63,807 nucleotides of DNA from Bacteroidales bacterium. GTDB lineage: Bacteria > Bacteroidota > Bacteroidia > Bacteroidales > VadinHA17. The notes under the pieces are model-generated. The model did not search any database. It was given only the letters and a program-made list of their open reading frames with translations, and was not told the DNA's origin. The DNA lies in contig JANYIW010000189.1 of the NCBI GenBank assembly GCA_025358645.1, positions 1 through 63,807 of the forward strand, in the 5' to 3' direction. The translations under genes were made by a program, and so were the position numbers. This document shows, in pieces, positions 1 to 63,807 of the stretch. Numbering within the stretch: the first letter of the stretch is position 1; every line of letters starts with the position of its first letter.

Positions 1-1516
1 GGGCAAGCCGTTGCTGAAGCTCTTCATTTGTTCTTAAATCACATTTTTCAAGCTGTTTTATTAATGAGTTTCCCAGGAACTTATTAATTCCGATCTGGTA
101 CAGTTCTATTCCCCGCTCCAGAGATGACAAAGTGATTTTCATGTTATTGTAGGTAACTGAAGTAGTCCCGGGGAGTGATGCTGATTTAAGCTTTTGCAAA
201 ATCTCCCTTCCCTCGAACATCTTCCGGATTGTATAGGGACTGAGGAGATTAAAGTTAACCTGGTCAATCTTGCATGGATCTTTCCTCATATCGCGGACGG
301 GCCATTTCTGTGCATCTCTGATTGTCCCTACACTTTTCAGATTAATTCCGGGTACAAGTATACTTTCATCATTACTTTCTATGAGATATGAAAATGGAAG
401 AGAGGAAGTATCCATATTCTTATAATGACGGCCCATTATAAGTGTATATGGGCCTATACGTGCCGGCCACAGAAGATATGAATTACTTGTTGTCTTAGAA
501 CCCCTTTCCATTATTCCCTGGTGAATAGGTCCAAGTTTGTACATGTGGTTACTCTGGTTTGAACCGCTTCCTGCATTCATAAATGAAAAGATCCCCGCGA
601 TGAGCAGAGTTGATTTATGGTGAGTAACTGTGTAGGGTCCGGCAAATATTGAACATGCCTCTCCGTGATATCCGCCGCAGTTGGCAAAGAACAGGGAGTT
701 TTCTGCCGAATATTGTTTGGCAAGTATGCATCCCTGCCCGATGAAACACTTATCAATCAGTGTGGATTCAGTAACTCTTGATCCTGAACAGATAATAAAA
801 TGTTCCATTATGACACCCGGACCTATATAAACAGGGTCTGATTCAGAACTGTTTACCGATCCTTCATTAAGTGTTATGGCTCCTTCAATATGGCTGAAAG
901 AGCGAAATTTTACATTACGGATATTGCCTGAATTGAAAATTCTGGAGTTTCGTCCTATGGTTCCTCTTTCTGATGAATGTGACGAGGAATAATCATCAAC
1001 CATTTTCTCTATTATTCTTACAGCTTCACTTCTATGGCGGTATAAAGCTATTATGTATGCCTCGTGTGCAGAAAGCCTGTCCCAGATTTTTACTGCCCTA
1101 CCCCCGGTTTCATTCAGGACATTTACTGTAGTGCCGTTCCCGAAAGTTGAAACACCTTCTGTACAAATTTTCCCACAATTCTTTATAATTACGCTATCTT
1201 CTATATTATAATTTGCAATATAATCGCCAATATTATGGATTATAACATTTGATCCGATGGTACAGTTATGCAGTCGGGCGTTGAGGATACCGCTCGGTAT
1301 GCTGACTCCTGATTCATCGATAAATGGTTTATTGAATACGCCAAGGGTGATATCCCCTGAAAACATAACATTTCTGCAACAGGAAGGATCAAAACCCTCT
1401 TTAACTCCGACTCTGCTCCAGTCATTGCAACTGCAACCATTTTTCGTCAGGGATTCAACTTCCTGATTGGACAAATTCCGATGGGAAGGGGGTAAATATG
1501 TGGAAATAATATTCAC
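1..1516 (-). CDS. DUF4954-family protein (beta-helix / hexapeptide-repeat-like), N-terminal ~505 codons; 3' end runs off the window
   Basis: A minus-strand frame is open from 1516 to the window edge. It is missing from the ORF track because no stop lies in the window. The translation (...SHRNLSNQEVESLTKNGCSCNDWSRVGVKEGF...FANCGGYHGEACSIFAGPYTVTHHKSTLLIAG...) matches my recollection of the Bacteroidota DUF4954 family, which usually neighbours glmS. There is no ATG near the 5' end; GTG at 1516, 7 nt after the glmS stop, is the only plausible start. Confidence 0.6.
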   Translation of the reverse strand, partial: MNIISTYLPPSHRNLSNQEVESLTKNGCSCNDWSRVGVKEGFDPSCCRNVMFSGDITLGVFNKPFIDESGVSIPSGILNARLHNCTIGSNVIIHNIGDYIANYNIEDSVIIKNCGKICTEGVSTFGNGTTVNVLNETGGRAVKIWDRLSAHEAYIIALYRHRSEAVRIIEKMVDDYSSSHSSERGTIGRNSRIFNSGNIRNVKFRSFSHIEGAITLNEGSVNSSESDPVYIGPGVIMEHFIICSGSRVTESTLIDKCFIGQGCILAKQYSAENSLFFANCGGYHGEACSIFAGPYTVTHHKSTLLIAGIFSFMNAGSGSNQSNHMYKLGPIHQGIMERGSKTTSNSYLLWPARIGPYTLIMGRHYKNMDTSSLPFSYLIESNDESILVPGINLKSVGTIRDAQKWPVRDMRKDPCKIDQVNFNLLSPYTIRKMFEGREILQKLKSASLPGTTSVTYNNMKITLSSLERGIELYQIGINKFLGNSLIKQLEKCDLRTNEELQQRLA

Positions 1517-1522
1517 GTATTT

Positions 1523-3358
1523 CTATTCGACTGTTACTGATTTAGCCAGGTTCCTTGGCTGATCAACATTACACCCTCGTAATACAGCAATATGATATGA
1601 AAGTAATTGAAGCGGGATAACCGCGAGTAAGCCGGAAAAGACGGGAAGTGTTTCAGGAACTTCAAGAACATAGTCAGCCATTTTACTGATTATTTCATCG
1701 CCTTCGGTTACAATCGCAATTACAATTCCCTTTCTCGCTTTAATTTCCTGAATGTTACTTACCACCTTTTCATAAGTGTCATCTTTTGTTGCGACAACAA
1801 CAACAGGCATCTTCTCATCTATAAGTGCAATCGGACCATGCTTCATTTCCGCAGCAGGATAGCCTTCAGCGTGTATATACGAAATCTCCTTCAGTTTTAG
1901 AGCTCCTTCCAATGCAACAGGAAACAGATATCCTCTTCCAAGGTAAAGAGCATTGTGTGTATTCTGAAAAATTTTTGCAAGTTCAAGAGCCTGGTCGTTG
2001 ACTTTAAGTGCATTCTCAATTTTTTCGGGGATTGATGCCAGTTCTGTTATGAGGTCTTTATAGGCGGAATCGGAGAGAGTTCCCTTTTGATGACCTATTT
2101 CAAACGCCATCATTGCCAGAACCATGACCTGTGTAGTAAAGGCTTTCGTTGATGCGACACCGATTTCCGGACCGGCATGTGTATAAACACCTGCATCAGT
2201 TTCACGCGGGATACTGCTTCCGACAACATTACATATTCCTATGACTTTTGCCCCTTTTGCTCTTGCAAGTTTAATAGCGGCAAGGGTATCGGCTGTTTCT
2301 CCACTCTGGCTAATTGCAATTACAATATCCCCCTTTCTTATTATCGGATTCCTGTAACGGAATTCGGATGCATACTCCACTTCAACCGGAATCCGGGTGT
2401 ATTCTTCAAAAATATATTCTCCAACCAATCCTGCATGCCATGAAGTACCGCAGGCGATAATAATAATTCGTTCTGACTGGGCCATTGTCTCAATGACATC
2501 ATGCAGTCCTCCAAGCATTATGCCTGAATTATCAGGTAATACCCTGCCCCTGAAAGTATCATGAATTGCCCTTGGCTGTTCAAAAATTTCCTTTAGCATG
2601 AAATGAGCAAAACCTTCTTTGTCAATCTCCCCTATTTTAAGATCTATCTCCTTTACTTCCGGTTGTATTTTTTTTGTTCTGATTGATTTGAGAACAAGCT
2701 CATCCTTCTTTATGATAGCTATATCATCGTCATTCAGATATATTACCCTCTGTGTATATTCTACGATCGGTGTTGCATCCGAAGCGATAAAATTTTCACC
2801 GTCTCCCACTCCGATAACAAGCGGGCTTCCCTTTTTGGCAGCAAACAGTCTGTCGGGTTCTTTAGTACAGATAATTACTAGTCCGTATGCACCTTCAACC
2901 CTGTTTAGAGCCAGGGTAATTGCCTGTTCAGCAGTGAGATCACCCTCGAGGTACAGATGTTCAATGAGATTAGCAAGAACTTCAGTATCTGTTTGGCTCG
3001 TAAATTTTACACCTCTGCTCTCAAGGTGTTTCTTAAGAAGTGCATAATTCTCAATTATTCCGTTATGAACAACGACGAAGTTGCCTTTATAGGATACCTG
3101 GGGGTGGGCATTCAATTCATTAGGTTCTCCGTGCGTAGCCCATCTTGTATGCCCCATTCCAGTAGTTCCATTAAAGCTGGACTTGTTGACCAGGTCCTCA
3201 AGATCTTTTACTCTGCCAGCGCATTTAAAGATTTTTGTTTCGCCGTTTATTAGAGCTATGCCGGCAGAATCATATCCGCGATACTCAAGTCTTTTCAGAC
3301 CATTAATTATTATTTCACGGGCATTTTTTGATCCTATATAACCAATAATTCCGCACAT
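1523..3358 (-). CDS. glmS: glutamine--fructose-6-phosphate aminotransferase (isomerizing)
   Basis: 611 aa. It has the N-terminal MCGIIGY start (Ntn Cys glutaminase), tandem SIS-domain motifs (GTSWHAG, SQSGETADT) and the canonical C-terminus ...NLAKSVTVE. Confidence 0.97.
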   Translation of the reverse strand: MCGIIGYIGSKNAREIIINGLKRLEYRGYDSAGIALINGETKIFKCAGRVKDLEDLVNKSSFNGTTGMGHTRWATHGEPNELNAHPQVSYKGNFVVVHNGIIENYALLKKHLESRGVKFTSQTDTEVLANLIEHLYLEGDLTAEQAITLALNRVEGAYGLVIICTKEPDRLFAAKKGSPLVIGVGDGENFIASDATPIVEYTQRVIYLNDDDIAIIKKDELVLKSIRTKKIQPEVKEIDLKIGEIDKEGFAHFMLKEIFEQPRAIHDTFRGRVLPDNSGIMLGGLHDVIETMAQSERIIIIACGTSWHAGLVGEYIFEEYTRIPVEVEYASEFRYRNPIIRKGDIVIAISQSGETADTLAAIKLARAKGAKVIGICNVVGSSIPRETDAGVYTHAGPEIGVASTKAFTTQVMVLAMMAFEIGHQKGTLSDSAYKDLITELASIPEKIENALKVNDQALELAKIFQNTHNALYLGRGYLFPVALEGALKLKEISYIHAEGYPAAEMKHGPIALIDEKMPVVVVATKDDTYEKVVSNIQEIKARKGIVIAIVTEGDEIISKMADYVLEVPETLPVFSGLLAVIPLQLLSYHIAVLRGCNVDQPRNLAKSVTVE

Positions 3359-3412
3359 AATGAAGAAGTTTTAGAATTTCATTACGAAAGTAGTTATTCT
3401 GGTTCACAAAAT

Positions 3413-4801
3413 CTAGAACTTAGTATAGACAAATTCAAATTTTACCGGAGTTTTGTTTTTATTTGCCTTAAGGATAACATTTTTTGTTCCGGAACTCTGA
3501 TAAATTTCCAGTTCAGGTTTTACCTCTCCGGTGGCATCTTTGAGATATGCCTGAACAAAAGCAGGTATATTGAAATTATATACATTTGCTACAGAATCCA
3601 GTGTACCGTCAAAGAAACGGTGAGTTGGATCAAAGCTGGCCGATGCCATTAAATAGTCAGGAACATCAAATCTGGTTCCGCTTTTTATCCTAAACCTTAA
3701 ACGAAGACTCAGCGGTACAGAATTTAAGTATGATTTAGTACTTGTTTTATTGAAATTTATGGGAACTACAAGTTTGGCTTTATTAATTGCTACTTGCCCT
3801 AATGATCCATCATTTTTCAACTTTTCAAGACCCGGCAATGATACTTTTGTGAATACTCCATTAAAAGCCTGCAGGAACGAAAGTGTATCTCTGTAAGTTG
3901 TGTTTCTATGTGCCATATTATCTCCTAGAGTGGCAGTGGTATAATCATGTAAATATCTGTTATAGGATACGTTGGTATTCTTTGCATCAAGTATGAAAGA
4001 ATATGCTTTAGAAGAACCGGCGGAGTCATGTCCATATAAAACAAAAAAATTATAATAGGCTGACAGACTATGTAACAGACTTAAAGAAACAAGCAATGGT
4101 TCAGAACTCGAATTCATCTGAAAATAAAAGCCTTTGAAATACGATCTGAAATCAGGAATGATATTGCTGTGAAAAAGTTTTGTGGTGTCGCGCAAGAGAT
4201 AATTCCCAAGTTCTACCCCATTTCCCGGCAACCTGAGTGCAATATTGTTTATTGTATCGGTTCTCAATACAGGTAAATCTATATCGGCAACTTTAAATCC
4301 TGTCAGATTTAAAGGTGTCTTTGAATAGTAGGCTGAATCAATGTAAATCTGATTGGCTATTTCATATAAGCTGATAGAATGTATTATATTCGATCCGCCG
4401 CCTTTTGTTGTTAACAGATGCAGAAACAATTTCATCGAATCCACTGTAAATGGAAGACCATCCCATTTGTTGCTGAGTCTTAATTGCGAAACAAATCCTG
4501 CGCTTGTGGTACCAAAATATGGATCATAGTTCTTTCCAAGATAAGAAATTGAGGGATTGTTCGTACGGACTGAATCATCAGACATTGTATAAGAGAAAAC
4601 GCTTAATGTATCAATGGAATGTAATGAGACAAAATCGCTCTTCGGAAGGATATCTGCTCCGGTTTTTAAAACCTGTTTTTCGCATGAACTCACAACAGTA
4701 ACTATCAGGGCAAAAACTGTAAGACGAAATATTCTAAAGAGAGGCGGAGAGACAGAAACAATTCTGTTGGTATGTCGGGATCTATTATAATATCTTGTCA
4801 T
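3413..4801 (-). CDS. hypothetical lipoprotein (DUF4270-like)
   Basis: The long ORF spans 3413..4849. ATG at 4801 (MTRYYN...) is preferred because it precedes a signal/lipobox-like segment, LTVFALIVTVVSSC. The family label comes from remembered synteny with the short glycogen-synthase-like gene; the function is unknown. Confidence 0.55.
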   Translation of the reverse strand: MTRYYNRSRHTNRIVSVSPPLFRIFRLTVFALIVTVVSSCEKQVLKTGADILPKSDFVSLHSIDTLSVFSYTMSDDSVRTNNPSISYLGKNYDPYFGTTSAGFVSQLRLSNKWDGLPFTVDSMKLFLHLLTTKGGGSNIIHSISLYEIANQIYIDSAYYSKTPLNLTGFKVADIDLPVLRTDTINNIALRLPGNGVELGNYLLRDTTKLFHSNIIPDFRSYFKGFYFQMNSSSEPLLVSLSLLHSLSAYYNFFVLYGHDSAGSSKAYSFILDAKNTNVSYNRYLHDYTTATLGDNMAHRNTTYRDTLSFLQAFNGVFTKVSLPGLEKLKNDGSLGQVAINKAKLVVPINFNKTSTKSYLNSVPLSLRLRFRIKSGTRFDVPDYLMASASFDPTHRFFDGTLDSVANVYNFNIPAFVQAYLKDATGEVKPELEIYQSSGTKNVILKANKNKTPVKFEFVYTKF

Positions 4802-5588
4802 AAAAATCATTGTAGGCATCAATATATTCGGTTTCATCCTTAAATTCAAGAATCGGTTTGTTAACTGTTTTCAGGTATTTTTTCAATTCCTCGTTTATAT
4901 CTTCACTTCCGATAATGATTCCGTCAGAATATTTAATAGCCAGCTTAGATACATTAACAAAATCCGGGTTTTTAACCATTTTAAGGTTTTCTGCATCTAT
5001 TCCATCGAACCGTAGCTTATCCGCGAATGTTGATCTAAACGGAGTTTTAAAATCATTATTGTAAATGGAATAGATTATTTTGTAGTTATGAAAAAGAGGA
5101 TCATCATTGTAAATGCTCCTCAGATAAACCGGAACAAGAGCGGACATCCATCCGTGGCAGTGGACAATATCCGGCGCCCATCTCAGTTTCTTTACAGTTT
5201 CAATTACACCCCGGGCAAAAAACAATGCCCGCTCATCATTATCTTCAAATTCGCGTCCCGCAGCATCGCTGACAATATATTTTCGCTGGAAATAATCGTC
5301 ATTATCAATAAAATAGACCTGCATCCTGGCAGACTGAATAGACGCAACTTTGATTATAAGAGGATGGTCGGTATCGTCGATGATAAGATTCATCCCCGAA
5401 AGACGGATTACTTCATGAAGCTGATTCCTTCTTTCATTGATACAACCATACCTCGGCATGAAAGTCCGGATCTCTTTGCCTCTTTCCTGAATGCCCTGGG
5501 GTAGAAATCTTCCGATCTTCGACAACTTTGTCTCACTTAAATACGGAGTGATCTCTTGTGAAATGAATAATACCTTCCTGCTTTCCAT
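4785..5588 (-). CDS. short glycogen/starch synthase-like protein (GT5 N-terminal domain only)
   Basis: 267 aa. KVLFISQEITPY...RTFMPRYG...DIVHCHGWMSALVP resembles the catalytic N-domain of GlgA. This ~270-aa form is typical of Bacteroidota. Confidence 0.75.
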   Translation of the reverse strand: MESRKVLFISQEITPYLSETKLSKIGRFLPQGIQERGKEIRTFMPRYGCINERRNQLHEVIRLSGMNLIIDDTDHPLIIKVASIQSARMQVYFIDNDDYFQRKYIVSDAAGREFEDNDERALFFARGVIETVKKLRWAPDIVHCHGWMSALVPVYLRSIYNDDPLFHNYKIIYSIYNNDFKTPFRSTFADKLRFDGIDAENLKMVKNPDFVNVSKLAIKYSDGIIIGSEDINEELKKYLKTVNKPILEFKDETEYIDAYNDFYDKIL

Positions 5589-5701
5589 TTACATGCCTGG
5601 ATATACCATTTCTAATTAAAATGCAAAGATAATAAAAATTAATAACATAATAATAGAGGGATATTCATAGGTAACCCTTTAAATCATATTGTCCTATGCT
5701 T

Positions 5702-5792
5702 GAAAATCAATTTATCCACCCCAGCCCCAAGGGGAGTAAATTGATTTTCTTCGCTCCCCTTGGGGCCGGGGTAAACGAAGAAAATCAATAAA
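5702..5792. repeat. two adjacent hairpins with complementary CCCCAAGGGG / CCCCTTGGGG cores
   Basis: 5702-5714 (gaaaatcaattta) is the exact reverse complement of 5737-5749. The loop 5715-5736 (..accccagccccaaggggag) is the reverse complement, with 1 mismatch, of 5754-5772. ttcttcg/cgaagaa (5747-5753/5776-5782) brackets the second core, and a third partial arm lies at 5780-5792. Confidence 0.8.
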
Positions 5793-5796
5793 TTTG
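5789..5796 (+). promoter_or_regulatory. candidate Bacteroidota -7 box (TAAATTTG) for panC
   Basis: Matches the TAnnTTTG consensus 53 nt upstream of ATG 5849. No clear -33 TTTG. Confidence 0.35.
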
Positions 5797-5848
5797 TATA
5801 TAAGAGCCTTAAATGATGTATTTTAGTTTCGTAATAAATATTTAAATT

Positions 5849-6706
5849 ATGAAGGTAATAAATACTGTAATTGATCTGCAGAACCAATTAAGAAAAATGC
5901 ATCTTTCTCCCATAGGATTTGTACCTACAATGGGAGCTCTTCATGAGGGGCATTTATCTCTTGCTGAAAGCGCTGTACAACTATGTCCTGTAGTAGTTGT
6001 GAGTATTTTTGTGAATCCGACACAATTCAATGATAAAAATGACCTGAAGAATTATCCGAGAACGCCTGATAGCGACTTTGAACTACTCAGGAAGGTATTG
6101 CGGGAAACTGACCTCGTTTTTACTCCCGGCGTCAAAGAAATTTATCCTGAAGAAGATAAAAGAGAATTTCATTTTGGAAACCTCGAAAATGTTATGGAAG
6201 CTCTACACCGTCCCGGCCATTTTAACGGTGTTGCACAGGTTGTAAGCAGGTTGTTCGAAATAGTAAATCCCGATATTGCCATTTTTGGTTTGAAGGACTT
6301 TCAGCAACTAGCCGTTATCAGAGCTCTTGTAAAACAGACAGGCAACAAGGTAAGAATAATTGGTAATCCGATAGTCCGCGAAAATGACGGACTGGCTATG
6401 AGCAGCAGGAACCAGCTTTTGGATCCCAAAATAAGACTCAATTCACCCATAATCTATAAAACTATCTCAGCTGCCTCGGTAATGATTAAAGAGTATGATA
6501 TCAGGGAAATCAAATCATTCGTTGAAAAAAATATCAACAGTGTACCTGGATTTAATGTCGAATACTTTGAGATCGCAGACGATATGGAACTGATCCCTGT
6601 TAGCACAAAAGAAGAAATGAAAAAGGATAAAAAGTATTTTGGTTGCATTGCCGTTAAAGCAGGTAAAATTCGACTGATAGATAATATTGAAATTGGATTG
6701 GTCTGA
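5849..6706 (+). CDS. panC: pantoate--beta-alanine ligase
   Basis: 285 aa. GFVPTMGALHEGHLSL (HIGH-like motif), plus GHFNGV and MSSRN. Confidence 0.95.
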   Translation: MKVINTVIDLQNQLRKMHLSPIGFVPTMGALHEGHLSLAESAVQLCPVVVVSIFVNPTQFNDKNDLKNYPRTPDSDFELLRKVLRETDLVFTPGVKEIYPEEDKREFHFGNLENVMEALHRPGHFNGVAQVVSRLFEIVNPDIAIFGLKDFQQLAVIRALVKQTGNKVRIIGNPIVRENDGLAMSSRNQLLDPKIRLNSPIIYKTISAASVMIKEYDIREIKSFVEKNINSVPGFNVEYFEIADDMELIPVSTKEEMKKDKKYFGCIAVKAGKIRLIDNIEIGLV

Positions 6707-6720
6707 ACCAAAAGGTTAAT

Positions 6721-6728
6721 TACCTTTG
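6721..6728 (+). promoter_or_regulatory. candidate -7 box (TACCTTTG) upstream of panD
   Basis: A TAnnTTTG match 33 nt upstream of ATG 6761, in the 54-nt panC-panD spacer. Confidence 0.4.
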
Positions 6729-6760
6729 CCCTCTGATTAGGATCAACAGAATATCAAACA

Positions 6761-7111
6761 ATGTTAATAGAAGTAATAAAATCAAAAATCCACAAGGTTA
6801 CAATTACCGGGGCTAACCTCAATTATATAGGGAGTATTACAATTGATGAGGATCTTATAGATGCTGCAAACCTGATTGAAAACGAGAAAGTCTATGTTTT
6901 AGATCTGAATAATGGTGAACGTCTTGAGACTTATGTAATTAAAGGTGTCCGTGGGTCTGGAGATATCTGTCTTAATGGCGCTGCCGCCAGAAAGGTTATT
7001 GTTGGCGATGTTATTATTATTATGTCGTTCGGCTTACTCGATTTTCAGGAAGCTAAAACATTCAAACCAGTAATTATCTTCCCCGATACTAAAACCAATA
7101 AACTTATCTAA
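6761..7111 (+). CDS. panD: aspartate 1-decarboxylase proenzyme
   Basis: 116 aa. [29 protein letters not shown] contains the G-S self-cleavage site. Confidence 0.95.
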
Positions 7112-7113
7112 AG

Positions 7114-8187
7114 TTGAGAAAAGGTATTCTGCAGACTTTGAAATTTCTGGCTTTCTTAGCTATCGGAATCCTCTTATTGTGGTTTGCATTCCGAACTGTT
7201 AACTTTACAAAACTTGGAGCGGAATTGAAAGAAGCAAACTACTCATGGCTCCTGCTGTCAGTTCTCTTCGGGCTGTTTGCATTTATTAGCAGGGCAAGAA
7301 GATGGGTACTGCTTGTAAACCCTCTGGGTTTCAATCCTTCAACCAAAAATGCGTTTTACGCCCTGATGACAGGTTACCTTGCAAATGTAGCTCTTCCAAG
7401 AATAGGAGAAATAACGCGCTGTGTGGCATTGGGGAAAAAGGAAAAAATCCCGGTGGACCAACTGATCGGAACCGTAGTCATTGAGCGTACCATTGACTTT
7501 TTCTCCCTTCTTCTCATAATGATAATCCTGATATTCACCAGCGGTAATCAGATAGGTCTTTTTCTTAAAGAGAGTCTTCTCGTGCCAATAGGACAGAAAG
7601 TGTTTTCACTCTCCGGAAATACATGGGTTCTTTGGGTAATCCTCTTTTCTCTGAGTGCAATCACACTTTTTCTGATGATAAGGTACAAAAAAAAGCTACG
7701 TAAGATCCGTTTTTTTTCAAAGATGTTCGACCTTGCACGTGGTATAATAAACGGACTGAAATCTATTACCAATCTTAAAAGAAAATGGGAGTTTATCTTC
7801 CATACTGTTTTCATCTGGGTAAACTATTCATTAATGACATGGGTTGTGGTATTCTCCCTTGAGAGCACTTCACATCTGACTTTTGGAAACAGTATTTTTA
7901 TCCTTGTAATAGGAGGAATTGCAATGTCAGCTCCGGTTCCAAGCGGGATGGGTGCATTTCATTATTTCGTTTCACAAGGTCTTCTTATTGTAAATGGAAT
8001 ACCAATTGAAGATGGTTTAGCGTATGCATTGCTTACTCATGAATCACAGCTAATTTTTGTTGCGATTATCGGAGCAATATCTTTCTTTATAATTTTCAGA
8101 AAAGAAAAATCCCCCATTGTACCTATAATTCAACCCACTAACGCACCTATAGTCCAACCCCCCAACCCCCCAAATGGGGGGCTTTAG
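7114..8187 (+). CDS. flippase-like / lysylphosphatidylglycerol-synthase TM-region family membrane protein
   Basis: 357 aa and polytopic, with the motif LANVALPRIGEITRC. It starts at TTG, 2 nt after the panD stop. The last ~10 codons (..VQPPNPPNGGL*) and the stop lie inside the inverted-repeat arm 8157-8186. Confidence 0.65.
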   Translation: MRKGILQTLKFLAFLAIGILLLWFAFRTVNFTKLGAELKEANYSWLLLSVLFGLFAFISRARRWVLLVNPLGFNPSTKNAFYALMTGYLANVALPRIGEITRCVALGKKEKIPVDQLIGTVVIERTIDFFSLLLIMIILIFTSGNQIGLFLKESLLVPIGQKVFSLSGNTWVLWVILFSLSAITLFLMIRYKKKLRKIRFFSKMFDLARGIINGLKSITNLKRKWEFIFHTVFIWVNYSLMTWVVVFSLESTSHLTFGNSIFILVIGGIAMSAPVPSGMGAFHYFVSQGLLIVNGIPIEDGLAYALLTHESQLIFVAIIGAISFFIIFRKEKSPIVPIIQPTNAPIVQPPNPPNGGL

Positions 8188-8299
8188 ATATTTATATTCA
8201 TCTTGATTATCATATTGTTACAGTTATTTTATGTGGATCCTTTGAATCATTCTATGCAACTTTCTAATATAAAGCCCCCCATTTGGGGGGTTGGGGGGT
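8157..8299. repeat. 143-bp palindromic element with perfect 30-bp terminal inverted repeats
   Basis: 8157-8186 (ACCCCCCAACCCCCCAAATGGGGGGCTTTA) is the exact reverse complement of 8270-8299. The spacer is 83 bp and AT-rich. Each arm itself holds a C6-AAAT-G6 hairpin. Confidence 0.9.
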
Positions 8300-8302
8300 A
8301 AA

Positions 8303-9664
8303 ATGGCAAAAAGTAAAACAGTATTCGTATGTCAGAACTGCGGAGTCGAATCTGCCAGGTGGATCGGAAGATGCCCTTCATGTAAGGAATGGAATACCTA
8401 CCATGAAGAAATTATTGCTCCCACTTCATCACGTGAGGTATCGTTCGTTATAAGACAGGAAAAAAGAAAACCTGAACTTCTGGATAGTATTAAGGCAGAT
8501 GAACATAGTCGCCAAAAGACAGGTATCGCCGAACTCGACAGGATACTGGGAGGCGGGATTGTAGGCGGATCATTGATTCTGCTGGGGGGAGAACCGGGTG
8601 TTGGCAAATCAACTCTGGCACTCCAGCTGGCCCTTGCCCTTAAAGGGAAAAATATCCTTTATGTTTCGGGGGAGGAAAGTGAGGAACAAATAAGCCTCAG
8701 GGCGCGAAGGATGAAGAATTCCAACCCTCAGTGTTATATTCTTTGTGAGACCGACCTTGAAAGCATTCTGGCTCATGCTGAGAATATTAAACCCGGGCTA
8801 ATAATAATTGACTCAATCCAGACAATAAACAATTCCATGCTTGAGTCCTCAGCTGGATCTGTCACCCAGGTAAGAGAATGCGCTGCACAACTTCTAAAAT
8901 ACTCAAAGATAACCGGTATCCCTGTTTTCCTGATCGGGCATATTACAAAGGATGGTACCCTGGCAGGTCCGAAAGTTCTTGAACATATCGTCGATGTGGT
9001 TCTCTATTTTGAAGGTGACAATAACTATGTTTATCGTATTCTCCGTTCGGTTAAAAACAGATTCGGTTCAACAGCTGAATTAGGTATTTTTGAGATGGTT
9101 GAAACAGGATTAAGAGAAGTTGACAACCCATCTGAAATGTTTATCAATCAGCACGATGAGGCCCTGAGCGGAATTTCAATTGCCGCCACTGTCGATGGGC
9201 TGAGACCATTTCTCATTGAAACACAGGCGCTTGTCAGCAGTGCAGTATACGGGACACCTCAGCGAAGTTCAACCGGATTCGATATCAGGAGACTTAATAT
9301 GCTTCTTGCGGTCCTTGAGAAAAGAGCTGGTTTTAAATTGGGCGTAAAAGATGTTTTTCTGAATATTGCAGGAGGCATAAAAGTAAACGATCCGGCAATA
9401 GATCTGGCGATTATAAGTTCTGTACTCTCTTCTAATCTTGATATTCCCATAGGCCGGGAGGTATGTTTTTCAGGAGAAACAGGTTTGTCAGGAGAAATAA
9501 GACCCGTTTCACGTATTGAACAGCGTATTCGCGAAGCATCAAAAATGGGATTTAGTAAAATATATATTTCCAAATATCACAGAAATATATCGGTTAAAGG
9601 ACTGGATATAGAAGTGATACATGTGGGAAAGATTGAGAACCTGATAAGATCACTCTTTAGTTAA
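8303..9664 (+). CDS. radA: DNA repair protein RadA
   Basis: MAKSKTVFVCQNCG..CPSC zinc ribbon, Walker A GEPGVGKST, a KNRFG motif and a Lon-like C-domain. ATG 8303 is preferred over the track's TTG 8291, which lies inside the repeat arm. Confidence 0.95.
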   Translation: MAKSKTVFVCQNCGVESARWIGRCPSCKEWNTYHEEIIAPTSSREVSFVIRQEKRKPELLDSIKADEHSRQKTGIAELDRILGGGIVGGSLILLGGEPGVGKSTLALQLALALKGKNILYVSGEESEEQISLRARRMKNSNPQCYILCETDLESILAHAENIKPGLIIIDSIQTINNSMLESSAGSVTQVRECAAQLLKYSKITGIPVFLIGHITKDGTLAGPKVLEHIVDVVLYFEGDNNYVYRILRSVKNRFGSTAELGIFEMVETGLREVDNPSEMFINQHDEALSGISIAATVDGLRPFLIETQALVSSAVYGTPQRSSTGFDIRRLNMLLAVLEKRAGFKLGVKDVFLNIAGGIKVNDPAIDLAIISSVLSSNLDIPIGREVCFSGETGLSGEIRPVSRIEQRIREASKMGFSKIYISKYHRNISVKGLDIEVIHVGKIENLIRSLFS

Positions 9665-9666
9665 AA

Positions 9667-9708
9667 GCACAGGGCGCAGAGCACAGAGCACAGGGCACAG
9701 GGCACAGA
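9667..9708. repeat. six tandem copies of the heptamer GCACAGR
   Basis: The sequence reads gcacagg gcgcaga gcacaga gcacagg gcacagg gcacaga, starting 3 nt after the radA stop. Confidence 0.9.
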
Positions 9709-9744
9709 GTTTCCCCCCTGAGCTCTGAGCACTGTGCTCTGTGC
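9681..9744. terminator. probable bidirectional terminator hairpin between convergent radA and the PBP gene
   Basis: gcacagagcacag (9681-9693) pairs with ctgtgctctgtgc (9732-9744). It sits in the 83-nt gap between two convergent stops, but there is no strong T-run. Confidence 0.45.
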
Positions 9745-9747
9745 ATT

Positions 9748-12099
9748 TTAATATCTAACTCTTCTCGAATTATCTCCGTGTGGATTGCTATTCCTGACCT
9801 TATTACAGTCAAGTTCCATATTGAAATTGGCAGGACGCTCAAATTCATCAGCCTCCATAATTCCTAATTGCGGATCATTATATATCTTTTTCAGAAAGAG
9901 ACCCATAATCGGAAGCGCCATTTTTGCCCCTGATCCTTCTCCTAATGTTTCAAAATGGATACCCTGATCTTCCCAACCACTCCATACCCCCCCCACCAAA
10001 TTAGGAGTTATCCCCATAAACCATCCGTTTGAATGATTCTGTGTTGTTCCTGTTTTCCCCCCAATCTGGTTCATCAGATTATAAGGTTCCTTTCTTAAAT
10101 TGTTCCCTGTTCCGAACCTGATAACTCCCTGCAAAAGATTAAGCATCAGAAAGGCCTGGTCTTCACTTAATACCTCTTCAATTTTTGGAGTAAATTTCGA
10201 TATTGTATTTCCATTCTTGTCTTCTATACGGGTAACATACATTGGCCTGGTGTATACACCTTTATTGGCAAAGGTACCATAAGCGCCGACCATCTCCTCA
10301 AGTTTAATATCGGATGTACCTAAAAAAATGGAAGGCACAGGATCAATAAAACTTCTGACTCCCATCTTGTGCATCAGATCAGTGACAGCTGTCGGTTTGA
10401 ACTGTTTCATTAACCATGCTGAGATATAGTTTTCAGATTCAGCCAGCCCCCAGGCCAATGTCACCATTTTGCCATGGTAATCCTTTGGTCCGGTGCTTCT
10501 TGGAGTCCATGGAAGAGAGTCGCCGGGGATATCGAAAGAACGTGGAATGTTTTCCACTTCCTGACAGGGAGAGTACCCGTTTTGCATGGCAACTGTATAA
10601 AGAAAGGGCTTTATTGTACTTCCTACCTGTTTCTTCTGGGTTGTTACGGCATCGTATTTAAAATACCTGAAATCAATTCCTCCGACATAAGCCTTTACAT
10701 TTCCATTATGAGGATCCTCAACCATAAATGCTGAACGGATAAAATATTTATAATACCTGATAGAATCGAGAGGAGTCATTATGGTATCCCTGTCGCCTTT
10801 CCATGAAAAGACTCTCATCTTAACCCGGGTATTAAAAGCAAGCATTATTGTATCCTCAGAAATACCGCGTGCCCTCATTATATAGTACCTGTCACTTTGT
10901 TTAAGTGAAGTCATTATCAGATCTTCAACCTCTTTTTTTGTAAGGTCATCAGAGTATGGAGGATTCTTAAACCATCTGGCTCGTTTATAGAAATCAGGTT
11001 GTACATCTTTAGAAAGATGTTCGGCCAATGCCTCTTCAGCATATTTCTGCATCCTGGAATTAATCGTGGTAAATATCTTAAGCCCGTCTCTGTAAACATC
11101 ATAACTCGCGCCGTCAGGCTTTTTATTTTTATTGCACCAGCCGTAAAGTGTATTGTTGTTCCATTCCCATAATGCATCGTCATAAGATGCTTGCTGAACA
11201 TATTTATTTTTGTCAGGTTCAGGTTTTCTCATTATATTCGTTAAGTATTGTCTGAGATAAGTTGCAAGGCCTGAATTATGATCTTCTATTCTGAAGTCAA
11301 CAGCTATCGGCAATTTCATTACAGAATCTGCAAGAGATGGATTTATGTAGCCATATTTCGCCATCTGTGAGATTACAACATTTCTCCTGCGAAGCATAAG
11401 ATCATAATTCCGTATGGGATTATACCTTGTTGATGCTTTCAGCATTCCTACCAAAACCGCTGCCTGTTGAAGGTTAAGAGAATCGGGAGTTGTATTGAAG
11501 TATACTTTTGCTGCAGATCTTATTCCAATTGCATTGTAACTGAAATCAAACTTATTCAGATACATTGTTATTATCTCTTCTTTTGTATAGCTCCTCTCAA
11601 GTTTAATTGCAGTCTGCCATTCTTTGAACTTTGAAACACTCAGCTTGATCTTCTTCATAATAGCAGAATTTCTGGCAGTATCTCTCGGATAAAGTTGCTT
11701 TGCCAGTTGTTGTGTTATTGTACTCCCTCCTCCGGTGCTCTGACCCATAAGGACAGTAAGTACAAATGCACGACCAAGGCCGCGGATATCAATACCTGAA
11801 TGTCTGTTATAGCGAATGTCTTCAGTAGCTATAAGTGCATCAGTCACATAGTGCGATAAGTCTTTATACTCTGTCCATGTCCGGTTCTCAATGCTGATCT
11901 TCCCCAGGAGGACTCCATCTTCTGAAAGAACCTGGGCTGCCAGATAATATTCCGGATTTTCAAGCTCTCCAAAAGAAGGCATGGGACCAAGTTTCCCTTT
12001 GGAAATCAGAATAAATAATGTTATAACAACAATAAATGGAAAAATAAATATTGCCCAGAACCAAATCTGGTATTTTTTGTTCTTGGTATCGCCTTTCAT
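9748..12099 (-). CDS. mrcA: class A penicillin-binding protein (transglycosylase/transpeptidase)
   Basis: 783 aa. It has an N-terminal TM segment, GT51 motifs (ATEDIRYNRHSGID, GGSTITQQLAK, RKxxE-like) and transpeptidase motifs (STIKPF, SEN, KTGTT). Confidence 0.9.
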   Translation of the reverse strand: MKGDTKNKKYQIWFWAIFIFPFIVVITLFILISKGKLGPMPSFGELENPEYYLAAQVLSEDGVLLGKISIENRTWTEYKDLSHYVTDALIATEDIRYNRHSGIDIRGLGRAFVLTVLMGQSTGGGSTITQQLAKQLYPRDTARNSAIMKKIKLSVSKFKEWQTAIKLERSYTKEEIITMYLNKFDFSYNAIGIRSAAKVYFNTTPDSLNLQQAAVLVGMLKASTRYNPIRNYDLMLRRRNVVISQMAKYGYINPSLADSVMKLPIAVDFRIEDHNSGLATYLRQYLTNIMRKPEPDKNKYVQQASYDDALWEWNNNTLYGWCNKNKKPDGASYDVYRDGLKIFTTINSRMQKYAEEALAEHLSKDVQPDFYKRARWFKNPPYSDDLTKKEVEDLIMTSLKQSDRYYIMRARGISEDTIMLAFNTRVKMRVFSWKGDRDTIMTPLDSIRYYKYFIRSAFMVEDPHNGNVKAYVGGIDFRYFKYDAVTTQKKQVGSTIKPFLYTVAMQNGYSPCQEVENIPRSFDIPGDSLPWTPRSTGPKDYHGKMVTLAWGLAESENYISAWLMKQFKPTAVTDLMHKMGVRSFIDPVPSIFLGTSDIKLEEMVGAYGTFANKGVYTRPMYVTRIEDKNGNTISKFTPKIEEVLSEDQAFLMLNLLQGVIRFGTGNNLRKEPYNLMNQIGGKTGTTQNHSNGWFMGITPNLVGGVWSGWEDQGIHFETLGEGSGAKMALPIMGLFLKKIYNDPQLGIMEADEFERPANFNMELDCNKVRNSNPHGDNSRRVRY

Positions 12100-12219
12100 T
12101 TACTTAAGATGTTTGGTTCAAAAATAATAAATAATAAAGAATCTTAACGGTTTATTTTGAAGTTTGGTACCTAATTGATTTACTTTGTCGTCTGAAAAAA
12201 AGAATAAATATCTGCTGTC

Positions 12220-14523
12220 ATGATCGAAAATCTTGTAATTGTAGAGTCGCCTGCCAAAGCGAAAACCATTGAGAAGTTTCTGGGAAAAGATTTCCGCGTT
12301 GTTTCTAGTTTCGGGCATATCCGAGACCTGTCAAAGAAGAACCTGGGTATAGATATTGAACATAATTTTGAACCCGATTATGAGGTTCCAAAGGAAAAGG
12401 CAAAAGTTGTCAGCGAGTTGCGCAAAGCCGCAGCTGATTCAAAAAATATCTGGATTGCATCTGACGAGGACCGTGAAGGAGAAGCTATTGCATGGCATCT
12501 TGTCAGCGTTCTGAAACTCGATCTGTTAACAACAAAGAGAATTGTTTTTCATGAAATAACCAAAGAGGCTATCACTAATGCCATTGAAACTCCAAGGCAG
12601 GTTGATATGAACCTTGTCAATTCCCAGCAGGCTCGCCGTATTCTCGACCGGCTTGTTGGCTTTGAGATTTCACCTGTGCTCTGGAAAAAGGTACAGCCAG
12701 CACTTTCTGCCGGCAGGGTTCAATCTGTAGCTGTCCGTCTGATTGTTGAAAGGGAAAGGGAGATTATTTCTTTTGAGACAGTATCCGCCTTCAGGGTTAC
12801 TGCAATTTTCCTTATCGATTCAGGTAAAGGTGAGAATGCTACGCTCAGGGCAGAAGCCTCCAAAAGGTTTCCTGATGAAAAAGAGGCATTAAAATTCCTG
12901 GAGTTATGCAATGGTTCAAAATATTCAATAGGAAGTATAACTATCAAGCCGGGAACCCGTTCACCTGCTCCGCCGTTTACCACATCAACTCTTCAGCAGG
13001 AAGCTTACAGGAAGCTGGGGTTTTCTGTTGCTCAGACAATGGCTGTTGCACAGAAACTTTATGAAGCCGGGAAGATTACATACATGAGAACCGATTCAAC
13101 AAATCTTTCAAATCTGGCGCTTGTCAAGTCGCGTGAGGTGATTACTTCTGAGTTTGGTGAAGAATACTCAAAGACACGACAGTTTAAAACCAAATCAAAG
13201 GGTGCCCAGGAAGCACACGAAGCAATTCGTCCTGCATATCTCGAAAACGCAACCACAGCCGGCAATCAGAATGAAAAAAGACTATATGAACTGATATGGA
13301 AACGAACAGTTGCATCCCAGATGGCAGATGCCAGGATCGAGAAGACATCTATTTCAATTGATATGAATAACTCTCCGGTTACCTTTCAGGCTAACGGCGA
13401 AGTTATAAAGTTCGATGGTTTTCTGAGGGTCTATACAGAATCATCCGACCAGGAAAACACCGATGAAGAAAGATATGTGATCCCCCCGGTAACCAAAGGC
13501 ATGCCACTATCCTACGACAATATAACTGCAACTCAAAAATACACCTCCCCGCCACCCAGATATACTGAAGCAAGTCTTGTGAAAAAACTTGAGGAATTGG
13601 GTATTGGCCGACCCTCAACTTATGCTCCTACAATATCTACAATTCAAAACCGGGGTTATGTCTCGCGTGAGGACAGACCCGGAGAAAAAAGAGAGCTAAA
13701 AATTATTACCCTACTCGGTGGTAAGTTTACAAATTCGACCAAAACAGAGGTGGCAGGAAAAGAAAAATCGAAACTCTTTCCACAGGATATTGGAATGATC
13801 GTGAATGACTTTCTTATTGAAAATTTCTCTGAAATCGTTGATTATCATTTCACTGCAGAAGTTGAGGAACAATTCGACGAGATAGCTCTCGGCAATCTGA
13901 AATGGACCGGGATGATTGAAAAATTCTATTCTCCATTTCATAAGACAGTTACAAACACCCTGGAGAAAAAAGAGAGAAAAACCGGAGTAAGAGTTCTTGG
14001 AAATCATCCTGAAACAGGAGAGCCTGTCACTGTAAGGATGGGACGTTTTGGTCCGGTAGCCCAGATCGGTGAAACAGGAAATGAAGCAAAACCAAGATAT
14101 GCAAGTCTGTCAAAAAACCAACTGCTCGAAACAATAACCCTTGCGGAGGCATTAAACCTTTTCCGTCTTCCCCGCTCTCTGGGTGTATATGATGGAGAAG
14201 AAATGATTGTAGGAATAGGTAAATTCGGTCCTTATATAAGATTTAAAAGTAAATTCTTCTCTTTAAAGAAAGACGTGGATGATCCTTATACAGTGTCAAT
14301 TGAAAGAGGTATTGAGATAATCCTTGAAAAAAATGAGACTGATAAAAAGAAGGTTATTAAAGACTTTGGAGATATTATGCTCCTGAATGGAAGATACGGG
14401 CCTTACCTTGTTAAAGATAAACAAAACTTCAGACTCCCTAAGGGCACTGATGCTGAAAAACTTACCAAAGAAGATTGCGTTAAGATTATCGAAAACAGTG
14501 ATAAAACCAAAAAGAGTTCTTAA
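12220..14523 (+). CDS. topA: DNA topoisomerase I
   Basis: 767 aa. LVIVESPAKAKTIEKFLG (Toprim), DEDREGEAI and ITYMRTDS (active-site Tyr region). Confidence 0.95.
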   Translation: MIENLVIVESPAKAKTIEKFLGKDFRVVSSFGHIRDLSKKNLGIDIEHNFEPDYEVPKEKAKVVSELRKAAADSKNIWIASDEDREGEAIAWHLVSVLKLDLLTTKRIVFHEITKEAITNAIETPRQVDMNLVNSQQARRILDRLVGFEISPVLWKKVQPALSAGRVQSVAVRLIVEREREIISFETVSAFRVTAIFLIDSGKGENATLRAEASKRFPDEKEALKFLELCNGSKYSIGSITIKPGTRSPAPPFTTSTLQQEAYRKLGFSVAQTMAVAQKLYEAGKITYMRTDSTNLSNLALVKSREVITSEFGEEYSKTRQFKTKSKGAQEAHEAIRPAYLENATTAGNQNEKRLYELIWKRTVASQMADARIEKTSISIDMNNSPVTFQANGEVIKFDGFLRVYTESSDQENTDEERYVIPPVTKGMPLSYDNITATQKYTSPPPRYTEASLVKKLEELGIGRPSTYAPTISTIQNRGYVSREDRPGEKRELKIITLLGGKFTNSTKTEVAGKEKSKLFPQDIGMIVNDFLIENFSEIVDYHFTAEVEEQFDEIALGNLKWTGMIEKFYSPFHKTVTNTLEKKERKTGVRVLGNHPETGEPVTVRMGRFGPVAQIGETGNEAKPRYASLSKNQLLETITLAEALNLFRLPRSLGVYDGEEMIVGIGKFGPYIRFKSKFFSLKKDVDDPYTVSIERGIEIILEKNETDKKKVIKDFGDIMLLNGRYGPYLVKDKQNFRLPKGTDAEKLTKEDCVKIIENSDKTKKSS

Positions 14524-14524
14524 A

Positions 14525-14916
14525 TTAAAACATGGTGTAACTAATCAGTGACTAGAGTTTGGAGTGCCTAGAGTGCCTAAAGTTAATAATAAAAGGGTGA
14601 ATCAGTTTCTTTTATAAGCAGCGATAACACTTAAAGCTCCTGCCACATTTTGATTATTTTTTATGGCAGTATTTATTATGGATCTCAGGATGGCGAAGTT
14701 TTCAGCAGCACTCCAACATTTCAAAGAACGTAATCGCTTAATTATCAACCCAAACAATTATTTTTGTTGATATGTGTACGATTTGTAAAAAATATCAAAT
14801 TAATAAACCCTAAAAAGGTTAATCCAGCAAAGAAAGTTGTTAATAACACTTGATTTTTTAACTTTAGGCACTCTAAACTTTAGCTCACTTTAAGTACTGA
14901 TTAGTTAAAACATGGT
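14525..14916. mobile_element. MITE-like insertion (~370 bp) flanked by a 12-bp direct repeat
   Basis: The direct repeat TTAAAACATGGT occurs at 14525-14536 and 14905-14916. Imperfect terminal inverted repeats are (g)taactaatcagtgactagagtttggagtgcctagagtgcctaaagtta (14537-14585) and taactttaggcactctaaactttagctcactttaagtactgattagtta (14859-14907). There is no ORF inside. Confidence 0.65.
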
Positions 14917-16081
14917 AGATCTGAATGATTATTTTAATCCGGTAAGTATCGAGGGTCCTGATTTTGAGCAACTGACCACCCAGGCAGGTTTCCCACATAA
15001 TATCGCCATTCATACCGATAACACACCTGTTAAAGATATAAGTAAGTACAAAATTGCAATCGTTGGAGTACCTGAAGGCAGGAACTCACCAAACGCAGGA
15101 TCATTAAAAGCGCCTGATATGATCAGAGAGCAATTATACAGACTTGCAAAAATTCCGGGAAGATCAAAAATTATTGATCTCGGTAATATGAAACAGGGCG
15201 TTACATTCAACGATACTATTGCAGGGCTTACCGATGTATTATCTTTATTAATCCGTGAGAACCTGTTCCCTGTAGTTATAGGAGGCAGCAGCGCTATCAT
15301 TCCCGCGATCGACAAAGCCATTTCTCAATCATTAACCGGGTATACATTAACTTGTGTCGATCCACGGATCGATTTCAGTAATGAAAAGAAAGAATACGAT
15401 TCATTTAATTACTTAAATGCAATTATTAATAATCATAAAAGCGCTTTCTCCCATTATATCAATATCGGATACCAGACATATCTTAATGATCAACAGATAA
15501 TAAACAGATTCCTGAAACGAAGATCGGAATTAATCAGGATCGGCGATGTAAGACAGGCTATCTACCTTACAGAGCCTCTGTTCAGAGACTCTGATGTAGC
15601 AATTTTTGACATTTCGGCTGTAAGACAATCCGATGCTCCCGGGACAATCAGTCCTTCCCCAAATGGCTTCTACGGAGAAGAGATCTGTCTGCTTTCAAGG
15701 TATGCCGGAATATCCGATAAACTGAAAGTATTTGGTCTTTTTGATGTGAATCCTGAATTTGATATGCGCAACCAGACTACAGGTCTCGCTGCACAGATCC
15801 TTTGGTTTTTCTTTGAAGGTTTTTCTCAAAAACAGTATGAAACCCCAGTCTTAAATCTCAGTAATTCAGGGCGATTTATTAAGTATCATGTACGAATCAC
15901 CGATCTCGAGGATGATCTTATATTCATAAAAAGCAATCTGACCGACAGATGGTGGATTGAACTTCCTTCTGAAATAAACCAGAACCACTACGTTGCCTGT
16001 TCACATGAAGATTATCTTAAAGCCAACCGTAATGAGGTTCCTGACAGATGGGTACAAGCCGTCGAAAGGCTAAAATCCTGA
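14912..16081 (+). CDS. arginase/formiminoglutamase-family protein with degenerate metal-ligand motifs
   Basis: 389 aa with an overall ureohydrolase layout. The motif positions read GGSSA (for GGDHS), VDPRIDF (for DAHxD), FDISAVRQSDAPGT (for DxDxxDPxxAPGT) and FDVNPEFD. Confidence 0.7.
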   Translation: MVDLNDYFNPVSIEGPDFEQLTTQAGFPHNIAIHTDNTPVKDISKYKIAIVGVPEGRNSPNAGSLKAPDMIREQLYRLAKIPGRSKIIDLGNMKQGVTFNDTIAGLTDVLSLLIRENLFPVVIGGSSAIIPAIDKAISQSLTGYTLTCVDPRIDFSNEKKEYDSFNYLNAIINNHKSAFSHYINIGYQTYLNDQQIINRFLKRRSELIRIGDVRQAIYLTEPLFRDSDVAIFDISAVRQSDAPGTISPSPNGFYGEEICLLSRYAGISDKLKVFGLFDVNPEFDMRNQTTGLAAQILWFFFEGFSQKQYETPVLNLSNSGRFIKYHVRITDLEDDLIFIKSNLTDRWWIELPSEINQNHYVACSHEDYLKANRNEVPDRWVQAVERLKS

Positions 16082-16179
16082 GATCTCTGAACCGCACCTG
16101 AAATAAATGTGCCTGGTGCAACAAACAATATCCAAGTGCGCTCGTATAACAGGTATTTCGAATTTTAAATAAATACCGG

Positions 16180-16187
16180 TAAATTTG
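16180..16187 (+). promoter_or_regulatory. candidate -7 box (TAAATTTG) for the porP-gldKLMN operon
   Basis: A TAnnTTTG match 68 nt upstream of ATG 16255. Confidence 0.4.
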
Positions 16188-16254
16188 TTTACGACTTAGA
16201 TTTTTATTTATTTTACTCGTTCAATCAATGTGAATTGCACCTGCAAACAAAGAG

Positions 16255-17199
16255 ATGAAAAAACTAAATATTGCATTTCTTTTTTTATTATTGTCGCTAC
16301 AGCCGGTTTTAGCTCAACAAGATCCTCTGTCGAGTCAGTATATGTTCAACACTCTTACTTTTAATCCGGGTGTGGCAGGTACTTCAGGAATGATCTGTGC
16401 TACTGCTATGAACCGGCAGCAGTGGATAGGATTTAAAGGCGCTCCCTCAACAACTCTCTTTAACATAAGTTCTCCTGTTTCTCTTTTCGGCATAAAGAGC
16501 GGCGTTGGTTTGCTGGTTGAAAGCGATAACATAGGCTTTAATAAAAATATTAATCTTTCCGGATCTTACTCATACCTTATGGATCTGGGAATGGGGAAAC
16601 TCGGTATTGGCTTAAGCCTGGGTATGCTGAATACTACAATCAATCCCACGTGGGAGATACCCGTAGGTGATGCACACACTCCCGTTTCCGGCGATCCTTT
16701 GATACCCGAAAACAAAGAGAGTTATGTTGCTCTGGATGCAGGACTTGGCCTCTTCTACAAGGCAGACAAGTATTATGCTTCTCTCTCAGTCACTCACATT
16801 AATCAGCCAAAAATCAAGTTCAGTAAAGGCACGCCATATTTCAGCAGACATTACTATCTGACAAGTGGTTATAATTTACAATTGCCAAACCCATCGCTTG
16901 AATTAATCCCATCCTTCTTTGCATTCAGTGATGGAAAGGTAGTTCAGATTGCTGTAACTTCATTGATCAGATACAATAAAAAAGTATGGGGAGGCATTTC
17001 TTACAGAGCCGGAGATGCCTTGATCGGAATTGTAGGAGTTGAACTTTTTAATGGAATCAGACTTGGTTATTCTTATGATTTCACAATTTCTGATATTGGA
17101 AAAAGCAGTTCCGGGTCGCACGAATTTATGATCAATTATTGCTTCGACCTAAGCCTTGGTAAAAGCCCCATGAAATATAAAAGCATCAGATTTTTATGA
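16255..17199 (+). CDS. porP: type IX secretion system membrane protein, PorP/SprF family
   Basis: 314 aa. Signal peptide, then QQDPLSSQYMFNTLTFNPGVAG, the hallmark N-terminus of PorP/SprF. It sits immediately upstream of gldK. Confidence 0.85.
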   Translation: MKKLNIAFLFLLLSLQPVLAQQDPLSSQYMFNTLTFNPGVAGTSGMICATAMNRQQWIGFKGAPSTTLFNISSPVSLFGIKSGVGLLVESDNIGFNKNINLSGSYSYLMDLGMGKLGIGLSLGMLNTTINPTWEIPVGDAHTPVSGDPLIPENKESYVALDAGLGLFYKADKYYASLSVTHINQPKIKFSKGTPYFSRHYYLTSGYNLQLPNPSLELIPSFFAFSDGKVVQIAVTSLIRYNKKVWGGISYRAGDALIGIVGVELFNGIRLGYSYDFTISDIGKSSSGSHEFMINYCFDLSLGKSPMKYKSIRFL

Positions 17200-17246
17200 T
17201 TATTGAAAAGAAATAACTTACTTGCAATATAAAATTCTATAGTATT

Positions 17247-18590
17247 ATGAAAAAGGTAACCCTATCTGCTCTAATATTAATACTCCTGTTATCTGGTTGT
17301 GGTTCTTCAAATAACGGGGAGTTGACTGGCGTTCAGGGGCGTAAAAAATTCTTTGAGCCGGAACCCTTTGAAATGGCATTTATTCCTGCCGGGAATTTTA
17401 TTATGGGACCAAGCGATCAGGATGCCGTATGGGCAATGAACAGTATATCAAAATCTGTTACTGTTGATGCTTTCTGGATGGACCAGACTGAAATCACCAA
17501 TAACAAATATCGTCAGTTTGTTTACTATGTCCGCGATTCTATCCTCAGAACAAAACTGGGCGGTGCAAGTGTACCTGACAGGGAATATTTTTTAGCTGAC
17601 AAGGATGGAAACGTAATCGAACCAAATGTGATTAACTGGGAAGAAAAAATAAACCCCGAAGAAGAAACCACAAAGGCTACCCTCGAAGAGATGTATTATC
17701 CACCTGAAGAAAGATTTAACGGAAAAAAACAGGTTGATGTCAGAAAACTGAACTATTCATATTTCTGGGTTGATTATCAACAGGCTGCCAAATCATCTTA
17801 CAAATACGATTACGCAAGTAATACAGGTAAATACCAGGGTCAGGTAACAAATATTGACGGTACCCGTACAGATGTAAAAGACCGTTCCTCTTTTATCAAA
17901 CATAATATCATAAATATTTATCCCGATACGCTATGTTGGATACGTGATTTTACATATTCATTCAACGATCCTCAGGCATCACTTTATTTCTGGCATCCCT
18001 CTTTTGATGATTACCCGGTTGTAGGCGTGTCATGGGTACAGGCAACTGCATTCAGTATCTGGAGGACAAACTACATGAACACTGCACTAAGAAAGAATGG
18101 AGTAGCTGATGTGCATGGATACAGGCTGCCACTGGAAACAGAATGGGAATATGCAGCAAGAGGAGGCCTTGATCTTTCAATGTATCCATGGGGCGGTCCA
18201 TATACCCGAAACTACAAAGGATGCTTTCTTGCTAACTTCAAACCATTACGTGGCAATTATATTGACGACGGAAACGTATATGCAGGAAAAGTGGGTTCTT
18301 ATGAACCAAACGAATACGGATTGTACGATATGTCCGGAAACGTTTCCGAATGGACATGTTGCGCATACCATCCTTCAGCTTATATCTTCCAGCATGATCT
18401 TCAGCCAAACTATGAATATAATGCCAAACCACAGGATCCTCCTGTTTTGAAAAGGAAGGTAATCCGTGGCGGTTCATGGAAAGACATTGCATATTTTCTT
18501 CAGACAAGCGCAAGAGATTTTGAATATCAGGACTCCACAAAATCTTATGTCGGTTTCCGTAATGTCAGATCTTATATTGGTATAAATTAA
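17247..18590 (+). CDS. gldK: gliding motility / T9SS lipoprotein GldK (PorK)
   Basis: 447 aa. Lipobox LLLSGC and an FGE-sulfatase (SUMF1) fold with motifs YRLPLETEWEYAARGG, GNVSEW and RGGSW. Confidence 0.9.
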   Translation: MKKVTLSALILILLLSGCGSSNNGELTGVQGRKKFFEPEPFEMAFIPAGNFIMGPSDQDAVWAMNSISKSVTVDAFWMDQTEITNNKYRQFVYYVRDSILRTKLGGASVPDREYFLADKDGNVIEPNVINWEEKINPEEETTKATLEEMYYPPEERFNGKKQVDVRKLNYSYFWVDYQQAAKSSYKYDYASNTGKYQGQVTNIDGTRTDVKDRSSFIKHNIINIYPDTLCWIRDFTYSFNDPQASLYFWHPSFDDYPVVGVSWVQATAFSIWRTNYMNTALRKNGVADVHGYRLPLETEWEYAARGGLDLSMYPWGGPYTRNYKGCFLANFKPLRGNYIDDGNVYAGKVGSYEPNEYGLYDMSGNVSEWTCCAYHPSAYIFQHDLQPNYEYNAKPQDPPVLKRKVIRGGSWKDIAYFLQTSARDFEYQDSTKSYVGFRNVRSYIGIN

Positions 18591-18620
18591 TTAGAATTAA
18601 CCCTAAAATAATCAGGTAAT

Positions 18621-19508
18621 ATGAGCCTAGCAGAATTAGTACAAAGCAGCGGGTGGAAAAATTTCATCGCTAAACTATATGGTTTAGGTGCTTCCGTAGT
18701 TATAATTGGCGCATTGTTTAAAATACAACATTGGCGCATGGCAGGAACCATGCTTACTATTGGTCTTCTTACTGAAGCAGTAATCTTTTTCTTTTCAGCA
18801 TTTGAACCATTACATGAAGAGACTGACTGGTCATTGGTATATCCTGAGCTTGCTGGTATTCCGGAAGATGAGACACCCGAGCTTGCATCACATGGAGGAA
18901 AATACCATGGCGGCGGTTCTGGTGGTAGCGGTGGTTATGGTGGTGGCGCCGGATCAGTTGCCCTCTCTAAATTTGATGAGATGCTTGAGAAAGCAGAGAT
19001 CTCTCCTGAATTGTTCCAGAAACTGGGAGTCGGAATGAAAAAACTTAGCGAATCAACTGCAAACATGAATACTATGGGAGATGTTTCCGCAGCTTCTTCG
19101 AAATATATGAATACCATTAATACCGCTAATGATTCACTCGGGAAACTGACAGATTCATACCAGTCAACAACAAGATTAATAAATGAAACCAGCTCTTCAT
19201 ACCGCACTATGGCTGAATCATTATCAGTTATTGAAATAGGTGGAAAATCATATCAACAACAACTTGAATCACTTAACAAAAACCTATCTGCACTTAATGC
19301 TGTTTACGAACTGCAGCGTAAAGGAGCAGACAATCATCTTAAAGAATCCGATTCACTCTATATAGGAATTCAAGGTTTAATGAAAGATCTTTCAGAATCC
19401 GCCGGAGATACTAAAAAGTACCGCGAACAGATAACAAAGCTCAACGAAAACCTTTCCTCATTGAACAATGTCTATGGAAATATGCTCGCAGCTATGAATG
19501 TTAAATAA
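18621..19508 (+). CDS. gldL: gliding motility / T9SS protein GldL (PorL)
   Basis: 295 aa with two N-terminal TM helices (..GALFKIQHW...GLLTEAVIFFFSAFEP), a Gly-rich linker HGGKYHGGGSGGSGGYGGGAGS and a coiled-coil-like tail. Operon position matches. Confidence 0.85.
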   Translation: MSLAELVQSSGWKNFIAKLYGLGASVVIIGALFKIQHWRMAGTMLTIGLLTEAVIFFFSAFEPLHEETDWSLVYPELAGIPEDETPELASHGGKYHGGGSGGSGGYGGGAGSVALSKFDEMLEKAEISPELFQKLGVGMKKLSESTANMNTMGDVSAASSKYMNTINTANDSLGKLTDSYQSTTRLINETSSSYRTMAESLSVIEIGGKSYQQQLESLNKNLSALNAVYELQRKGADNHLKESDSLYIGIQGLMKDLSESAGDTKKYREQITKLNENLSSLNNVYGNMLAAMNVK

Positions 19509-19543
19509 CGTGGCTTTTTTTATCTAACTAAACTAATTACAAA

Positions 19544-21142
19544 ATGGCTCACGAAAAGCTATCTCCGCGGCAAAAGATGATCGGTATGATGTACCTGGTG
19601 CTTACCGCTATGCTTGCACTAAACGTTTCAAAGGAGGCTATTGAGGCATTCAAGAAAGTTGACATGGGTCTTACTCAGACGATCGCGAATTACACCCTCA
19701 AGAATGATGTAATATATAAAGAATTCGACAGGGCTGCCTCCGAAAACCCTGCAAAAGCCGGAAAATACAAAACTGCGGCATATCAGGTTAAAGACAGGGC
19801 CGATGAAGCATTTAATTTTATTCAGGGTCTTAAGATCGAAATAATCAAAAAAGCCGAAAAAGATCCCGAAACTCCAGCTGTAAAAGGAAATGAGGTTATT
19901 ATTGAAGAAGTGAAAAGGATTGATGATACTAATGTACCATCTGAAGTTATGATTGGCGCTAACGAAAATGGAAAAGCCAATGACCTGAAGGCTCTGCTTA
20001 TCGACTATCGCCAGTTTCTTATCACTACTCTTGAAGGTAAGAATCCTACGGCAGAAGAAGCTCTGAAAACCAGTCTTAAAACCGATGACGGGAAAAATAA
20101 AGATGGGGAAACAGAACGATGGGAGAACCTGAACTTCCAGACATTACCGCTTGTTGCAGTTATTTGTATCCTTTCAGAATATCAGCTCAATGTAAGAAAC
20201 GCGGAAACTGAAGTTCTTAACTATCTCTATACTCAGATTGATGCCTCTTCGTTCAAATTTAACAAACTAACACCAATCGTTATCCCAAATTCAAACTACG
20301 TTACCCTGGGAAGTGAATACCAGGCCCAGGTATTTATTTCTGCAACAGATACTACCCAAAAGCCTGTCATTACAGTTGGAGGAAATGCACTCGAACTTGA
20401 TGAAAGCGGGAAGGGGATTTATAAAGTACATGCTTCCGCAACAGGCCCTAAAAAATGGGGTGGGATAATCGCACTGAAAGCGCCTAACGGTTCAATTAAA
20501 AACTACTCCTTCGAATCTTCTTATGTTGTTGGTGAACCAAATGTTATTGTCTCCGCCACTGCAATGAATGTTATGTATTATGGTATTAATAACCCAATTG
20601 ACGTCTCTGTTCCTGGCATCAGTCCTGATAAATTAAAAATTAAGGTTGTGAACGGAACTTTCTCAACGGGAAAAGTTAAAAACTCCAAAGGAGAAAGTTT
20701 CAAAGGCGCCTGGGCAGTCAAACCAAATGCTGTAGGACAGAATGTTCAGGTAATTGTAACAGCTGATATTAATGGCAAACCGGTTCAGTATGCTCCTTAC
20801 GATTTCAGGGTAAAATCAATACCAAATCCGGTGGCAATTTTTGCTAATAAAAGCACAGGTACAGTTCCAAGGGCTACTGCCGCGGCACAACAGGGTGTAT
20901 TTGCAATATTACCCGATTTCGACTTTGATCTTCAATACACAGTTACCGGATTTACAGTCCTTTACTCTGATAAGGGTTCCGATTTTGAAGAATCCAGCAC
21001 AAACAGTAACCTGACTTCCAAACAAAAAGATCTGATCGGCAGACTTACCAGAGGTAAAAACTTAATTATTAAAGATATTAAAGCGCTTGGGCCTGATGGC
21101 AGAACGAAGGAACTTCTGCCTGTAATATTGAAGATTGATTAA
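19544..21142 (+). CDS. gldM: gliding motility / T9SS protein GldM (PorM)
   Basis: 532 aa. The N-terminus [27 protein letters not shown] is characteristic of GldM. Confidence 0.9.
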
Positions 21143-21162
21143 TATCAAAATATATAACCATC

Positions 21163-21984
21163 ATGAATAAAAAAATTCTTTTTGGAATTATAGGGCTCTC
21201 ACTTTCAGGCATCGTAAATGCCCAGAGTTTCGGGGATATTTACAAAAAATCGATTGTGGATGCCAAAAAAATTGAATACCCATATCTAAATGAGTCCGAT
21301 GTTATTTGGGCCAAATTTTACTACCGCATGATCGATCTGCGCGAAAAGATTAATCAACCATTATACTATCCGATAGAGACGACTCTCGATGGAAGAAAAA
21401 GTTTTATCCGCATATTACTGGATGAGATCAAAGCCGGCAGGCTTACAGCTTACGACCCTCTCAACACGGCTGTCAGTACCACCTATAATGATATAGAAGT
21501 TAAAATGGGAGCTGTTACCAAGACTGAATCAGTAATGGTAAATGCTACGCAATCACATGATACTACAATTAAGCAGGATGCAAAACCAGAGGAGGTGAAG
21601 CAACTTATGCTTTACGAAGAATGGTATTTTGATAAGAAACTCTCCAAACTCGATGTAAGAATAATTGCTATCGAACCATATTATATGGCCTTTGATGACC
21701 AGGCCGGTAGAATTCTTAAAAAGCCTTTGTTCTGGATCAAATATGATGAAGTAAGGGATGCCCTCGCGAAAAATGAAGTATTCATGAATAATAATGATGC
21801 TCAGAGAATTTCATTTGATGATTTGTTTATGCAACGCCGGTTCGGGGGCGTAATCGCCGGTGAATCAAATGTATATGACGATAGGAGAATCAATCAATAC
21901 GAGATTGGAAAAGCTTCACTGTTTGAAGCTGAACGTATTAAGACCGAACTATTCAACTTTGAACACGATCTTTGGGAATACTAA
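21163..21984 (+). CDS. gldN: gliding motility / T9SS protein GldN (PorN)
   Basis: 273 aa with a signal peptide. It is the last gene of the K-L-M-N order, and the sequence [18 protein letters not shown] fits GldN. Confidence 0.8.
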
Positions 21985-22040
21985 GCGGACGAATAGCCCC
22001 CTGCGGAGGCTTTAAAATATCAAACTGTTAAAATAAGAAA

Positions 22041-22073
22041 AGAGGCTAAAATGAAAACAGCCTCTTTTTTTTA
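22041..22073 (+). terminator. Rho-independent terminator after gldN (shared with convergent manC)
   Basis: The stem agaggct (22041-22047) pairs with agcctct (22059-22065), followed by a T-run at 22066-22072. An A-rich stretch upstream could serve the opposite strand. Confidence 0.8.
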
Positions 22074-22075
22074 TT

Positions 22076-23161
22076 TTATACAAACTTTTCTTTTGTTGAT
22101 TTCTTTACATCCTCAAGATATTTTTTTATATTTTGTTCTTCATCTTTCTTAACAATCAGAAGGACATTTTCTGAGTCTACAACAATATAGTCTTTGAGTC
22201 CCTGAATAACAGCTATTTTCCCGGGTGAAATATTAAATATATTCCCTTTACTCTCGTACGAAAATATATCCCCTCTTATTAATGAGTTTCCATTTTTATC
22301 AACTGAGGAATGCTCTTGAAGTGAGCTCCATGTTCCCAGATCCGACCAGCCTATATCTGTACACATAACATATACATTATCAGCCTTTTCCATTATCCCA
22401 TAATCAATTGAGATACTTCTGCATTCAGCATAAGTAGTTCCTATAAAACTCTTTTCCTGCTTTGTCCCAAACATATCTCTGCCTTCATCAAATACATTAT
22501 ACATATCCGGCATGTGCGTCTCAAAGGCTTTAAGGATTGACTTAATATTCCATATAAAGATCCCCGAATTCCAATAAAAATCACCACTTTCAATAAAGAC
22601 TTTTGCAAGGTCAATATCTGGTTTTTCCGTAAACGTCTTAACCTTCAGCAGGTTTCCAAATCCTTTAACAGGTTTCTTCCGGTCGGCCTGTATGTAACCA
22701 TATCCGGTCTCCGGCCTGTCGGGTTTTATTCCGAGAGTAATCAGAGCATCATTCCCTTCTGCAAAATCAAAGCATTTTTGTATTACATCACAGAATTCTT
22801 CCTCTTTAACAATCAGATGATCAGCGGGTGTGACTGCAATTACAGCATTCGGATTTTCCTTTAAAATCCTGAATGTTCCATAAGCAAGACATGGCGCTGT
22901 ATTTCGGCGAAAAGGCTCTCCCAGAACACGTGATGGATCTATACCCAGTTGTTCTATCACCATTTCTTTATGTTCAGCATTTGTAACTACAAATATGTTT
23001 TCCTCAGAGCAACTTTTCTTAAATCTCCTGTATGTCTGCTGTATCAGGGTCTCTCCTCTTCCAATAATATCAAGAAATTGCTTTGGTCTTTCACTACGGC
23101 TAAGAGGCCAGAAACGACTTCCTACCCCTCCTGCCATTATAATAACATACCTGTTATCCAT
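22076..23161 (-). CDS. manC: mannose-1-phosphate guanylyltransferase
   Basis: 361 aa. IIMAGGVGSRFWPLSR nucleotidyltransferase loop, then YGYI and a C-terminal left-handed-helix-like region. Confidence 0.85.
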   Translation of the reverse strand: MDNRYVIIMAGGVGSRFWPLSRSERPKQFLDIIGRGETLIQQTYRRFKKSCSEENIFVVTNAEHKEMVIEQLGIDPSRVLGEPFRRNTAPCLAYGTFRILKENPNAVIAVTPADHLIVKEEEFCDVIQKCFDFAEGNDALITLGIKPDRPETGYGYIQADRKKPVKGFGNLLKVKTFTEKPDIDLAKVFIESGDFYWNSGIFIWNIKSILKAFETHMPDMYNVFDEGRDMFGTKQEKSFIGTTYAECRSISIDYGIMEKADNVYVMCTDIGWSDLGTWSSLQEHSSVDKNGNSLIRGDIFSYESKGNIFNISPGKIAVIQGLKDYIVVDSENVLLIVKKDEEQNIKKYLEDVKKSTKEKFV

Positions 23162-23283
23162 AAGAAATATTTTTTATAACAATTTATGCAAATATATAAT
23201 TTATAATGCATATAGGTAGTAAAAACCTTATTAACGGAAATACCATAAATATTAGTAATTTTAAGGCGCCTAAAAATAAAAGA

Positions 23284-24027
23284 ATGATTAAATTCCTTAC
23301 ACAGTTCGGGCTTTACTTCCTGCTCCTGAAGAAGGTATTTTCAAAACCGGAAAAACCTTCTCTTTATTTCAAACAAACCATGAGCGAATTTGTAAATCTG
23401 GGACTGAATTCAATTGGCATAATTGCTATTATCTGCTTTTTTATGGGAGCAGTTATTACACTTCAAACTGCGTATAATACAGAAAATCCCATATACCCTA
23501 AATACCTTATTGGCCTGGGTTGCCGCGATTCCATGATCCTTGAGTTTTCTTCAACGATCGCCGCACTGATCCTTGCCGGGAAAGTAGGTTCTAACATTGC
23601 AGCCGAAATTGGAACAATGAGAGTTACAGAACAAATAGATGCTCTTGAGATTATGGGGGTCAATTCTGCTTCGTACCTTATTCTTCCAAAAATAATTGCT
23701 ACACTCCTCTTTAATCCGATACTTACACTTATTGGCATAATTGTCGGGATTTTTGGAGGATGGATTGCCGGTACCTTTGCCGGTGTGATAACTTCAGAGA
23801 ATTTTATTTATGGAATTCAATATGCATTCATACCCTATTATATTGTATACTCATTGATAAAAACGGTATTCTTTGCCTTCATAATTACAACTGTTTCATC
23901 CTTTCAGGGATATTATGTCGCCGGCGGATCACTTGAAGTAGGGAGGGCCAGCACAAAAGCTGTTGTTTACAGCAGTGTATTAATATTACTTTTCAATGTA
24001 ATACTGACTCAAATTCTGCTGTCATGA
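23284..24027 (+). CDS. MlaE-family ABC transporter permease
   Basis: The ORF spans 23206..24027. ATG 23284 (MIKFLTQFG...) is preferred. The motifs MRVTEQIDALEIMG and VGRASTKAVV are typical of MlaE/Ttg2B. Confidence 0.8.
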   Translation: MIKFLTQFGLYFLLLKKVFSKPEKPSLYFKQTMSEFVNLGLNSIGIIAIICFFMGAVITLQTAYNTENPIYPKYLIGLGCRDSMILEFSSTIAALILAGKVGSNIAAEIGTMRVTEQIDALEIMGVNSASYLILPKIIATLLFNPILTLIGIIVGIFGGWIAGTFAGVITSENFIYGIQYAFIPYYIVYSLIKTVFFAFIITTVSSFQGYYVAGGSLEVGRASTKAVVYSSVLILLFNVILTQILLS

Positions 24028-24779
24028 TCAGAGTTATAAATCTGAATAAATCGTTTAATGGGAAGGCTGTCCTGGAGAATATCTCGGTAACATTCGAAAC
24101 AGGCAAAACAAACCTTATCATAGGAAGAAGCGGGTCAGGCAAAACAGTACTGCTTAAATCGATTGTCGGTCTTCATGAGATAGAAAGCGGTGAGATCTGG
24201 TATGAGGACACATTATTTAATACGCTCGATTTTAAAGGGAAAAAAATGATCCGGACCGAGATGGGTATGTTATTCCAGGGAAGTGCATTATTTGATTCAT
24301 TGACGGTTGAACAGAATGTAATGTTTCCTCTTGATATGTTTACTGATCAGACATCTGAAGAGAAAATTGAAAGAGTAAATTTTTGTCTCAACAGAGTAAA
24401 CATCATCAATGCTAACAATCTGTTCCCCTCTGAATTATCGGGTGGTATGAAGAAAAGAGTTGCAATAGCAAGAGCAATAGCTCTGAATCCAAAGTATCTC
24501 TTTTGCGATGAACCCAATTCCGGACTCGACCCAATTACTGCAATACTGATCGATGCACTCATCAAAGAACTCACAGAAGAGTATTCAATGACAACAATAG
24601 TAAATACTCACGATATGAATTCCGTTATGGAGATCGGAGAAAAAATCATTTTTATAAGCGACGGGGTTAAATGCTGGGAAGGGAATAAAAACGATATTCT
24701 CAATTCAGACTGTGAAATACTTAACGATTTTGTATTTGCAAATTCTCTTGCTAAAAAGCTCAGATCCGCAAACAAATAA
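24024..24779 (+). CDS. ABC transporter ATP-binding protein (MlaF-like)
   Basis: 251 aa. Walker A GRSGSGKT, signature LSGGMKKRV, Walker B LFCDEPNSGLD. It overlaps the permease gene by 4 nt. Confidence 0.85.
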   Translation: MIRVINLNKSFNGKAVLENISVTFETGKTNLIIGRSGSGKTVLLKSIVGLHEIESGEIWYEDTLFNTLDFKGKKMIRTEMGMLFQGSALFDSLTVEQNVMFPLDMFTDQTSEEKIERVNFCLNRVNIINANNLFPSELSGGMKKRVAIARAIALNPKYLFCDEPNSGLDPITAILIDALIKELTEEYSMTTIVNTHDMNSVMEIGEKIIFISDGVKCWEGNKNDILNSDCEILNDFVFANSLAKKLRSANK

Positions 24780-24977
24780 TCATTTTTTCAATTTCTTAAT
24801 CTCCTCGTAATCGATATATTCACCTACCTCCTTCGAAACTTTCTTTTGAGGAACTTTATCCTTGTTAACCGCTTTGTGTTTGTCACCTGAAGATTTATCT
24901 TCCTGCCCAAATTTAACGAAAGACCTGATTAACAGGTAACCTATTACGCATATTAATAAATAACGAATCAATATCAT
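24780..24977 (-). CDS. small membrane protein (DUF4834-like)
   Basis: 65 aa: one N-terminal TM helix, a Lys-rich linker and GEYIDYEEIK near the C-terminus, a pattern I recall for DUF4834. Confidence 0.45.
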   Translation of the reverse strand: MILIRYLLICVIGYLLIRSFVKFGQEDKSSGDKHKAVNKDKVPQKKVSKEVGEYIDYEEIKKLKK

Positions 24978-25030
24978 TGTTAAAATTATTAATCTGGTTT
25001 CATGTTATAATTTTTCCATATTGATCCCTT

Positions 25031-25141
25031 ACTCTCACCCCCATCCCCCTAAAGGGGGCTAACTCTCACAATTACAGTATATTTTGTCTGATTTCCAATG
25101 AATTAATCCCCATTAAGGGGAAAGTCCTGCCTCATCGGGAC
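25031..25141. repeat. cluster of three GC-rich mini-hairpins, the first bracketed by an 8-bp direct repeat
   Basis: ACTCTCAC occurs at 25031-25038 and 25062-25069, flanking CCCCCTAAAGGGGG (25045-25058). TCCCCATTAAGGGGA lies at 25107-25121, and GTCC..GGAC at 25124-25141. Confidence 0.75.
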
Positions 25142-25152
25142 AGGGGGTCGCC

Positions 25153-26625
25153 TTATTCCACCAGAATCATTGGCTTGTCATTCTTTTTCTTGATCCTGTT
25201 CCCGAAAACCAGATTCATTCCTAATCTTAAATTAATAGTATTCCAGTTTGCCGGAACCATAACATTACTCTTATCATTCTGTATTTTATTCCACATTATA
25301 GGAATTCTGTCACTAAGCAGGTAGAACTGAATTATTCCTGCTCTGAAAGCCAACCCTGCACCAAGATTATCGTAACGATGATTTTCAGCTGTATAGCTTA
25401 TACTCGTAGATAATGCATTGCCCAGATTTAAATTGGCCGATAAAGTAAGGGCTTCACGTAACTGTTTACCTATTATTCTGCTGTATGACAGTAAGCCTAC
25501 AGAGAATCTCTTAGTAACACTATAACTCCCACCTAAGGAAATACCGAATGGAAGATAAGTAGTAAAGGGCGCTTTTGTGTTGGAAACCTTAAATGCGTTT
25601 TTAAGAGAATCCAGCATATCTTTTCCAACTTCATCAATGGTTTTTGTGCCATTAAAAACATCGAGCATGTTTAAGCCGCTAAATTTAAACTGGTTAGAGG
25701 CTTTCAGGTTGGTAACATCATTTTTCCACCTGATAAAACCCAAGTCAGTAACCGATGCCGAAAGAATAATCCTGTCAGTTAAATCGAACGTGGCGCCGAT
25801 ATCCAGACCAAGACCTATATTCTTTTTCCCTGAAAAGAAGTCAGTTGCTCCGGCCGATGTCTTATACTTGTTATCATCAAAAACCACACTTTCGACATTA
25901 TGTTCTGAATTCATAATAACATTGACCGGACCACTCATATTAACAGTCAGGTTGGCATCGAGGGTATGACTATAATCATCATTTATGGTTATCCCTAATG
26001 ATTTGTTATCAATAGAGGCAGCAGCAATACCAAATAACAGTTTTCCTTTTATACCAATCCTCAGTTTATCAGTAAAATTTCTTGAGAAGCCCACTCCAAA
26101 TTCATGGTAATATTTTATATCTCCTCTTAACGAGGACAAATCTATTTTCTTCCCGGCAAAACCTTCATTTCCCTTTAGAGCGAGTCTGAAAAGGTCCCCC
26201 GGCAGTACAATATTACTCTGAATACGTTCATTTATATCAAGAAAAACATACCCGTCATTCCCCACTGAAAATCCAACTCCTAAAAGTTGAACCGTAGTTT
26301 CCTGTTCCAGGGAATTCTTATTTTTTATCTTAGCCAGAAATTTATCTGGATTATAATCGGGATGAAGAAAGGATATTATTGAATCTTTAGGCTGACCCTT
26401 AATGAATACGTCCTTGAAGTTAACAAAATTATTGTTTATGTTCAGATTAATACCTGACATTCCCGGTAATCCTATATAGACTTTGTTAGATGGTCGTAGT
26501 GCAGGATTTAACAGATGGTTCTGAGGCAGATTCATAAAATACAATACCTGGCTGTTCTGAGCCGATGCGTCGGCAATGATAACTGTCAGTATTAATATCA
26601 GAATGTATTTTGTTTTCCCGGTCAT
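25153..26625 (-). CDS. hypothetical outer-membrane beta-barrel-like protein (DUF5723-like)
   Basis: 490 aa. Signal peptide (..IIADASAQ), alternating-hydrophobic beta-strand pattern throughout, and an aromatic-rich C-terminal region. The family label is from memory. Confidence 0.5.
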   Translation of the reverse strand: MTGKTKYILILILTVIIADASAQNSQVLYFMNLPQNHLLNPALRPSNKVYIGLPGMSGINLNINNNFVNFKDVFIKGQPKDSIISFLHPDYNPDKFLAKIKNKNSLEQETTVQLLGVGFSVGNDGYVFLDINERIQSNIVLPGDLFRLALKGNEGFAGKKIDLSSLRGDIKYYHEFGVGFSRNFTDKLRIGIKGKLLFGIAAASIDNKSLGITINDDYSHTLDANLTVNMSGPVNVIMNSEHNVESVVFDDNKYKTSAGATDFFSGKKNIGLGLDIGATFDLTDRIILSASVTDLGFIRWKNDVTNLKASNQFKFSGLNMLDVFNGTKTIDEVGKDMLDSLKNAFKVSNTKAPFTTYLPFGISLGGSYSVTKRFSVGLLSYSRIIGKQLREALTLSANLNLGNALSTSISYTAENHRYDNLGAGLAFRAGIIQFYLLSDRIPIMWNKIQNDKSNVMVPANWNTINLRLGMNLVFGNRIKKKNDKPMILVE

Positions 26626-26644
26626 ATTACTTGTTTATAGATGT

Positions 26645-27775
26645 TCACTTTAGTTTAATATCAGGTTTTACAACCAGTGCTGCATTGAAATTAATCCTGT
26701 AATCAGAATAAATCTTAACAATCTGGGACCCATTCCCTGTACTGTTGAGAGTAAAACGGAAGATAATCTTATCTGCTTTATTAACTGAGCTGAAGAACTC
26801 TTTATTAAATTCTATTTCTGTTGCGGTTTCCGTTACGCCAGTGACTTTGCCATTGCTGTCAACAGTTGCCGGGGCCAGTAAATCTGTTGCATCAACTGTG
26901 TTTTTAATAGTATTAGTGGCTGAATCATAGAGACTCATTTTAAGCGAAGCTCCAAGAGGGAATCCGTTTTTTGCAGAAAATATGACCCTCAGGAATTGAA
27001 AATCTTCAGGTTTCAATGGATTATCAGAATTCTTACTATCATCTTTTATAAAATTATCGAGAGTATCGGTAAACTGCAGGTTATTAATTTTTAATTCCAT
27101 CGGCACATCAATTTCGAGCGATCCAATGAGTCGTCCTGGTCCCGGAAAACTTACCCCTGAAGTAGTAACTGTTGCAGTGCCGGAATAGTTAATCACTTCA
27201 GGTGGAAGTGATATTAAAAGAGGTAAATTAGAATTAGTCTTATCTATGATATAAGAGGAAGTAATCACCTGTTGGACAGGGATATTTGGTTTGGCCAGAG
27301 TAAAAGGAGCCAGGTTGAGATCAACAGTATTATTTTTCCTCTTCCCCGTTGCTTTTAAATTTATTTTAACAGAATCAGTAAATGAGTTTGAATAATTGAA
27401 TTTTATTGAGGGGTTCGGGATCAGAAAATCTCCTGTGATATGGCTGAGAATATCATAAATATTCAAATCAAAAGTACCCGGATCAATTGTTGCAGTCATT
27501 ACCAGATTACCTTTTGCAAAATCAGTCAGTTTCAAATCAATAACTGAATCTTTTTTGAAGACAAATGTCACAAATTTGTTCTGATCGAATACAACAGTAT
27601 CGCTGGGCTTTACAACATCACTAAATGAGATGTCGCCTTTAACAGCAGATATCGCCAAAGTAGGTGAAATATGGGCTTTCTTTGAGAGCATTCTCATATT
27701 GTAAGTCTCTTTAATACAGCCGGTTATGACGAGTCCCATGATTATCAAAATATACAGTAATGATCGCTTTATCAT
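26645..27775 (-). CDS. hypothetical lipoprotein
   Basis: 376 aa with lipobox GLVITGC. No recognisable catalytic motif. It lies 19 nt upstream of the beta-barrel gene. Confidence 0.5.
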   Translation of the reverse strand: MIKRSLLYILIIMGLVITGCIKETYNMRMLSKKAHISPTLAISAVKGDISFSDVVKPSDTVVFDQNKFVTFVFKKDSVIDLKLTDFAKGNLVMTATIDPGTFDLNIYDILSHITGDFLIPNPSIKFNYSNSFTDSVKINLKATGKRKNNTVDLNLAPFTLAKPNIPVQQVITSSYIIDKTNSNLPLLISLPPEVINYSGTATVTTSGVSFPGPGRLIGSLEIDVPMELKINNLQFTDTLDNFIKDDSKNSDNPLKPEDFQFLRVIFSAKNGFPLGASLKMSLYDSATNTIKNTVDATDLLAPATVDSNGKVTGVTETATEIEFNKEFFSSVNKADKIIFRFTLNSTGNGSQIVKIYSDYRINFNAALVVKPDIKLK

Positions 27776-27783
27776 AATTTTTC

Positions 27784-30498
27784 TTATTTAATTTCTGTAT
27801 CTATTTTATAATTATAAAGGAACCTGTCTGTACCACCGACAATAAGATGCCATCCACTCTTATCAGATAATTTTCCGATTGAGAACATGGATGCGCCTCT
27901 GAGAGGAAATCCATTCATTGTTTTTCCATTCTTACCTATGAGATAAATCAGATTCTTTTTCACATCAATTACACCGATTTTTCTATCGGCAGTTGAAAAG
28001 ATAAAATTAATCGGTCCACCAAGGTTATCAGAGCCAAATTCCCGCGTAAAAATCTCTGTCAGGTTATGGTTATAAAGATACAATATACCTTTATCAATAA
28101 AAATATATTCAACAAATCCATCAGCATCCACATCAAAAATATCGAATGAATGTTCACTTGAAAATTTCTTAATGCTTAATTTTTTAACGCTCCCGTCGAA
28201 ATAAATAAGTTGTATTGTACCATCAGGTGAGGAAAATACGACAGAGGGATCTGATCCGGGATTCAATCTCATTGCGGAACCAACAGCTTTGGTAACAGGC
28301 TGATCCAGATTCATCCTTTTGTTTCCAGTCCTGTCAAGAAAATAAACAGCATTTTCATCCGCGGCGACAATATAATCTTTCCCTGAAACTTTAAAATAAT
28401 TTATCTCGGCTTTTACATTTCCGGTAGTCCTGAAGGGTTTCCATCCTTTGACAACGCCTCCTGTCTTGTCGTACGAGTATATCATTTTGTCTTCACCGGC
28501 AATAAATAACCTGTAATTCAAGTTATTGTCATAGTCGAACATAACCATCGCGTTTGTTGCCGGCGATCTGAGTTTTACCGGATATCTCTCAACATAGTTA
28601 CCATTTCTGTCGAGTAGATGAATATAGTTTCTGCCTGAAAACAGCAATTGATATTTTCCGTTACGGAAATAATCAATCATATAAATTGTGCTTACAATCC
28701 TCTCATTTAGTGGTACTTTCCATAAAACACGACCGGCTGCATTTATCAGGTATGTATTGTTTTTCATATCCTGAATGAAAATTTCTTTCGCTCCGGTAAT
28801 ATGATTAGTAAAAAAGAACGGTTTTATACTGGCGATAGTGTCGAGCAGAGTCTCCCATTCCGTGTTTGATTCTTCCCTGGCCACTTCTTTGAATTTGATG
28901 GAAAGACTATTATAAATCATGCCATTACTCGATGCAAACTGATATCCGGCAGCCTGAATTTTATTAAGTGAACTTTTATTCGATTTGAGTGCATGAATAA
29001 TATCTTCATTCAGAAACCCTGAAAGATAATCGGTAATATGTGATGGAATACAAAAGAAAAAATACCCGGCCCGGGTGGGCAATGTATTTTCGAAATCCCT
29101 GTATGTCAGGTTATTTGCAAGAGTTTTGTTGAGGATATTGTCATAAAGTAATTTTGAAATAGTTACATAGGAGCTACCGGCAATCATGAAGTTATCATAA
29201 AATGTAAAGTAGGTCTCATTAAAATCAGGGGCGAATCCGTTTAGCATTACCCTGATCAACCCCTTAAAAGAGGTCTTATAAACGGGGATTTTAACCTGAT
29301 CATCCGGTTCAAAATAAAGAATTTCATTTTTGGCGCCTGTCTCTTCAAGGAAAAGCTGTTCAGCCTGAACCCGGTTAGTTAATTCATAAATAATCAAAGT
29401 ATTATCACTAACCGGTTGTCCCTTGAGATCAATTATCGCCCTTGTTATCTCCTGTCCTGTGTATGGTTTAATCTTAACAGCGAGATCTGATGCTTCCTGT
29501 GATACTGAACTATCAGATACTATATGAAGATTTAAAGAAGGGAGAATAAGGGTTTCAAAAAGCACAGTCGACGACGGTAGAATCTTATAGGTATGAAAAT
29601 CTCTTGAAGGAAGAGTTTTATACTTGTAAAGTAATTCAGATGAATCTACACTTTCTGTATATCCGCTCAGAACAAGTCCATCTTCGCTGATATATATATC
29701 TCCTCCTGCTGTTCCTGCCAGCCTGGCAACATTCTTTACCAATTCTTTTCTCCCGGGAATTAAAAGAGGTCTGATAAAATCCGGAAGATTACGAAAAACT
29801 ACAAATATTTTATCGGCATTTTTCCCGGAAGCCAGTAAAACCCTTGTGAATCCCGGAGCATTTCTGATATCACTTCCACTTCCTGCCTGAATACCTGCTT
29901 TTTCAACCAGCGCTTTCGAATTTGTGCATACCATTAAACCTGATAACAGTGAAATATAAACTGTGTCAACGTTGTTCTCTTTAAGAAAAGGAATCTCAAT
30001 AACCGGATTACCGTTTAGCCTGATTTCAGTCACATCCTTAATTCCCGATGTGCTTAACATCTCTTTAATATGCCGCGACCTTATGTCACCAGGGACGGGC
30101 ATAGAAAGCATTGGTAAAATTTCCCCCTTCTTGTCTGTATGAAATGATATTATTGCAGCGCTTTCGTTAAATAACTTTTTAAAACTCTGCTTATTCAACA
30201 GATCTGTAAGAAATTTAAGCTGCCGGTTAAACCCGTCAAGTTCCCTGACCTTCCCTGCTTCTCCAAATAATCCCCTGCCTGTTGTCAGGGAATTCATGAA
30301 ACTTTTAAGATCAACCGTCTCTATTAAAATGCAGGCATCCGGAGGAACTGTCTTAAAAGGATCTGTAAATAAATTCTTTCTGCCTTGCTGGAGAAAATAT
30401 CCCATTATAACAAGGCCTGAAATCAGGAGTATCACTAATATAATTGCGATCCTTTTCCCCACGTTCAGATTTTTAATAGTTCCATTCAAAATTAACAA
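27784..30498 (-). CDS. large membrane-anchored hypothetical protein with C-terminal beta-propeller-like repeats
   Basis: 904 aa. An N-terminal TM helix (IAIILVILLISGLVIMGYF) and a C-terminal third made of repeated ~45-aa units (..YLINAAGRVLW.., ..LLDRNGNYV.., ..FLDRTGNK.., DVDADGFVEY) reminiscent of FG-GAP/PQQ-like blades. Confidence 0.5.
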   Translation of the reverse strand: MLILNGTIKNLNVGKRIAIILVILLISGLVIMGYFLQQGRKNLFTDPFKTVPPDACILIETVDLKSFMNSLTTGRGLFGEAGKVRELDGFNRQLKFLTDLLNKQSFKKLFNESAAIISFHTDKKGEILPMLSMPVPGDIRSRHIKEMLSTSGIKDVTEIRLNGNPVIEIPFLKENNVDTVYISLLSGLMVCTNSKALVEKAGIQAGSGSDIRNAPGFTRVLLASGKNADKIFVVFRNLPDFIRPLLIPGRKELVKNVARLAGTAGGDIYISEDGLVLSGYTESVDSSELLYKYKTLPSRDFHTYKILPSSTVLFETLILPSLNLHIVSDSSVSQEASDLAVKIKPYTGQEITRAIIDLKGQPVSDNTLIIYELTNRVQAEQLFLEETGAKNEILYFEPDDQVKIPVYKTSFKGLIRVMLNGFAPDFNETYFTFYDNFMIAGSSYVTISKLLYDNILNKTLANNLTYRDFENTLPTRAGYFFFCIPSHITDYLSGFLNEDIIHALKSNKSSLNKIQAAGYQFASSNGMIYNSLSIKFKEVAREESNTEWETLLDTIASIKPFFFTNHITGAKEIFIQDMKNNTYLINAAGRVLWKVPLNERIVSTIYMIDYFRNGKYQLLFSGRNYIHLLDRNGNYVERYPVKLRSPATNAMVMFDYDNNLNYRLFIAGEDKMIYSYDKTGGVVKGWKPFRTTGNVKAEINYFKVSGKDYIVAADENAVYFLDRTGNKRMNLDQPVTKAVGSAMRLNPGSDPSVVFSSPDGTIQLIYFDGSVKKLSIKKFSSEHSFDIFDVDADGFVEYIFIDKGILYLYNHNLTEIFTREFGSDNLGGPINFIFSTADRKIGVIDVKKNLIYLIGKNGKTMNGFPLRGASMFSIGKLSDKSGWHLIVGGTDRFLYNYKIDTEIK

Positions 30499-30517
30499 AT
30501 AAAAGTTTTCTTTTAAG

Positions 30518-31507
30518 TTAAAATGGACGGTACCCGATTATTTCTCTGACTTCTCTCACGGTTTTTGATGCACTCGCTCTCGCCTTTTCCGCACCCTCAG
30601 CAACAACCTTTGAAAGATATTTATTATCAGAGAGTATATCATTAATCCTGATTCTGATTGGTTCTGTAAACTTTATAATATCCTCAGCGAGTTGTTTTTT
30701 CATATCTCCATAACGAATTTCGCATGAGGCATATTTATCCGCGAAAAATTTAACAGTATCCTGGTCTGAAACTACGTTCATAATAGTAAACAGGTTCTTT
30801 ACCGGTTCTGATAGTTCCTGCCCCGGGGTTGTGGGACCGGTATCGGTAACTGCTCTCATCACTTTTTTCTTTATCTCCTGTGGAGTATCAGAAAGAAAAA
30901 TACCATTCCCTTCACTTTTGCCCATTTTCCCTGAACCATCCAGCCCAGGTATTTTAACAAGCTGCTGTCCAAAATTATAGGCATCGGGCTCCGGAAAATA
31001 GTTTACCTCATACATCATATTAAATCTCCTGGCGAACTTCCGGGTCATTTCAAGATGTTGTTCCTGATCCTTCCCGACAGGTACTTTATTAGCTTTATGA
31101 ATTATTATATCGGCTGCCATCAATACCGGGTAGGTTAATAATGCCGCATTAATATTATCGGGTTGTTTTCTTATTTTCTCTTTGAATGAAGCGGTCCTTT
31201 CCAGTTCTCCCACATAGGCATTCATATTCAGCAAAAGATATAACTCTGAGACTTCCGGTACATCACTCTGAATGAAAACAGTTGCAGCATCAGGGTCAAT
31301 TCCGCAGGCAAGATATTCTGCCAGAACCTGCTTGATATTCCCGTGAAGGTCTGCGGGTTTAGGATGAGTTGTAAGCGCATGATAATCTGCAATAAAGAAA
31401 TAGCAGTTATTCTCCTTCTGCATTCTGAGAAAATTCTTTATAGCGCCGAAATAATTTCCAAGATGAAGGTTTCCAGTCGATCTGATACCGCTAACAACTG
31501 TGTCCAT
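30518..31507 (-). CDS. trpS: tryptophan--tRNA ligase
   Basis: 329 aa. GIRSTGNLHLGNYFG (HIGH) and KMGKS (KMSKS). Confidence 0.95.
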   Translation of the reverse strand: MDTVVSGIRSTGNLHLGNYFGAIKNFLRMQKENNCYFFIADYHALTTHPKPADLHGNIKQVLAEYLACGIDPDAATVFIQSDVPEVSELYLLLNMNAYVGELERTASFKEKIRKQPDNINAALLTYPVLMAADIIIHKANKVPVGKDQEQHLEMTRKFARRFNMMYEVNYFPEPDAYNFGQQLVKIPGLDGSGKMGKSEGNGIFLSDTPQEIKKKVMRAVTDTGPTTPGQELSEPVKNLFTIMNVVSDQDTVKFFADKYASCEIRYGDMKKQLAEDIIKFTEPIRIRINDILSDNKYLSKVVAEGAEKARASASKTVREVREIIGYRPF

Positions 31508-31568
31508 GTTAAATCATTATAAAAATAAAGGGCAAATGTAGTAATTTTTTCTTCTCCCTTGGTTTTTA

Positions 31569-32190
31569 CCCCCAACCCCCCCAAGGGGCATAGCCGTCAA
31601 CTTAAGTTCTGGGGATGAATGAGAAACTGCATAAAAAAGTTTCCCCTCCTTTTGAAGGAGGGGTGGTCGGGAAGATTGATTATCTTATATATACAGCATT
31701 TTATTTCCCGTCCCGATTGCTATCGGGAGGGGTGGTTGATTCATTGATTCAGAAGACAACACAGCATAGGTAACTACATAGTTGACTTTTTTTGTGCTTC
31801 AGAAAAACTTGTAATTGAGCTTGATGGAAATCCGCATGGTGAATATCATAAAATAGAAAAAAATAGAAAAAGGGATCAATATCTTGAAGGCCTTGGATTC
31901 TCAATACTGAGGTTTGAAAACAGATTGGTATTCCAGGATCCTGAATTTGTAAAAAATGAAATAAGAAAAGCCTTCAAAAGAAAAGATCCTGAACTTGAAT
32001 AAACAATCAACCACCCCGGCCGGTATAAGGATTTGTATCATATTTAAAAAGTGGTCCGGCCACCTCCCGCACAGCGGGAGGAAATGTATCGGATATATGT
32101 TCAATACTTTCCATTCTGTTTTGTACTAAACTCTCTCACTATTTTACTATATTTAACACCTTAGCTTGACGGCTATGCCCCAAGGGGGGC
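31569..32190. mobile_element. ~620-bp nested-palindrome element carrying a DUF559 remnant (copy A)
   Basis: The outer inverted termini are CATAGCCGTCAA (31589-31600) and TTGACGGCTATG (32166-32177), each next to a C-run/G-run hairpin. The middle inverted modules are tttcccctccttttgaaggaggggtgg and ccacctcccgcacagcgggagg. The inner inverted pair is ggggtggttgat and atcaaccacccc. Related copies lie at 44163-44541 and 50847-51027. Confidence 0.7.
31748..32002 (+). pseudogene. DUF559 (Vsr-like endonuclease fold) gene remnant, 5'-truncated
   Basis: An 84-codon frame reads FRRQHSIGNYIVDFFCASEKLVIELDGNPHGEYHKIEKNRKRDQYLEGLGFSILRFENRLVF..., the conserved core of DUF559. It is preceded directly by an in-frame TGA (31745-31747) and has no start codon. 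Confidence 0.7.
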
Positions 32191-32234
32191 TTAAAATCGG
32201 GAGAATGTCAGTAAATTGATTTTAACAAAAAGAT

Positions 32235-32264
32235 TAAGTCCCTTCCCCTTGGGGGAGGGACTTA
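32235..32264. repeat. GC-rich hairpin TAAGTCCCTTCCCC-TT-GGGGGAGGGACTTA
   Basis: A near-perfect 13-14 bp stem seen directly in the sequence, lying between element copy A and rbfA. Confidence 0.8.
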
Positions 32265-32289
32265 GGGAGAGGTTAAGCTATTTTTTTAT

Positions 32290-32297
32290 TACCTTTG
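32290..32297 (+). promoter_or_regulatory. candidate -7 box (TACCTTTG) for rbfA
   Basis: A TAnnTTTG match 23 nt upstream of ATG 32320. Confidence 0.45.
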
Positions 32298-32319
32298 CCG
32301 GATTAAAATTAAACTGGCC

Positions 32320-32658
32320 ATGGAATCGACAAGACAGAAAAAAGTATCACGATTAATTCAGAAAGAACTGGCCGATATCTTTCTTAAAAGGGGGAACGAA
32401 TTCGCCCACGGTAAGTTAGTCTCAATCACAAGAGTAAGAGTCAGTCCCGATCTCTCTTTTGTCAAAGTCTATATTAGTATATTCCCGGCAACCAATCAGG
32501 ATGATGTTCTCAAAGCAATACAGGAGTACAGTTCAAAGATCAGATTTGAACTTGGTCAAAAAGTCAGGACTCAACTCCGGATAGTACCAGGTATCGCCTT
32601 CCATATTGATGATAGCCTTGACTATATTGACAAAATAGACAAGTTGCTAAAATCCTGA
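32320..32658 (+). CDS. rbfA: ribosome-binding factor A
   Basis: 112 aa. RQKKVSRLIQKELADIF...VSITRVRVSPDLSFVKVYIS is the typical RbfA KH-like core. Confidence 0.9.
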   Translation: MESTRQKKVSRLIQKELADIFLKRGNEFAHGKLVSITRVRVSPDLSFVKVYISIFPATNQDDVLKAIQEYSSKIRFELGQKVRTQLRIVPGIAFHIDDSLDYIDKIDKLLKS

Positions 32659-32663
32659 TATAT

Positions 32664-33479
32664 ATGAAGTACGAGCCAATTAAAAGATCGCTGGGCAGGT
32701 TCTTCGCAGCATCTGTGTTTCTGAGAAAAACACTATATTTTCTTCTTGATCTCCTTCTTCTCCGCACCTGGCATGTTAAAAAAGCATTAAGAAAGATTGC
32801 CAGCCAATTTCCCGGAGATACAACTGTACTGGATGCCGGTTCGGGATTTGGGCAATACTCATGGAATATGAGCAGGATGAACCGCCATTGGAAGATCAAT
32901 GCCATAGATATCAACAAGGAGCAAATAGACGATTGTAACATTTTTTTCGGAAAAACAGGTTTGGCGGACAGGGTTTCCTTTCACACAGTGGATCTCACAA
33001 CACTGAACGACCTCAATTGTTATAACATAATACTATCTGTAGATGTTATGGAGCACATTGAAGAGGATGTGCTGGTATTTCAGAATTTCTATAAATCACT
33101 TAAAAACAATGGTATTTTGCTTATATCGACCCCGTCGGATAAAGGAGGTTCAGATGTACACAGCGACCATGAAAAATCTTTCATTGAGGAACATGTTAGA
33201 GATGGATATAGTATTAAAGATATAACCGAAAAACTTACCCTTGCCGGTTTCAAAACTGTTGAGGCAGGTTATACCTACGGTAAGCCCGGGAATATCTCAT
33301 GGCGATTGTCTATGAAATATCCGATTAAGATGTTAAACATATCTTATCTCTTTTTCCTTCTTCTCCCTTTTTATTATTTGATTTTCTTCCCTGTTTCGAT
33401 TATTCTTAACATTTTTGATCTCCGTTTAACTCATACCACCGGAACCGGATTATTGGTAACCGCCAGAAAACAAGAATAG
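32664..33479 (+). CDS. class I SAM-dependent methyltransferase with C-terminal membrane segment
   Basis: 271 aa. Motif I VLDAGSGFGQY and a post-I acidic residue (AIDIN). The C-terminal hydrophobic stretch is ISYLFFLLLPFYYLIFFPVSIILNIF. Confidence 0.7.
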   Translation: MKYEPIKRSLGRFFAASVFLRKTLYFLLDLLLLRTWHVKKALRKIASQFPGDTTVLDAGSGFGQYSWNMSRMNRHWKINAIDINKEQIDDCNIFFGKTGLADRVSFHTVDLTTLNDLNCYNIILSVDVMEHIEEDVLVFQNFYKSLKNNGILLISTPSDKGGSDVHSDHEKSFIEEHVRDGYSIKDITEKLTLAGFKTVEAGYTYGKPGNISWRLSMKYPIKMLNISYLFFLLLPFYYLIFFPVSIILNIFDLRLTHTTGTGLLVTARKQE

Positions 33480-34702
33480 TGAAGCTCTCATTTTACATAG
33501 CAAAAAGATACCTGTTCGCAAAAAAATCGCGGAATGCAATAAATATTATTTCAACAGTTTCTGTTGCCGGAGTTGCCGTCGGTACAATGGCGCTGATAAT
33601 TATTCTTTCCGTTTTTAACGGACTTGAAACAATGGTCAGTGCGATCTTTAACACTTTTGATCCGGATATTAAAATAACAGCCGCAGAAGGCAAAACATTT
33701 ATTGCCGATACTGCGCGTCTGAAACTTCTGGCTAACGTTGAGGGACTGTCGTGTTATTCTCTTACAATTGAAGACAATGCTCTGCTAAAGTACGGTTCCA
33801 GGCAGTTTATTGCCACCATTAAGGGTATTGACGAAAACTATGCAATGGTTTCAAATATAGACAGTTCAATGTGGGAAGGTGATTTTACATTGAGAAGCGA
33901 TAAAGGTCGTCCGTATGCTATACCCGGCATAGGTGTTGCCCAATATCTTGGGATCAGGGTTAACTTTATAACTCCATTGGAAATAATATTTCCAAGAAAG
34001 ACCGGAGGTACCAACTTTAATGCTGAAAATTCATTAAATCATAAATTTATATTTCCATCAGGGATTTTTGAGGTCGAAAAAGAATACGATTCCAAATATG
34101 TTTATATCCCACTTGATTTCGCCCGCGAACTTACAGAAATCGATAAGGGGGTAACTACCATTGAGATCAGATTCAAAAAACACGCCGAAACGAATGCTGT
34201 TCAAAAGGATATTATTAAAATATTCGGGAAGGGCTTTAAAGTTCAGAACAGGTATGAACAGCAGGCAATATTTTATAAGGTGATGCGATCCGAAAGGCTT
34301 GCTATATTCTTTATTCTTACACTTATACTCATTATCGCTTCATTCAATATCATTGGCTCACTCACAATGCTTATAATCGAGAAAGAGCGTGATATTGAAA
34401 TACTAAAAAGTCTTGGGGCTGATAACAATCTGATCAGAAAAATTTTCATATTTGAAGGTTGGCTGATCTCAATAATCGGTGCATTATCAGGTATTATTCT
34501 GGGTTTTATTGTCTGCTGGCTGCAGCAGACCTATGGCCTGGTAAAACTTCAGAGTCAGTCTCTTATCATGGATTCATACCCGGTGGTTATGAAGATAAAG
34601 GATTTTATAATTGTTCCGGGAACAGTTCTTTTAATAGGATACTGGGCCGCCTGGTATCCTGTCAGGTATCTTACAAAAAAATACCTCAATAAAGACGTTT
34701 GA
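33479..34702 (+). CDS. FtsX-like ABC transporter permease (LolC/E-like)
   Basis: 407 aa with a GTG start. Layout is an N-terminal TM helix, a large periplasmic loop and a C-terminal FtsX domain (..ERDIEILKSLGA..). Confidence 0.8.
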   Translation: MKLSFYIAKRYLFAKKSRNAINIISTVSVAGVAVGTMALIIILSVFNGLETMVSAIFNTFDPDIKITAAEGKTFIADTARLKLLANVEGLSCYSLTIEDNALLKYGSRQFIATIKGIDENYAMVSNIDSSMWEGDFTLRSDKGRPYAIPGIGVAQYLGIRVNFITPLEIIFPRKTGGTNFNAENSLNHKFIFPSGIFEVEKEYDSKYVYIPLDFARELTEIDKGVTTIEIRFKKHAETNAVQKDIIKIFGKGFKVQNRYEQQAIFYKVMRSERLAIFFILTLILIIASFNIIGSLTMLIIEKERDIEILKSLGADNNLIRKIFIFEGWLISIIGALSGIILGFIVCWLQQTYGLVKLQSQSLIMDSYPVVMKIKDFIIVPGTVLLIGYWAAWYPVRYLTKKYLNKDV

Positions 34703-34748
34703 TAATCAATTATTATATTTACAGGATATCCTGATAAACACAAGCTAA

Positions 34749-35555
34749 ATGAGGAAGACCCTTAATAAAAGGAATACTATGATCAGGTTTGCTTTACTCA
34801 TGATGATGATGATTTCGTTAATTATGGGATCTTGTTCCGGGAGGAAGAATAAACTGGATAAACAAAATCTGATTCCGGAAAAAGAACTGGTTTCATTATT
34901 AACAGATATTCATATTGCGGATGGACTTCTTACCCTGCCTAAGATTAATTCCTGGACTATTTCATTTGACTCTATATCAGTCTATTATAAGGTTATTGAA
35001 AAACATGGCTATACAAAGGAAATCATGGACAGAACAATGAAGTACTATTTTATTAATGATCCCAAAAAACTAAATAAGATATATGATGAGGTTCTTGGCA
35101 TTTTAAGTGAGATGGAATCACGAGTCGAAAAGGAATCAATTGTGGAGATGGCGCATATTTTTAACAAATGGCCGGGAAAAGAGTTTTATTTATTACCGGG
35201 TCTTTCAGGGAACGACTCAACTATGTTTGATATAAACCTTTTCAAACCCGGCACCTATAGTCTTACATTTTCTGCTACTATTTTCCCCGATGACCAGTCA
35301 CTTAATCCACGACCAACTATATATTCCAGTTCTGCTGACAGCATAGATACGGGAAAAAGGCTATATGTTAAAACAATTGATTACATAAAAGATGGCCGTC
35401 CTCATACATACATTCTTACCTTCCCCCTTCCTGAGAGTAAAATTCGTCATATAAGAGGCTGGCTCTATGATTTAGATAACGATCCTTATGGTCTTGAGAA
35501 ACATGCTAAAATAGAGAATCTTTCATTTATCTTCAGCTCAGCTGTAGCATCATGA
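34749..35555 (+). CDS. DUF4296-like lipoprotein
   Basis: 268 aa with lipobox LIMGSC. LIPEKELVSLLTDIHIADG is the DUF4296 signature as I recall it. The true start may be Met-11 (34779). Confidence 0.55.
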   Translation: MRKTLNKRNTMIRFALLMMMMISLIMGSCSGRKNKLDKQNLIPEKELVSLLTDIHIADGLLTLPKINSWTISFDSISVYYKVIEKHGYTKEIMDRTMKYYFINDPKKLNKIYDEVLGILSEMESRVEKESIVEMAHIFNKWPGKEFYLLPGLSGNDSTMFDINLFKPGTYSLTFSATIFPDDQSLNPRPTIYSSSADSIDTGKRLYVKTIDYIKDGRPHTYILTFPLPESKIRHIRGWLYDLDNDPYGLEKHAKIENLSFIFSSAVAS

Positions 35556-36727
35556 AACGTTTTGCTGCCCAATACATAATAACCAACTCAGGTCCTCCCC
35601 TTAAAAGAGCAGTTATAACCACTGAAGATGACGGGACAATTGTAAGTATTGAAGATACATCAGGTGATCTGAAAGAAATACATTCCACAGAATTTTACAA
35701 CGGCATTATTATTCCTGGTTTCGTCAATTGTCATTGTCATCTGGAGCTATCCCATTTAAAAGATTATTCCTCAAAAGGAAAGGGTCTCGGGGATTTCATC
35801 GAACAGATCAGAAGTACCAGGGATTACAATAAAGAAAGTGCATACTCATCGATATCCTCTGCGGATAATTATATGTATAAGGAAGGTATAGTTCTATGCG
35901 CTGATGTCTGTAATACTTCCGGTTCCTTCAATATAAAAAAAGAGAGCAGGATCAGTTACATTAACCTCCTTGAAGTATTTGGACTTGATCCGGAAAAAGC
36001 CGGAAGGCGAATAGATGATATAATCAAAGTAGCCAAAACAGCGAAGGAAATGGATCTTCCGTATTCACTGGTTCCGCACTCGGCTTATTCTATGTCGCTG
36101 ACTCTTTTCAGGCTTCTCAGAAATGAAAGTTTAAATAATAAAGTAACTGCCATTCATTTTATGGAATCAGCAGGAGAAGAAGCTTTCCTCAAAAACCAGA
36201 CCGGGTCTCTGATGTCATCTTACAAACGTTCCGGATTGATACCTGCGAGGCTGGAAATACCTGTAAGTCATACTGATGTAGTATTGAATGAGATAACAAA
36301 GTCGGGAAATCTCATTCTTATTCATAATACTTTTGTTGACCGGAAGACCATTAGAATGGTTAAAGAAAGGGAGAATTTATTCTGGTGCCTCTGCCCAAAT
36401 TCAAATATTTATATCGAAAACAAAATCCCTCCACTGAATCTGCTTATTGAAGAGGGCTGTGAAATTGTAATAGGAACCGACAGTCTTGCTTCGAACACTA
36501 AACTCAGTATTCTTGATGAACTTAAAACACTTCAATTTAATTTCCATGAAATCGCGATTGAAGATCTTGTATTCTGGGCTACAATTAATGGAGCTAAGGC
36601 ACTGGGAGAAGAGGAGCAGTATGGAAGCATTGAAACTGGTAAAAAACCCGGACTTCTGCTTCTTCAGAATGTTGACCTTCAGAATATGAAGTTACTTCAT
36701 GATAGTTTTGTGACCAGACTGATTTAA
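35552..36727 (+). CDS. amidohydrolase-family protein (metal-dependent deaminase/chlorohydrolase-like)
   Basis: 391 aa. PGFVNCHCHLELS (HxH metal motif), later H residues and a GTDS motif. It overlaps the upstream gene by 4 nt. Confidence 0.75.
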   Translation: MKRFAAQYIITNSGPPLKRAVITTEDDGTIVSIEDTSGDLKEIHSTEFYNGIIIPGFVNCHCHLELSHLKDYSSKGKGLGDFIEQIRSTRDYNKESAYSSISSADNYMYKEGIVLCADVCNTSGSFNIKKESRISYINLLEVFGLDPEKAGRRIDDIIKVAKTAKEMDLPYSLVPHSAYSMSLTLFRLLRNESLNNKVTAIHFMESAGEEAFLKNQTGSLMSSYKRSGLIPARLEIPVSHTDVVLNEITKSGNLILIHNTFVDRKTIRMVKERENLFWCLCPNSNIYIENKIPPLNLLIEEGCEIVIGTDSLASNTKLSILDELKTLQFNFHEIAIEDLVFWATINGAKALGEEEQYGSIETGKKPGLLLLQNVDLQNMKLLHDSFVTRLI

Positions 36728-36760
36728 TGTTAATTTTGAACCCGGTAACAGGAGATAAAA

Positions 36761-37543
36761 ATGGCCACATTTCTTTTTGATGAGATAATATTCGGACCGG
36801 TTAAAAGCAGGCGGCTGGGTGTCTCCCTTGGAATAAATTTATTACCCACCAAAAGAAAAATCTGTAATTTCAATTGTATCTACTGCGAGTGCGGATGGAC
36901 CAGTGATCTTGAAAAAGCCGTGAGGCAACTTCCCGGGCGTGAGGAAGTTTATAATGCTCTTGAACGGAAACTCTCAGAAATGAAAGCAAAGAGCCAGGCC
37001 CCCGATGTAATAACTTTTGCAGGTAACGGAGAGCCCACTCTTAATCCGGCATTCCCAGGGATAATTGATGACAGTATTATATTGCGGGACAAGTATTTCC
37101 CAAAAGCCAGAATCGCTGTTTTATCAAACGCAACGACAATTGCAAAACCCGGGATAAAGGCCGCCTTGTTAAAAATCGATCAGAACATCCTTAAACTCGA
37201 CTCGGCAATTGATTCCACAATTAAAATTCATAATCAGCCAAGAGTTAATATTAATGTTGAGGAGCTTATTAATAACCTTGCCGGATTCAATGGAAAAGTT
37301 ATAATCCAGACACTCTTTCTGCGTGGGACACATAACGGGAAAGTAATCGACAATACTACTCCTGTTGAAATAGATACATGGTTAAAAGCAATTGAAAGAA
37401 TAAGACCCTCTGAAGTTATGATCTATACAATATCAAGGGATACTCCTGAGGGCGCCATATTAAATAAAGTACCGCTTTCTGAACTAAAGGGAATAGCTGC
37501 ATTGGTAGATTCTATGGGCATCAAAACACAGGTCTCCGGTTAA
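36761..37543 (+). CDS. radical SAM protein
   Basis: 260 aa. FGPVKSRRLGVSLGINL followed by CNFNCIYC (CxxxCxxC) and GNGEPTL. Confidence 0.8.
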   Translation: MATFLFDEIIFGPVKSRRLGVSLGINLLPTKRKICNFNCIYCECGWTSDLEKAVRQLPGREEVYNALERKLSEMKAKSQAPDVITFAGNGEPTLNPAFPGIIDDSIILRDKYFPKARIAVLSNATTIAKPGIKAALLKIDQNILKLDSAIDSTIKIHNQPRVNINVEELINNLAGFNGKVIIQTLFLRGTHNGKVIDNTTPVEIDTWLKAIERIRPSEVMIYTISRDTPEGAILNKVPLSELKGIAALVDSMGIKTQVSG

Positions 37544-37545
37544 GA

Positions 37546-38655
37546 TTGAAAAAAAGTCTCAATATACTTATATGTCCCCTGGAGTGGGGATTGGGTCATG
37601 CCACCCGAATGATCCCTCTTGCAAGAAAGCTTCAGGAGATGAATCATAATGTAATTATTGGCTCGGGAGAGGAACATCTGTCATTGTTCCGGTATGAAGT
37701 ACCTGGTTTATCATATATCAATTTCCCTGGTTTCAAACCGGGGTACTCACGATTTCTTCCACAATATCTTTCACTTATTTTTAAAATACCCCTACTGCTG
37801 TACCATATAATAAAAGAACACTCGGGATTAAAAAAAATTATTGAGAAATATACTGTTGATATTGTAATCAGCGACAATAGGTTCGGTCTGTGGAATATGA
37901 ATATCACATCAGTATATGTAACTCACATGCCACTGATCCCTTTGCCTAAGTTTCTGAAGTTCCTGGAACCCATAGGTGTTCTTTTACACAGGTTAATCAT
38001 TAAAAAATATTCTCTTTGTTTCATTCCCGATTTACCCGGGGATCTTAACCTGTCAGGCAGATTGTCGCATGGCATAAAACTCCCTGATAATATCAGGTAT
38101 ATCGGAATTTTATCAAGGTTTTTAAATTCAGTGCAGTTCCCAAATGAGAATCAGGTAAGCTTTCAACATAACACGGTTATCCTTTCCGGACCAGAACCTC
38201 AAAGGGAAATCCTTAAACAGAAACTTATAACTCTTCTTAAGGATAAAGAGCCTCTGACTGTTATGTTTGAAGGGAATCCGGCGAATATCGGGGACATTGC
38301 CCAAAACGGGAATATTACCTTTTATAGTCACCTTCCTGCTTTCAGGATGAAAGATATTATTGAAAAGAGTGACAGTATCATTACAAGATCTGGCTATACT
38401 ACAATTATGGAACTTGTGAGTCTGAACTGCACTGCATTGATTATACCCACACCCGGACAAACAGAGCAGGAATACCTCGCAGAATACCTTTCAGAAAAGG
38501 GGTGGTTTTATACTGTTTCTCAAGGTGAAATAAAAGAGGGAATTTCCCTGAGGACAGGAAAGGCCATCTGGCAAAATGAAATAAACAGTCAAAGCGGTAT
38601 ACTTTTAAATGAAGCGTTAAAAGAAATGCTGACAGAGCATCATAAAAATTGTTAG
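37546..38655 (+). CDS. glycosyltransferase (GT28/MurG-like fold)
   Basis: 369 aa. It starts at TTG, 2 nt after the radical SAM stop. N-terminal G-loop CPLEWGLGHATR, then C-terminal SRSGYTTIMEL and IPTPGQTEQE motifs. Confidence 0.65.
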   Translation: MKKSLNILICPLEWGLGHATRMIPLARKLQEMNHNVIIGSGEEHLSLFRYEVPGLSYINFPGFKPGYSRFLPQYLSLIFKIPLLLYHIIKEHSGLKKIIEKYTVDIVISDNRFGLWNMNITSVYVTHMPLIPLPKFLKFLEPIGVLLHRLIIKKYSLCFIPDLPGDLNLSGRLSHGIKLPDNIRYIGILSRFLNSVQFPNENQVSFQHNTVILSGPEPQREILKQKLITLLKDKEPLTVMFEGNPANIGDIAQNGNITFYSHLPAFRMKDIIEKSDSIITRSGYTTIMELVSLNCTALIIPTPGQTEQEYLAEYLSEKGWFYTVSQGEIKEGISLRTGKAIWQNEINSQSGILLNEALKEMLTEHHKNC

Positions 38656-39264
38656 TCCAAAAAGTCCTGTGAACAATCCAATCCAGACCTGCTGAGGGTT
38701 ATGAAGATTAAGTTTCAATCTTGAGAAAAGAACCAATCCTCCTGTTATTATGACTGAGATCAGATACCATTCTAACGACGTCAACATTTTTACTGAAAGA
38801 ATTAAAACAAGGCCGATAAGTGCACCTGCGCCAACAGAATGAAGTGAAATCTTCCACCAGAAATTAATCACAGTAACTATAATTGACAGAATGAATGCAG
38901 CAAAAATAAACGATTTCAAAAAAACAGGAATGGGGAACCTGAAAATTATAAATGAACTGGCTCCGTAGAGGACAGTAGTAATTATCAAAGGAATATTCCG
39001 TTCTTTTCTTTCGCTTATGGTCCATGAGCTGATAACCTTATTATGAATAAAAAAAGGTAATACAGAAAGAGGTAATAAGACATTATTAACCATCATAATA
39101 AGAAATAATAATTTCTTCACGTTAAAAGAAAGATATCCAAACAAAGTGGGCGCTGAAAAAATGATTGCCATTCCATAGACAGGCATCAGTAACGGATGAA
39201 AAATTATTGCAATTATTTTTGCAAGCGTTTCAGGGAAATCCCCCGGTTTGTCAGTGGTCATCAT
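38617..39264 (-). CDS. polytopic membrane protein, PAP2-like
   Basis: 215 aa with 6 predicted TM helices. KISLHSVGAG and SRLKLNLHNPQQV resemble PAP2 motifs C2 and C3. Its ATGA start overlaps the rpoN stop. Confidence 0.45.
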   Translation of the reverse strand: MMTTDKPGDFPETLAKIIAIIFHPLLMPVYGMAIIFSAPTLFGYLSFNVKKLLFLIMMVNNVLLPLSVLPFFIHNKVISSWTISERKERNIPLIITTVLYGASSFIIFRFPIPVFLKSFIFAAFILSIIVTVINFWWKISLHSVGAGALIGLVLILSVKMLTSLEWYLISVIITGGLVLFSRLKLNLHNPQQVWIGLFTGLFGLTIFMMLCQHFF

Positions 39265-40715
39265 ATCTCTCTCCTCAGTCTTGCTACAGGAATATTTAGT
39301 TGTTCACGGTATTTTGCGACAGTGCGGCGAGCGATCTGATATCCCTTTTCCTGGAGGATATCGGTAAGGCTCTCATCTGTCAAAGGTCTCCGTTTTTGTT
39401 CATTTTCAATACAATCCTGCAAAATTCTTTTTATTTCTCGTGTTGATACTTCTTCTCCGCTATCTGTCTGAAGTCCTTCCGAGAAGAAAAACTTCAGAGG
39501 AAAAATCCCAAAATGAGTCTGCACAAATTTACTGTTTGCTACCCTTGAAACTGTTGAAATATCGAGGCCTGTCATCTCTGCAACATCTTTCAGGATCATT
39601 GGTTTTAATCTTGTCTCATCGCCATCAATGAAGTACTCCTGCTGGTATTCGAGAATAGCATTCATTGTCAATAAAAGAGTATTTTGTCGCTGTTTTATAG
39701 CGTCAATAAACCATTTGGCAGAATCAATTTTTTGCTTAACAAAAAGAACAGCATCTTTCATCTCTTTTTTCTGACTCTTGTCTTTGCTGTAAGAATGAAG
39801 CATCTCGCTATACGCGGAACTTAACCTGAGTTCAGGTTGGTTTTTTGAATTTAGATGAAGATCAAACCCGTCTTCAGACAGCTCCAGAATAAAGTCTGGA
39901 ATTATCGGTTGTGAAGTTTTATTAAAGGGATCGCTGTAAACTCCTCCCGGCTTGGGATTAAGTCTCAAAACCTCATCAATAGCCGATTTAAGTTCTTGTT
40001 CTGTAATGCCAAGACGAGCAATGATCTTATCGTAATGTCTTTTTGTGAATTCTTCAAAATATAAATCGAGAATTGTGTGAGCAAGCTTTATTGAAGACTG
40101 CGAATTGTCGCGTTTATCTATCTGCAGAAGCAGGCATTCCCTTAGGGTTCTTGCACCCACTCCGGCAGGTTCAAGATCCTGAATTATTTTAAGGACCTCT
40201 TCAAGATCACTTTCGGTAGTTTCAATATTCTGAAGGAAAGCAAGATCATCCACTATGTTTATAAGCTCTCTTCTCAGATATCCATCTTCATCAAGATTAC
40301 CGAGGATATATTCCCCGAGGATTTTCTGATTCTCAGTAAGATCCCTCAGGCTGAACTGTGATTCGAGATGTTCCTGAAAGGAAAATCCTACTGAAAAAGG
40401 TATTTCGGTTCTTTTATCTTCATCTTTACTATAGTTTTTTGCCTGAAGGCGGTAATCAGGAATATCGTCTTCTTCTATATAGTCATCTATCGTAAATTCA
40501 TCCTGATCTTTATCCTTTTCGTCAACCTGATCATCCTCTGTTTCAGCCGGGATCTCTTCTTCCTCAGCTCCTTCTTCAAGAGCAGGGTTTTCCTCAAGTT
40601 CCTTTTTAATACGCTGCTCAATCTGTAAAGTAGGAACTTCCAACAGCTTGATCATCTGGATTTGCTGTGGTGAAAGTTTCTGCAGCAATTTCTGCTGTAA
40701 CCTTTGGTTTAACAT
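39261..40715 (-). CDS. rpoN: RNA polymerase sigma-54 factor
   Basis: 484 aa. Gln-rich N-terminus, acidic region II and the C-terminal RpoN box ARRTVAKYRE. Confidence 0.95.
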   Translation of the reverse strand: MLNQRLQQKLLQKLSPQQIQMIKLLEVPTLQIEQRIKKELEENPALEEGAEEEEIPAETEDDQVDEKDKDQDEFTIDDYIEEDDIPDYRLQAKNYSKDEDKRTEIPFSVGFSFQEHLESQFSLRDLTENQKILGEYILGNLDEDGYLRRELINIVDDLAFLQNIETTESDLEEVLKIIQDLEPAGVGARTLRECLLLQIDKRDNSQSSIKLAHTILDLYFEEFTKRHYDKIIARLGITEQELKSAIDEVLRLNPKPGGVYSDPFNKTSQPIIPDFILELSEDGFDLHLNSKNQPELRLSSAYSEMLHSYSKDKSQKKEMKDAVLFVKQKIDSAKWFIDAIKQRQNTLLLTMNAILEYQQEYFIDGDETRLKPMILKDVAEMTGLDISTVSRVANSKFVQTHFGIFPLKFFFSEGLQTDSGEEVSTREIKRILQDCIENEQKRRPLTDESLTDILQEKGYQIARRTVAKYREQLNIPVARLRREI

Positions 40716-40755
40716 CCTTTACTCCTCAAATTATTTATCCGGGATTAAGAATATA

Positions 40756-42153
40756 TTAAAATTCAGCATTCTTAGGTGTTCTTGGGAACGGAATCACATC
40801 GCGTATATTTGACATTCCGGTAACGAATAATATTAATCTTTCAAACCCCAGACCAAATCCGCTGTGTGGTGCAGAACCATATTTCCTTGTGTCGAGGTAC
40901 CACCAGAAATCCTTTTCCTGTAACTTCAACTCTTTAATACGTGAAAGCAACTTGTCATATTGTTCCTCTCTCTGAGATCCGCCTATTATCTCGCCTATAC
41001 CGGGAAACAGAACATCCATGGCTTTTACAGTTTTGCCATCATCATTCTGTTTCATATAAAACGCCTTTATTTCTTTAGGATAATCAGTAAGTATCACGGG
41101 CCGTTTGAAATGTTCTTCAACCAGATATCTTTCATGTTCCGCCTGCAGGTCGCGGCCCCAGCCAACCTTGTATTCCCATTTTTTCCCTGAAGCTGTGAGT
41201 ATTGAAACTGCTTCTGTATATGTTAGTCTTACAAAATCATTCTCCAAAACAAATCTGAGTTTTTCAAGAAGGGCTTTATCAATCATAGTATTTAGAAACT
41301 CAAGATCTTCGACGCAGTTATCAAGTGCATATCTGATAAGATATTTAACAAACTCTTCTGCCAGATCCATATTATCATTAAGGTCGTAGAATGCCATCTC
41401 GGGTTCTATCATCCAGAATTCTGCAAGGTGTCTGGGTGTGTTGGAGTTCTCTGCCCTGAAAGTAGGTCCGAAAGTGTAGATATCTCCTAAAGAAAGAGCG
41501 CCCAGTTCCCCTTCGAGCTGGCCGGAAACAGTCAGGTTTGTCTCTTTTCCGAAGAAATCGTTATTGTAATCCACAGAACCATCCTCTTTATGAGGCATGT
41601 TTTTCAGATCCATAGTTGTAACATGGAACATCTCCCCGGCCCCTTCACAATCACTTCCTGTTATAATGGGAGTATGCAGATAGATGAATCCTTTATCGTT
41701 AAAGAACTTGTGAATAGCAAAAGCCATTGCATGCCTGATCCTGAACACAGCGCCAAATGTATTGGTCCTGAAGCGCAGATGAGCATTCTCTCTGAGGAAT
41801 TCCATTGAATGTCCCTTCTTCTGAAGAGGATAGGATTCAGCATCACTTTTCCCATAAAGCTCAATGGCTGAGGCGCTTATTTCGATATTCTGACCCTGTC
41901 CCTGAGACTCAATGAGCTTACCTGTAACACCTATGCAGGCTCCTGTTGAAATCTCTTTTAGCAGATTCTCATCAAAAGATGCAGCTTCCACAACGACCTG
42001 AATATTATTTATTGTCGAACCGTCATTAAGGGCAATAAACTGAATATTTTTGTTTCCCCTCCTGGTTCTTACCCAGCCTTTCACAAGCACATCTGATCCC
42101 AACAACGGGTTGGATAACAGGTTTTTTACCTTAGTTCTTTTCATCTTATGCAA
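40756..42153 (-). CDS. asnS: asparagine--tRNA ligase
   Basis: 465 aa. OB-fold N-domain, class II motifs ([36 protein letters not shown]). The start may be Met-4 (42144). Confidence 0.95.
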
Positions 42154-42256
42154 TTAATATCAAAAAAAATCGAATGTGCAAAAATAATAAAATGTTAACC
42201 GCTAAGGAAGTATGGGTCGCATTTATTTCTTTATTTGAATATTGATAAAATCTGAA

Positions 42257-42264
42257 TAACTTTG
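42257..42264 (+). promoter_or_regulatory. candidate -7 box (TAACTTTG) for the usp-gldA pair
   Basis: A TAnnTTTG match 28 nt upstream of ATG 42292. Confidence 0.45.
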
Positions 42265-42291
42265 GATATAAAATTGTAAACCGTCAGAGCT

Positions 42292-43143
42292 ATGGAAGAA
42301 AAGAAGAAACTAATAGTTGTACCATGGGATTTTTCTCATGTTGCTGAACATGCATTGGCGCATGCAGTTAAGATTAGTCGTATGGTAGGCAATGACATTT
42401 GTCTTTTGCATATTGTAGATTCAGGTATCAATCCTAAAGCGCTTGCCCAAAAAAACTCACTCCTAAAACGACTGGTAGAGGAAAACGGTAAAAAATACAA
42501 TGTTGGTATTCTTTATCATATTTCTAAAGGAAGTATATTTTCTGCAATTGCCAATTATGCGAATGAGAAGGAAGCCAGCCTGGTGGTTATGGGCACACAT
42601 GGCATGAAAGGGATGCAAAAGCTTACCGGCAGTTGGGCATTAAAAGTTATCGTTAAATCAAAGATTCCATTCATTGTGGTACAGGATCCTCCAGCCGATC
42701 AGGAGAGATATCATAATATTGTATTCCCCGTTGATTTCAGGGGAGAGAACAAGGAGAAGATTAAAATGGCCATCTTTATGGGGAAATATTTTGAGTCAAA
42801 GGTCCATTTGTTAGTTTCCGTCAGCACCGATAAGAACATATTAAAAAAGACAAAAGTTAATTTAAATTTCGGTATCAAATACCTGATGCAAAATAATATA
42901 GAATACGAAATCCACGATATGCCTAAAGGGAACGCGGCTGAACAGACAATCGATTTCGCACAAAAGATTAATGCCGACCTGATTCTGATTGTGACAACCA
43001 AGAATATAACATTTGCCGATTATATAGTAGGAGCTTCTGAGCAACAAATTATTGCAAACAGTTCCAAGATCCCGGTCTGCTGCGTAAATCCAAAATTATC
43101 ATTTGCCAACGTAGGACAATTTATGGGTGGATGGGGATCATAA
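42292..43143 (+). CDS. universal stress protein (tandem Usp domains)
   Basis: 283 aa with two Usp-like halves. LVVMGTHGMKG matches the G-2x-G-9x-G(S/T) ATP-loop region. Confidence 0.75.
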   Translation: MEEKKKLIVVPWDFSHVAEHALAHAVKISRMVGNDICLLHIVDSGINPKALAQKNSLLKRLVEENGKKYNVGILYHISKGSIFSAIANYANEKEASLVVMGTHGMKGMQKLTGSWALKVIVKSKIPFIVVQDPPADQERYHNIVFPVDFRGENKEKIKMAIFMGKYFESKVHLLVSVSTDKNILKKTKVNLNFGIKYLMQNNIEYEIHDMPKGNAAEQTIDFAQKINADLILIVTTKNITFADYIVGASEQQIIANSSKIPVCCVNPKLSFANVGQFMGGWGS

Positions 43144-43168
43144 AAAATGAAAAAATAATATCCGGAAT

Positions 43169-44083
43169 ATGTCCATTATAGTACAGAGTGTTTCAAAATT
43201 TTATGGCCAACAAAAAGCTCTGGATAATATCTCTTTCGAAGTAAGGACCGGCGAAATAGTCGGATTTATTGGTCCTAATGGCGCCGGTAAGTCAACGTTG
43301 ATGAAGATTATTACGGGATTTATCCCAGCCTCAACAGGAAAGATAAGTGTTAATGGCCTTCCCGTTGAAGGCGACAATCCCGAAGTTAAAAGGCAAATAG
43401 GTTATCTTCCCGAGAACAATCCTCTTTACCCGGAAATGTACGTCAGGGAATACCTGGGATTCGTGGCTTCAATTTATAAGACAGGCTTATCCATTAAAAA
43501 GCAGACCGATAATATTATCGAATTGACAGGACTTGCGCCTGAACAGAATAAAAAGATTGGCGCGCTTTCTAAAGGATTCAGACAAAGGGTCGGGCTGGCA
43601 CAGGCTCTAATCCACAATCCTTCTGTACTGATCCTTGATGAGGCTACTACCGGCCTCGACCCGAATCAGATTGTTGAGATACGGAATCTTATAAAAGAGG
43701 CCGGAAAGAAAAAAACGGTTATGCTTTCAACACATATCATGCAGGAAGTTGAAGCTATATGCGACAGGGTAATAATAATTGATAAAGGCGTAATTGTTGC
43801 TGATGAAGAAAAGAGTAATATCTATTCTAAAATTAAACGCCCTAAGCAGGTTATACATGTTGAGTTCGATAAGGATACGAAAGAATCGTCTCTTGCAGAA
43901 ATTACAAATGTGAAAAGTGTAAAAAAAATCCGGGACAATGTATGGCTGATTGAGGCAGATAGTGATGAAGATATAAGGCCTTCTCTTTTCAACTATGCAG
44001 TAAAAAATAATCTTACAGTCCTTTCACTAAATAAACAGGAGAGTAATCTTGAAGAGGTCTTCCGGCAACTCACGAATGGATAA
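43169..44083 (+). CDS. gldA: gliding-motility-associated ABC transporter ATP-binding protein GldA
   Basis: 304 aa. KALDNISFEVRTGEIVGFIGPNGAGKSTLMKIITGFI closely resembles the GldA N-terminus as I remember it. It also has signature LSKGFRQRV and Walker B LILDE. Confidence 0.7.
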   Translation: MSIIVQSVSKFYGQQKALDNISFEVRTGEIVGFIGPNGAGKSTLMKIITGFIPASTGKISVNGLPVEGDNPEVKRQIGYLPENNPLYPEMYVREYLGFVASIYKTGLSIKKQTDNIIELTGLAPEQNKKIGALSKGFRQRVGLAQALIHNPSVLILDEATTGLDPNQIVEIRNLIKEAGKKKTVMLSTHIMQEVEAICDRVIIIDKGVIVADEEKSNIYSKIKRPKQVIHVEFDKDTKESSLAEITNVKSVKKIRDNVWLIEADSDEDIRPSLFNYAVKNNLTVLSLNKQESNLEEVFRQLTNG

Positions 44084-44084
44084 T

Positions 44085-44113
44085 ACTGCCTGCTGGTAGG
44101 CAGGGTAGGCAGT
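44085..44113. repeat. CTGCC...GGTAGGCAGGGTAGGCAG palindromic module
   Basis: actgcctgctggtaggcagggtaggcagt directly follows the gldA stop. The same module recurs at 53986-54024. Three TTTTGCA repeats follow at about 44128-44155. Confidence 0.8.
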
Positions 44114-44162
44114 CAGGGGCGGCTTTCCTTTTGCATTTTGCATTTTGCATTTTTGTTTATAA

Positions 44163-44541
44163 CTGTAAACTTAAGCTCTGGGGATGAATGAGAAACTGCA
44201 TAAAAAAGTTTCCCCTCCTTTTGAAGGAGGGGTGGTCGGGAAGATTGATTATCTTATATATACAGCATTTTATTTCCCGACCGGGGTGGTTGATTCTTTG
44301 ATTCAGAAGACAACACAGTATAGGTAACTACATAGTTGACTTTTTTTGTGCTTCAGAAAAAAAACACATCAACCACCCCGGCCGGTATCAGGATTTGTAT
44401 TATATTTAATTAGTTGTCCGGCCACCCCTCCTTCAAAAGGAGGGGAAATGTATCGAATACATATTCAATACTTTACATTCTGTTTTGTACCAACCTCTCT
44501 CACTATTTTACTATATTTAACACCTTAGCTTGACGGCTATG
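44163..44541. mobile_element. internally deleted copy (B) of the DUF559-bearing palindromic element
   Basis: Near-identical to copy A over both arms. It keeps only the first ~20 DUF559 codons (FRRQHSIGNYIVDFFCASEK) and then jumps to the right arm (..cagaaaaaaaacacatcaaccacccc). The right terminus TTGACGGCTATG is at 44530-44541. Confidence 0.7.
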
Positions 44542-44620
44542 CCCATTTGGGGGGTTGGGGGGTTAGGAAGCTTGGGGGTTAGGAGGCTAGGGGGGTTGGG
44601 GGGTTAGGAGGCTGGGGGCT
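44542..44620. repeat. G-run tandem array (GGGGGGTTGGGGGGTTAGGAGGCT-type units)
   Basis: The sequence is cccatttggggggttggggggttaggaagcttgggggttaggaggctaggggggttggggggttaggaggctgggggct, with six G5-G6 runs within 79 nt on the + strand. Confidence 0.85.
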
Positions 44621-44828
44621 TAAAGGCTAAGTCAGTGAGAAAATCAAATATTCTGTGTTTAAATTTCCTGATACTCGTTTTTTTTAGTTGCTTTGCATCG
44701 TAATAGATTAGTGGAAAGATTTGTACTGATTGCAACCACAGGAAAAAAATGCTAAACCCGGGCCATTCCCTTTTTACAATCAAACAATTTTCCTGTATGA
44801 TGTTTAATAATAAATTAATAATATTATT

Positions 44829-46175
44829 ATGGGATATTTATTTACTTCAGAATCAGTTTCAGAAGGTCACCCCGATAAGGTAGCCGATCAGATCTCAGAT
44901 TCATTGCTTGACGAATTCCTTCGCTGGGATCCGGAATCAAAAGTTGCCTGCGAGACATTTGTAACAACCGGACTAGTTGTCTGTGGTGGAGAAGTCCGTA
45001 CTACAGGCTGGGTTGATCATCAGGAAAGCGCCAGAAGTGTAATACGTGATATTGGATACACAAAAGCCGAATATCGTTTCGATTGCGATTCATGCGGTGT
45101 TATCTCCACTATACATGAACAATCAGGCGATATAAATCAGGGTGTTGTTCGTGCTAAACCTGAAGAACAGGGAGCCGGTGACCAGGGTATGATGTTCGGC
45201 TACGCCTGTCGTGAAATGGATAATTATATGCCATTAACAATAGAGCTCGCCCACAGACTTCTTCAGGAACTGGCAGCAATCAGACATGAAGGGAAACAGA
45301 TGAAATATCTGAGACCCGACAGCAAATCACAGGTTACAATTGAGTATGATGACTCTCACAATCCTCTTCGGATCGACACAATAGTTATAAGCACCCAACA
45401 TGATGAATTTGTTCTGCCAAAAGACAAATCACATAAAGCTGAACTTGCTGCTGAAAAAGAAATGCAACAGCAGATCCGGGAAGATCTTGAAAAATTCCTT
45501 ATTCCAAGAGTTAAAAAAACACTTCCTGCAAGAATTCAAAAACTGTTTAACAGCGAATATAAACTTATGGTCAATCCTACAGGCAAATTTGTCATAGGAG
45601 GGCCTCACGGGGATACCGGTCTTACAGGTCGTAAAATAATTGTTGATACTTACGGTGGTCATGGCGCTCATGGAGGTGGTGCATTTTCAGGTAAGGACTC
45701 TTCTAAAGTTGACAGATCAGCAGCTTATGCCGCACGTCATATTGCGAAAAACCTTGTGGCTGCAGGAGTTTGCGACCAGGCATTGATCCAGGTGGCTTAT
45801 GCGATTGGTGTTGCTGACCCTGTTGGACTATATGTAAATACTTATGGTACGGCCAGGGTGAAAGACAAAAAAGGAAATCCTCTTCACGATGGTGAGATTG
45901 CTCAGACAATAAATAAGCTTTTCGATATGAGGCCATATTCAATAGTCCAGCGCTTTGGCCTGAAAAATCCCATATTCCTCCCAACTGCATCCTACGGGCA
46001 CTTCGGACGTGAAAGTTATTCAAAAAATGTTGATGTTTATTATGAAGTACCCGGAAGTAAGCCAAAAGTCCTGAACTTAAACGGGAAAATGGCTTACCAG
46101 AAAAAAGTTGAATTCTTTGGCTGGGAAAAACTCGACTATGTAGATAAGATCAAAAAGGCGTTTAAGATCAATTAG
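44829..46175 (+). CDS. metK: S-adenosylmethionine synthase
   Basis: 448 aa. [33 protein letters not shown] and GGGAFSGKD(S)SKVDRSAAY. Confidence 0.95.
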
Positions 46176-46183
46176 AACTAATA

Positions 46184-47137
46184 TCAGAACGTTGCCTTAA
46201 CAATCCTCGCGATATTATCGGATCTTCCGAGTGTATAGTAATGGATACCAGGGACACCCATTTTGATTAATTCCCTTGATTGCATAACAGCCCAATCTAC
46301 TCCGGCTTCTCTTGCTTCATCGTCATTTTTGCATTTCTTTACTGCAGAGAACAGGTCATTTGGCAGATCAATATGAAATGTCTGTGGAAGTAACTTAATG
46401 TCATTCAATGCCGATATGGGTTTAATACCCGGTATAACCGGAACAGTTATCCCAATCTTTAAACACTCATCCCTGAATCTGCAGAATCTGTTATTATCAA
46501 AAAACATCTGGGTTACTATATAACTGGCTCCTGCATCAACCTTTCGTTTCAGATTCTCCATATCCACCAGTCTGTTAGCAGCTTCAAAGTGCTTCTCGGG
46601 ATAACCTGCCACTCCTATGCAAAAATTTGTAGGATCAGGATTTTCAAGACTATCCTCCAGATATTTACCCTTGTTCAGGTTAACGATCTGCTGTACAAGC
46701 TCATCTGCATGAGTATGCCCATTCTTCTCTGGAATAAATGCCCTGGTTCCTTTCTGCGGATCACCTCTTAAAGCAAGAACATCATCAATCCCGAGGAACC
46801 TCATCTCAATAAGTACATTTTCTGTCTCCTCTTTTGTGAATCCACCGCACAGAAGATGCGGAACCACAAGTATGTTGTATTTATATTTGACAGCTGCAGC
46901 AAGAGCAAATGTACCGGGACGGAGACGAACAATCCTCTTTTCAAGAAGGCCATCGGGCCGTTCCCTTAAAAGAGTTTCATTCCGGTGCGAAGTGAAGTTT
47001 ATATAGGCAGGTTCATACTCCATAAGCCTGTCAATAGCTGCATAAGTTCGCTCTATACTATGCCCTTTCAGGGGAGGAAGAAGTTCAAAGGTGAATAATG
47101 GTCCTTTCGCGTTGTTAATCTTTTCTATTACAGTCAT
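46184..47137 (-). CDS. metF: methylenetetrahydrofolate reductase
   Basis: 317 aa. FTFELLPP..., LALRGDP and GYPE motifs. It lies 12 nt downstream of metH. Confidence 0.9.
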   Translation of the reverse strand: MTVIEKINNAKGPLFTFELLPPLKGHSIERTYAAIDRLMEYEPAYINFTSHRNETLLRERPDGLLEKRIVRLRPGTFALAAAVKYKYNILVVPHLLCGGFTKEETENVLIEMRFLGIDDVLALRGDPQKGTRAFIPEKNGHTHADELVQQIVNLNKGKYLEDSLENPDPTNFCIGVAGYPEKHFEAANRLVDMENLKRKVDAGASYIVTQMFFDNNRFCRFRDECLKIGITVPVIPGIKPISALNDIKLLPQTFHIDLPNDLFSAVKKCKNDDEAREAGVDWAVMQSRELIKMGVPGIHYYTLGRSDNIARIVKATF

Positions 47138-47149
47138 TGCAAGGTGATA

Positions 47150-50100
47150 TCATAAATTTGGAGAGAGCCATTTTGCAGCTTCTTCGTTTGTAAAATTCTT
47201 CCTTTTTGCATAATCTTTAAGCTGTTCAGAATCTATCTTACCAAGATTAAAATATGTTGATCCGGGGTGTGAAAAGATATAGCCGCTAACTGATGCAGGT
47301 GGTATCATTGCAAAGTTTTCAGTGAGCCGGGCGCCTATTGCTTTTTCAGCTCCCAGGAGATCAAAGATAACTTGTTTTTCCGTATGATCAGGACAGGCAG
47401 GGTACCCCGGAGCCGGTCTTATTCCCTTATACTTCAGTTTAAGCATATCGTCAATAGAAAGATTCTCATCCTTTGCATAACCCCAGAATTCCTTTCTGAT
47501 CTTTTCGTGAAGCCATTCAGCAGCCGCTTCAGCAAGCCGGTCGCTAAGAATCCTGATCATTATAGTAGCATAATCATCCTCTTTGTACTTATCAAATGCC
47601 TCCTTATCAATATCTGCTGTCACTACAAAGGCCCCGATCCAGTCATTCAACCCGGAGCTTTCAGGAGCAATATAATCGGAAAGCGAGATATTAGGTACTC
47701 CTTTTTCTTTCGGCTCCTGGTTCCTTAAAAATCTGAATACAGATTTTGCCTTCTTACTCCCATTTTCCGATAAAATTTTAACATCATCTCCATCAGAAAC
47801 TGCAGGGAATAATTCAAATACCGCTCTTGCTGTTAAAAGCTTCTGATCAATTACCTTCTTAAGATACATTTGTGCATCATCAAATAGCTTCTTCGCCTCA
47901 ACACCTTTCACAGGATCTTTGAAAATTGCGGGGTACTTACCCGATATTTTCCAGGCAAAGAAAAGGTAGGTCCAATCTATATAATCCTTAAGCTCATCAA
48001 GGTCTATTTCGTGGATAACATGAAGCCCCGGTTTCGCCGGTTCAAATGGTTTATGAGTCTGCCAGTCAGTAAAATATTTATTCGCTCTTGCTGCGCTTAA
48101 CGAAAGAAGATTCTTTTCCGTCTGACGGGAATTGTGGTCTTCCCTCATCTTTTTATATTTTGCCTTTATTGTGGCAACATAAGAGCTGTTATCATTCTTA
48201 AGAAGCGATGAGAGTACACCTGCTGCTTTTGATGCATCTTTAACATGAATAACTGCATTTGAATAAGCAGGCGCCACTTTTACAGCGGCATGGATCTCGG
48301 AGGTTGTTGCGCCTCCAATTAACAGAGGCAATGTGATTTTTCTCCGTTCCATTTCTGATGCCACATGTACCATTTCCTCAAGAGATGGAGTTATTAATCC
48401 GCTCAGACCTATAATATCAACCTTTTCCTGTATAGCAGTGTCAATGATCTTTTCAGCCGGAACCATTACTCCAAGATCGATTATCTCATAGTTATTACAA
48501 GACAATACAACTCCGACTATATTCTTTCCAATATCATGAACATCTCCCTTGACAGTGGCAAGAAGAACCTTTCCTGCAATTTTTTTCTCCGTCCCTTCAC
48601 TCTCTTTTTCAATATATGGAGCAAGCTTTGAAACTGCTTTTTTCATCACTCGGGCACTCTTAACAACCTGGGGAAGGAACATCTTTCCTGCTCCAAAGAG
48701 ATCTCCCACTTCATTCATACCTCCCATTAATGGTCCTTCAATCAGCTCAATTGAACGTCTGAAAAGAGGTCTGGCCTCCTCAACATCCTGTTCAATAAAT
48801 TCATCGAGGCCTCTTATCAGGGAATGTTTAATACGATCAATAACAGGAAGTTGACGCCAGGCATCCTCCTTCTCAACTTTCTTTCCTTCATTATTCATCC
48901 CCTCTGCAAATTTCACAAGCCTTTCCGTAGAGTCTTTTCGCCGGTTAAGCACAACATCTTCAATAAGATGAAGTAGATCAGGCTGTATCTCAGTGTAAAC
49001 CTGCAACATACCAGGATTAACAATACCCATATCCAGCCCGGCTTTGATGGCATAGAACAGAAAAACTGAGTGTATAGCTTCGCGAACCTTGTCCGTACCA
49101 CGAAATGAAAATGAAAGATTGCTTATTCCTCCACTCACTTTGGCAAATGGAAGGTTCTGTTTAATCCATTCCGTTGTTTTAATGAAATCTATTGCATAGT
49201 TGTTATGTTCTTCAATCCCCGTTGCTATTGCCAGTACATTGGGATCGAATATAATGTCTTCAGGCGGGAATCCAAGTTTATCAACCAGAAGGCGATAACA
49301 TCTTTCAGCAACACTGATCCTCTTTGCCAGGGTGTCGGCCTGACCTTTTTCGTCAAATAACATTACGACAGCCGCCGCTCCATATTTCCTTAATGTATGG
49401 GCATGTGCAAGAAATACCTCCTCGCCTTCCTTCAGACTTATGGAATTTACTATTGATTTGCCCTGTATACATTTAAGCGCTGATTCAATTGTATTCCAGC
49501 GGGAAGAGTCAATCATCAGAGGAAGCTTTGAAATGTCGGGTTCAGCCATTATCAGATTAACAAACTTTACCATTGCTTTTTCCGAATCAAGCATAGCTTC
49601 ATCCATACAGATATCAATTACCTGTGCTCCTCCTTCAACCTGATTCCGTGCAACTTTCAGCGCCTCATCATATTTTTCCTCCCTGATAAGTCTTGCAAAT
49701 TTTATTGATCCTGATACATTGGTTCGTTCGCCAATATTCACGAAATTGGTTTCAGGTGTAATTGTTAATACCTCAAGGCCACTCAGCTTGGTATATTTCT
49801 TAATTTCCGGTTTTACTCTTGGTTTATATTGTTTTGAAGCTTCTGCTATCTTCCGGATATGTTCAGGAGTGGTGCCACAACAACCTCCGATAATGTTTAT
49901 CCATCCTTCTTTCATAAATTCTCCGGCAATTGACGCCATAAATGATGCGGACTGATCATATTCACCAAACTGATTTGGAAGTCCTGCATTTGGATGGACA
50001 GAAACATAAAAACCTGTCTTCAGTGACAATTCCTCAACAAATGGCCTTAATTGTTCGATTCCAAGCGCGCAGTTCAGCCCTATACTGAAGAGAGGAAAAT

Positions 50101-50800
50101 GTGAGACAGAAACCATAAATGCTTCGAGAGTCTGACCCGTTAAGGTCCTTCCGCTTGCATCGGTAATAGTACCGGATACCATCACTGGCAGAGTTAACTT
50201 TTTTTCTTCAAATACCGAATCAATCGCGAATAATGCAGCCTTGCAGTTCAGAACATCGAATATTGTCTCAACAAGCAGGATATGTACTCCTCCGTCAATA
50301 AGTCCGCGGGTCTGCTCAGAATATGCCTCAACAAGTTCATCAAAAGAGATTGCTCTGGCTCCGGGATCATTTACATCCGAAGACATTGATGCCGTGCGAT
50401 TTGTTGGTCCCAGGGTTCCTGCTATAAAATGGGTTTCCGGTTCATTCGAATTTTCAAATTCACGAATTGCTTCAGCCGCCAGATGTGCCGACTGAAGGTT
50501 CATATTATAGACATGATCCTCCATTCCATAATCCGACATTGAGATCCTGTTGGAGTTAAATGTATTTGTTGTAATTATATCTGCTCCGGCTTCAAGATAT
50601 CCACGGTGTATACCTTTAATTATTTCAGGTTTTGTGATTGACAAAAGGTCATTATTTCCCTTCTGAAGTTTAGGATGATCTCTGAACTCCTCGCCACGGT
50701 AATCATTTTCCAGAAGCTTGTGTTTCTGGATCATCGTCCCCATTGCGCCATCGAGGATGAGGATTTTCTGTCTAATTATTGCTTCTAATTTTTGCTTCAA
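47150..50800 (-). CDS. metH: cobalamin-dependent methionine synthase
   Basis: 1216 aa. Hcy-binding ([10 protein letters not shown]), pterin-binding, B12-binding ([10 protein letters not shown]) and AdoMet-activation domains, all in order. Confidence 0.97.
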
Positions 50801-50846
50801 TTTGCTAAGATATTAGTTTACAATATTCCTGGTTACAAATTTAAGA

Positions 50847-51027
50847 AATCAATGAATCAACCACCCCTCCCGATAGCAATCGGGACGGGAAATAAAATAC
50901 TGTATATATAAGATAATCAATCTTCCCGACCACCCCTCCTTCAAAAGGATGGGAAACTTTTTTACGCAGTTTCTCATTCATCCCCATAGCTTCTCTTGAC
51001 GGCTATGCCCTTTAGGGGGTTTGGGGG
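50847..51027. repeat. solo arm (copy C, inverted) of the DUF559-bearing palindromic element
   Basis: This is the reverse complement of copy A's left arm, including the gattgctatcggg insert. It ends in TTGACGGCTATG (50996-51007) plus ccctttagggggtttggggg. It fills the metH-hom spacer and overlaps the hom 3' end. Confidence 0.75.
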
Positions 51028-52221
51028 TATTTTTCTTCCTGTATTCACTATAAAAACATCCAGATCCCGAAGTTGTTCCCTTAAGGCATAAAGTCTTTGC
51101 AGATTCACCACTCCTATTACATATTTATAAAATCTACCGCTAAAGTATTCCGAGACTTCATCAAATCCAAATAATTCCTTATCCTTTTCATCATTGTACC
51201 TTAAATATATCTCGAGTTTGAAGTCGCGGGTATATTTGGATACTGTGCCCTGACGGAACTTTTTATATTCATACCTGTAACCATACGAATTCGCTGATAT
51301 GTCTGAAAGAACAGCGCTACCCGTTGCATGTCCACCTGCTCCTTTTCCACTGAAAAATTGTTTATCGGCAAAGGCAGCCTCGGTAATTACTCCATTATAT
51401 TCATTATCGACATTATACAGGTATTTATCGGATGAAATAAACCGTGGAAGAACGAAACTGGTTATTGTATTTTCATTTGTTTTGCCCACATAAGGGACAA
51501 GTTTAATCTTAAATCCTTTTTCTTTTGCATACTGGATATCAAATTTTGATATCGTATTGATCCCATAATGAAAGACTTGTCCGGGATCAAGAAACAGGCC
51601 ATAAGCATGGCCGGTAATGATACAAAGTTTGTATTTTGCATCCCACCCTTCAACATCAAGAGTAGGGTCCGATTCTGCAAATCCTTTTTCTTGCGCTTCT
51701 TTCAATGCCTCCTCGTAAGGTAATCCCTCATTATGCATTTTTGTAAGGATATAATTTGTGGTTCCATTAAGAATTCCACGCAGAGAGTACAACAACTCAT
51801 TGTCGTAATATTCCTCAAGGTTTCTTATTATGGGAATGCTCGCACCTGCCGAAGCCTCATACAGGAGAGATACCTTAAACTCCGCCTGCATATCAACCAG
51901 CTCCTTAAAATGGTTGGCCACCATCATCTTATTGGCAGTCACAACATTTTTCCCGCTTTTCATTGCTGTTGTAACTATATTGAATGCTTCATCCGGATCA
52001 TCAATTAATTCAACAATAAGGTTTATTGAAGGATCGTTCAGTATATCATTTTTATCATAAGTGAAATTTGTCATCGGGATCCTTCTCTTTTTTGTAGGAT
52101 CCTTAACACAAATCTTCACAATATCGGCTTTGAAACCTTTGCTGCTATTGAGCACATCATGTAGTCCCTGACCAACGCAGCCGTAACCGAATAAACCAAT
52201 TCTCAATTTTTCCTGTGTCAT
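50974..52221 (-). CDS. hom: homoserine dehydrogenase
   Basis: 415 aa. N-terminal Rossmann loop GLFGYGCVGQG and the central catalytic region (..ILNGTTNYIL..., ..AESDPTLDVEGWDA..). The last ~18 codons (..IPPNPLKGIAVKRSYGDE*) are encoded by repeat copy C. Confidence 0.85.
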   Translation of the reverse strand: MTQEKLRIGLFGYGCVGQGLHDVLNSSKGFKADIVKICVKDPTKKRRIPMTNFTYDKNDILNDPSINLIVELIDDPDEAFNIVTTAMKSGKNVVTANKMMVANHFKELVDMQAEFKVSLLYEASAGASIPIIRNLEEYYDNELLYSLRGILNGTTNYILTKMHNEGLPYEEALKEAQEKGFAESDPTLDVEGWDAKYKLCIITGHAYGLFLDPGQVFHYGINTISKFDIQYAKEKGFKIKLVPYVGKTNENTITSFVLPRFISSDKYLYNVDNEYNGVITEAAFADKQFFSGKGAGGHATGSAVLSDISANSYGYRYEYKKFRQGTVSKYTRDFKLEIYLRYNDEKDKELFGFDEVSEYFSGRFYKYVIGVVNLQRLYALREQLRDLDVFIVNTGRKIPPNPLKGIAVKRSYGDE

Positions 52222-52223
52222 TT

Positions 52224-53699
<1,476 letters not shown>

Positions 53700-53716
53700 T
53701 CATGGTATCCGTGTTT

Positions 53717-53832
53717 AATTTTTATCATCTCCCGGCTTTCCGGGATTAGGTTTTGGCACCGTTTTCCTAATCTCAGGATTGGTTGCCAGGGTTTCGCAGA
53801 GCCTAATCTCTTCACCCTTCTTAATAAAAACC
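53717..53832 (-). promoter_or_regulatory. SAM-I (S-box) riboswitch aptamer
   Basis: The minus strand reads UUUUUAUUAAGAAGGGUGAAGAGAUUAGGCUCUGCGAAACCCUGGCAACCAAUCCUGAGAUUAGGAAAACGGUGCCAAAACCUAAUCCCGGAAAGCCGGGAGAUGAUAAAAA. It aligns block for block with the SAM-I consensus (..AAGAG.GG.G.AGGGA..GGCCC..GAAACCC.GCAACC....GGUGCCAA..CC..[P4 hairpin]..AGAUGA..), with a P1 of UUUUUAU/AUAAAAA. It lies upstream of metY. Confidence 0.85.
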
Positions 53833-53950
53833 AAACACTCTAAAAAAGGAAGGAATATTTGATTTGTAAGGGCAAAGGTAAAAAGGATTTTTGAAACTGC
53901 AAAGAAAATTATCTTTGTTACCTGTTTTTTAACCCCAAAACTATTTTTTA

Positions 53951-54036
53951 CCTCCCAACCTCCTAACCCCCCAACCCCCCAAATGCCTGCCTGTCGCCTG
54001 CCTGCCGGTAGGCAGGGTAGGCAGGGGGGGCTATTT
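53951..54036. repeat. C-run repeat plus a C6-AAAT-G6 motif interrupted by the CTGCC/GGCAG module
   Basis: 53951-53985 is the reverse complement of the 44545-type G-run unit. 53965-53985 (aaccccccaaccccccaaatg) and 54024-54036 (gggggggctattta) together reproduce the 8157-8186 arm, but are split by cctgcctgtcgcctgcctgccggtaggcagggtaggca. Confidence 0.75.
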
Positions 54037-54091
54037 AAGTGGTCAGCCATCGTTTATGATGTTTGGAGGAAGAAAAAACTAATATTTACCT

Positions 54092-54099
54092 TATTTTTG
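54092..54099 (+). promoter_or_regulatory. candidate -7 box (TATTTTTG) for cysS
   Basis: A TAnnTTTG match 21 nt upstream of ATG 54120. This supports the shorter cysS start. Confidence 0.45.
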
Positions 54100-54119
54100 T
54101 CATACCAAACAACCAGATA

Positions 54120-55616
54120 ATGCAAAACAACCTTTTCATTTATAACAGTCTTTCAAAGAAGAAAGAAGCTTTCAAACCAATTCATCCTCCATTTGTCGGG
54201 ATTTATGTTTGCGGTCCGACAGTATACAGCGATACCCACCTCGGACATTCCCGTCCTGCAATAACCTTCGATTTGCTTTTCCGCTATCTCACACATCTTG
54301 AGTACAAGGTTCGGTATGTCCGGAATATAACTGATGTCGGACACCTTGAAAATGAGACACTTGGAGAAGGCGAAGATCGTATAGAAAAAAAGGCCAGACA
54401 GGAACAGATTGAGCCTATGGAAGTTGTACAAAAATATGTGAATGCATACCACAAAAACATGGAACAGCTTAACACGCTGTCACCTTCAATTGAACCAAGA
54501 GCAGCCGGACATATAATCGAACAAATAGAACTGATAAAGACCCTGATTAAGAGCGGTTATGCTTATGAATCCAATGGCTCTGTATATTTCGATATATTGA
54601 AATACAATGAGAAATACAGATATGGTAAACTCTCGGGCAGGGTCCTGGATGAGCTGATGAGCAACACGCGAAACATCGAAGGACAGGAGGAAAAACGTAA
54701 CCCATTCGATTTTGCTCTCTGGAAAAAGGCCAGCCCGGAACATCTTATGAGATGGCCCTCCCCCTGGAGTATTGGGTTCCCCGGATGGCACCTGGAATGT
54801 TCTGCCATGAGTATCAAATATCTTGGTGAAGAATTTGATATCCACGGAGGAGGAATGGATCTCCAGTTTCCCCATCATGAGTGTGAAATAGCCCAGTCAA
54901 CTGCTGCTCTTGGAAAAGAATCAGTCCATTACTGGATGCACAATAATATGATCACCATAAACGGTCAGAAGATGGCGCGTTCACTTGGCAATTTTATTAC
55001 TCTCGATCAGCTTTTCAGTGGTGATCATCCAGCATTACAGCAGGCATATTCACCGATGACAATTCGTTTTTTCATCCTGCAGGCACATTATCGCAGTACT
55101 ATTGATTTCTCAAATGAAGCTCTCCAGGCTGCAGAAAAAGGATTTCAGAAACTGATGAAAGCCATAGAGTCGCTAAAAAAACTCAAACCTTCAGATAGTT
55201 CAACAATTGATGTTATCAGACTGAAGGAAAAATGCTATGAGGCACTCGATGATGATCTGAATAGTCCTATTGTCTTATCTCATCTATTTGAAGGAGTGAG
55301 ATTTATCAATTCAGTTCTTGACGGAAGTGAGAAAATCGACGCTTCCGGGCTTGAGTCATTAAAAATACTATTCAACACATTTGTTTTTGAGATTCTTGGA
55401 TTAAAAGATGAATCTGCCGGGATAGGTGATGAAAAACTGACCGGGGAATTAATGAAGATTATAATCGATTTAAGACAGACAGCAAAGAACCGGAAGGAAT
55501 TTGAGGTTTCGGATAAAATCCGTAAAGAGCTTAACAATCTTGGGATAACAATTAAAGACAGGAAAGATGGGACACCGGAATGGGAGAAGGATCCCGACAG
55601 GGAGTCAAACAAATGA
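54120..55616 (+). CDS. cysS: cysteine--tRNA ligase
   Basis: Preferred start is [18 protein letters not shown]. Motifs: [13 protein letters not shown] (HIGH), FPGWHLEC and KMARS (KMSKS). Confidence 0.95.
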
Positions 55617-57511
55617 AAAACATCATAGAAAATACGGATTTGTCCTCCTCCCGGGGAGGGTCTGGGTATAAGTCTTCAGTAGTCTCAATCGGTTCTACCC
55701 CCCTGGGAGGCAACAACCCTATCCGTATTCAATCGATGACAAACACCGATACACTCAACACTAAAGAATCTGTTGCCCAGTGTATTAGGATTATTGAAGC
55801 CGGAGCCGATTATGTGCGACTTACCGCACAAGGAATCAGAGAAGCAGAGAACCTTGCCATCATAAAAAAGGAGTTGCGAAAAGCCGGGTTTGAAACTCCT
55901 TTAATAGCTGATATTCATTTTAATCCTGCTGCTGCCGAAACAGCCGCCAGGCTTGTAGAAAAGGTGAGGATCAACCCCGGAAACTATGCTGAGAAAAGAG
56001 CATCTTTTGATAAACAGGAGTTTACTGATGCAGAATACAACGAGGAGCTCGGGAGAATCCATACTAAGCTGCTTCCACTGATAAATATTTGCCGGGAAAA
56101 TAAAACTGTGATCCGCATCGGAATCAATCATGGTTCGCTCTCCGACCGGATTATGACCCGCTTCGGAAACACCCCAAAAGGAATGGTATATTCTGCTCTG
56201 GAGTTTATCAGGATTTTCAGGGCAGAGAATTTCAGCGATCTTGTTCTCTCAATGAAATCATCCGACACTGCAATAATGATCGAAGCTACCCGGATGCTTA
56301 TAAAAATGCTGCAAAGCGAAGAATTATCATATCCCATTCATCTTGGCGTTACTGAAGCCGGAGAGGGAGAAGACGGCAGGATAAGATCAGCTGCAGGAAT
56401 CGGAGCCCTCCTTGCAGAAGGAATTGGCGATACAATAAGGGTCTCACTATCAGAAGATCCGGAGAAAGAGATACCTGTTGCAAGAAAACTTGCAGGTTAT
56501 TATCCCAGAGGAATATCCCTTAAGGCGCCCGATAAACCGTTAACGTATAAGGTTCCATCATCCAAACCGGAAATCCTGAAAAGAATTAATGGTCCGTTGA
56601 TAGTTTCAAATATGACATCCTATCCGGAATTAAATTCAGTAGTATATAATAATTCCGGGTTTAAAACAGACACAATAACCGGTGAGATAAAAAAGACTGA
56701 TGGTTCGGCGGATCTGATTATAGTTAAAAATTGTCCTGAAATCATCCCTGAAAATGTTTTTCTTGTCCTTCCTTACAGGATATGGTTTGATAAGCGGGAA
56801 ATTGACAGAATCTACCCTTTGTTTTCTCCCGAGACTTTTCAGGATAGTCCATTTAAATCGGGGAAATTAAATCTCCTGCTTACAGGTTCTAACTTCAATA
56901 TTGAATATCTTAGAAATCCTGATCCTGAAACTGTTCTGATTATGTTTACTTTTAATCCTGAAAAAGAGCAGTATGCGACCGACTATTTTCTCAATGCTCT
57001 TGAAGAAAACAACCTGAGTCATAATATAGCGCTGAATCCTGTTTTCAGTGAAAACAATCTGGAAGATCTGCAAATCAAAGCTTCATCACTTTTAGGTCGT
57101 TACATTCTGGACAGAAGAGTTACCGGAATCTCTATCACTAACACCGGAGATATTGATTTGAAAGATGTCACTGCTCTTGCCTTTTCCATATTACAATGTA
57201 CCGAAACGCGCATCACACGGACAATCTATCTGTCGTGTCCGACATGCGGTCGTACAAAATTCAACCTGCAGGAATCAGTAAAAAAGGTGAAAGAAGCTAC
57301 CGGGCATCTGACAGGATTAAAAATAGCTGTAATGGGCTGCATTGTCAATGGACCGGGCGAAATGGCAGGGGCCGACTACGGATATGTGGGGGCAGCCGAT
57401 GGTAAAGTTCATATATACAGAGGGACAATACCTGTTCTGAAAAACGTTCCTGAAAAAGATGCAGTCAAGGAGTTATTGAAAGTGATTCAAAATGATCAGG
57501 CTAACTTATAA
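55613..57511 (+). CDS. ispG: 4-hydroxy-3-methylbut-2-enyl diphosphate synthase (long Bacteroidota-type with insert domain)
   Basis: The ATGA start overlaps the cysS stop. Motifs: [24 protein letters not shown] and C-terminal CPTCGRT...GCIVNGPGE. Confidence 0.92.
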
Positions 57512-59625
57512 TCCAGCTGCTTCTTCTGAAGATCTGCCTTCACAACTTCAATATTAATACGGTCTCCCAGAGTGTATATTTTGCCTGTTGACCGTCCTTT
57601 TATACAATAGTTCTCCTCATCATATTCATAGTAATCATCGGCAAGCTCACGGATATGTATCATTCCTTCACACTGATTCTCAATTATCTCCACATAAATT
57701 CCCCACTCTGTGACCCCTGAAATTACACCTTCAAACACCTTCCCGGTCTTATCGCTCATATACTCAACCTGCTTGTACTTAACAGATGCTCTTTCTGCCT
57801 CAGCAGCAGTCCTTTCCATCTTTGATGAGTGATTACAAAGTTTTTCATACTTATCCTTGCTACCAGGATTTTCTTCAGCAAGATAAGCAGTCATAAGCCG
57901 GTGTACCATCATGTCGGGATAACGACGTATCGGAGAAGTAAAGTGGGTATAATATTTGAATGAAAGTCCGTAATGACCTATATTGTCTGTTGAATAGATC
58001 GCTTTTGCCATCGATCTGAGAGCGAGTGTCTCAATGATATTCTGTTCCTTTTTCCCTGCCACGGAGTGCAATAATTTATTCATTGCCTTTGGCAGCGATG
58101 TCTTATCATCTTCAATCAGTTTATAACCAAACCGGGTAATAAAATGGCCGAAGTTACTTATCTTCTCCGGATCAGGTTTATCGTGAATGCGGTAAACAAA
58201 TGTTTTACCTCTGAGTTTTTTACCAACATATTCTGCAACACGTTTATTTGCCAGAAGCATGAATTCCTCAATAAGCTGATTAGCTGTACCCATTTCCCGA
58301 AATTTTATGCCGAGTGGCTTTCCTGCTTCATCAAGATCAAATCTTACTTCAATTTTTTCAAAAGCAAAAGCGCCCGAGGCAAATCTTTTTGCCCTGAGTT
58401 GCTGTGCAAGCCGGTGAAGCAAAGTGACTTGTTCTTTCATATCACCTTCGCCGGTGTCAATCACCTTCTGCGCTTCACCATAAGAGAACCTTTTATCAGA
58501 ATTGATAATTGTTCTTCCAAACCATTCAGTAATTACTTCAGACTTATCATTCAGTTCAAAAACTGCCGAATATGTAAGTTTATCTTCAGCCGGATTAAGA
58601 GAGCAGATATGATTAGAAAGTCTTTCCGGGAGCATGGGCACAACCCTGTCAACCAGATATATTGATGTGGCTCTTTGCTTAGCTTCCTCTTCCACCAGCG
58701 AATCCATTTTCACATAATGGGTCACATCGGCAATATGAATGCCAACTTCCCAGTTTCCATTCTCAAGCTGTTTAAGAGAAAGAGCATCATCAAAATCCTT
58801 TGCATCGGCAGGATCGATTGTAAATGTGGAAATTTTCCGGAAGTCGCGACGAACCTTTATATCGTTTTCTGTGATCTCCCCCCGGATTTTTTCAGCATCT
58901 GCCTCAACTTCTTCAGTAAAATTATAAGGAAGTTCAAATTCTGCAAGAATTGCATGCATCTCCGTTTCGTGGAGACCAGGATAACCAAGGACATTAATGA
59001 TCTCAGCTACAGGATTTTTCGATTTGGGGTCCCAGTCTACTACTTTTGCAACTGCTTTCTGCCCTTGTTTTGCACCATTTAGTTTGGATGTAGGTATAAA
59101 AAGGTCAAATGGCATGTTCTTGTTATCGGGAATGAGAAATGCGAAGTTGGGCATGATCTCAACAGTACCGACAAATGATGTTCTCCATCTCTCAATAATC
59201 TCAACTACCTCTCCTTCAGGTCTTGCTCCTTTCCTCTTTGCATAAAGCCATACTTTAACCTTGTCGCCATGAAGAGCTGTTTTCAGATTTTTAGCGCTGA
59301 CAAATACATCGTCCTCGAGATCGTCGGTCGATATGAAGCCATATCCCATCCGTGTCATGTCAACAGTTCCTGTGATATAACCACGGGTTATCTTTGCTTT
59401 GTACTTGCCATGAAATATCTCCTGTACAGAACCCTGTTTTGTCAGTTCCCCTAAAATATCCAAAATCAACTCTCTTCCCGGAGAATCAGTAATATTAAGA
59501 CGTTTGGCGATCTGCTTATAATTAAACCCCTGCTCGGGGTTTTTGGTCAATGCTGCAAGTATTTGTCCGGTAAGCGATTCCCTTGAAATACCGGAATCTC
59601 CATTACCCTTTCCCTTCTTACTCAT
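57496..59625 (-). CDS. rnr: ribonuclease R
   Basis: 709 aa. N-terminal HTH/OB region, RNB domain (TIDPADAKDFDDA, HYGL, FTSPIRRYPD) and a C-terminal S1 domain. Confidence 0.95.
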   Translation of the reverse strand: MSKKGKGNGDSGISRESLTGQILAALTKNPEQGFNYKQIAKRLNITDSPGRELILDILGELTKQGSVQEIFHGKYKAKITRGYITGTVDMTRMGYGFISTDDLEDDVFVSAKNLKTALHGDKVKVWLYAKRKGARPEGEVVEIIERWRTSFVGTVEIMPNFAFLIPDNKNMPFDLFIPTSKLNGAKQGQKAVAKVVDWDPKSKNPVAEIINVLGYPGLHETEMHAILAEFELPYNFTEEVEADAEKIRGEITENDIKVRRDFRKISTFTIDPADAKDFDDALSLKQLENGNWEVGIHIADVTHYVKMDSLVEEEAKQRATSIYLVDRVVPMLPERLSNHICSLNPAEDKLTYSAVFELNDKSEVITEWFGRTIINSDKRFSYGEAQKVIDTGEGDMKEQVTLLHRLAQQLRAKRFASGAFAFEKIEVRFDLDEAGKPLGIKFREMGTANQLIEEFMLLANKRVAEYVGKKLRGKTFVYRIHDKPDPEKISNFGHFITRFGYKLIEDDKTSLPKAMNKLLHSVAGKKEQNIIETLALRSMAKAIYSTDNIGHYGLSFKYYTHFTSPIRRYPDMMVHRLMTAYLAEENPGSKDKYEKLCNHSSKMERTAAEAERASVKYKQVEYMSDKTGKVFEGVISGVTEWGIYVEIIENQCEGMIHIRELADDYYEYDEENYCIKGRSTGKIYTLGDRINIEVVKADLQKKQLDYKLA

Positions 59626-59669
59626 AATTCAGTTTTTGCAAAGGTACAAAAAGGAACCATAAATTTTAA

Positions 59670-59677
59670 TACATTTG
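59670..59677 (+). promoter_or_regulatory. candidate -7 box (TACATTTG) for the PqqD-kinase-ABC cassette
   Basis: A TAnnTTTG match 19 nt upstream of ATG 59696, in the 70-nt divergent spacer with rnr. Confidence 0.45.
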
Positions 59678-59695
59678 GTTGATAATTAGAATTCA

Positions 59696-59980
59696 ATGGC
59701 AGGCCTGAAATCGATACTCTCTCAATCTACAGCAATTGTTACCAGGAAAACCGGAAATGAATATGTTCTTGTTCCTATTACTAATAACATAGCAGATATG
59801 AACAGTGTTTATACTCTGAATGAGACCGGTGCATTCATTTGGGAACATATTGACGGGAAAAGAACAGTTGAAGAAATAATCACGGAACTGATGAATGAGT
59901 ATGAGATAGACAAACAAAATGCTGAGTCAGATGTTTTTATATTTATTAGTAACATGAATAAATACCTGATTATTCATTAA
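59696..59980 (+). CDS. PqqD-family protein (RiPP recognition element-like peptide chaperone)
   Basis: 94 aa. ..YVLVP....YTLNETGAFIWEHIDGKRTVEEIITELMNEYEID...AESDVFIFISNM.. follows the PqqD/RRE pattern: a beta-strand, then 'LN.tg..iw..idG..tv.ei...l...y.v......Dv..fl..l'. Confidence 0.8.
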   Translation: MAGLKSILSQSTAIVTRKTGNEYVLVPITNNIADMNSVYTLNETGAFIWEHIDGKRTVEEIITELMNEYEIDKQNAESDVFIFISNMNKYLIIH

Positions 59981-60004
59981 TCAGGTAATTTTTTATCGAT
60001 AAAT

Positions 60005-60892
60005 ATGAGGAATTTTAATTTAAATATAGCAGGGTATAATATCGGATTTGAGGCTTCAGCTAATGCTCCGGATCTTAAGCCGTCTGCAAGATTTCTCAGA
60101 AACATAAATCAGAATAACGGAGCTGATATCCTGATACGCATTCATTCAGAATCTTTTAATCTTCCAAAAGGAGCTGAAAGGGTTTTCTGTGCTCCTTATG
60201 TTGAAGAGTTTAATGGTATCCAGCTCAATAATGTCACAAACTTCTGGAGTGTCTGGAAATATAATTCAGAACTCTATATCTGGACAATCTTTCCACTCTC
60301 TTCAACGGAAAAGAATGCAGTATTGAAATTCTCACTTACATCGATGGAATGGGACCTGTGGATTTACGGTGCCCGGGAAGAGATTGACCCTTTGGAATAT
60401 CCGCTTGATGGACTTATTCTCTATTATCTTACAGTAATAAACGGGGATATCATGATACATGCATCGGGAGTCAATAATACCGGACATGGTTACATCTTCA
60501 GCGGAGTATCAGGAAAAGGAAAGTCTACAATGGCCAAACTCTGGGAAAATTCAGGAGCCAGAGTAATACACGACGACAGGCTTATTTTAAGAAATAACGG
60601 TGGTGTTTTCAGGATGTATAATACCCCGGTATATAATGATGATGAACCGCGTGAATCGATTCTTAACAGGATTTTCATCATTGATCATGGAGCTGAGAAT
60701 CTACTTATCCCGTTAAATGGAGCTACCGCGGTAACGCAGGTAATGGCCAACTGTATTCAGCATAACTGGGGAGCGGAAATAATTGCCCGGCTTCTGGGAT
60801 CAATTTCTATAATGTGCGGGACGATCCCAACCTCAAAGCTTTTCTTCAAACCCGACAAAAGTGTAATTGATCTTATACTCGAACATGAATAA
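60005..60892 (+). CDS. HprK-like P-loop serine kinase family protein
   Basis: 295 aa. IHASGVNNTGHGYIFSGVSGKGKSTMA..VIHDDRLIL matches the HPr-kinase C-domain core (H-x-S/A-x-V...G-x-S-G-x-GKST...DD). The ~150-aa N-domain has no motif I recognise. Confidence 0.7.
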   Translation: MRNFNLNIAGYNIGFEASANAPDLKPSARFLRNINQNNGADILIRIHSESFNLPKGAERVFCAPYVEEFNGIQLNNVTNFWSVWKYNSELYIWTIFPLSSTEKNAVLKFSLTSMEWDLWIYGAREEIDPLEYPLDGLILYYLTVINGDIMIHASGVNNTGHGYIFSGVSGKGKSTMAKLWENSGARVIHDDRLILRNNGGVFRMYNTPVYNDDEPRESILNRIFIIDHGAENLLIPLNGATAVTQVMANCIQHNWGAEIIARLLGSISIMCGTIPTSKLFFKPDKSVIDLILEHE

Positions 60893-61133
60893 CGGGCAGA
60901 ACAATCATAATGGACTCATAGCCCACCGCCTTTCTAAAATAATAAACAAAAATGGCATTAATTATTACATCGCCAGGGGGGATAGTAATGCATGTCCCGA
61001 TAATCCGGTAAAAATCAGCAATATAGCAGGAAGGATTGTGGGTGCGGAGACTACCGGGTTGGGGGGTAGGATAATAAGGGTAATAAAGGATAGTAAGGGT
61101 AATAAAGAGTACCTAAATGAAGAAAAAAATTAA
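60885..61133 (+). CDS. 82-aa hypothetical protein, translationally coupled on both sides (faint S26-peptidase-like box order)
   Basis: ATG 60885 overlaps the kinase stop (ATGAATAA), and the 3' end overlaps the ABC start by 17 nt. The order YIARGDSNACP...AGRIVGA...GRIIRVIKDSKG and its spacing recall S26 boxes B (GDSMxP), C (RGDIVV) and D (KRIIGLPGD). Confidence 0.4.
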   Translation: MNNGQNNHNGLIAHRLSKIINKNGINYYIARGDSNACPDNPVKISNIAGRIVGAETTGLGGRIIRVIKDSKGNKEYLNEEKN

Positions 61134-62904
61134 TCTGTTCAGGGAATCATTAAGGCTTGTCTGGAACAGTTCCCCCGGATGGACATTTACAAATATAGTG
61201 ATGTCTGTTCTGCGGAGCATTTTCCCGCTTATTCTTATCTGGCTACTGAAAGAGGTTGTTGATGTTATCACTAAAGCCACCACATCAGGTCATCCGATTT
61301 CTGACATAAATGTTGTCTGGCCCGTTTTAGCTGTAGTTATTGTCTGGTTTCTCGATGAAGCCTCTTCTGATTTCAGCAATTATGTCCGTAAAAAACAAGC
61401 ACTCAAGCTTGAAATTTATATGTACGGACTGTTGCACTCCAAATCCATAAAACTCGATCTTATCAATTTTGAACGGCCCGAATATTTCGATTGTCTGTCA
61501 CGCGCAACAAGGGAAGCTCCCTGGCGCCCCAACAGTATCCTGAACAATATGATTTCCCTTTTCAGAGGACTTCTCTCATTGCTGCTTATTGCGGGACTTA
61601 TATTAACGCTCAACTGGACACTGGCTGTGCTCCTTCTTGTTGCAAATATCCCGGGTATCTGGTTACGACTCTATTATGCAGATATCCTCTATAATTTTCA
61701 GAGACAGCAAACACCTGAAGCAAGAAAATCTGCATATTTTAACTGGCTGCTGACAGGCGACAGACCCTCAAGGGAGCTGAGGCTTTTCGGTCTGGGAAAC
61801 TATTTCATCAGCCTCTTCAAACAATCATTCCTGAAACAGAAAGAGGAAGAGATCAACATCATAAGAAGAAGAACGCTTATTGAACTTATTTCAAACTTAT
61901 TCAAAGCATCAGCTCTTCTGATTACCCTTTTATTTATCGCACGCCAGACAATCAATGGTAAACTAACGCTTGGTCAGATGACAATGTATCTGCTTGCCTT
62001 CAGACAGGGAATGATTTATATTAAAGATCTGTTCGGGGCACTCGCGGGGCTTTATGAGGATGGCTTATTCATCGGTGATACATTTGAATTTCTGAATCTG
62101 AAAGAATATGTAACTGCAGCCGAACCGGTTATTGTTCCTTCCTCTTTAAAGAAAAAAATAGTTGTGGAAAATCTGTCCTTTACTTATCCGGGCAATAACT
62201 TCACGACAATTAATAACGTTTCATTTGAAATTAAAAAGGGCGAGATTATTGCCCTTGTCGGACCTAATGGCGCTGGGAAAAGCACACTCGTCAGACTTTT
62301 ATGCAGACTTTATGATCCTGATTCGGGAAAGGTAAAATATGATGGAAATGAAATCAGGAATATGGATCCGGAAGAGTACAGAAAACATTTTTCAGTTGTT
62401 TTTCAGGATTTTATGCTATATAATCTTCCTGCCGGAGAGAATATCCGCATGGGTAATATTGATGAAAAGAGTTCAGCCGGTAAAATAAAAGTTTCAGCCA
62501 CTACGACCGGGATCCATGAATTAATCAATAGTCTGCCAAATGGTTATGAAACAGTAATCGGGAATCTTTTTGACGACAGCCGCGAACTCAGTTGGGGAGA
62601 GTGGCAAAAGATTGCCCTGGCGAGAGCTCTCTTCAGGGATGCCCCTGTACTTATACTTGATGAGCCATCCAGTGCGCTTGATGCCGACACGGAGCATGAT
62701 ATTTTCAGCCGGTTCAGAGAGATTGTAAAAGACCGTACATCAATCCTCATCAGTCACCGGTTTACAAATGTCACTCTTGCCGACAGGATAATTGTACTCG
62801 ATAAAGGATCAATTGCAGAAACTGGTACTCATGATGAACTGATGAAGAGTGGCGGATTATATTTCAATATGTTCACAAAGCAGAGCAGCAGATTTAATAC
62901 ATAG
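61117..62904 (+). CDS. ABC transporter permease/ATP-binding fusion (exporter type, McjD/MsbA-like)
   Basis: 595 aa with a 6-TM domain. Walker A GPNGAGKST, atypical signature LSWGEWQK, Walker B LILDEPSSALD, and an H-loop SHR. Confidence 0.9.
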   Translation: MKKKINLFRESLRLVWNSSPGWTFTNIVMSVLRSIFPLILIWLLKEVVDVITKATTSGHPISDINVVWPVLAVVIVWFLDEASSDFSNYVRKKQALKLEIYMYGLLHSKSIKLDLINFERPEYFDCLSRATREAPWRPNSILNNMISLFRGLLSLLLIAGLILTLNWTLAVLLLVANIPGIWLRLYYADILYNFQRQQTPEARKSAYFNWLLTGDRPSRELRLFGLGNYFISLFKQSFLKQKEEEINIIRRRTLIELISNLFKASALLITLLFIARQTINGKLTLGQMTMYLLAFRQGMIYIKDLFGALAGLYEDGLFIGDTFEFLNLKEYVTAAEPVIVPSSLKKKIVVENLSFTYPGNNFTTINNVSFEIKKGEIIALVGPNGAGKSTLVRLLCRLYDPDSGKVKYDGNEIRNMDPEEYRKHFSVVFQDFMLYNLPAGENIRMGNIDEKSSAGKIKVSATTTGIHELINSLPNGYETVIGNLFDDSRELSWGEWQKIALARALFRDAPVLILDEPSSALDADTEHDIFSRFREIVKDRTSILISHRFTNVTLADRIIVLDKGSIAETGTHDELMKSGGLYFNMFTKQSSRFNT

Positions 62905-63141
62905 CCGGACGGAGCCAACTATACCGCCGCGCTCCTTTTCCGCAGAAAGAGGCAGATAAAGTCTACGTACCCAGTCAATGGGCAACACCCCAAAAATATT
63001 TTTTATCAAGGGAGATCTGGTAAATTTGAATTATTTTCAAACAAAACATAAAATAATTCGAAATTTATTTGGTTGTTATCATCTTTTTTGTTTAATTTTA
63101 TAATTGAAGTCAATTGCAAGGCAATATTAATTCTGGTAATA

Positions 63142-63351
63142 ATGAACAAGTTTCAGAAAGAGACTTTCAAGATTAGGTTGCTAAAACTTGCTGCGTTAAA
63201 ATGCACGGGGTCACCTAATGATCTGGCTTTAAGATTTGAGATTAGTGATCGAAGTGTAAAGAGGATTGTTAAGGAACTCCGCGAAGAAGGGACGGACATC
63301 AGGTATAGTCTGTCAAGGAGATCTTATGTGACAGATAAATATTATCAATAA
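63142..63351 (+). CDS. small HTH-domain protein (DeoR/HTH_11-like)
   Basis: Preferred start is MNKFQKETF (the track ORF begins at 63073). GSPNDLALRFEISDRSVKRIVKELREEG is a helix-turn-helix pattern. 69 aa. Confidence 0.55.
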   Translation: MNKFQKETFKIRLLKLAALKCTGSPNDLALRFEISDRSVKRIVKELREEGTDIRYSLSRRSYVTDKYYQ

Positions 63352-63605
63352 TATGTTGTATAACATATCAACTGATCATTTTTCTGTCCCTGTGGTTTTT
63401 TACCTTGCATTAAATAGTTAATGTCATTCGAGTTCTCATGAGTTTTAATTTAGCAAATATCAGCATCGGGGTGTGTACCAGCGAAAGGAATTTTAGGTTT
63501 TCCGGGTATTCAGCACATTCTGGTTTCACAGGTCTTTTCTCGCTGCGTTTTTCGTGCTTTTTGTCTCGTTCTTATGAACAGTAGGTCGTCCTGACCGAGA
63601 CCCCG

Positions 63606-63642
63606 CCCCGGAGGATTGCTGATTATTTTCCGGGGTTTTTTT
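63606..63642 (+). terminator. Rho-independent terminator
   Basis: The stem CCCCGGA (63606-63612) pairs with TCCGGGG (63629-63635), followed by a 7-T run (63636-63642). It lies 255 nt downstream of the HTH gene with no ORF in between. Confidence 0.7.
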
Positions 63643-63807
63643 ATGTGCTCATCGCCCCTGCCCCTTCTCTTACGAATTATTGAAAAAAGACGGTCATTGC
63701 GAGGAGCGAAGCGACGAAGCAATCTCCTGCGATCAAAACAAAACAAGGTAAATTGCATAATTAACGATGACACTATCTTCTCTGAGAGCATTTTCTTTCT
63801 TGTATAA

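Follow-up and report, generated by a model that had tools for sequence, protein, structure and literature searches.

Gene content and layout of the locus

Four co-directional open reading frames (ORFs), for a PqqD-family protein, a kinase-like protein, a small protein and an ABC transporter, lie near the end of the window (the whole 63,807-nt stretch of Bacteroidales DNA that was analysed), where an earlier sequence-only reading had placed them. A 24-nt gap separates the first two, and the next two junctions overlap by 8 nt and 17 nt; the coordinates of this layout were reproduced, and the upstream box TACATTTG and the exporter motif LSWGEWQK are both at the positions claimed. The rest of the window holds housekeeping genes, as judged from ORFs assigned by eye. 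Gene names follow the linear polyphosphorylated peptide (LPP) clusters of Bacillota, lppA-K-B-S-D-N, described in Paenibacillus alginolyticus DSM5050 (Popov et al., Nat Commun 2026, PMC13381572). The features of the locus are as follows.

59670..59677, + strand: candidate Bacteroidetes-type -7 box TACATTTG, exact match to TANNTTTG
59696..59980, + strand: lppB-like discrete RRE, PqqD family, 94 aa, intact (Pfam PqqD)
60005..60892, + strand: lppK-like HprK/PEPCK-fold P-loop kinase, 295 aa, intact (hhalign, AF2 model, Foldseek)
60455-60469, + strand: kinase motif IHASG
60503-60529, + strand: kinase Walker A GVSGKGKST
60566-60580, + strand: kinase motif IHDDR
60885..61133, + strand: lppS remnant, from a SipW/Sec11-type S26B leader peptidase (alignment to intact relatives)
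60921-60929, + strand: remnant His box AHR
60978-60989, + strand: remnant GDSN
61117..62904, + strand: lppD-like MsbA-type half-transporter, 595 aa, intact (ABC_membrane and ABC_tran)
62260-62286, + strand: exporter Walker A
62587-62610, + strand: exporter deviant signature LSWGEWQK
62905..63144, no strand: lppN site, gene cleanly absent; most relatives have a ~390-aa NTP_transf_5 nucleotidyltransferase here
63145..63351, + strand: small HTH protein, 68 aa from ATG, weak HTH_28/HTH_11 matches

The candidate -7 box lies 19 nt upstream of the lppB (PqqD) start codon ATG, inside a 70-nt divergent intergenic region common to RNase R and lppB, and a spacing of 71 nt between these two genes is kept in most relatives. 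Matches to TANNTTTG are not enriched across the window (76 against 66 expected), so that position is the sole support for this candidate. In the window strain, lppB, lppK and lppD have stayed intact and in translational coupling, with both coupling overlaps still preserved by the remnant small ORF.

Recognition protein, kinase and exporter

Searching the proteins of the window and its relatives against 48 Bacilli LPP loci with tblastn produced matches to K, B, S, D and N. Identity to the Bacillota LPP proteins is low (20-40%), and by these comparisons and profile alignments all window proteins are homologous to LPP proteins. The PqqD assignment made previously passes a Pfam profile search comfortably, with an E-value of 6.6e-19 and a score of 68.4 bits where the cut-off is 23.4, and the protein is 28-38% identical to the RRE gene product of Bacilli LPP loci, with E-values down to 4e-11 (tblastn).

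The HprK assignment of the kinase fared less evenly. Curated models are weak on it, with TIGR04355, TIGR04249 and TIGR04352 giving 24-34 bits against cut-offs of 125-200; the predicted fold and the profile match to LppK uphold it. Profile-profile alignment with Bacillota LppK (hhalign) gave 99.7% over 254 columns (E 6e-26), the AF2 model has a pLDDT of 92.1, and PEPCK or HprK/P structures make up all of the best 50 of 54 Foldseek PDB matches (E <= 0.001). The Walker A, His and Asp motifs expected of LppK are found, and the family-invariant residues H152, S169, G170, G172, K173, T175 and D191 are all kept. We conclude that the window protein is a predicted HprK-like kinase homologous to LppK. 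As a bona fide HprK/P it is rejected (TIGR00679, 13.4 bits against 240), as is membership in the HPr-rel-A system (TIGR04352, 24.4 bits against 200).

The exporter carries ABC_membrane and ABC_tran domains (Pfam), and its top NCBIfam match is MsbA, under that model's cut-off. Its nucleotide-binding domain is 34-40% identical to Bacillota LppD in most LPP loci, with typical E-values of 1e-44 to 1e-52. While Bacillota LppD has a canonical LSGGQ, the LSWGEWQK signature of the window is kept in 50 of 50 relatives, and the window lppD is a predicted exporter despite its deviant motif.

None of lppB, lppK and lppD contains a frameshift or stop. In comparison with the closest relative (L004), dN/dS is 0.105 for lppB, 0.214 for lppK and 0.077 for lppD, similar to 0.136 for the housekeeping neighbour IspG. 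These ratios indicate purifying selection on the three genes, as an average over both lineages that says nothing of selection after the peptidase deletion.

The 82-aa ORF and the absent genes

The small ORF encodes 82 aa from its own ATG or 88 aa from an upstream TTG. The identical 82-aa ORF recurs in independent assemblies from three sequencing runs, showing that it is a real allele and not an assembly artefact. Alignment to intact relatives shows it to be a deletion remnant of an LppS-type leader peptidase. Only the central 51 aa of the peptidase are kept: a deletion at the junction 60906/60907 has removed the Ser nucleophile box, and from 61058 onward other sequence stands in place of the C-terminal ~40 aa, with loss of the C-terminal helix. 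Lacking both nucleophile and helix, the remnant cannot cleave. The closest relative has an intact 156-aa gene (TIGR02228, 55.2 bits against a cut-off of 51.85), and DNA alignment to it reveals a 174-nt in-frame deletion in the window and a rearranged 3' end. In the family alignment, GxSMxP is missing only from the window ORF.

The profile of this peptidase family matches human SEC11C/A (E 1.4e-10) and aligns to LppS at 99.6% (hhalign, E 2e-24), and the catalytic spacing Ser33-His72-Asp97 of the family equals S29-H68-D93 of LppS, in which an S29A mutant is inactive (PMC13381572). Relatives thus have a SipW-type peptidase with a Ser-His-Asp triad that the window ORF does not retain; 67 of 73 scorable loci carry the gene in intact form. 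The cassette had been described as having no protease; what the window holds is a wrecked dedicated leader peptidase.

A fifth cassette gene, lppN, has been lost from the window copy. This NTP_transf_5 nucleotidyltransferase gene (PF14907, E 2e-44) is present in 44 of 68 scorable loci, and in these 44 relatives it starts 3-6 nt past the ABC stop codon. The window DNA aligns to a relative (L005) on both sides of its lppN gene, and tblastn found no lppN remnant in the window tail. The 'minimal set' of recognition protein, kinase and exporter proposed earlier therefore does not hold, as a further gene follows the exporter in those relatives.

No lppA is found in the 63.8-kb window. An HMM search and small-ORF clustering, with +/-10 kb flanks of close relatives, detected no precursor in the window or in the related loci L004-L078, and a leader-pattern scan of the genome collection returned no locus from the window's clade. 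The reported absence of a precursor thus stands for these loci and does not extend to the sister clade described below, where LppA-like precursors exist. The substrate of the window cassette is possibly encoded elsewhere.

About 40 relatives keep the small HTH gene after the cassette; it is a conserved downstream neighbour and possibly a regulator. An HTH paralogue (HTH_11, E 5e-6) lies inside a neighbouring bacteriocin locus of relatives.

The cassette in relatives and sister clades

Close relatives commonly have all five cassette genes, in the order B-K-S-D-N. The lppN gene is absent in 21 loci and a remnant in two, and lppS is absent in two and broken in four. Two loci (L009 and L068) have lost S and N entirely and keep full-length B, K and D, so the trio without S and N occurs in three independent lineages, including the window. 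Natural fusions of K-S, B-K-S and S-D tie the parts together functionally. The chromosomal position is constant across the clade, with conserved housekeeping genes (RNase R and IspG) in the flanks, although the kinases differ down to about 53% identity.

These data bear on the possibility that the locus is a non-functional relic on its way to deletion, with B, K and D intact because decay is recent and not because they function. We regard this as a serious alternative, if one short of even probability. Of the six LPP components the window has three either not at all or only in dead form, S and N have been lost repeatedly among relatives, and in relatives the operon has taken insertions of mobile PDDEXK_3 genes and repeat junk. 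Against it stand the uninterrupted reading frames and IspG-like dN/dS of B, K and D, the retention of both coupling overlaps by the remnant ORF, the full-length trio in the two other lineages without S and N, and the constant position of the cassette over such kinase divergence.

In a sister Bacteroidota clade (L083/L093-L099), B-K-S-D-N is accompanied by an LppA-like precursor (MKKIYKKPEIKKIDLDNSISL...) with a YxxPxI leader, encoded directly after lppN. The leader variant YxKPxIxKIxLDxxISL occurs at this site and also beside the RRE in other loci (L089, L084-88). In Bacillota, LppA has a leader of the YxxPxVLxHQxIxFETxxS type and LppK of Paenibacillus phosphorylates Ser at core position 3 (PMC13381572). 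The sister-clade precursors share the Tyr-to-hydroxyl-residue register of Bacillota LppA and a similarly Pro-, Gly- and Asn-rich core; in Bacteroidota precursors this Ser at core position 3 is missing. At least one LppA-like ORF, on a 3-kb contig (L100), lies away from any cassette gene.

A second alternative is that LppB, LppK and LppD work as a peptidase-independent module, either on a precursor encoded elsewhere whose leader is kept or otherwise trimmed, or as an export or immunity pump for the LPPs of neighbours. The retention of B-K-D in three independent lineages, the purifying selection on these genes and the isolated LppA-like ORF all favour it. In Paenibacillus, moreover, deletion of lppS still gives phosphorylated full-length precursor and deletion of lppN makes no detectable change (PMC13381572). 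We nevertheless consider it rather unlikely: neither the window and the +/-10 kb flanks of close relatives nor the collection-wide leader-pattern scan yielded a candidate precursor, and no LPP system is known to export an unprocessed precursor.

Lasso peptide and radical SAM partners

The absence of lasso and radical SAM hallmarks reported for the window was borne out on a wider scale. No ORF of at least 250 aa with an SGGxDS PP-loop was found in the window or in L001-L083 (80 relatives included, with up to +/-10 kb of flank), and none carries this cyclase signature in about 90 Bacteroidota/Chlorobi cassette loci. A B2 protease was found neither among the window ORFs, assigned by eye, nor beside four Bacteroidota/Chlorobi loci with Pfam-labelled neighbours, which also lack a radical SAM gene, and the labelled neighbourhoods of distant members contain no Asn_synthase or transglutaminase-like gene. 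The sole CX3CX2C ORF of the window is 23 kb from the cassette. Lasso cluster membership is rejected, as neither the Asn-synthetase-like C nor the transglutaminase-like B2 protein was found in the loci and labelled neighbourhoods covered.

It is scarcely credible, then, that the locus is a fragment of a phosphorylated lasso cluster (type paeninodin, Bsf or pseudomycoidin) and that the cyclase and B2 protease genes are located outside the window. Such a reading could draw on the top NCBIfam match of the RRE, lasso_PqqD_Bac (50.9 bits, under the cut-off of 80), on the K, N, B1 and D genes known as accessories of these clusters (PMC8498205, PMC10368454), and on the end of the window only 900 bp past the exporter. 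The missing PP-loop ORFs and labelled partners speak against it, as do the housekeeping flanks and the SipW-type leader peptidase that the family owns in place of B2. The sequence-only reading had itself allowed for a decayed lasso fragment, should homologues always sit in complete lasso clusters; about 90 loci without the cyclase signature show that they do not.

Membership in Haft's SynChlorMet (SCM) radical SAM cassette or in the HPr-rel-A system is very improbable. Weak matches to ScmC, ScmD and HprK_rel_A/B and a weak precomputed Pfam match (PF27840, 'ScmC') point that way, and in a distant relative (L084-L088) a radical SAM/SPASM gene lies between RRE and kinase, together with a Cys-rich precursor. 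Scores are far under the curated cut-offs, at 25.9 bits against 125 for ScmC, 40.4 against 100 for ScmD and 24.4 against 200 for HprK_rel_A; the labelled Bacteroidota/Chlorobi neighbourhoods and the distance of the CX3CX2C ORF offer no radical SAM partner, and even the radical SAM protein of the distant relative is neither ScmE, on which it scores 90.7 bits, nor ScmF, at 81.8 bits, both models having a cut-off of 400. SynChlorMet membership is rejected on the ScmC and ScmD scores and the lack of radical SAM in the cassette.

A probable reduced LPP cluster

Most probably the locus is a Bacteroidales version of the LPP RiPP cluster that has passed down vertically and has been reduced. Rather than an unknown minimal system, it is a partly decayed LPP-type cluster, and the wrecked peptidase, the lost lppN and the precursor family in the sister clade mark the window copy as a reduced derivative. 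The steps of an intact system have been shown for Paenibacillus (PMC13381572), and we infer them by homology for Bacteroidota. The discrete RRE LppB/PqqD would bind the YxxPx[V/I/L] motif of the precursor leader, and the HprK-like LppK would then repeatedly phosphorylate a hydroxyl residue near the core start. The SipW/Sec11-type Ser-His-Asp peptidase LppS would remove the leader only when the RRE presents the precursor, the MsbA-like LppD would export the linear phosphopeptide, and further decoration of the product is the probable role of LppN, the NTP_transf_5 enzyme.

With lppS dead, lppN deleted and no lppA in 63.8 kb, the window cassette can do no more than dock and phosphorylate a precursor from a gene elsewhere and export it, with no leader removal of its own, or else it is in early decay. 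The earlier proposal of a linear phosphorylated peptide exported without a cyclase agrees with what was shown for the homologous Bacillota clusters (PMC13381572); the part that fails is the minimal set, the window copy being a reduced derivative. LPPs have been stated to be restricted to Bacillota (PMC13381572), and our results place LPP-type clusters outside this phylum.

Comparison with known systems

Across the Bacteroidota family, the cassette shares with LPP clusters the RRE, the HprK-like kinase, the SipW/Sec11-type peptidase, the MsbA-like exporter, NTP_transf_5 and the lack of a macrolactam cyclase. The precursors have in common a YxxPx[V/I/L] leader, a Pro/Gly/Asn-rich core and, 15 positions past the Tyr, a hydroxyl residue, although those of Bacteroidota lack the HQxIxFET part of the leader and Ser3 of the core. 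Gene order is A-K-B-S-D-N in Bacillota and B-K-S-D-N(-A) in Bacteroidota. Bacillota LPP clusters are patchy and lie beside capsule loci, in contrast to the vertical inheritance and fixed housekeeping position of the cassette. The window itself departs from an LPP cluster in its dead lppS remnant and absent lppN and lppA.

As in SynChlorMet (ScmC, ScmD, ScmE, ScmF; TIGR04248-04251), a ScmC-like P-loop protein adjoins a PqqD-family RRE, and the radical SAM/SPASM maturase and Cys-rich precursor of L084 add to the resemblance; the scores far under cut-offs and the lack of a radical SAM gene here and in Bacteroidota relatives set the two apart. SCM is not known to have an S26 peptidase or NTP_transf_5 partner.

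Phosphorylated lasso clusters (paeninodin, Bsf, pseudomycoidin) likewise combine an RRE-assisted HprK-like kinase acting on a linear precursor with an NTP-transferase and an ABC exporter, and their leaders carry a YxxPxL motif at -17 to -12 (PMC10368454). Unlike them, the cassette lacks both an Asn-synthetase-like cyclase and a B2 cysteine protease; an S26B serine peptidase would remove the leader and the product is presumably linear.

The cassette also resembles the C39-ABC exporters of class II bacteriocins in coupling leader removal to export, and in one locus (L092) the exporter carries the S26B peptidase as an N-terminal fusion (758 aa), analogous to C39-ABC fusions. It differs from them in using a Ser-His-Asp S26B peptidase instead of a Cys C39 peptidase, a YxxPxI instead of a double-Gly leader, and cleavage that is predicted to depend on an RRE.

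Gene content and surroundings of the cassette

The four co-directional open reading frames described in the sequence-only reading are all present where it placed them, spaced as it said by a 24-nt gap, an 8-nt overlap and a 17-nt overlap, and its positions for the TACATTTG box and the exporter signature are correct as well:

59670-59677, TACATTTG box
59696-59980, PqqD protein
60005-60892, P-loop kinase-like protein, 295 aa
60885-61133, small ORF, 82 aa
61117-62904, ABC half-transporter, 595 aa
62587-62610, exporter signature LSWGEWQK

The rest of the window is housekeeping in content (glmS, panCD, radA, topA, gldJLMN, trpS, rpoN, asnS, metK/F/H, cysS, ispG, rnr), with a gliding-motility/type IX secretion block at 16255-21984 (PorP/SprF-like, GldJ-like, GldL, GldM and GldN, recognized by eye from translations only). 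Two SAM riboswitch classes occur within this one window: SAM-I (S box) at 53719-53830 (-), upstream of an O-acetylhomoserine sulfhydrylase/homoserine dehydrogenase/metH/metF block, and SAM-II (long-loop) at 44705-44765 (+), upstream of metK. Rfam found no RNA families in 59400-63807. A perfect 10-bp inverted repeat followed by a T-run lies over the PqqD stop codon (59963-59987) and is terminator-like (-12.5 kcal/mol); not being kept even in L004, the closest relative, it was rejected as a conserved element. About 90 nt past the HTH gene (63145-63351), a conserved element of ~30 nt (ATGAGTTTTAATTTAGCAAATATCAGCATCGG, 63438-63470) is found at the same place in ~20 relatives. It has no Rfam match, and it is more likely to act as DNA or RNA than to encode a peptide, since the reading frame of ORFs starting there shifts from one relative to the next. 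Kinase-bearing contigs on record reach 3.4 kb at most, and exact-protein look-up returned no identical record for the ABC and HTH proteins of the window.

Probable assignment to the LPP clusters

Linear polyphosphorylated peptides (LPPs) have been described in Bacilli (Popov et al., Nat Commun, May 2026; PMC13381572). The genes involved are lppA, a precursor with the leader motif YxxPxVLxHQxIxFETxxS; lppK, an HprK-like kinase; lppB, an RRE; lppS, a SipW-like signal peptidase I; lppD, an MsbA-like pump; and lppN, an NTP transferase (PMC13381572). LppK polyphosphorylates core Ser3, and leader removal by LppS (catalytic S29/H68/D93) needs LppB; LppS S29A is dead, deletion of lppS causes the phosphorylated precursor to accumulate, and deletion of lppN has no visible effect (PMC13381572).

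We retrieved 48 Bacilli loci using the LppA motif back-translated to DNA. With proteins of the window or its relatives as queries, tblastn gave matches to K, B, S, D and N in Bacilli LPP loci, and profile-profile comparison paired the kinase with LppK (99.7%, E 6e-26, 254 columns) and the peptidase of the relatives with LppS (99.6%, E 2e-24). Because every part present is homologous, the locus is a member of the LPP kind, and it is probably a reduced LPP-type cluster; as a working cluster it lacks three defining features, namely an active LppS, LppN and LppA. The linear phosphorylated, exported peptide proposed in the sequence-only reading was therefore right in kind, but the 'minimal set without protease' was wrong, the 82-aa ORF being a wrecked peptidase. 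Other assignments were rejected on testing: the cyclase signature was not found in the window or loci L001-L083, nor a B2 protease in the Pfam-labelled neighbourhoods, which removes a lasso-cluster fragment, and the locus fits the definition of neither an SCM cassette nor an HPr-rel-A system. Literature on ScmC/SynChlorMet yielded only unrelated uses of the acronyms, and the Pfam/TIGRFAM accessions nothing relevant.

Repeated gene loss among the relatives

With the kinase we fetched 80 related loci, from Bacteroidales MAGs mostly of peat, fen and soil, and in all of them the order is IspG - RNase R, then PqqD - kinase - peptidase - ABC - (NTP_transf_5) - HTH. The third gene is ~150 aa long in 67 of the 73 scorable loci and is a leader peptidase. 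Its family profile matches human SEC11C and SEC11A (E 1.4e-10), with GxSMxP, HR and GDS...D invariant; the 156-aa copy in L004 (94-99% aa identity to the window) clears the archaeal-type signal peptidase I model (55.2 bits against a cut-off of 51.85) and also matches Pfam Peptidase_S24. Relative to L004, the window's gene misses 174 nt in frame (58 aa, the Ser box included), and unrelated sequence takes the place of the hydrophobic helix formed by the last ~40 aa. The same damaged allele is found in assemblies from three sequencing runs. Since the Ser nucleophile is lost and LppS S29A is dead, the remnant is probably unable to cleave; it still holds both coupling overlaps.

In two further loci, L009 and L068, the peptidase gene is wholly absent. 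In 44 loci the 390-aa nucleotidyltransferase (NTP_transf_5, PF14907, E 2e-44) begins 3-6 nt past the ABC stop; 2 loci keep only a remnant and 21 have none, and from both the window and L004 it is cleanly missing. Exactly the RRE-kinase-exporter trio is kept in three independent lineages (the window, L009 and L068).

Two further features were observed at or near the cassette in the relatives:

L006 9543-9932 (also L007, L014, L021, L030, L034, L055, L063), insertions in the spacer between the RRE and kinase genes
L006 15900-20880 (also L011, L012, L016-L019, L042, L049), class II bacteriocin locus

The spacer, only 24 nt in the window, has repeatedly received insertions of a 129-aa PDDEXK_3 (GxxExxY-type) gene and of REP-like repeats, and houses a radical SAM gene and precursor in L084, a more distant locus. 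The bacteriocin locus is separate, on the minus strand downstream of the cassette in the closest relatives, and the window ends before that point. Its genes encode a C39-peptidase ABC transporter and HlyD, CPBP/Rce1-like immunity proteins, several peptides with double-glycine leaders, and a paralogue (HTH_11) of the window's HTH protein.

RRE, kinase and exporter

The genes for all three proteins (lppB, lppK and lppD) are full-length in the window, with dN/dS against L004 of 0.105, 0.214 and 0.077, respectively, and 0.136 for IspG. The PqqD assignment clears Pfam easily. For the kinase, the earlier HprK-like label drew only sub-threshold matches to HprK_rel_B, ScmC and HprK_rel_A, but agrees with the predicted fold. 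A PDB sequence search with the kinase gave no match, so its fold was searched instead: with an AlphaFold2 model from 77 homologues (pLDDT 92.1), the best 50 of 54 PDB matches with E <= 0.001 are all PEPCK or HprK/P. The kinase also has the His, Walker A and Asp residues that are invariant in its family. In the exporter, Walker A and the H-loop are normal, while LSWGEWQK replaces LSGGQ in 50 of the 50 Bacteroidota relatives checked; in L092, a Bacteroidota locus of the wider family, the signature is LSIGQWQK.

LPP-type clusters and precursors in other clades

Clustered at 50%, relatives of the kinase number 5176 (E <= 1e-3). Natural fusions occur among them, of kinase with peptidase, of PqqD with kinase and peptidase, and of peptidase with ABC (P0124, P0126, P0128, P0204, P0142, P0154, P0137 and a protein of L092). 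A homologue search with the distant P0244 returned only four proteins, whose contexts were informative. The main arrangements are as follows:

L093 1763-6820 (also L094-L099), complete six-gene LPP-type cluster: RRE, kinase, S26B peptidase, ABC, NTP_transf_5, precursor
L084 1007-8433 (also L085, L086, L088), hybrid cluster with one more radical SAM gene on the opposite strand
L084-L088, contig binned as Gammaproteobacteria, Pfam-labelled: PqqD, radical SAM-SPASM, 57-aa Cys-rich ORF, kinase, S24, ABC, NTP_transf_5
L089, Chlorobi, Pfam-labelled: PqqD, 47-aa ORF, kinase, S24
L090-L092, Bacteroidota, Pfam-labelled: cassette with NTP_transf_5, ABC exporter present or not
L092 11423-13699, peptidase fused to the N-terminus of the ABC exporter, 758 aa

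The last of these is analogous to C39-ABC bacteriocin exporters. In L084, a Cys-rich precursor (...KYEKPVLEKVKIERDLSLRMATCACNHPSPFSDNCW) accompanies an LppK-like kinase and an S24/S26 peptidase, and in this hybrid a thioether-type maturase is joined to a leader and machinery of LPP type; the hybrid's radical SAM protein matched no curated family above cut-off. The small ORFs have a common leader, K-x-Y-x-K-P-x-[IL]-x-K-[IV]-x-[IL]-[DE]-x-x-[IL]-S-[LM]. In a sister Bacteroidota clade, L083/L093-L099, whose kinase and ABC are 46-49% and 64-67% identical to those of the window, peptides of this family are encoded 170-880 nt past NTP_transf_5 (for example MKKIYKKPEIKKIDLDNSISLVMQTTTPVNPTPRGGGKGSDDSPFDDDKPFG). 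Precursors of L093-L099 are 52-60 aa long (MKKIYKKPEIKKIDLDNSISL...) and come from several Bacteroidota MAGs. LPPs were stated to be restricted to Bacillota (PMC13381572); the complete six-gene clusters in these MAGs contradict this.

Search for a precursor and partners of the window's cassette

The precursor, cyclase and radical SAM partner noted as missing from the sequence alone stayed missing near the cassette. Clustering of all small intergenic ORFs across loci yielded only PqqD, the HTH protein, antisense shadows and repeat elements; an HMM of the precursors found in the other clades had no match in the window or L004-L078; and no ORF of at least 250 aa in the window or loci L001-L083 has an SGGxDS PP-loop. 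Three sets of candidates were discarded: 'MEEN/D...' small ORFs between peptidase and exporter, which are alternate-frame artefacts of conserved LWKK codons running into repeat elements; ORFs in the relatives' RRE-kinase gap, which are PDDEXK_3 (GxxExxY) insertions and REP-like repeats; and double-glycine peptides 3-6 kb downstream in relatives, which belong to the minus-strand C39-ABC/HlyD/CPBP bacteriocin locus. At 1856-2032 of L100, a Bacteroidales contig of 3 kb, an LppA-like ORF (MKQHKNIQKKIYQKPEIKKVNLDNMSTLYMVSEH...) has no cassette gene adjoining; here a precursor may be encoded apart from its own enzymes.

Residual function or relic

Given LPP identity, two accounts of the locus are about equally probable. 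With lppB, lppK and lppD intact, it could dock, phosphorylate and export a precursor encoded elsewhere; with the peptidase wrecked, no nucleotidyltransferase and no precursor found in the window, it may be a relic at an early stage of decay. A further, rather unlikely reading is that LPP-type clusters, so far portrayed as a horizontally shuffled weapon confined to Bacillota, are ancient and vertically kept throughout an entire family of Bacteroidales, with an RRE-kinase-exporter trio whose own function outlives loss of the peptidase and nucleotidyltransferase. Such a function could be export of a leader-bearing phosphorylated peptide from a gene elsewhere in the genome, or equally the pumping out, or tolerance, of neighbours' LPPs.

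In the window itself the cluster is no new system but a degraded example, and the useful by-product is a set of LPP-type clusters with precursors well beyond Bacillota. The machinery (RRE, HprK-like kinase, SipW-type leader peptidase, exporter, NTP-transferase and YxxP-leader precursor) is widespread in Bacteroidota, and is found also in Chlorobi and, in a hybrid with radical SAM, on a Gammaproteobacteria-binned contig. In one peat/soil Bacteroidales lineage the cassette, at a fixed housekeeping position, has lost parts in a repeatable order. Such relatives are natural 'deletion mutants' that could help to show which steps the pathway needs, and the Bacteroidota precursors provide a second, divergent set for mapping kinase and peptidase specificity.

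Comparison with the LPP clusters of Bacillota

The Bacteroidota and Bacillota versions share the catalytic spacing of the peptidase (Ser33-His72-Asp97 here, S29/H68/D93 in LppS), the 15-residue Y...[S/T] register of the precursors, and Pro/Gly/Asn-rich cores ('NPTPRGGGKG' in Bacteroidota, 'NPNPTPGGAG' in Bacillota). They differ in gene order, which is B-K-S-D-N(-A) in Bacteroidota, in the Bacteroidota precursors having no Ser at core position 3, and in the exporter signature, which is canonical (LSGGQ) in Bacillota LppD. In contrast to the patchy distribution of the Bacillota clusters, the Bacteroidota cassette sits at a fixed housekeeping position, which argues against a purely conflict-driven, horizontally transferred role.
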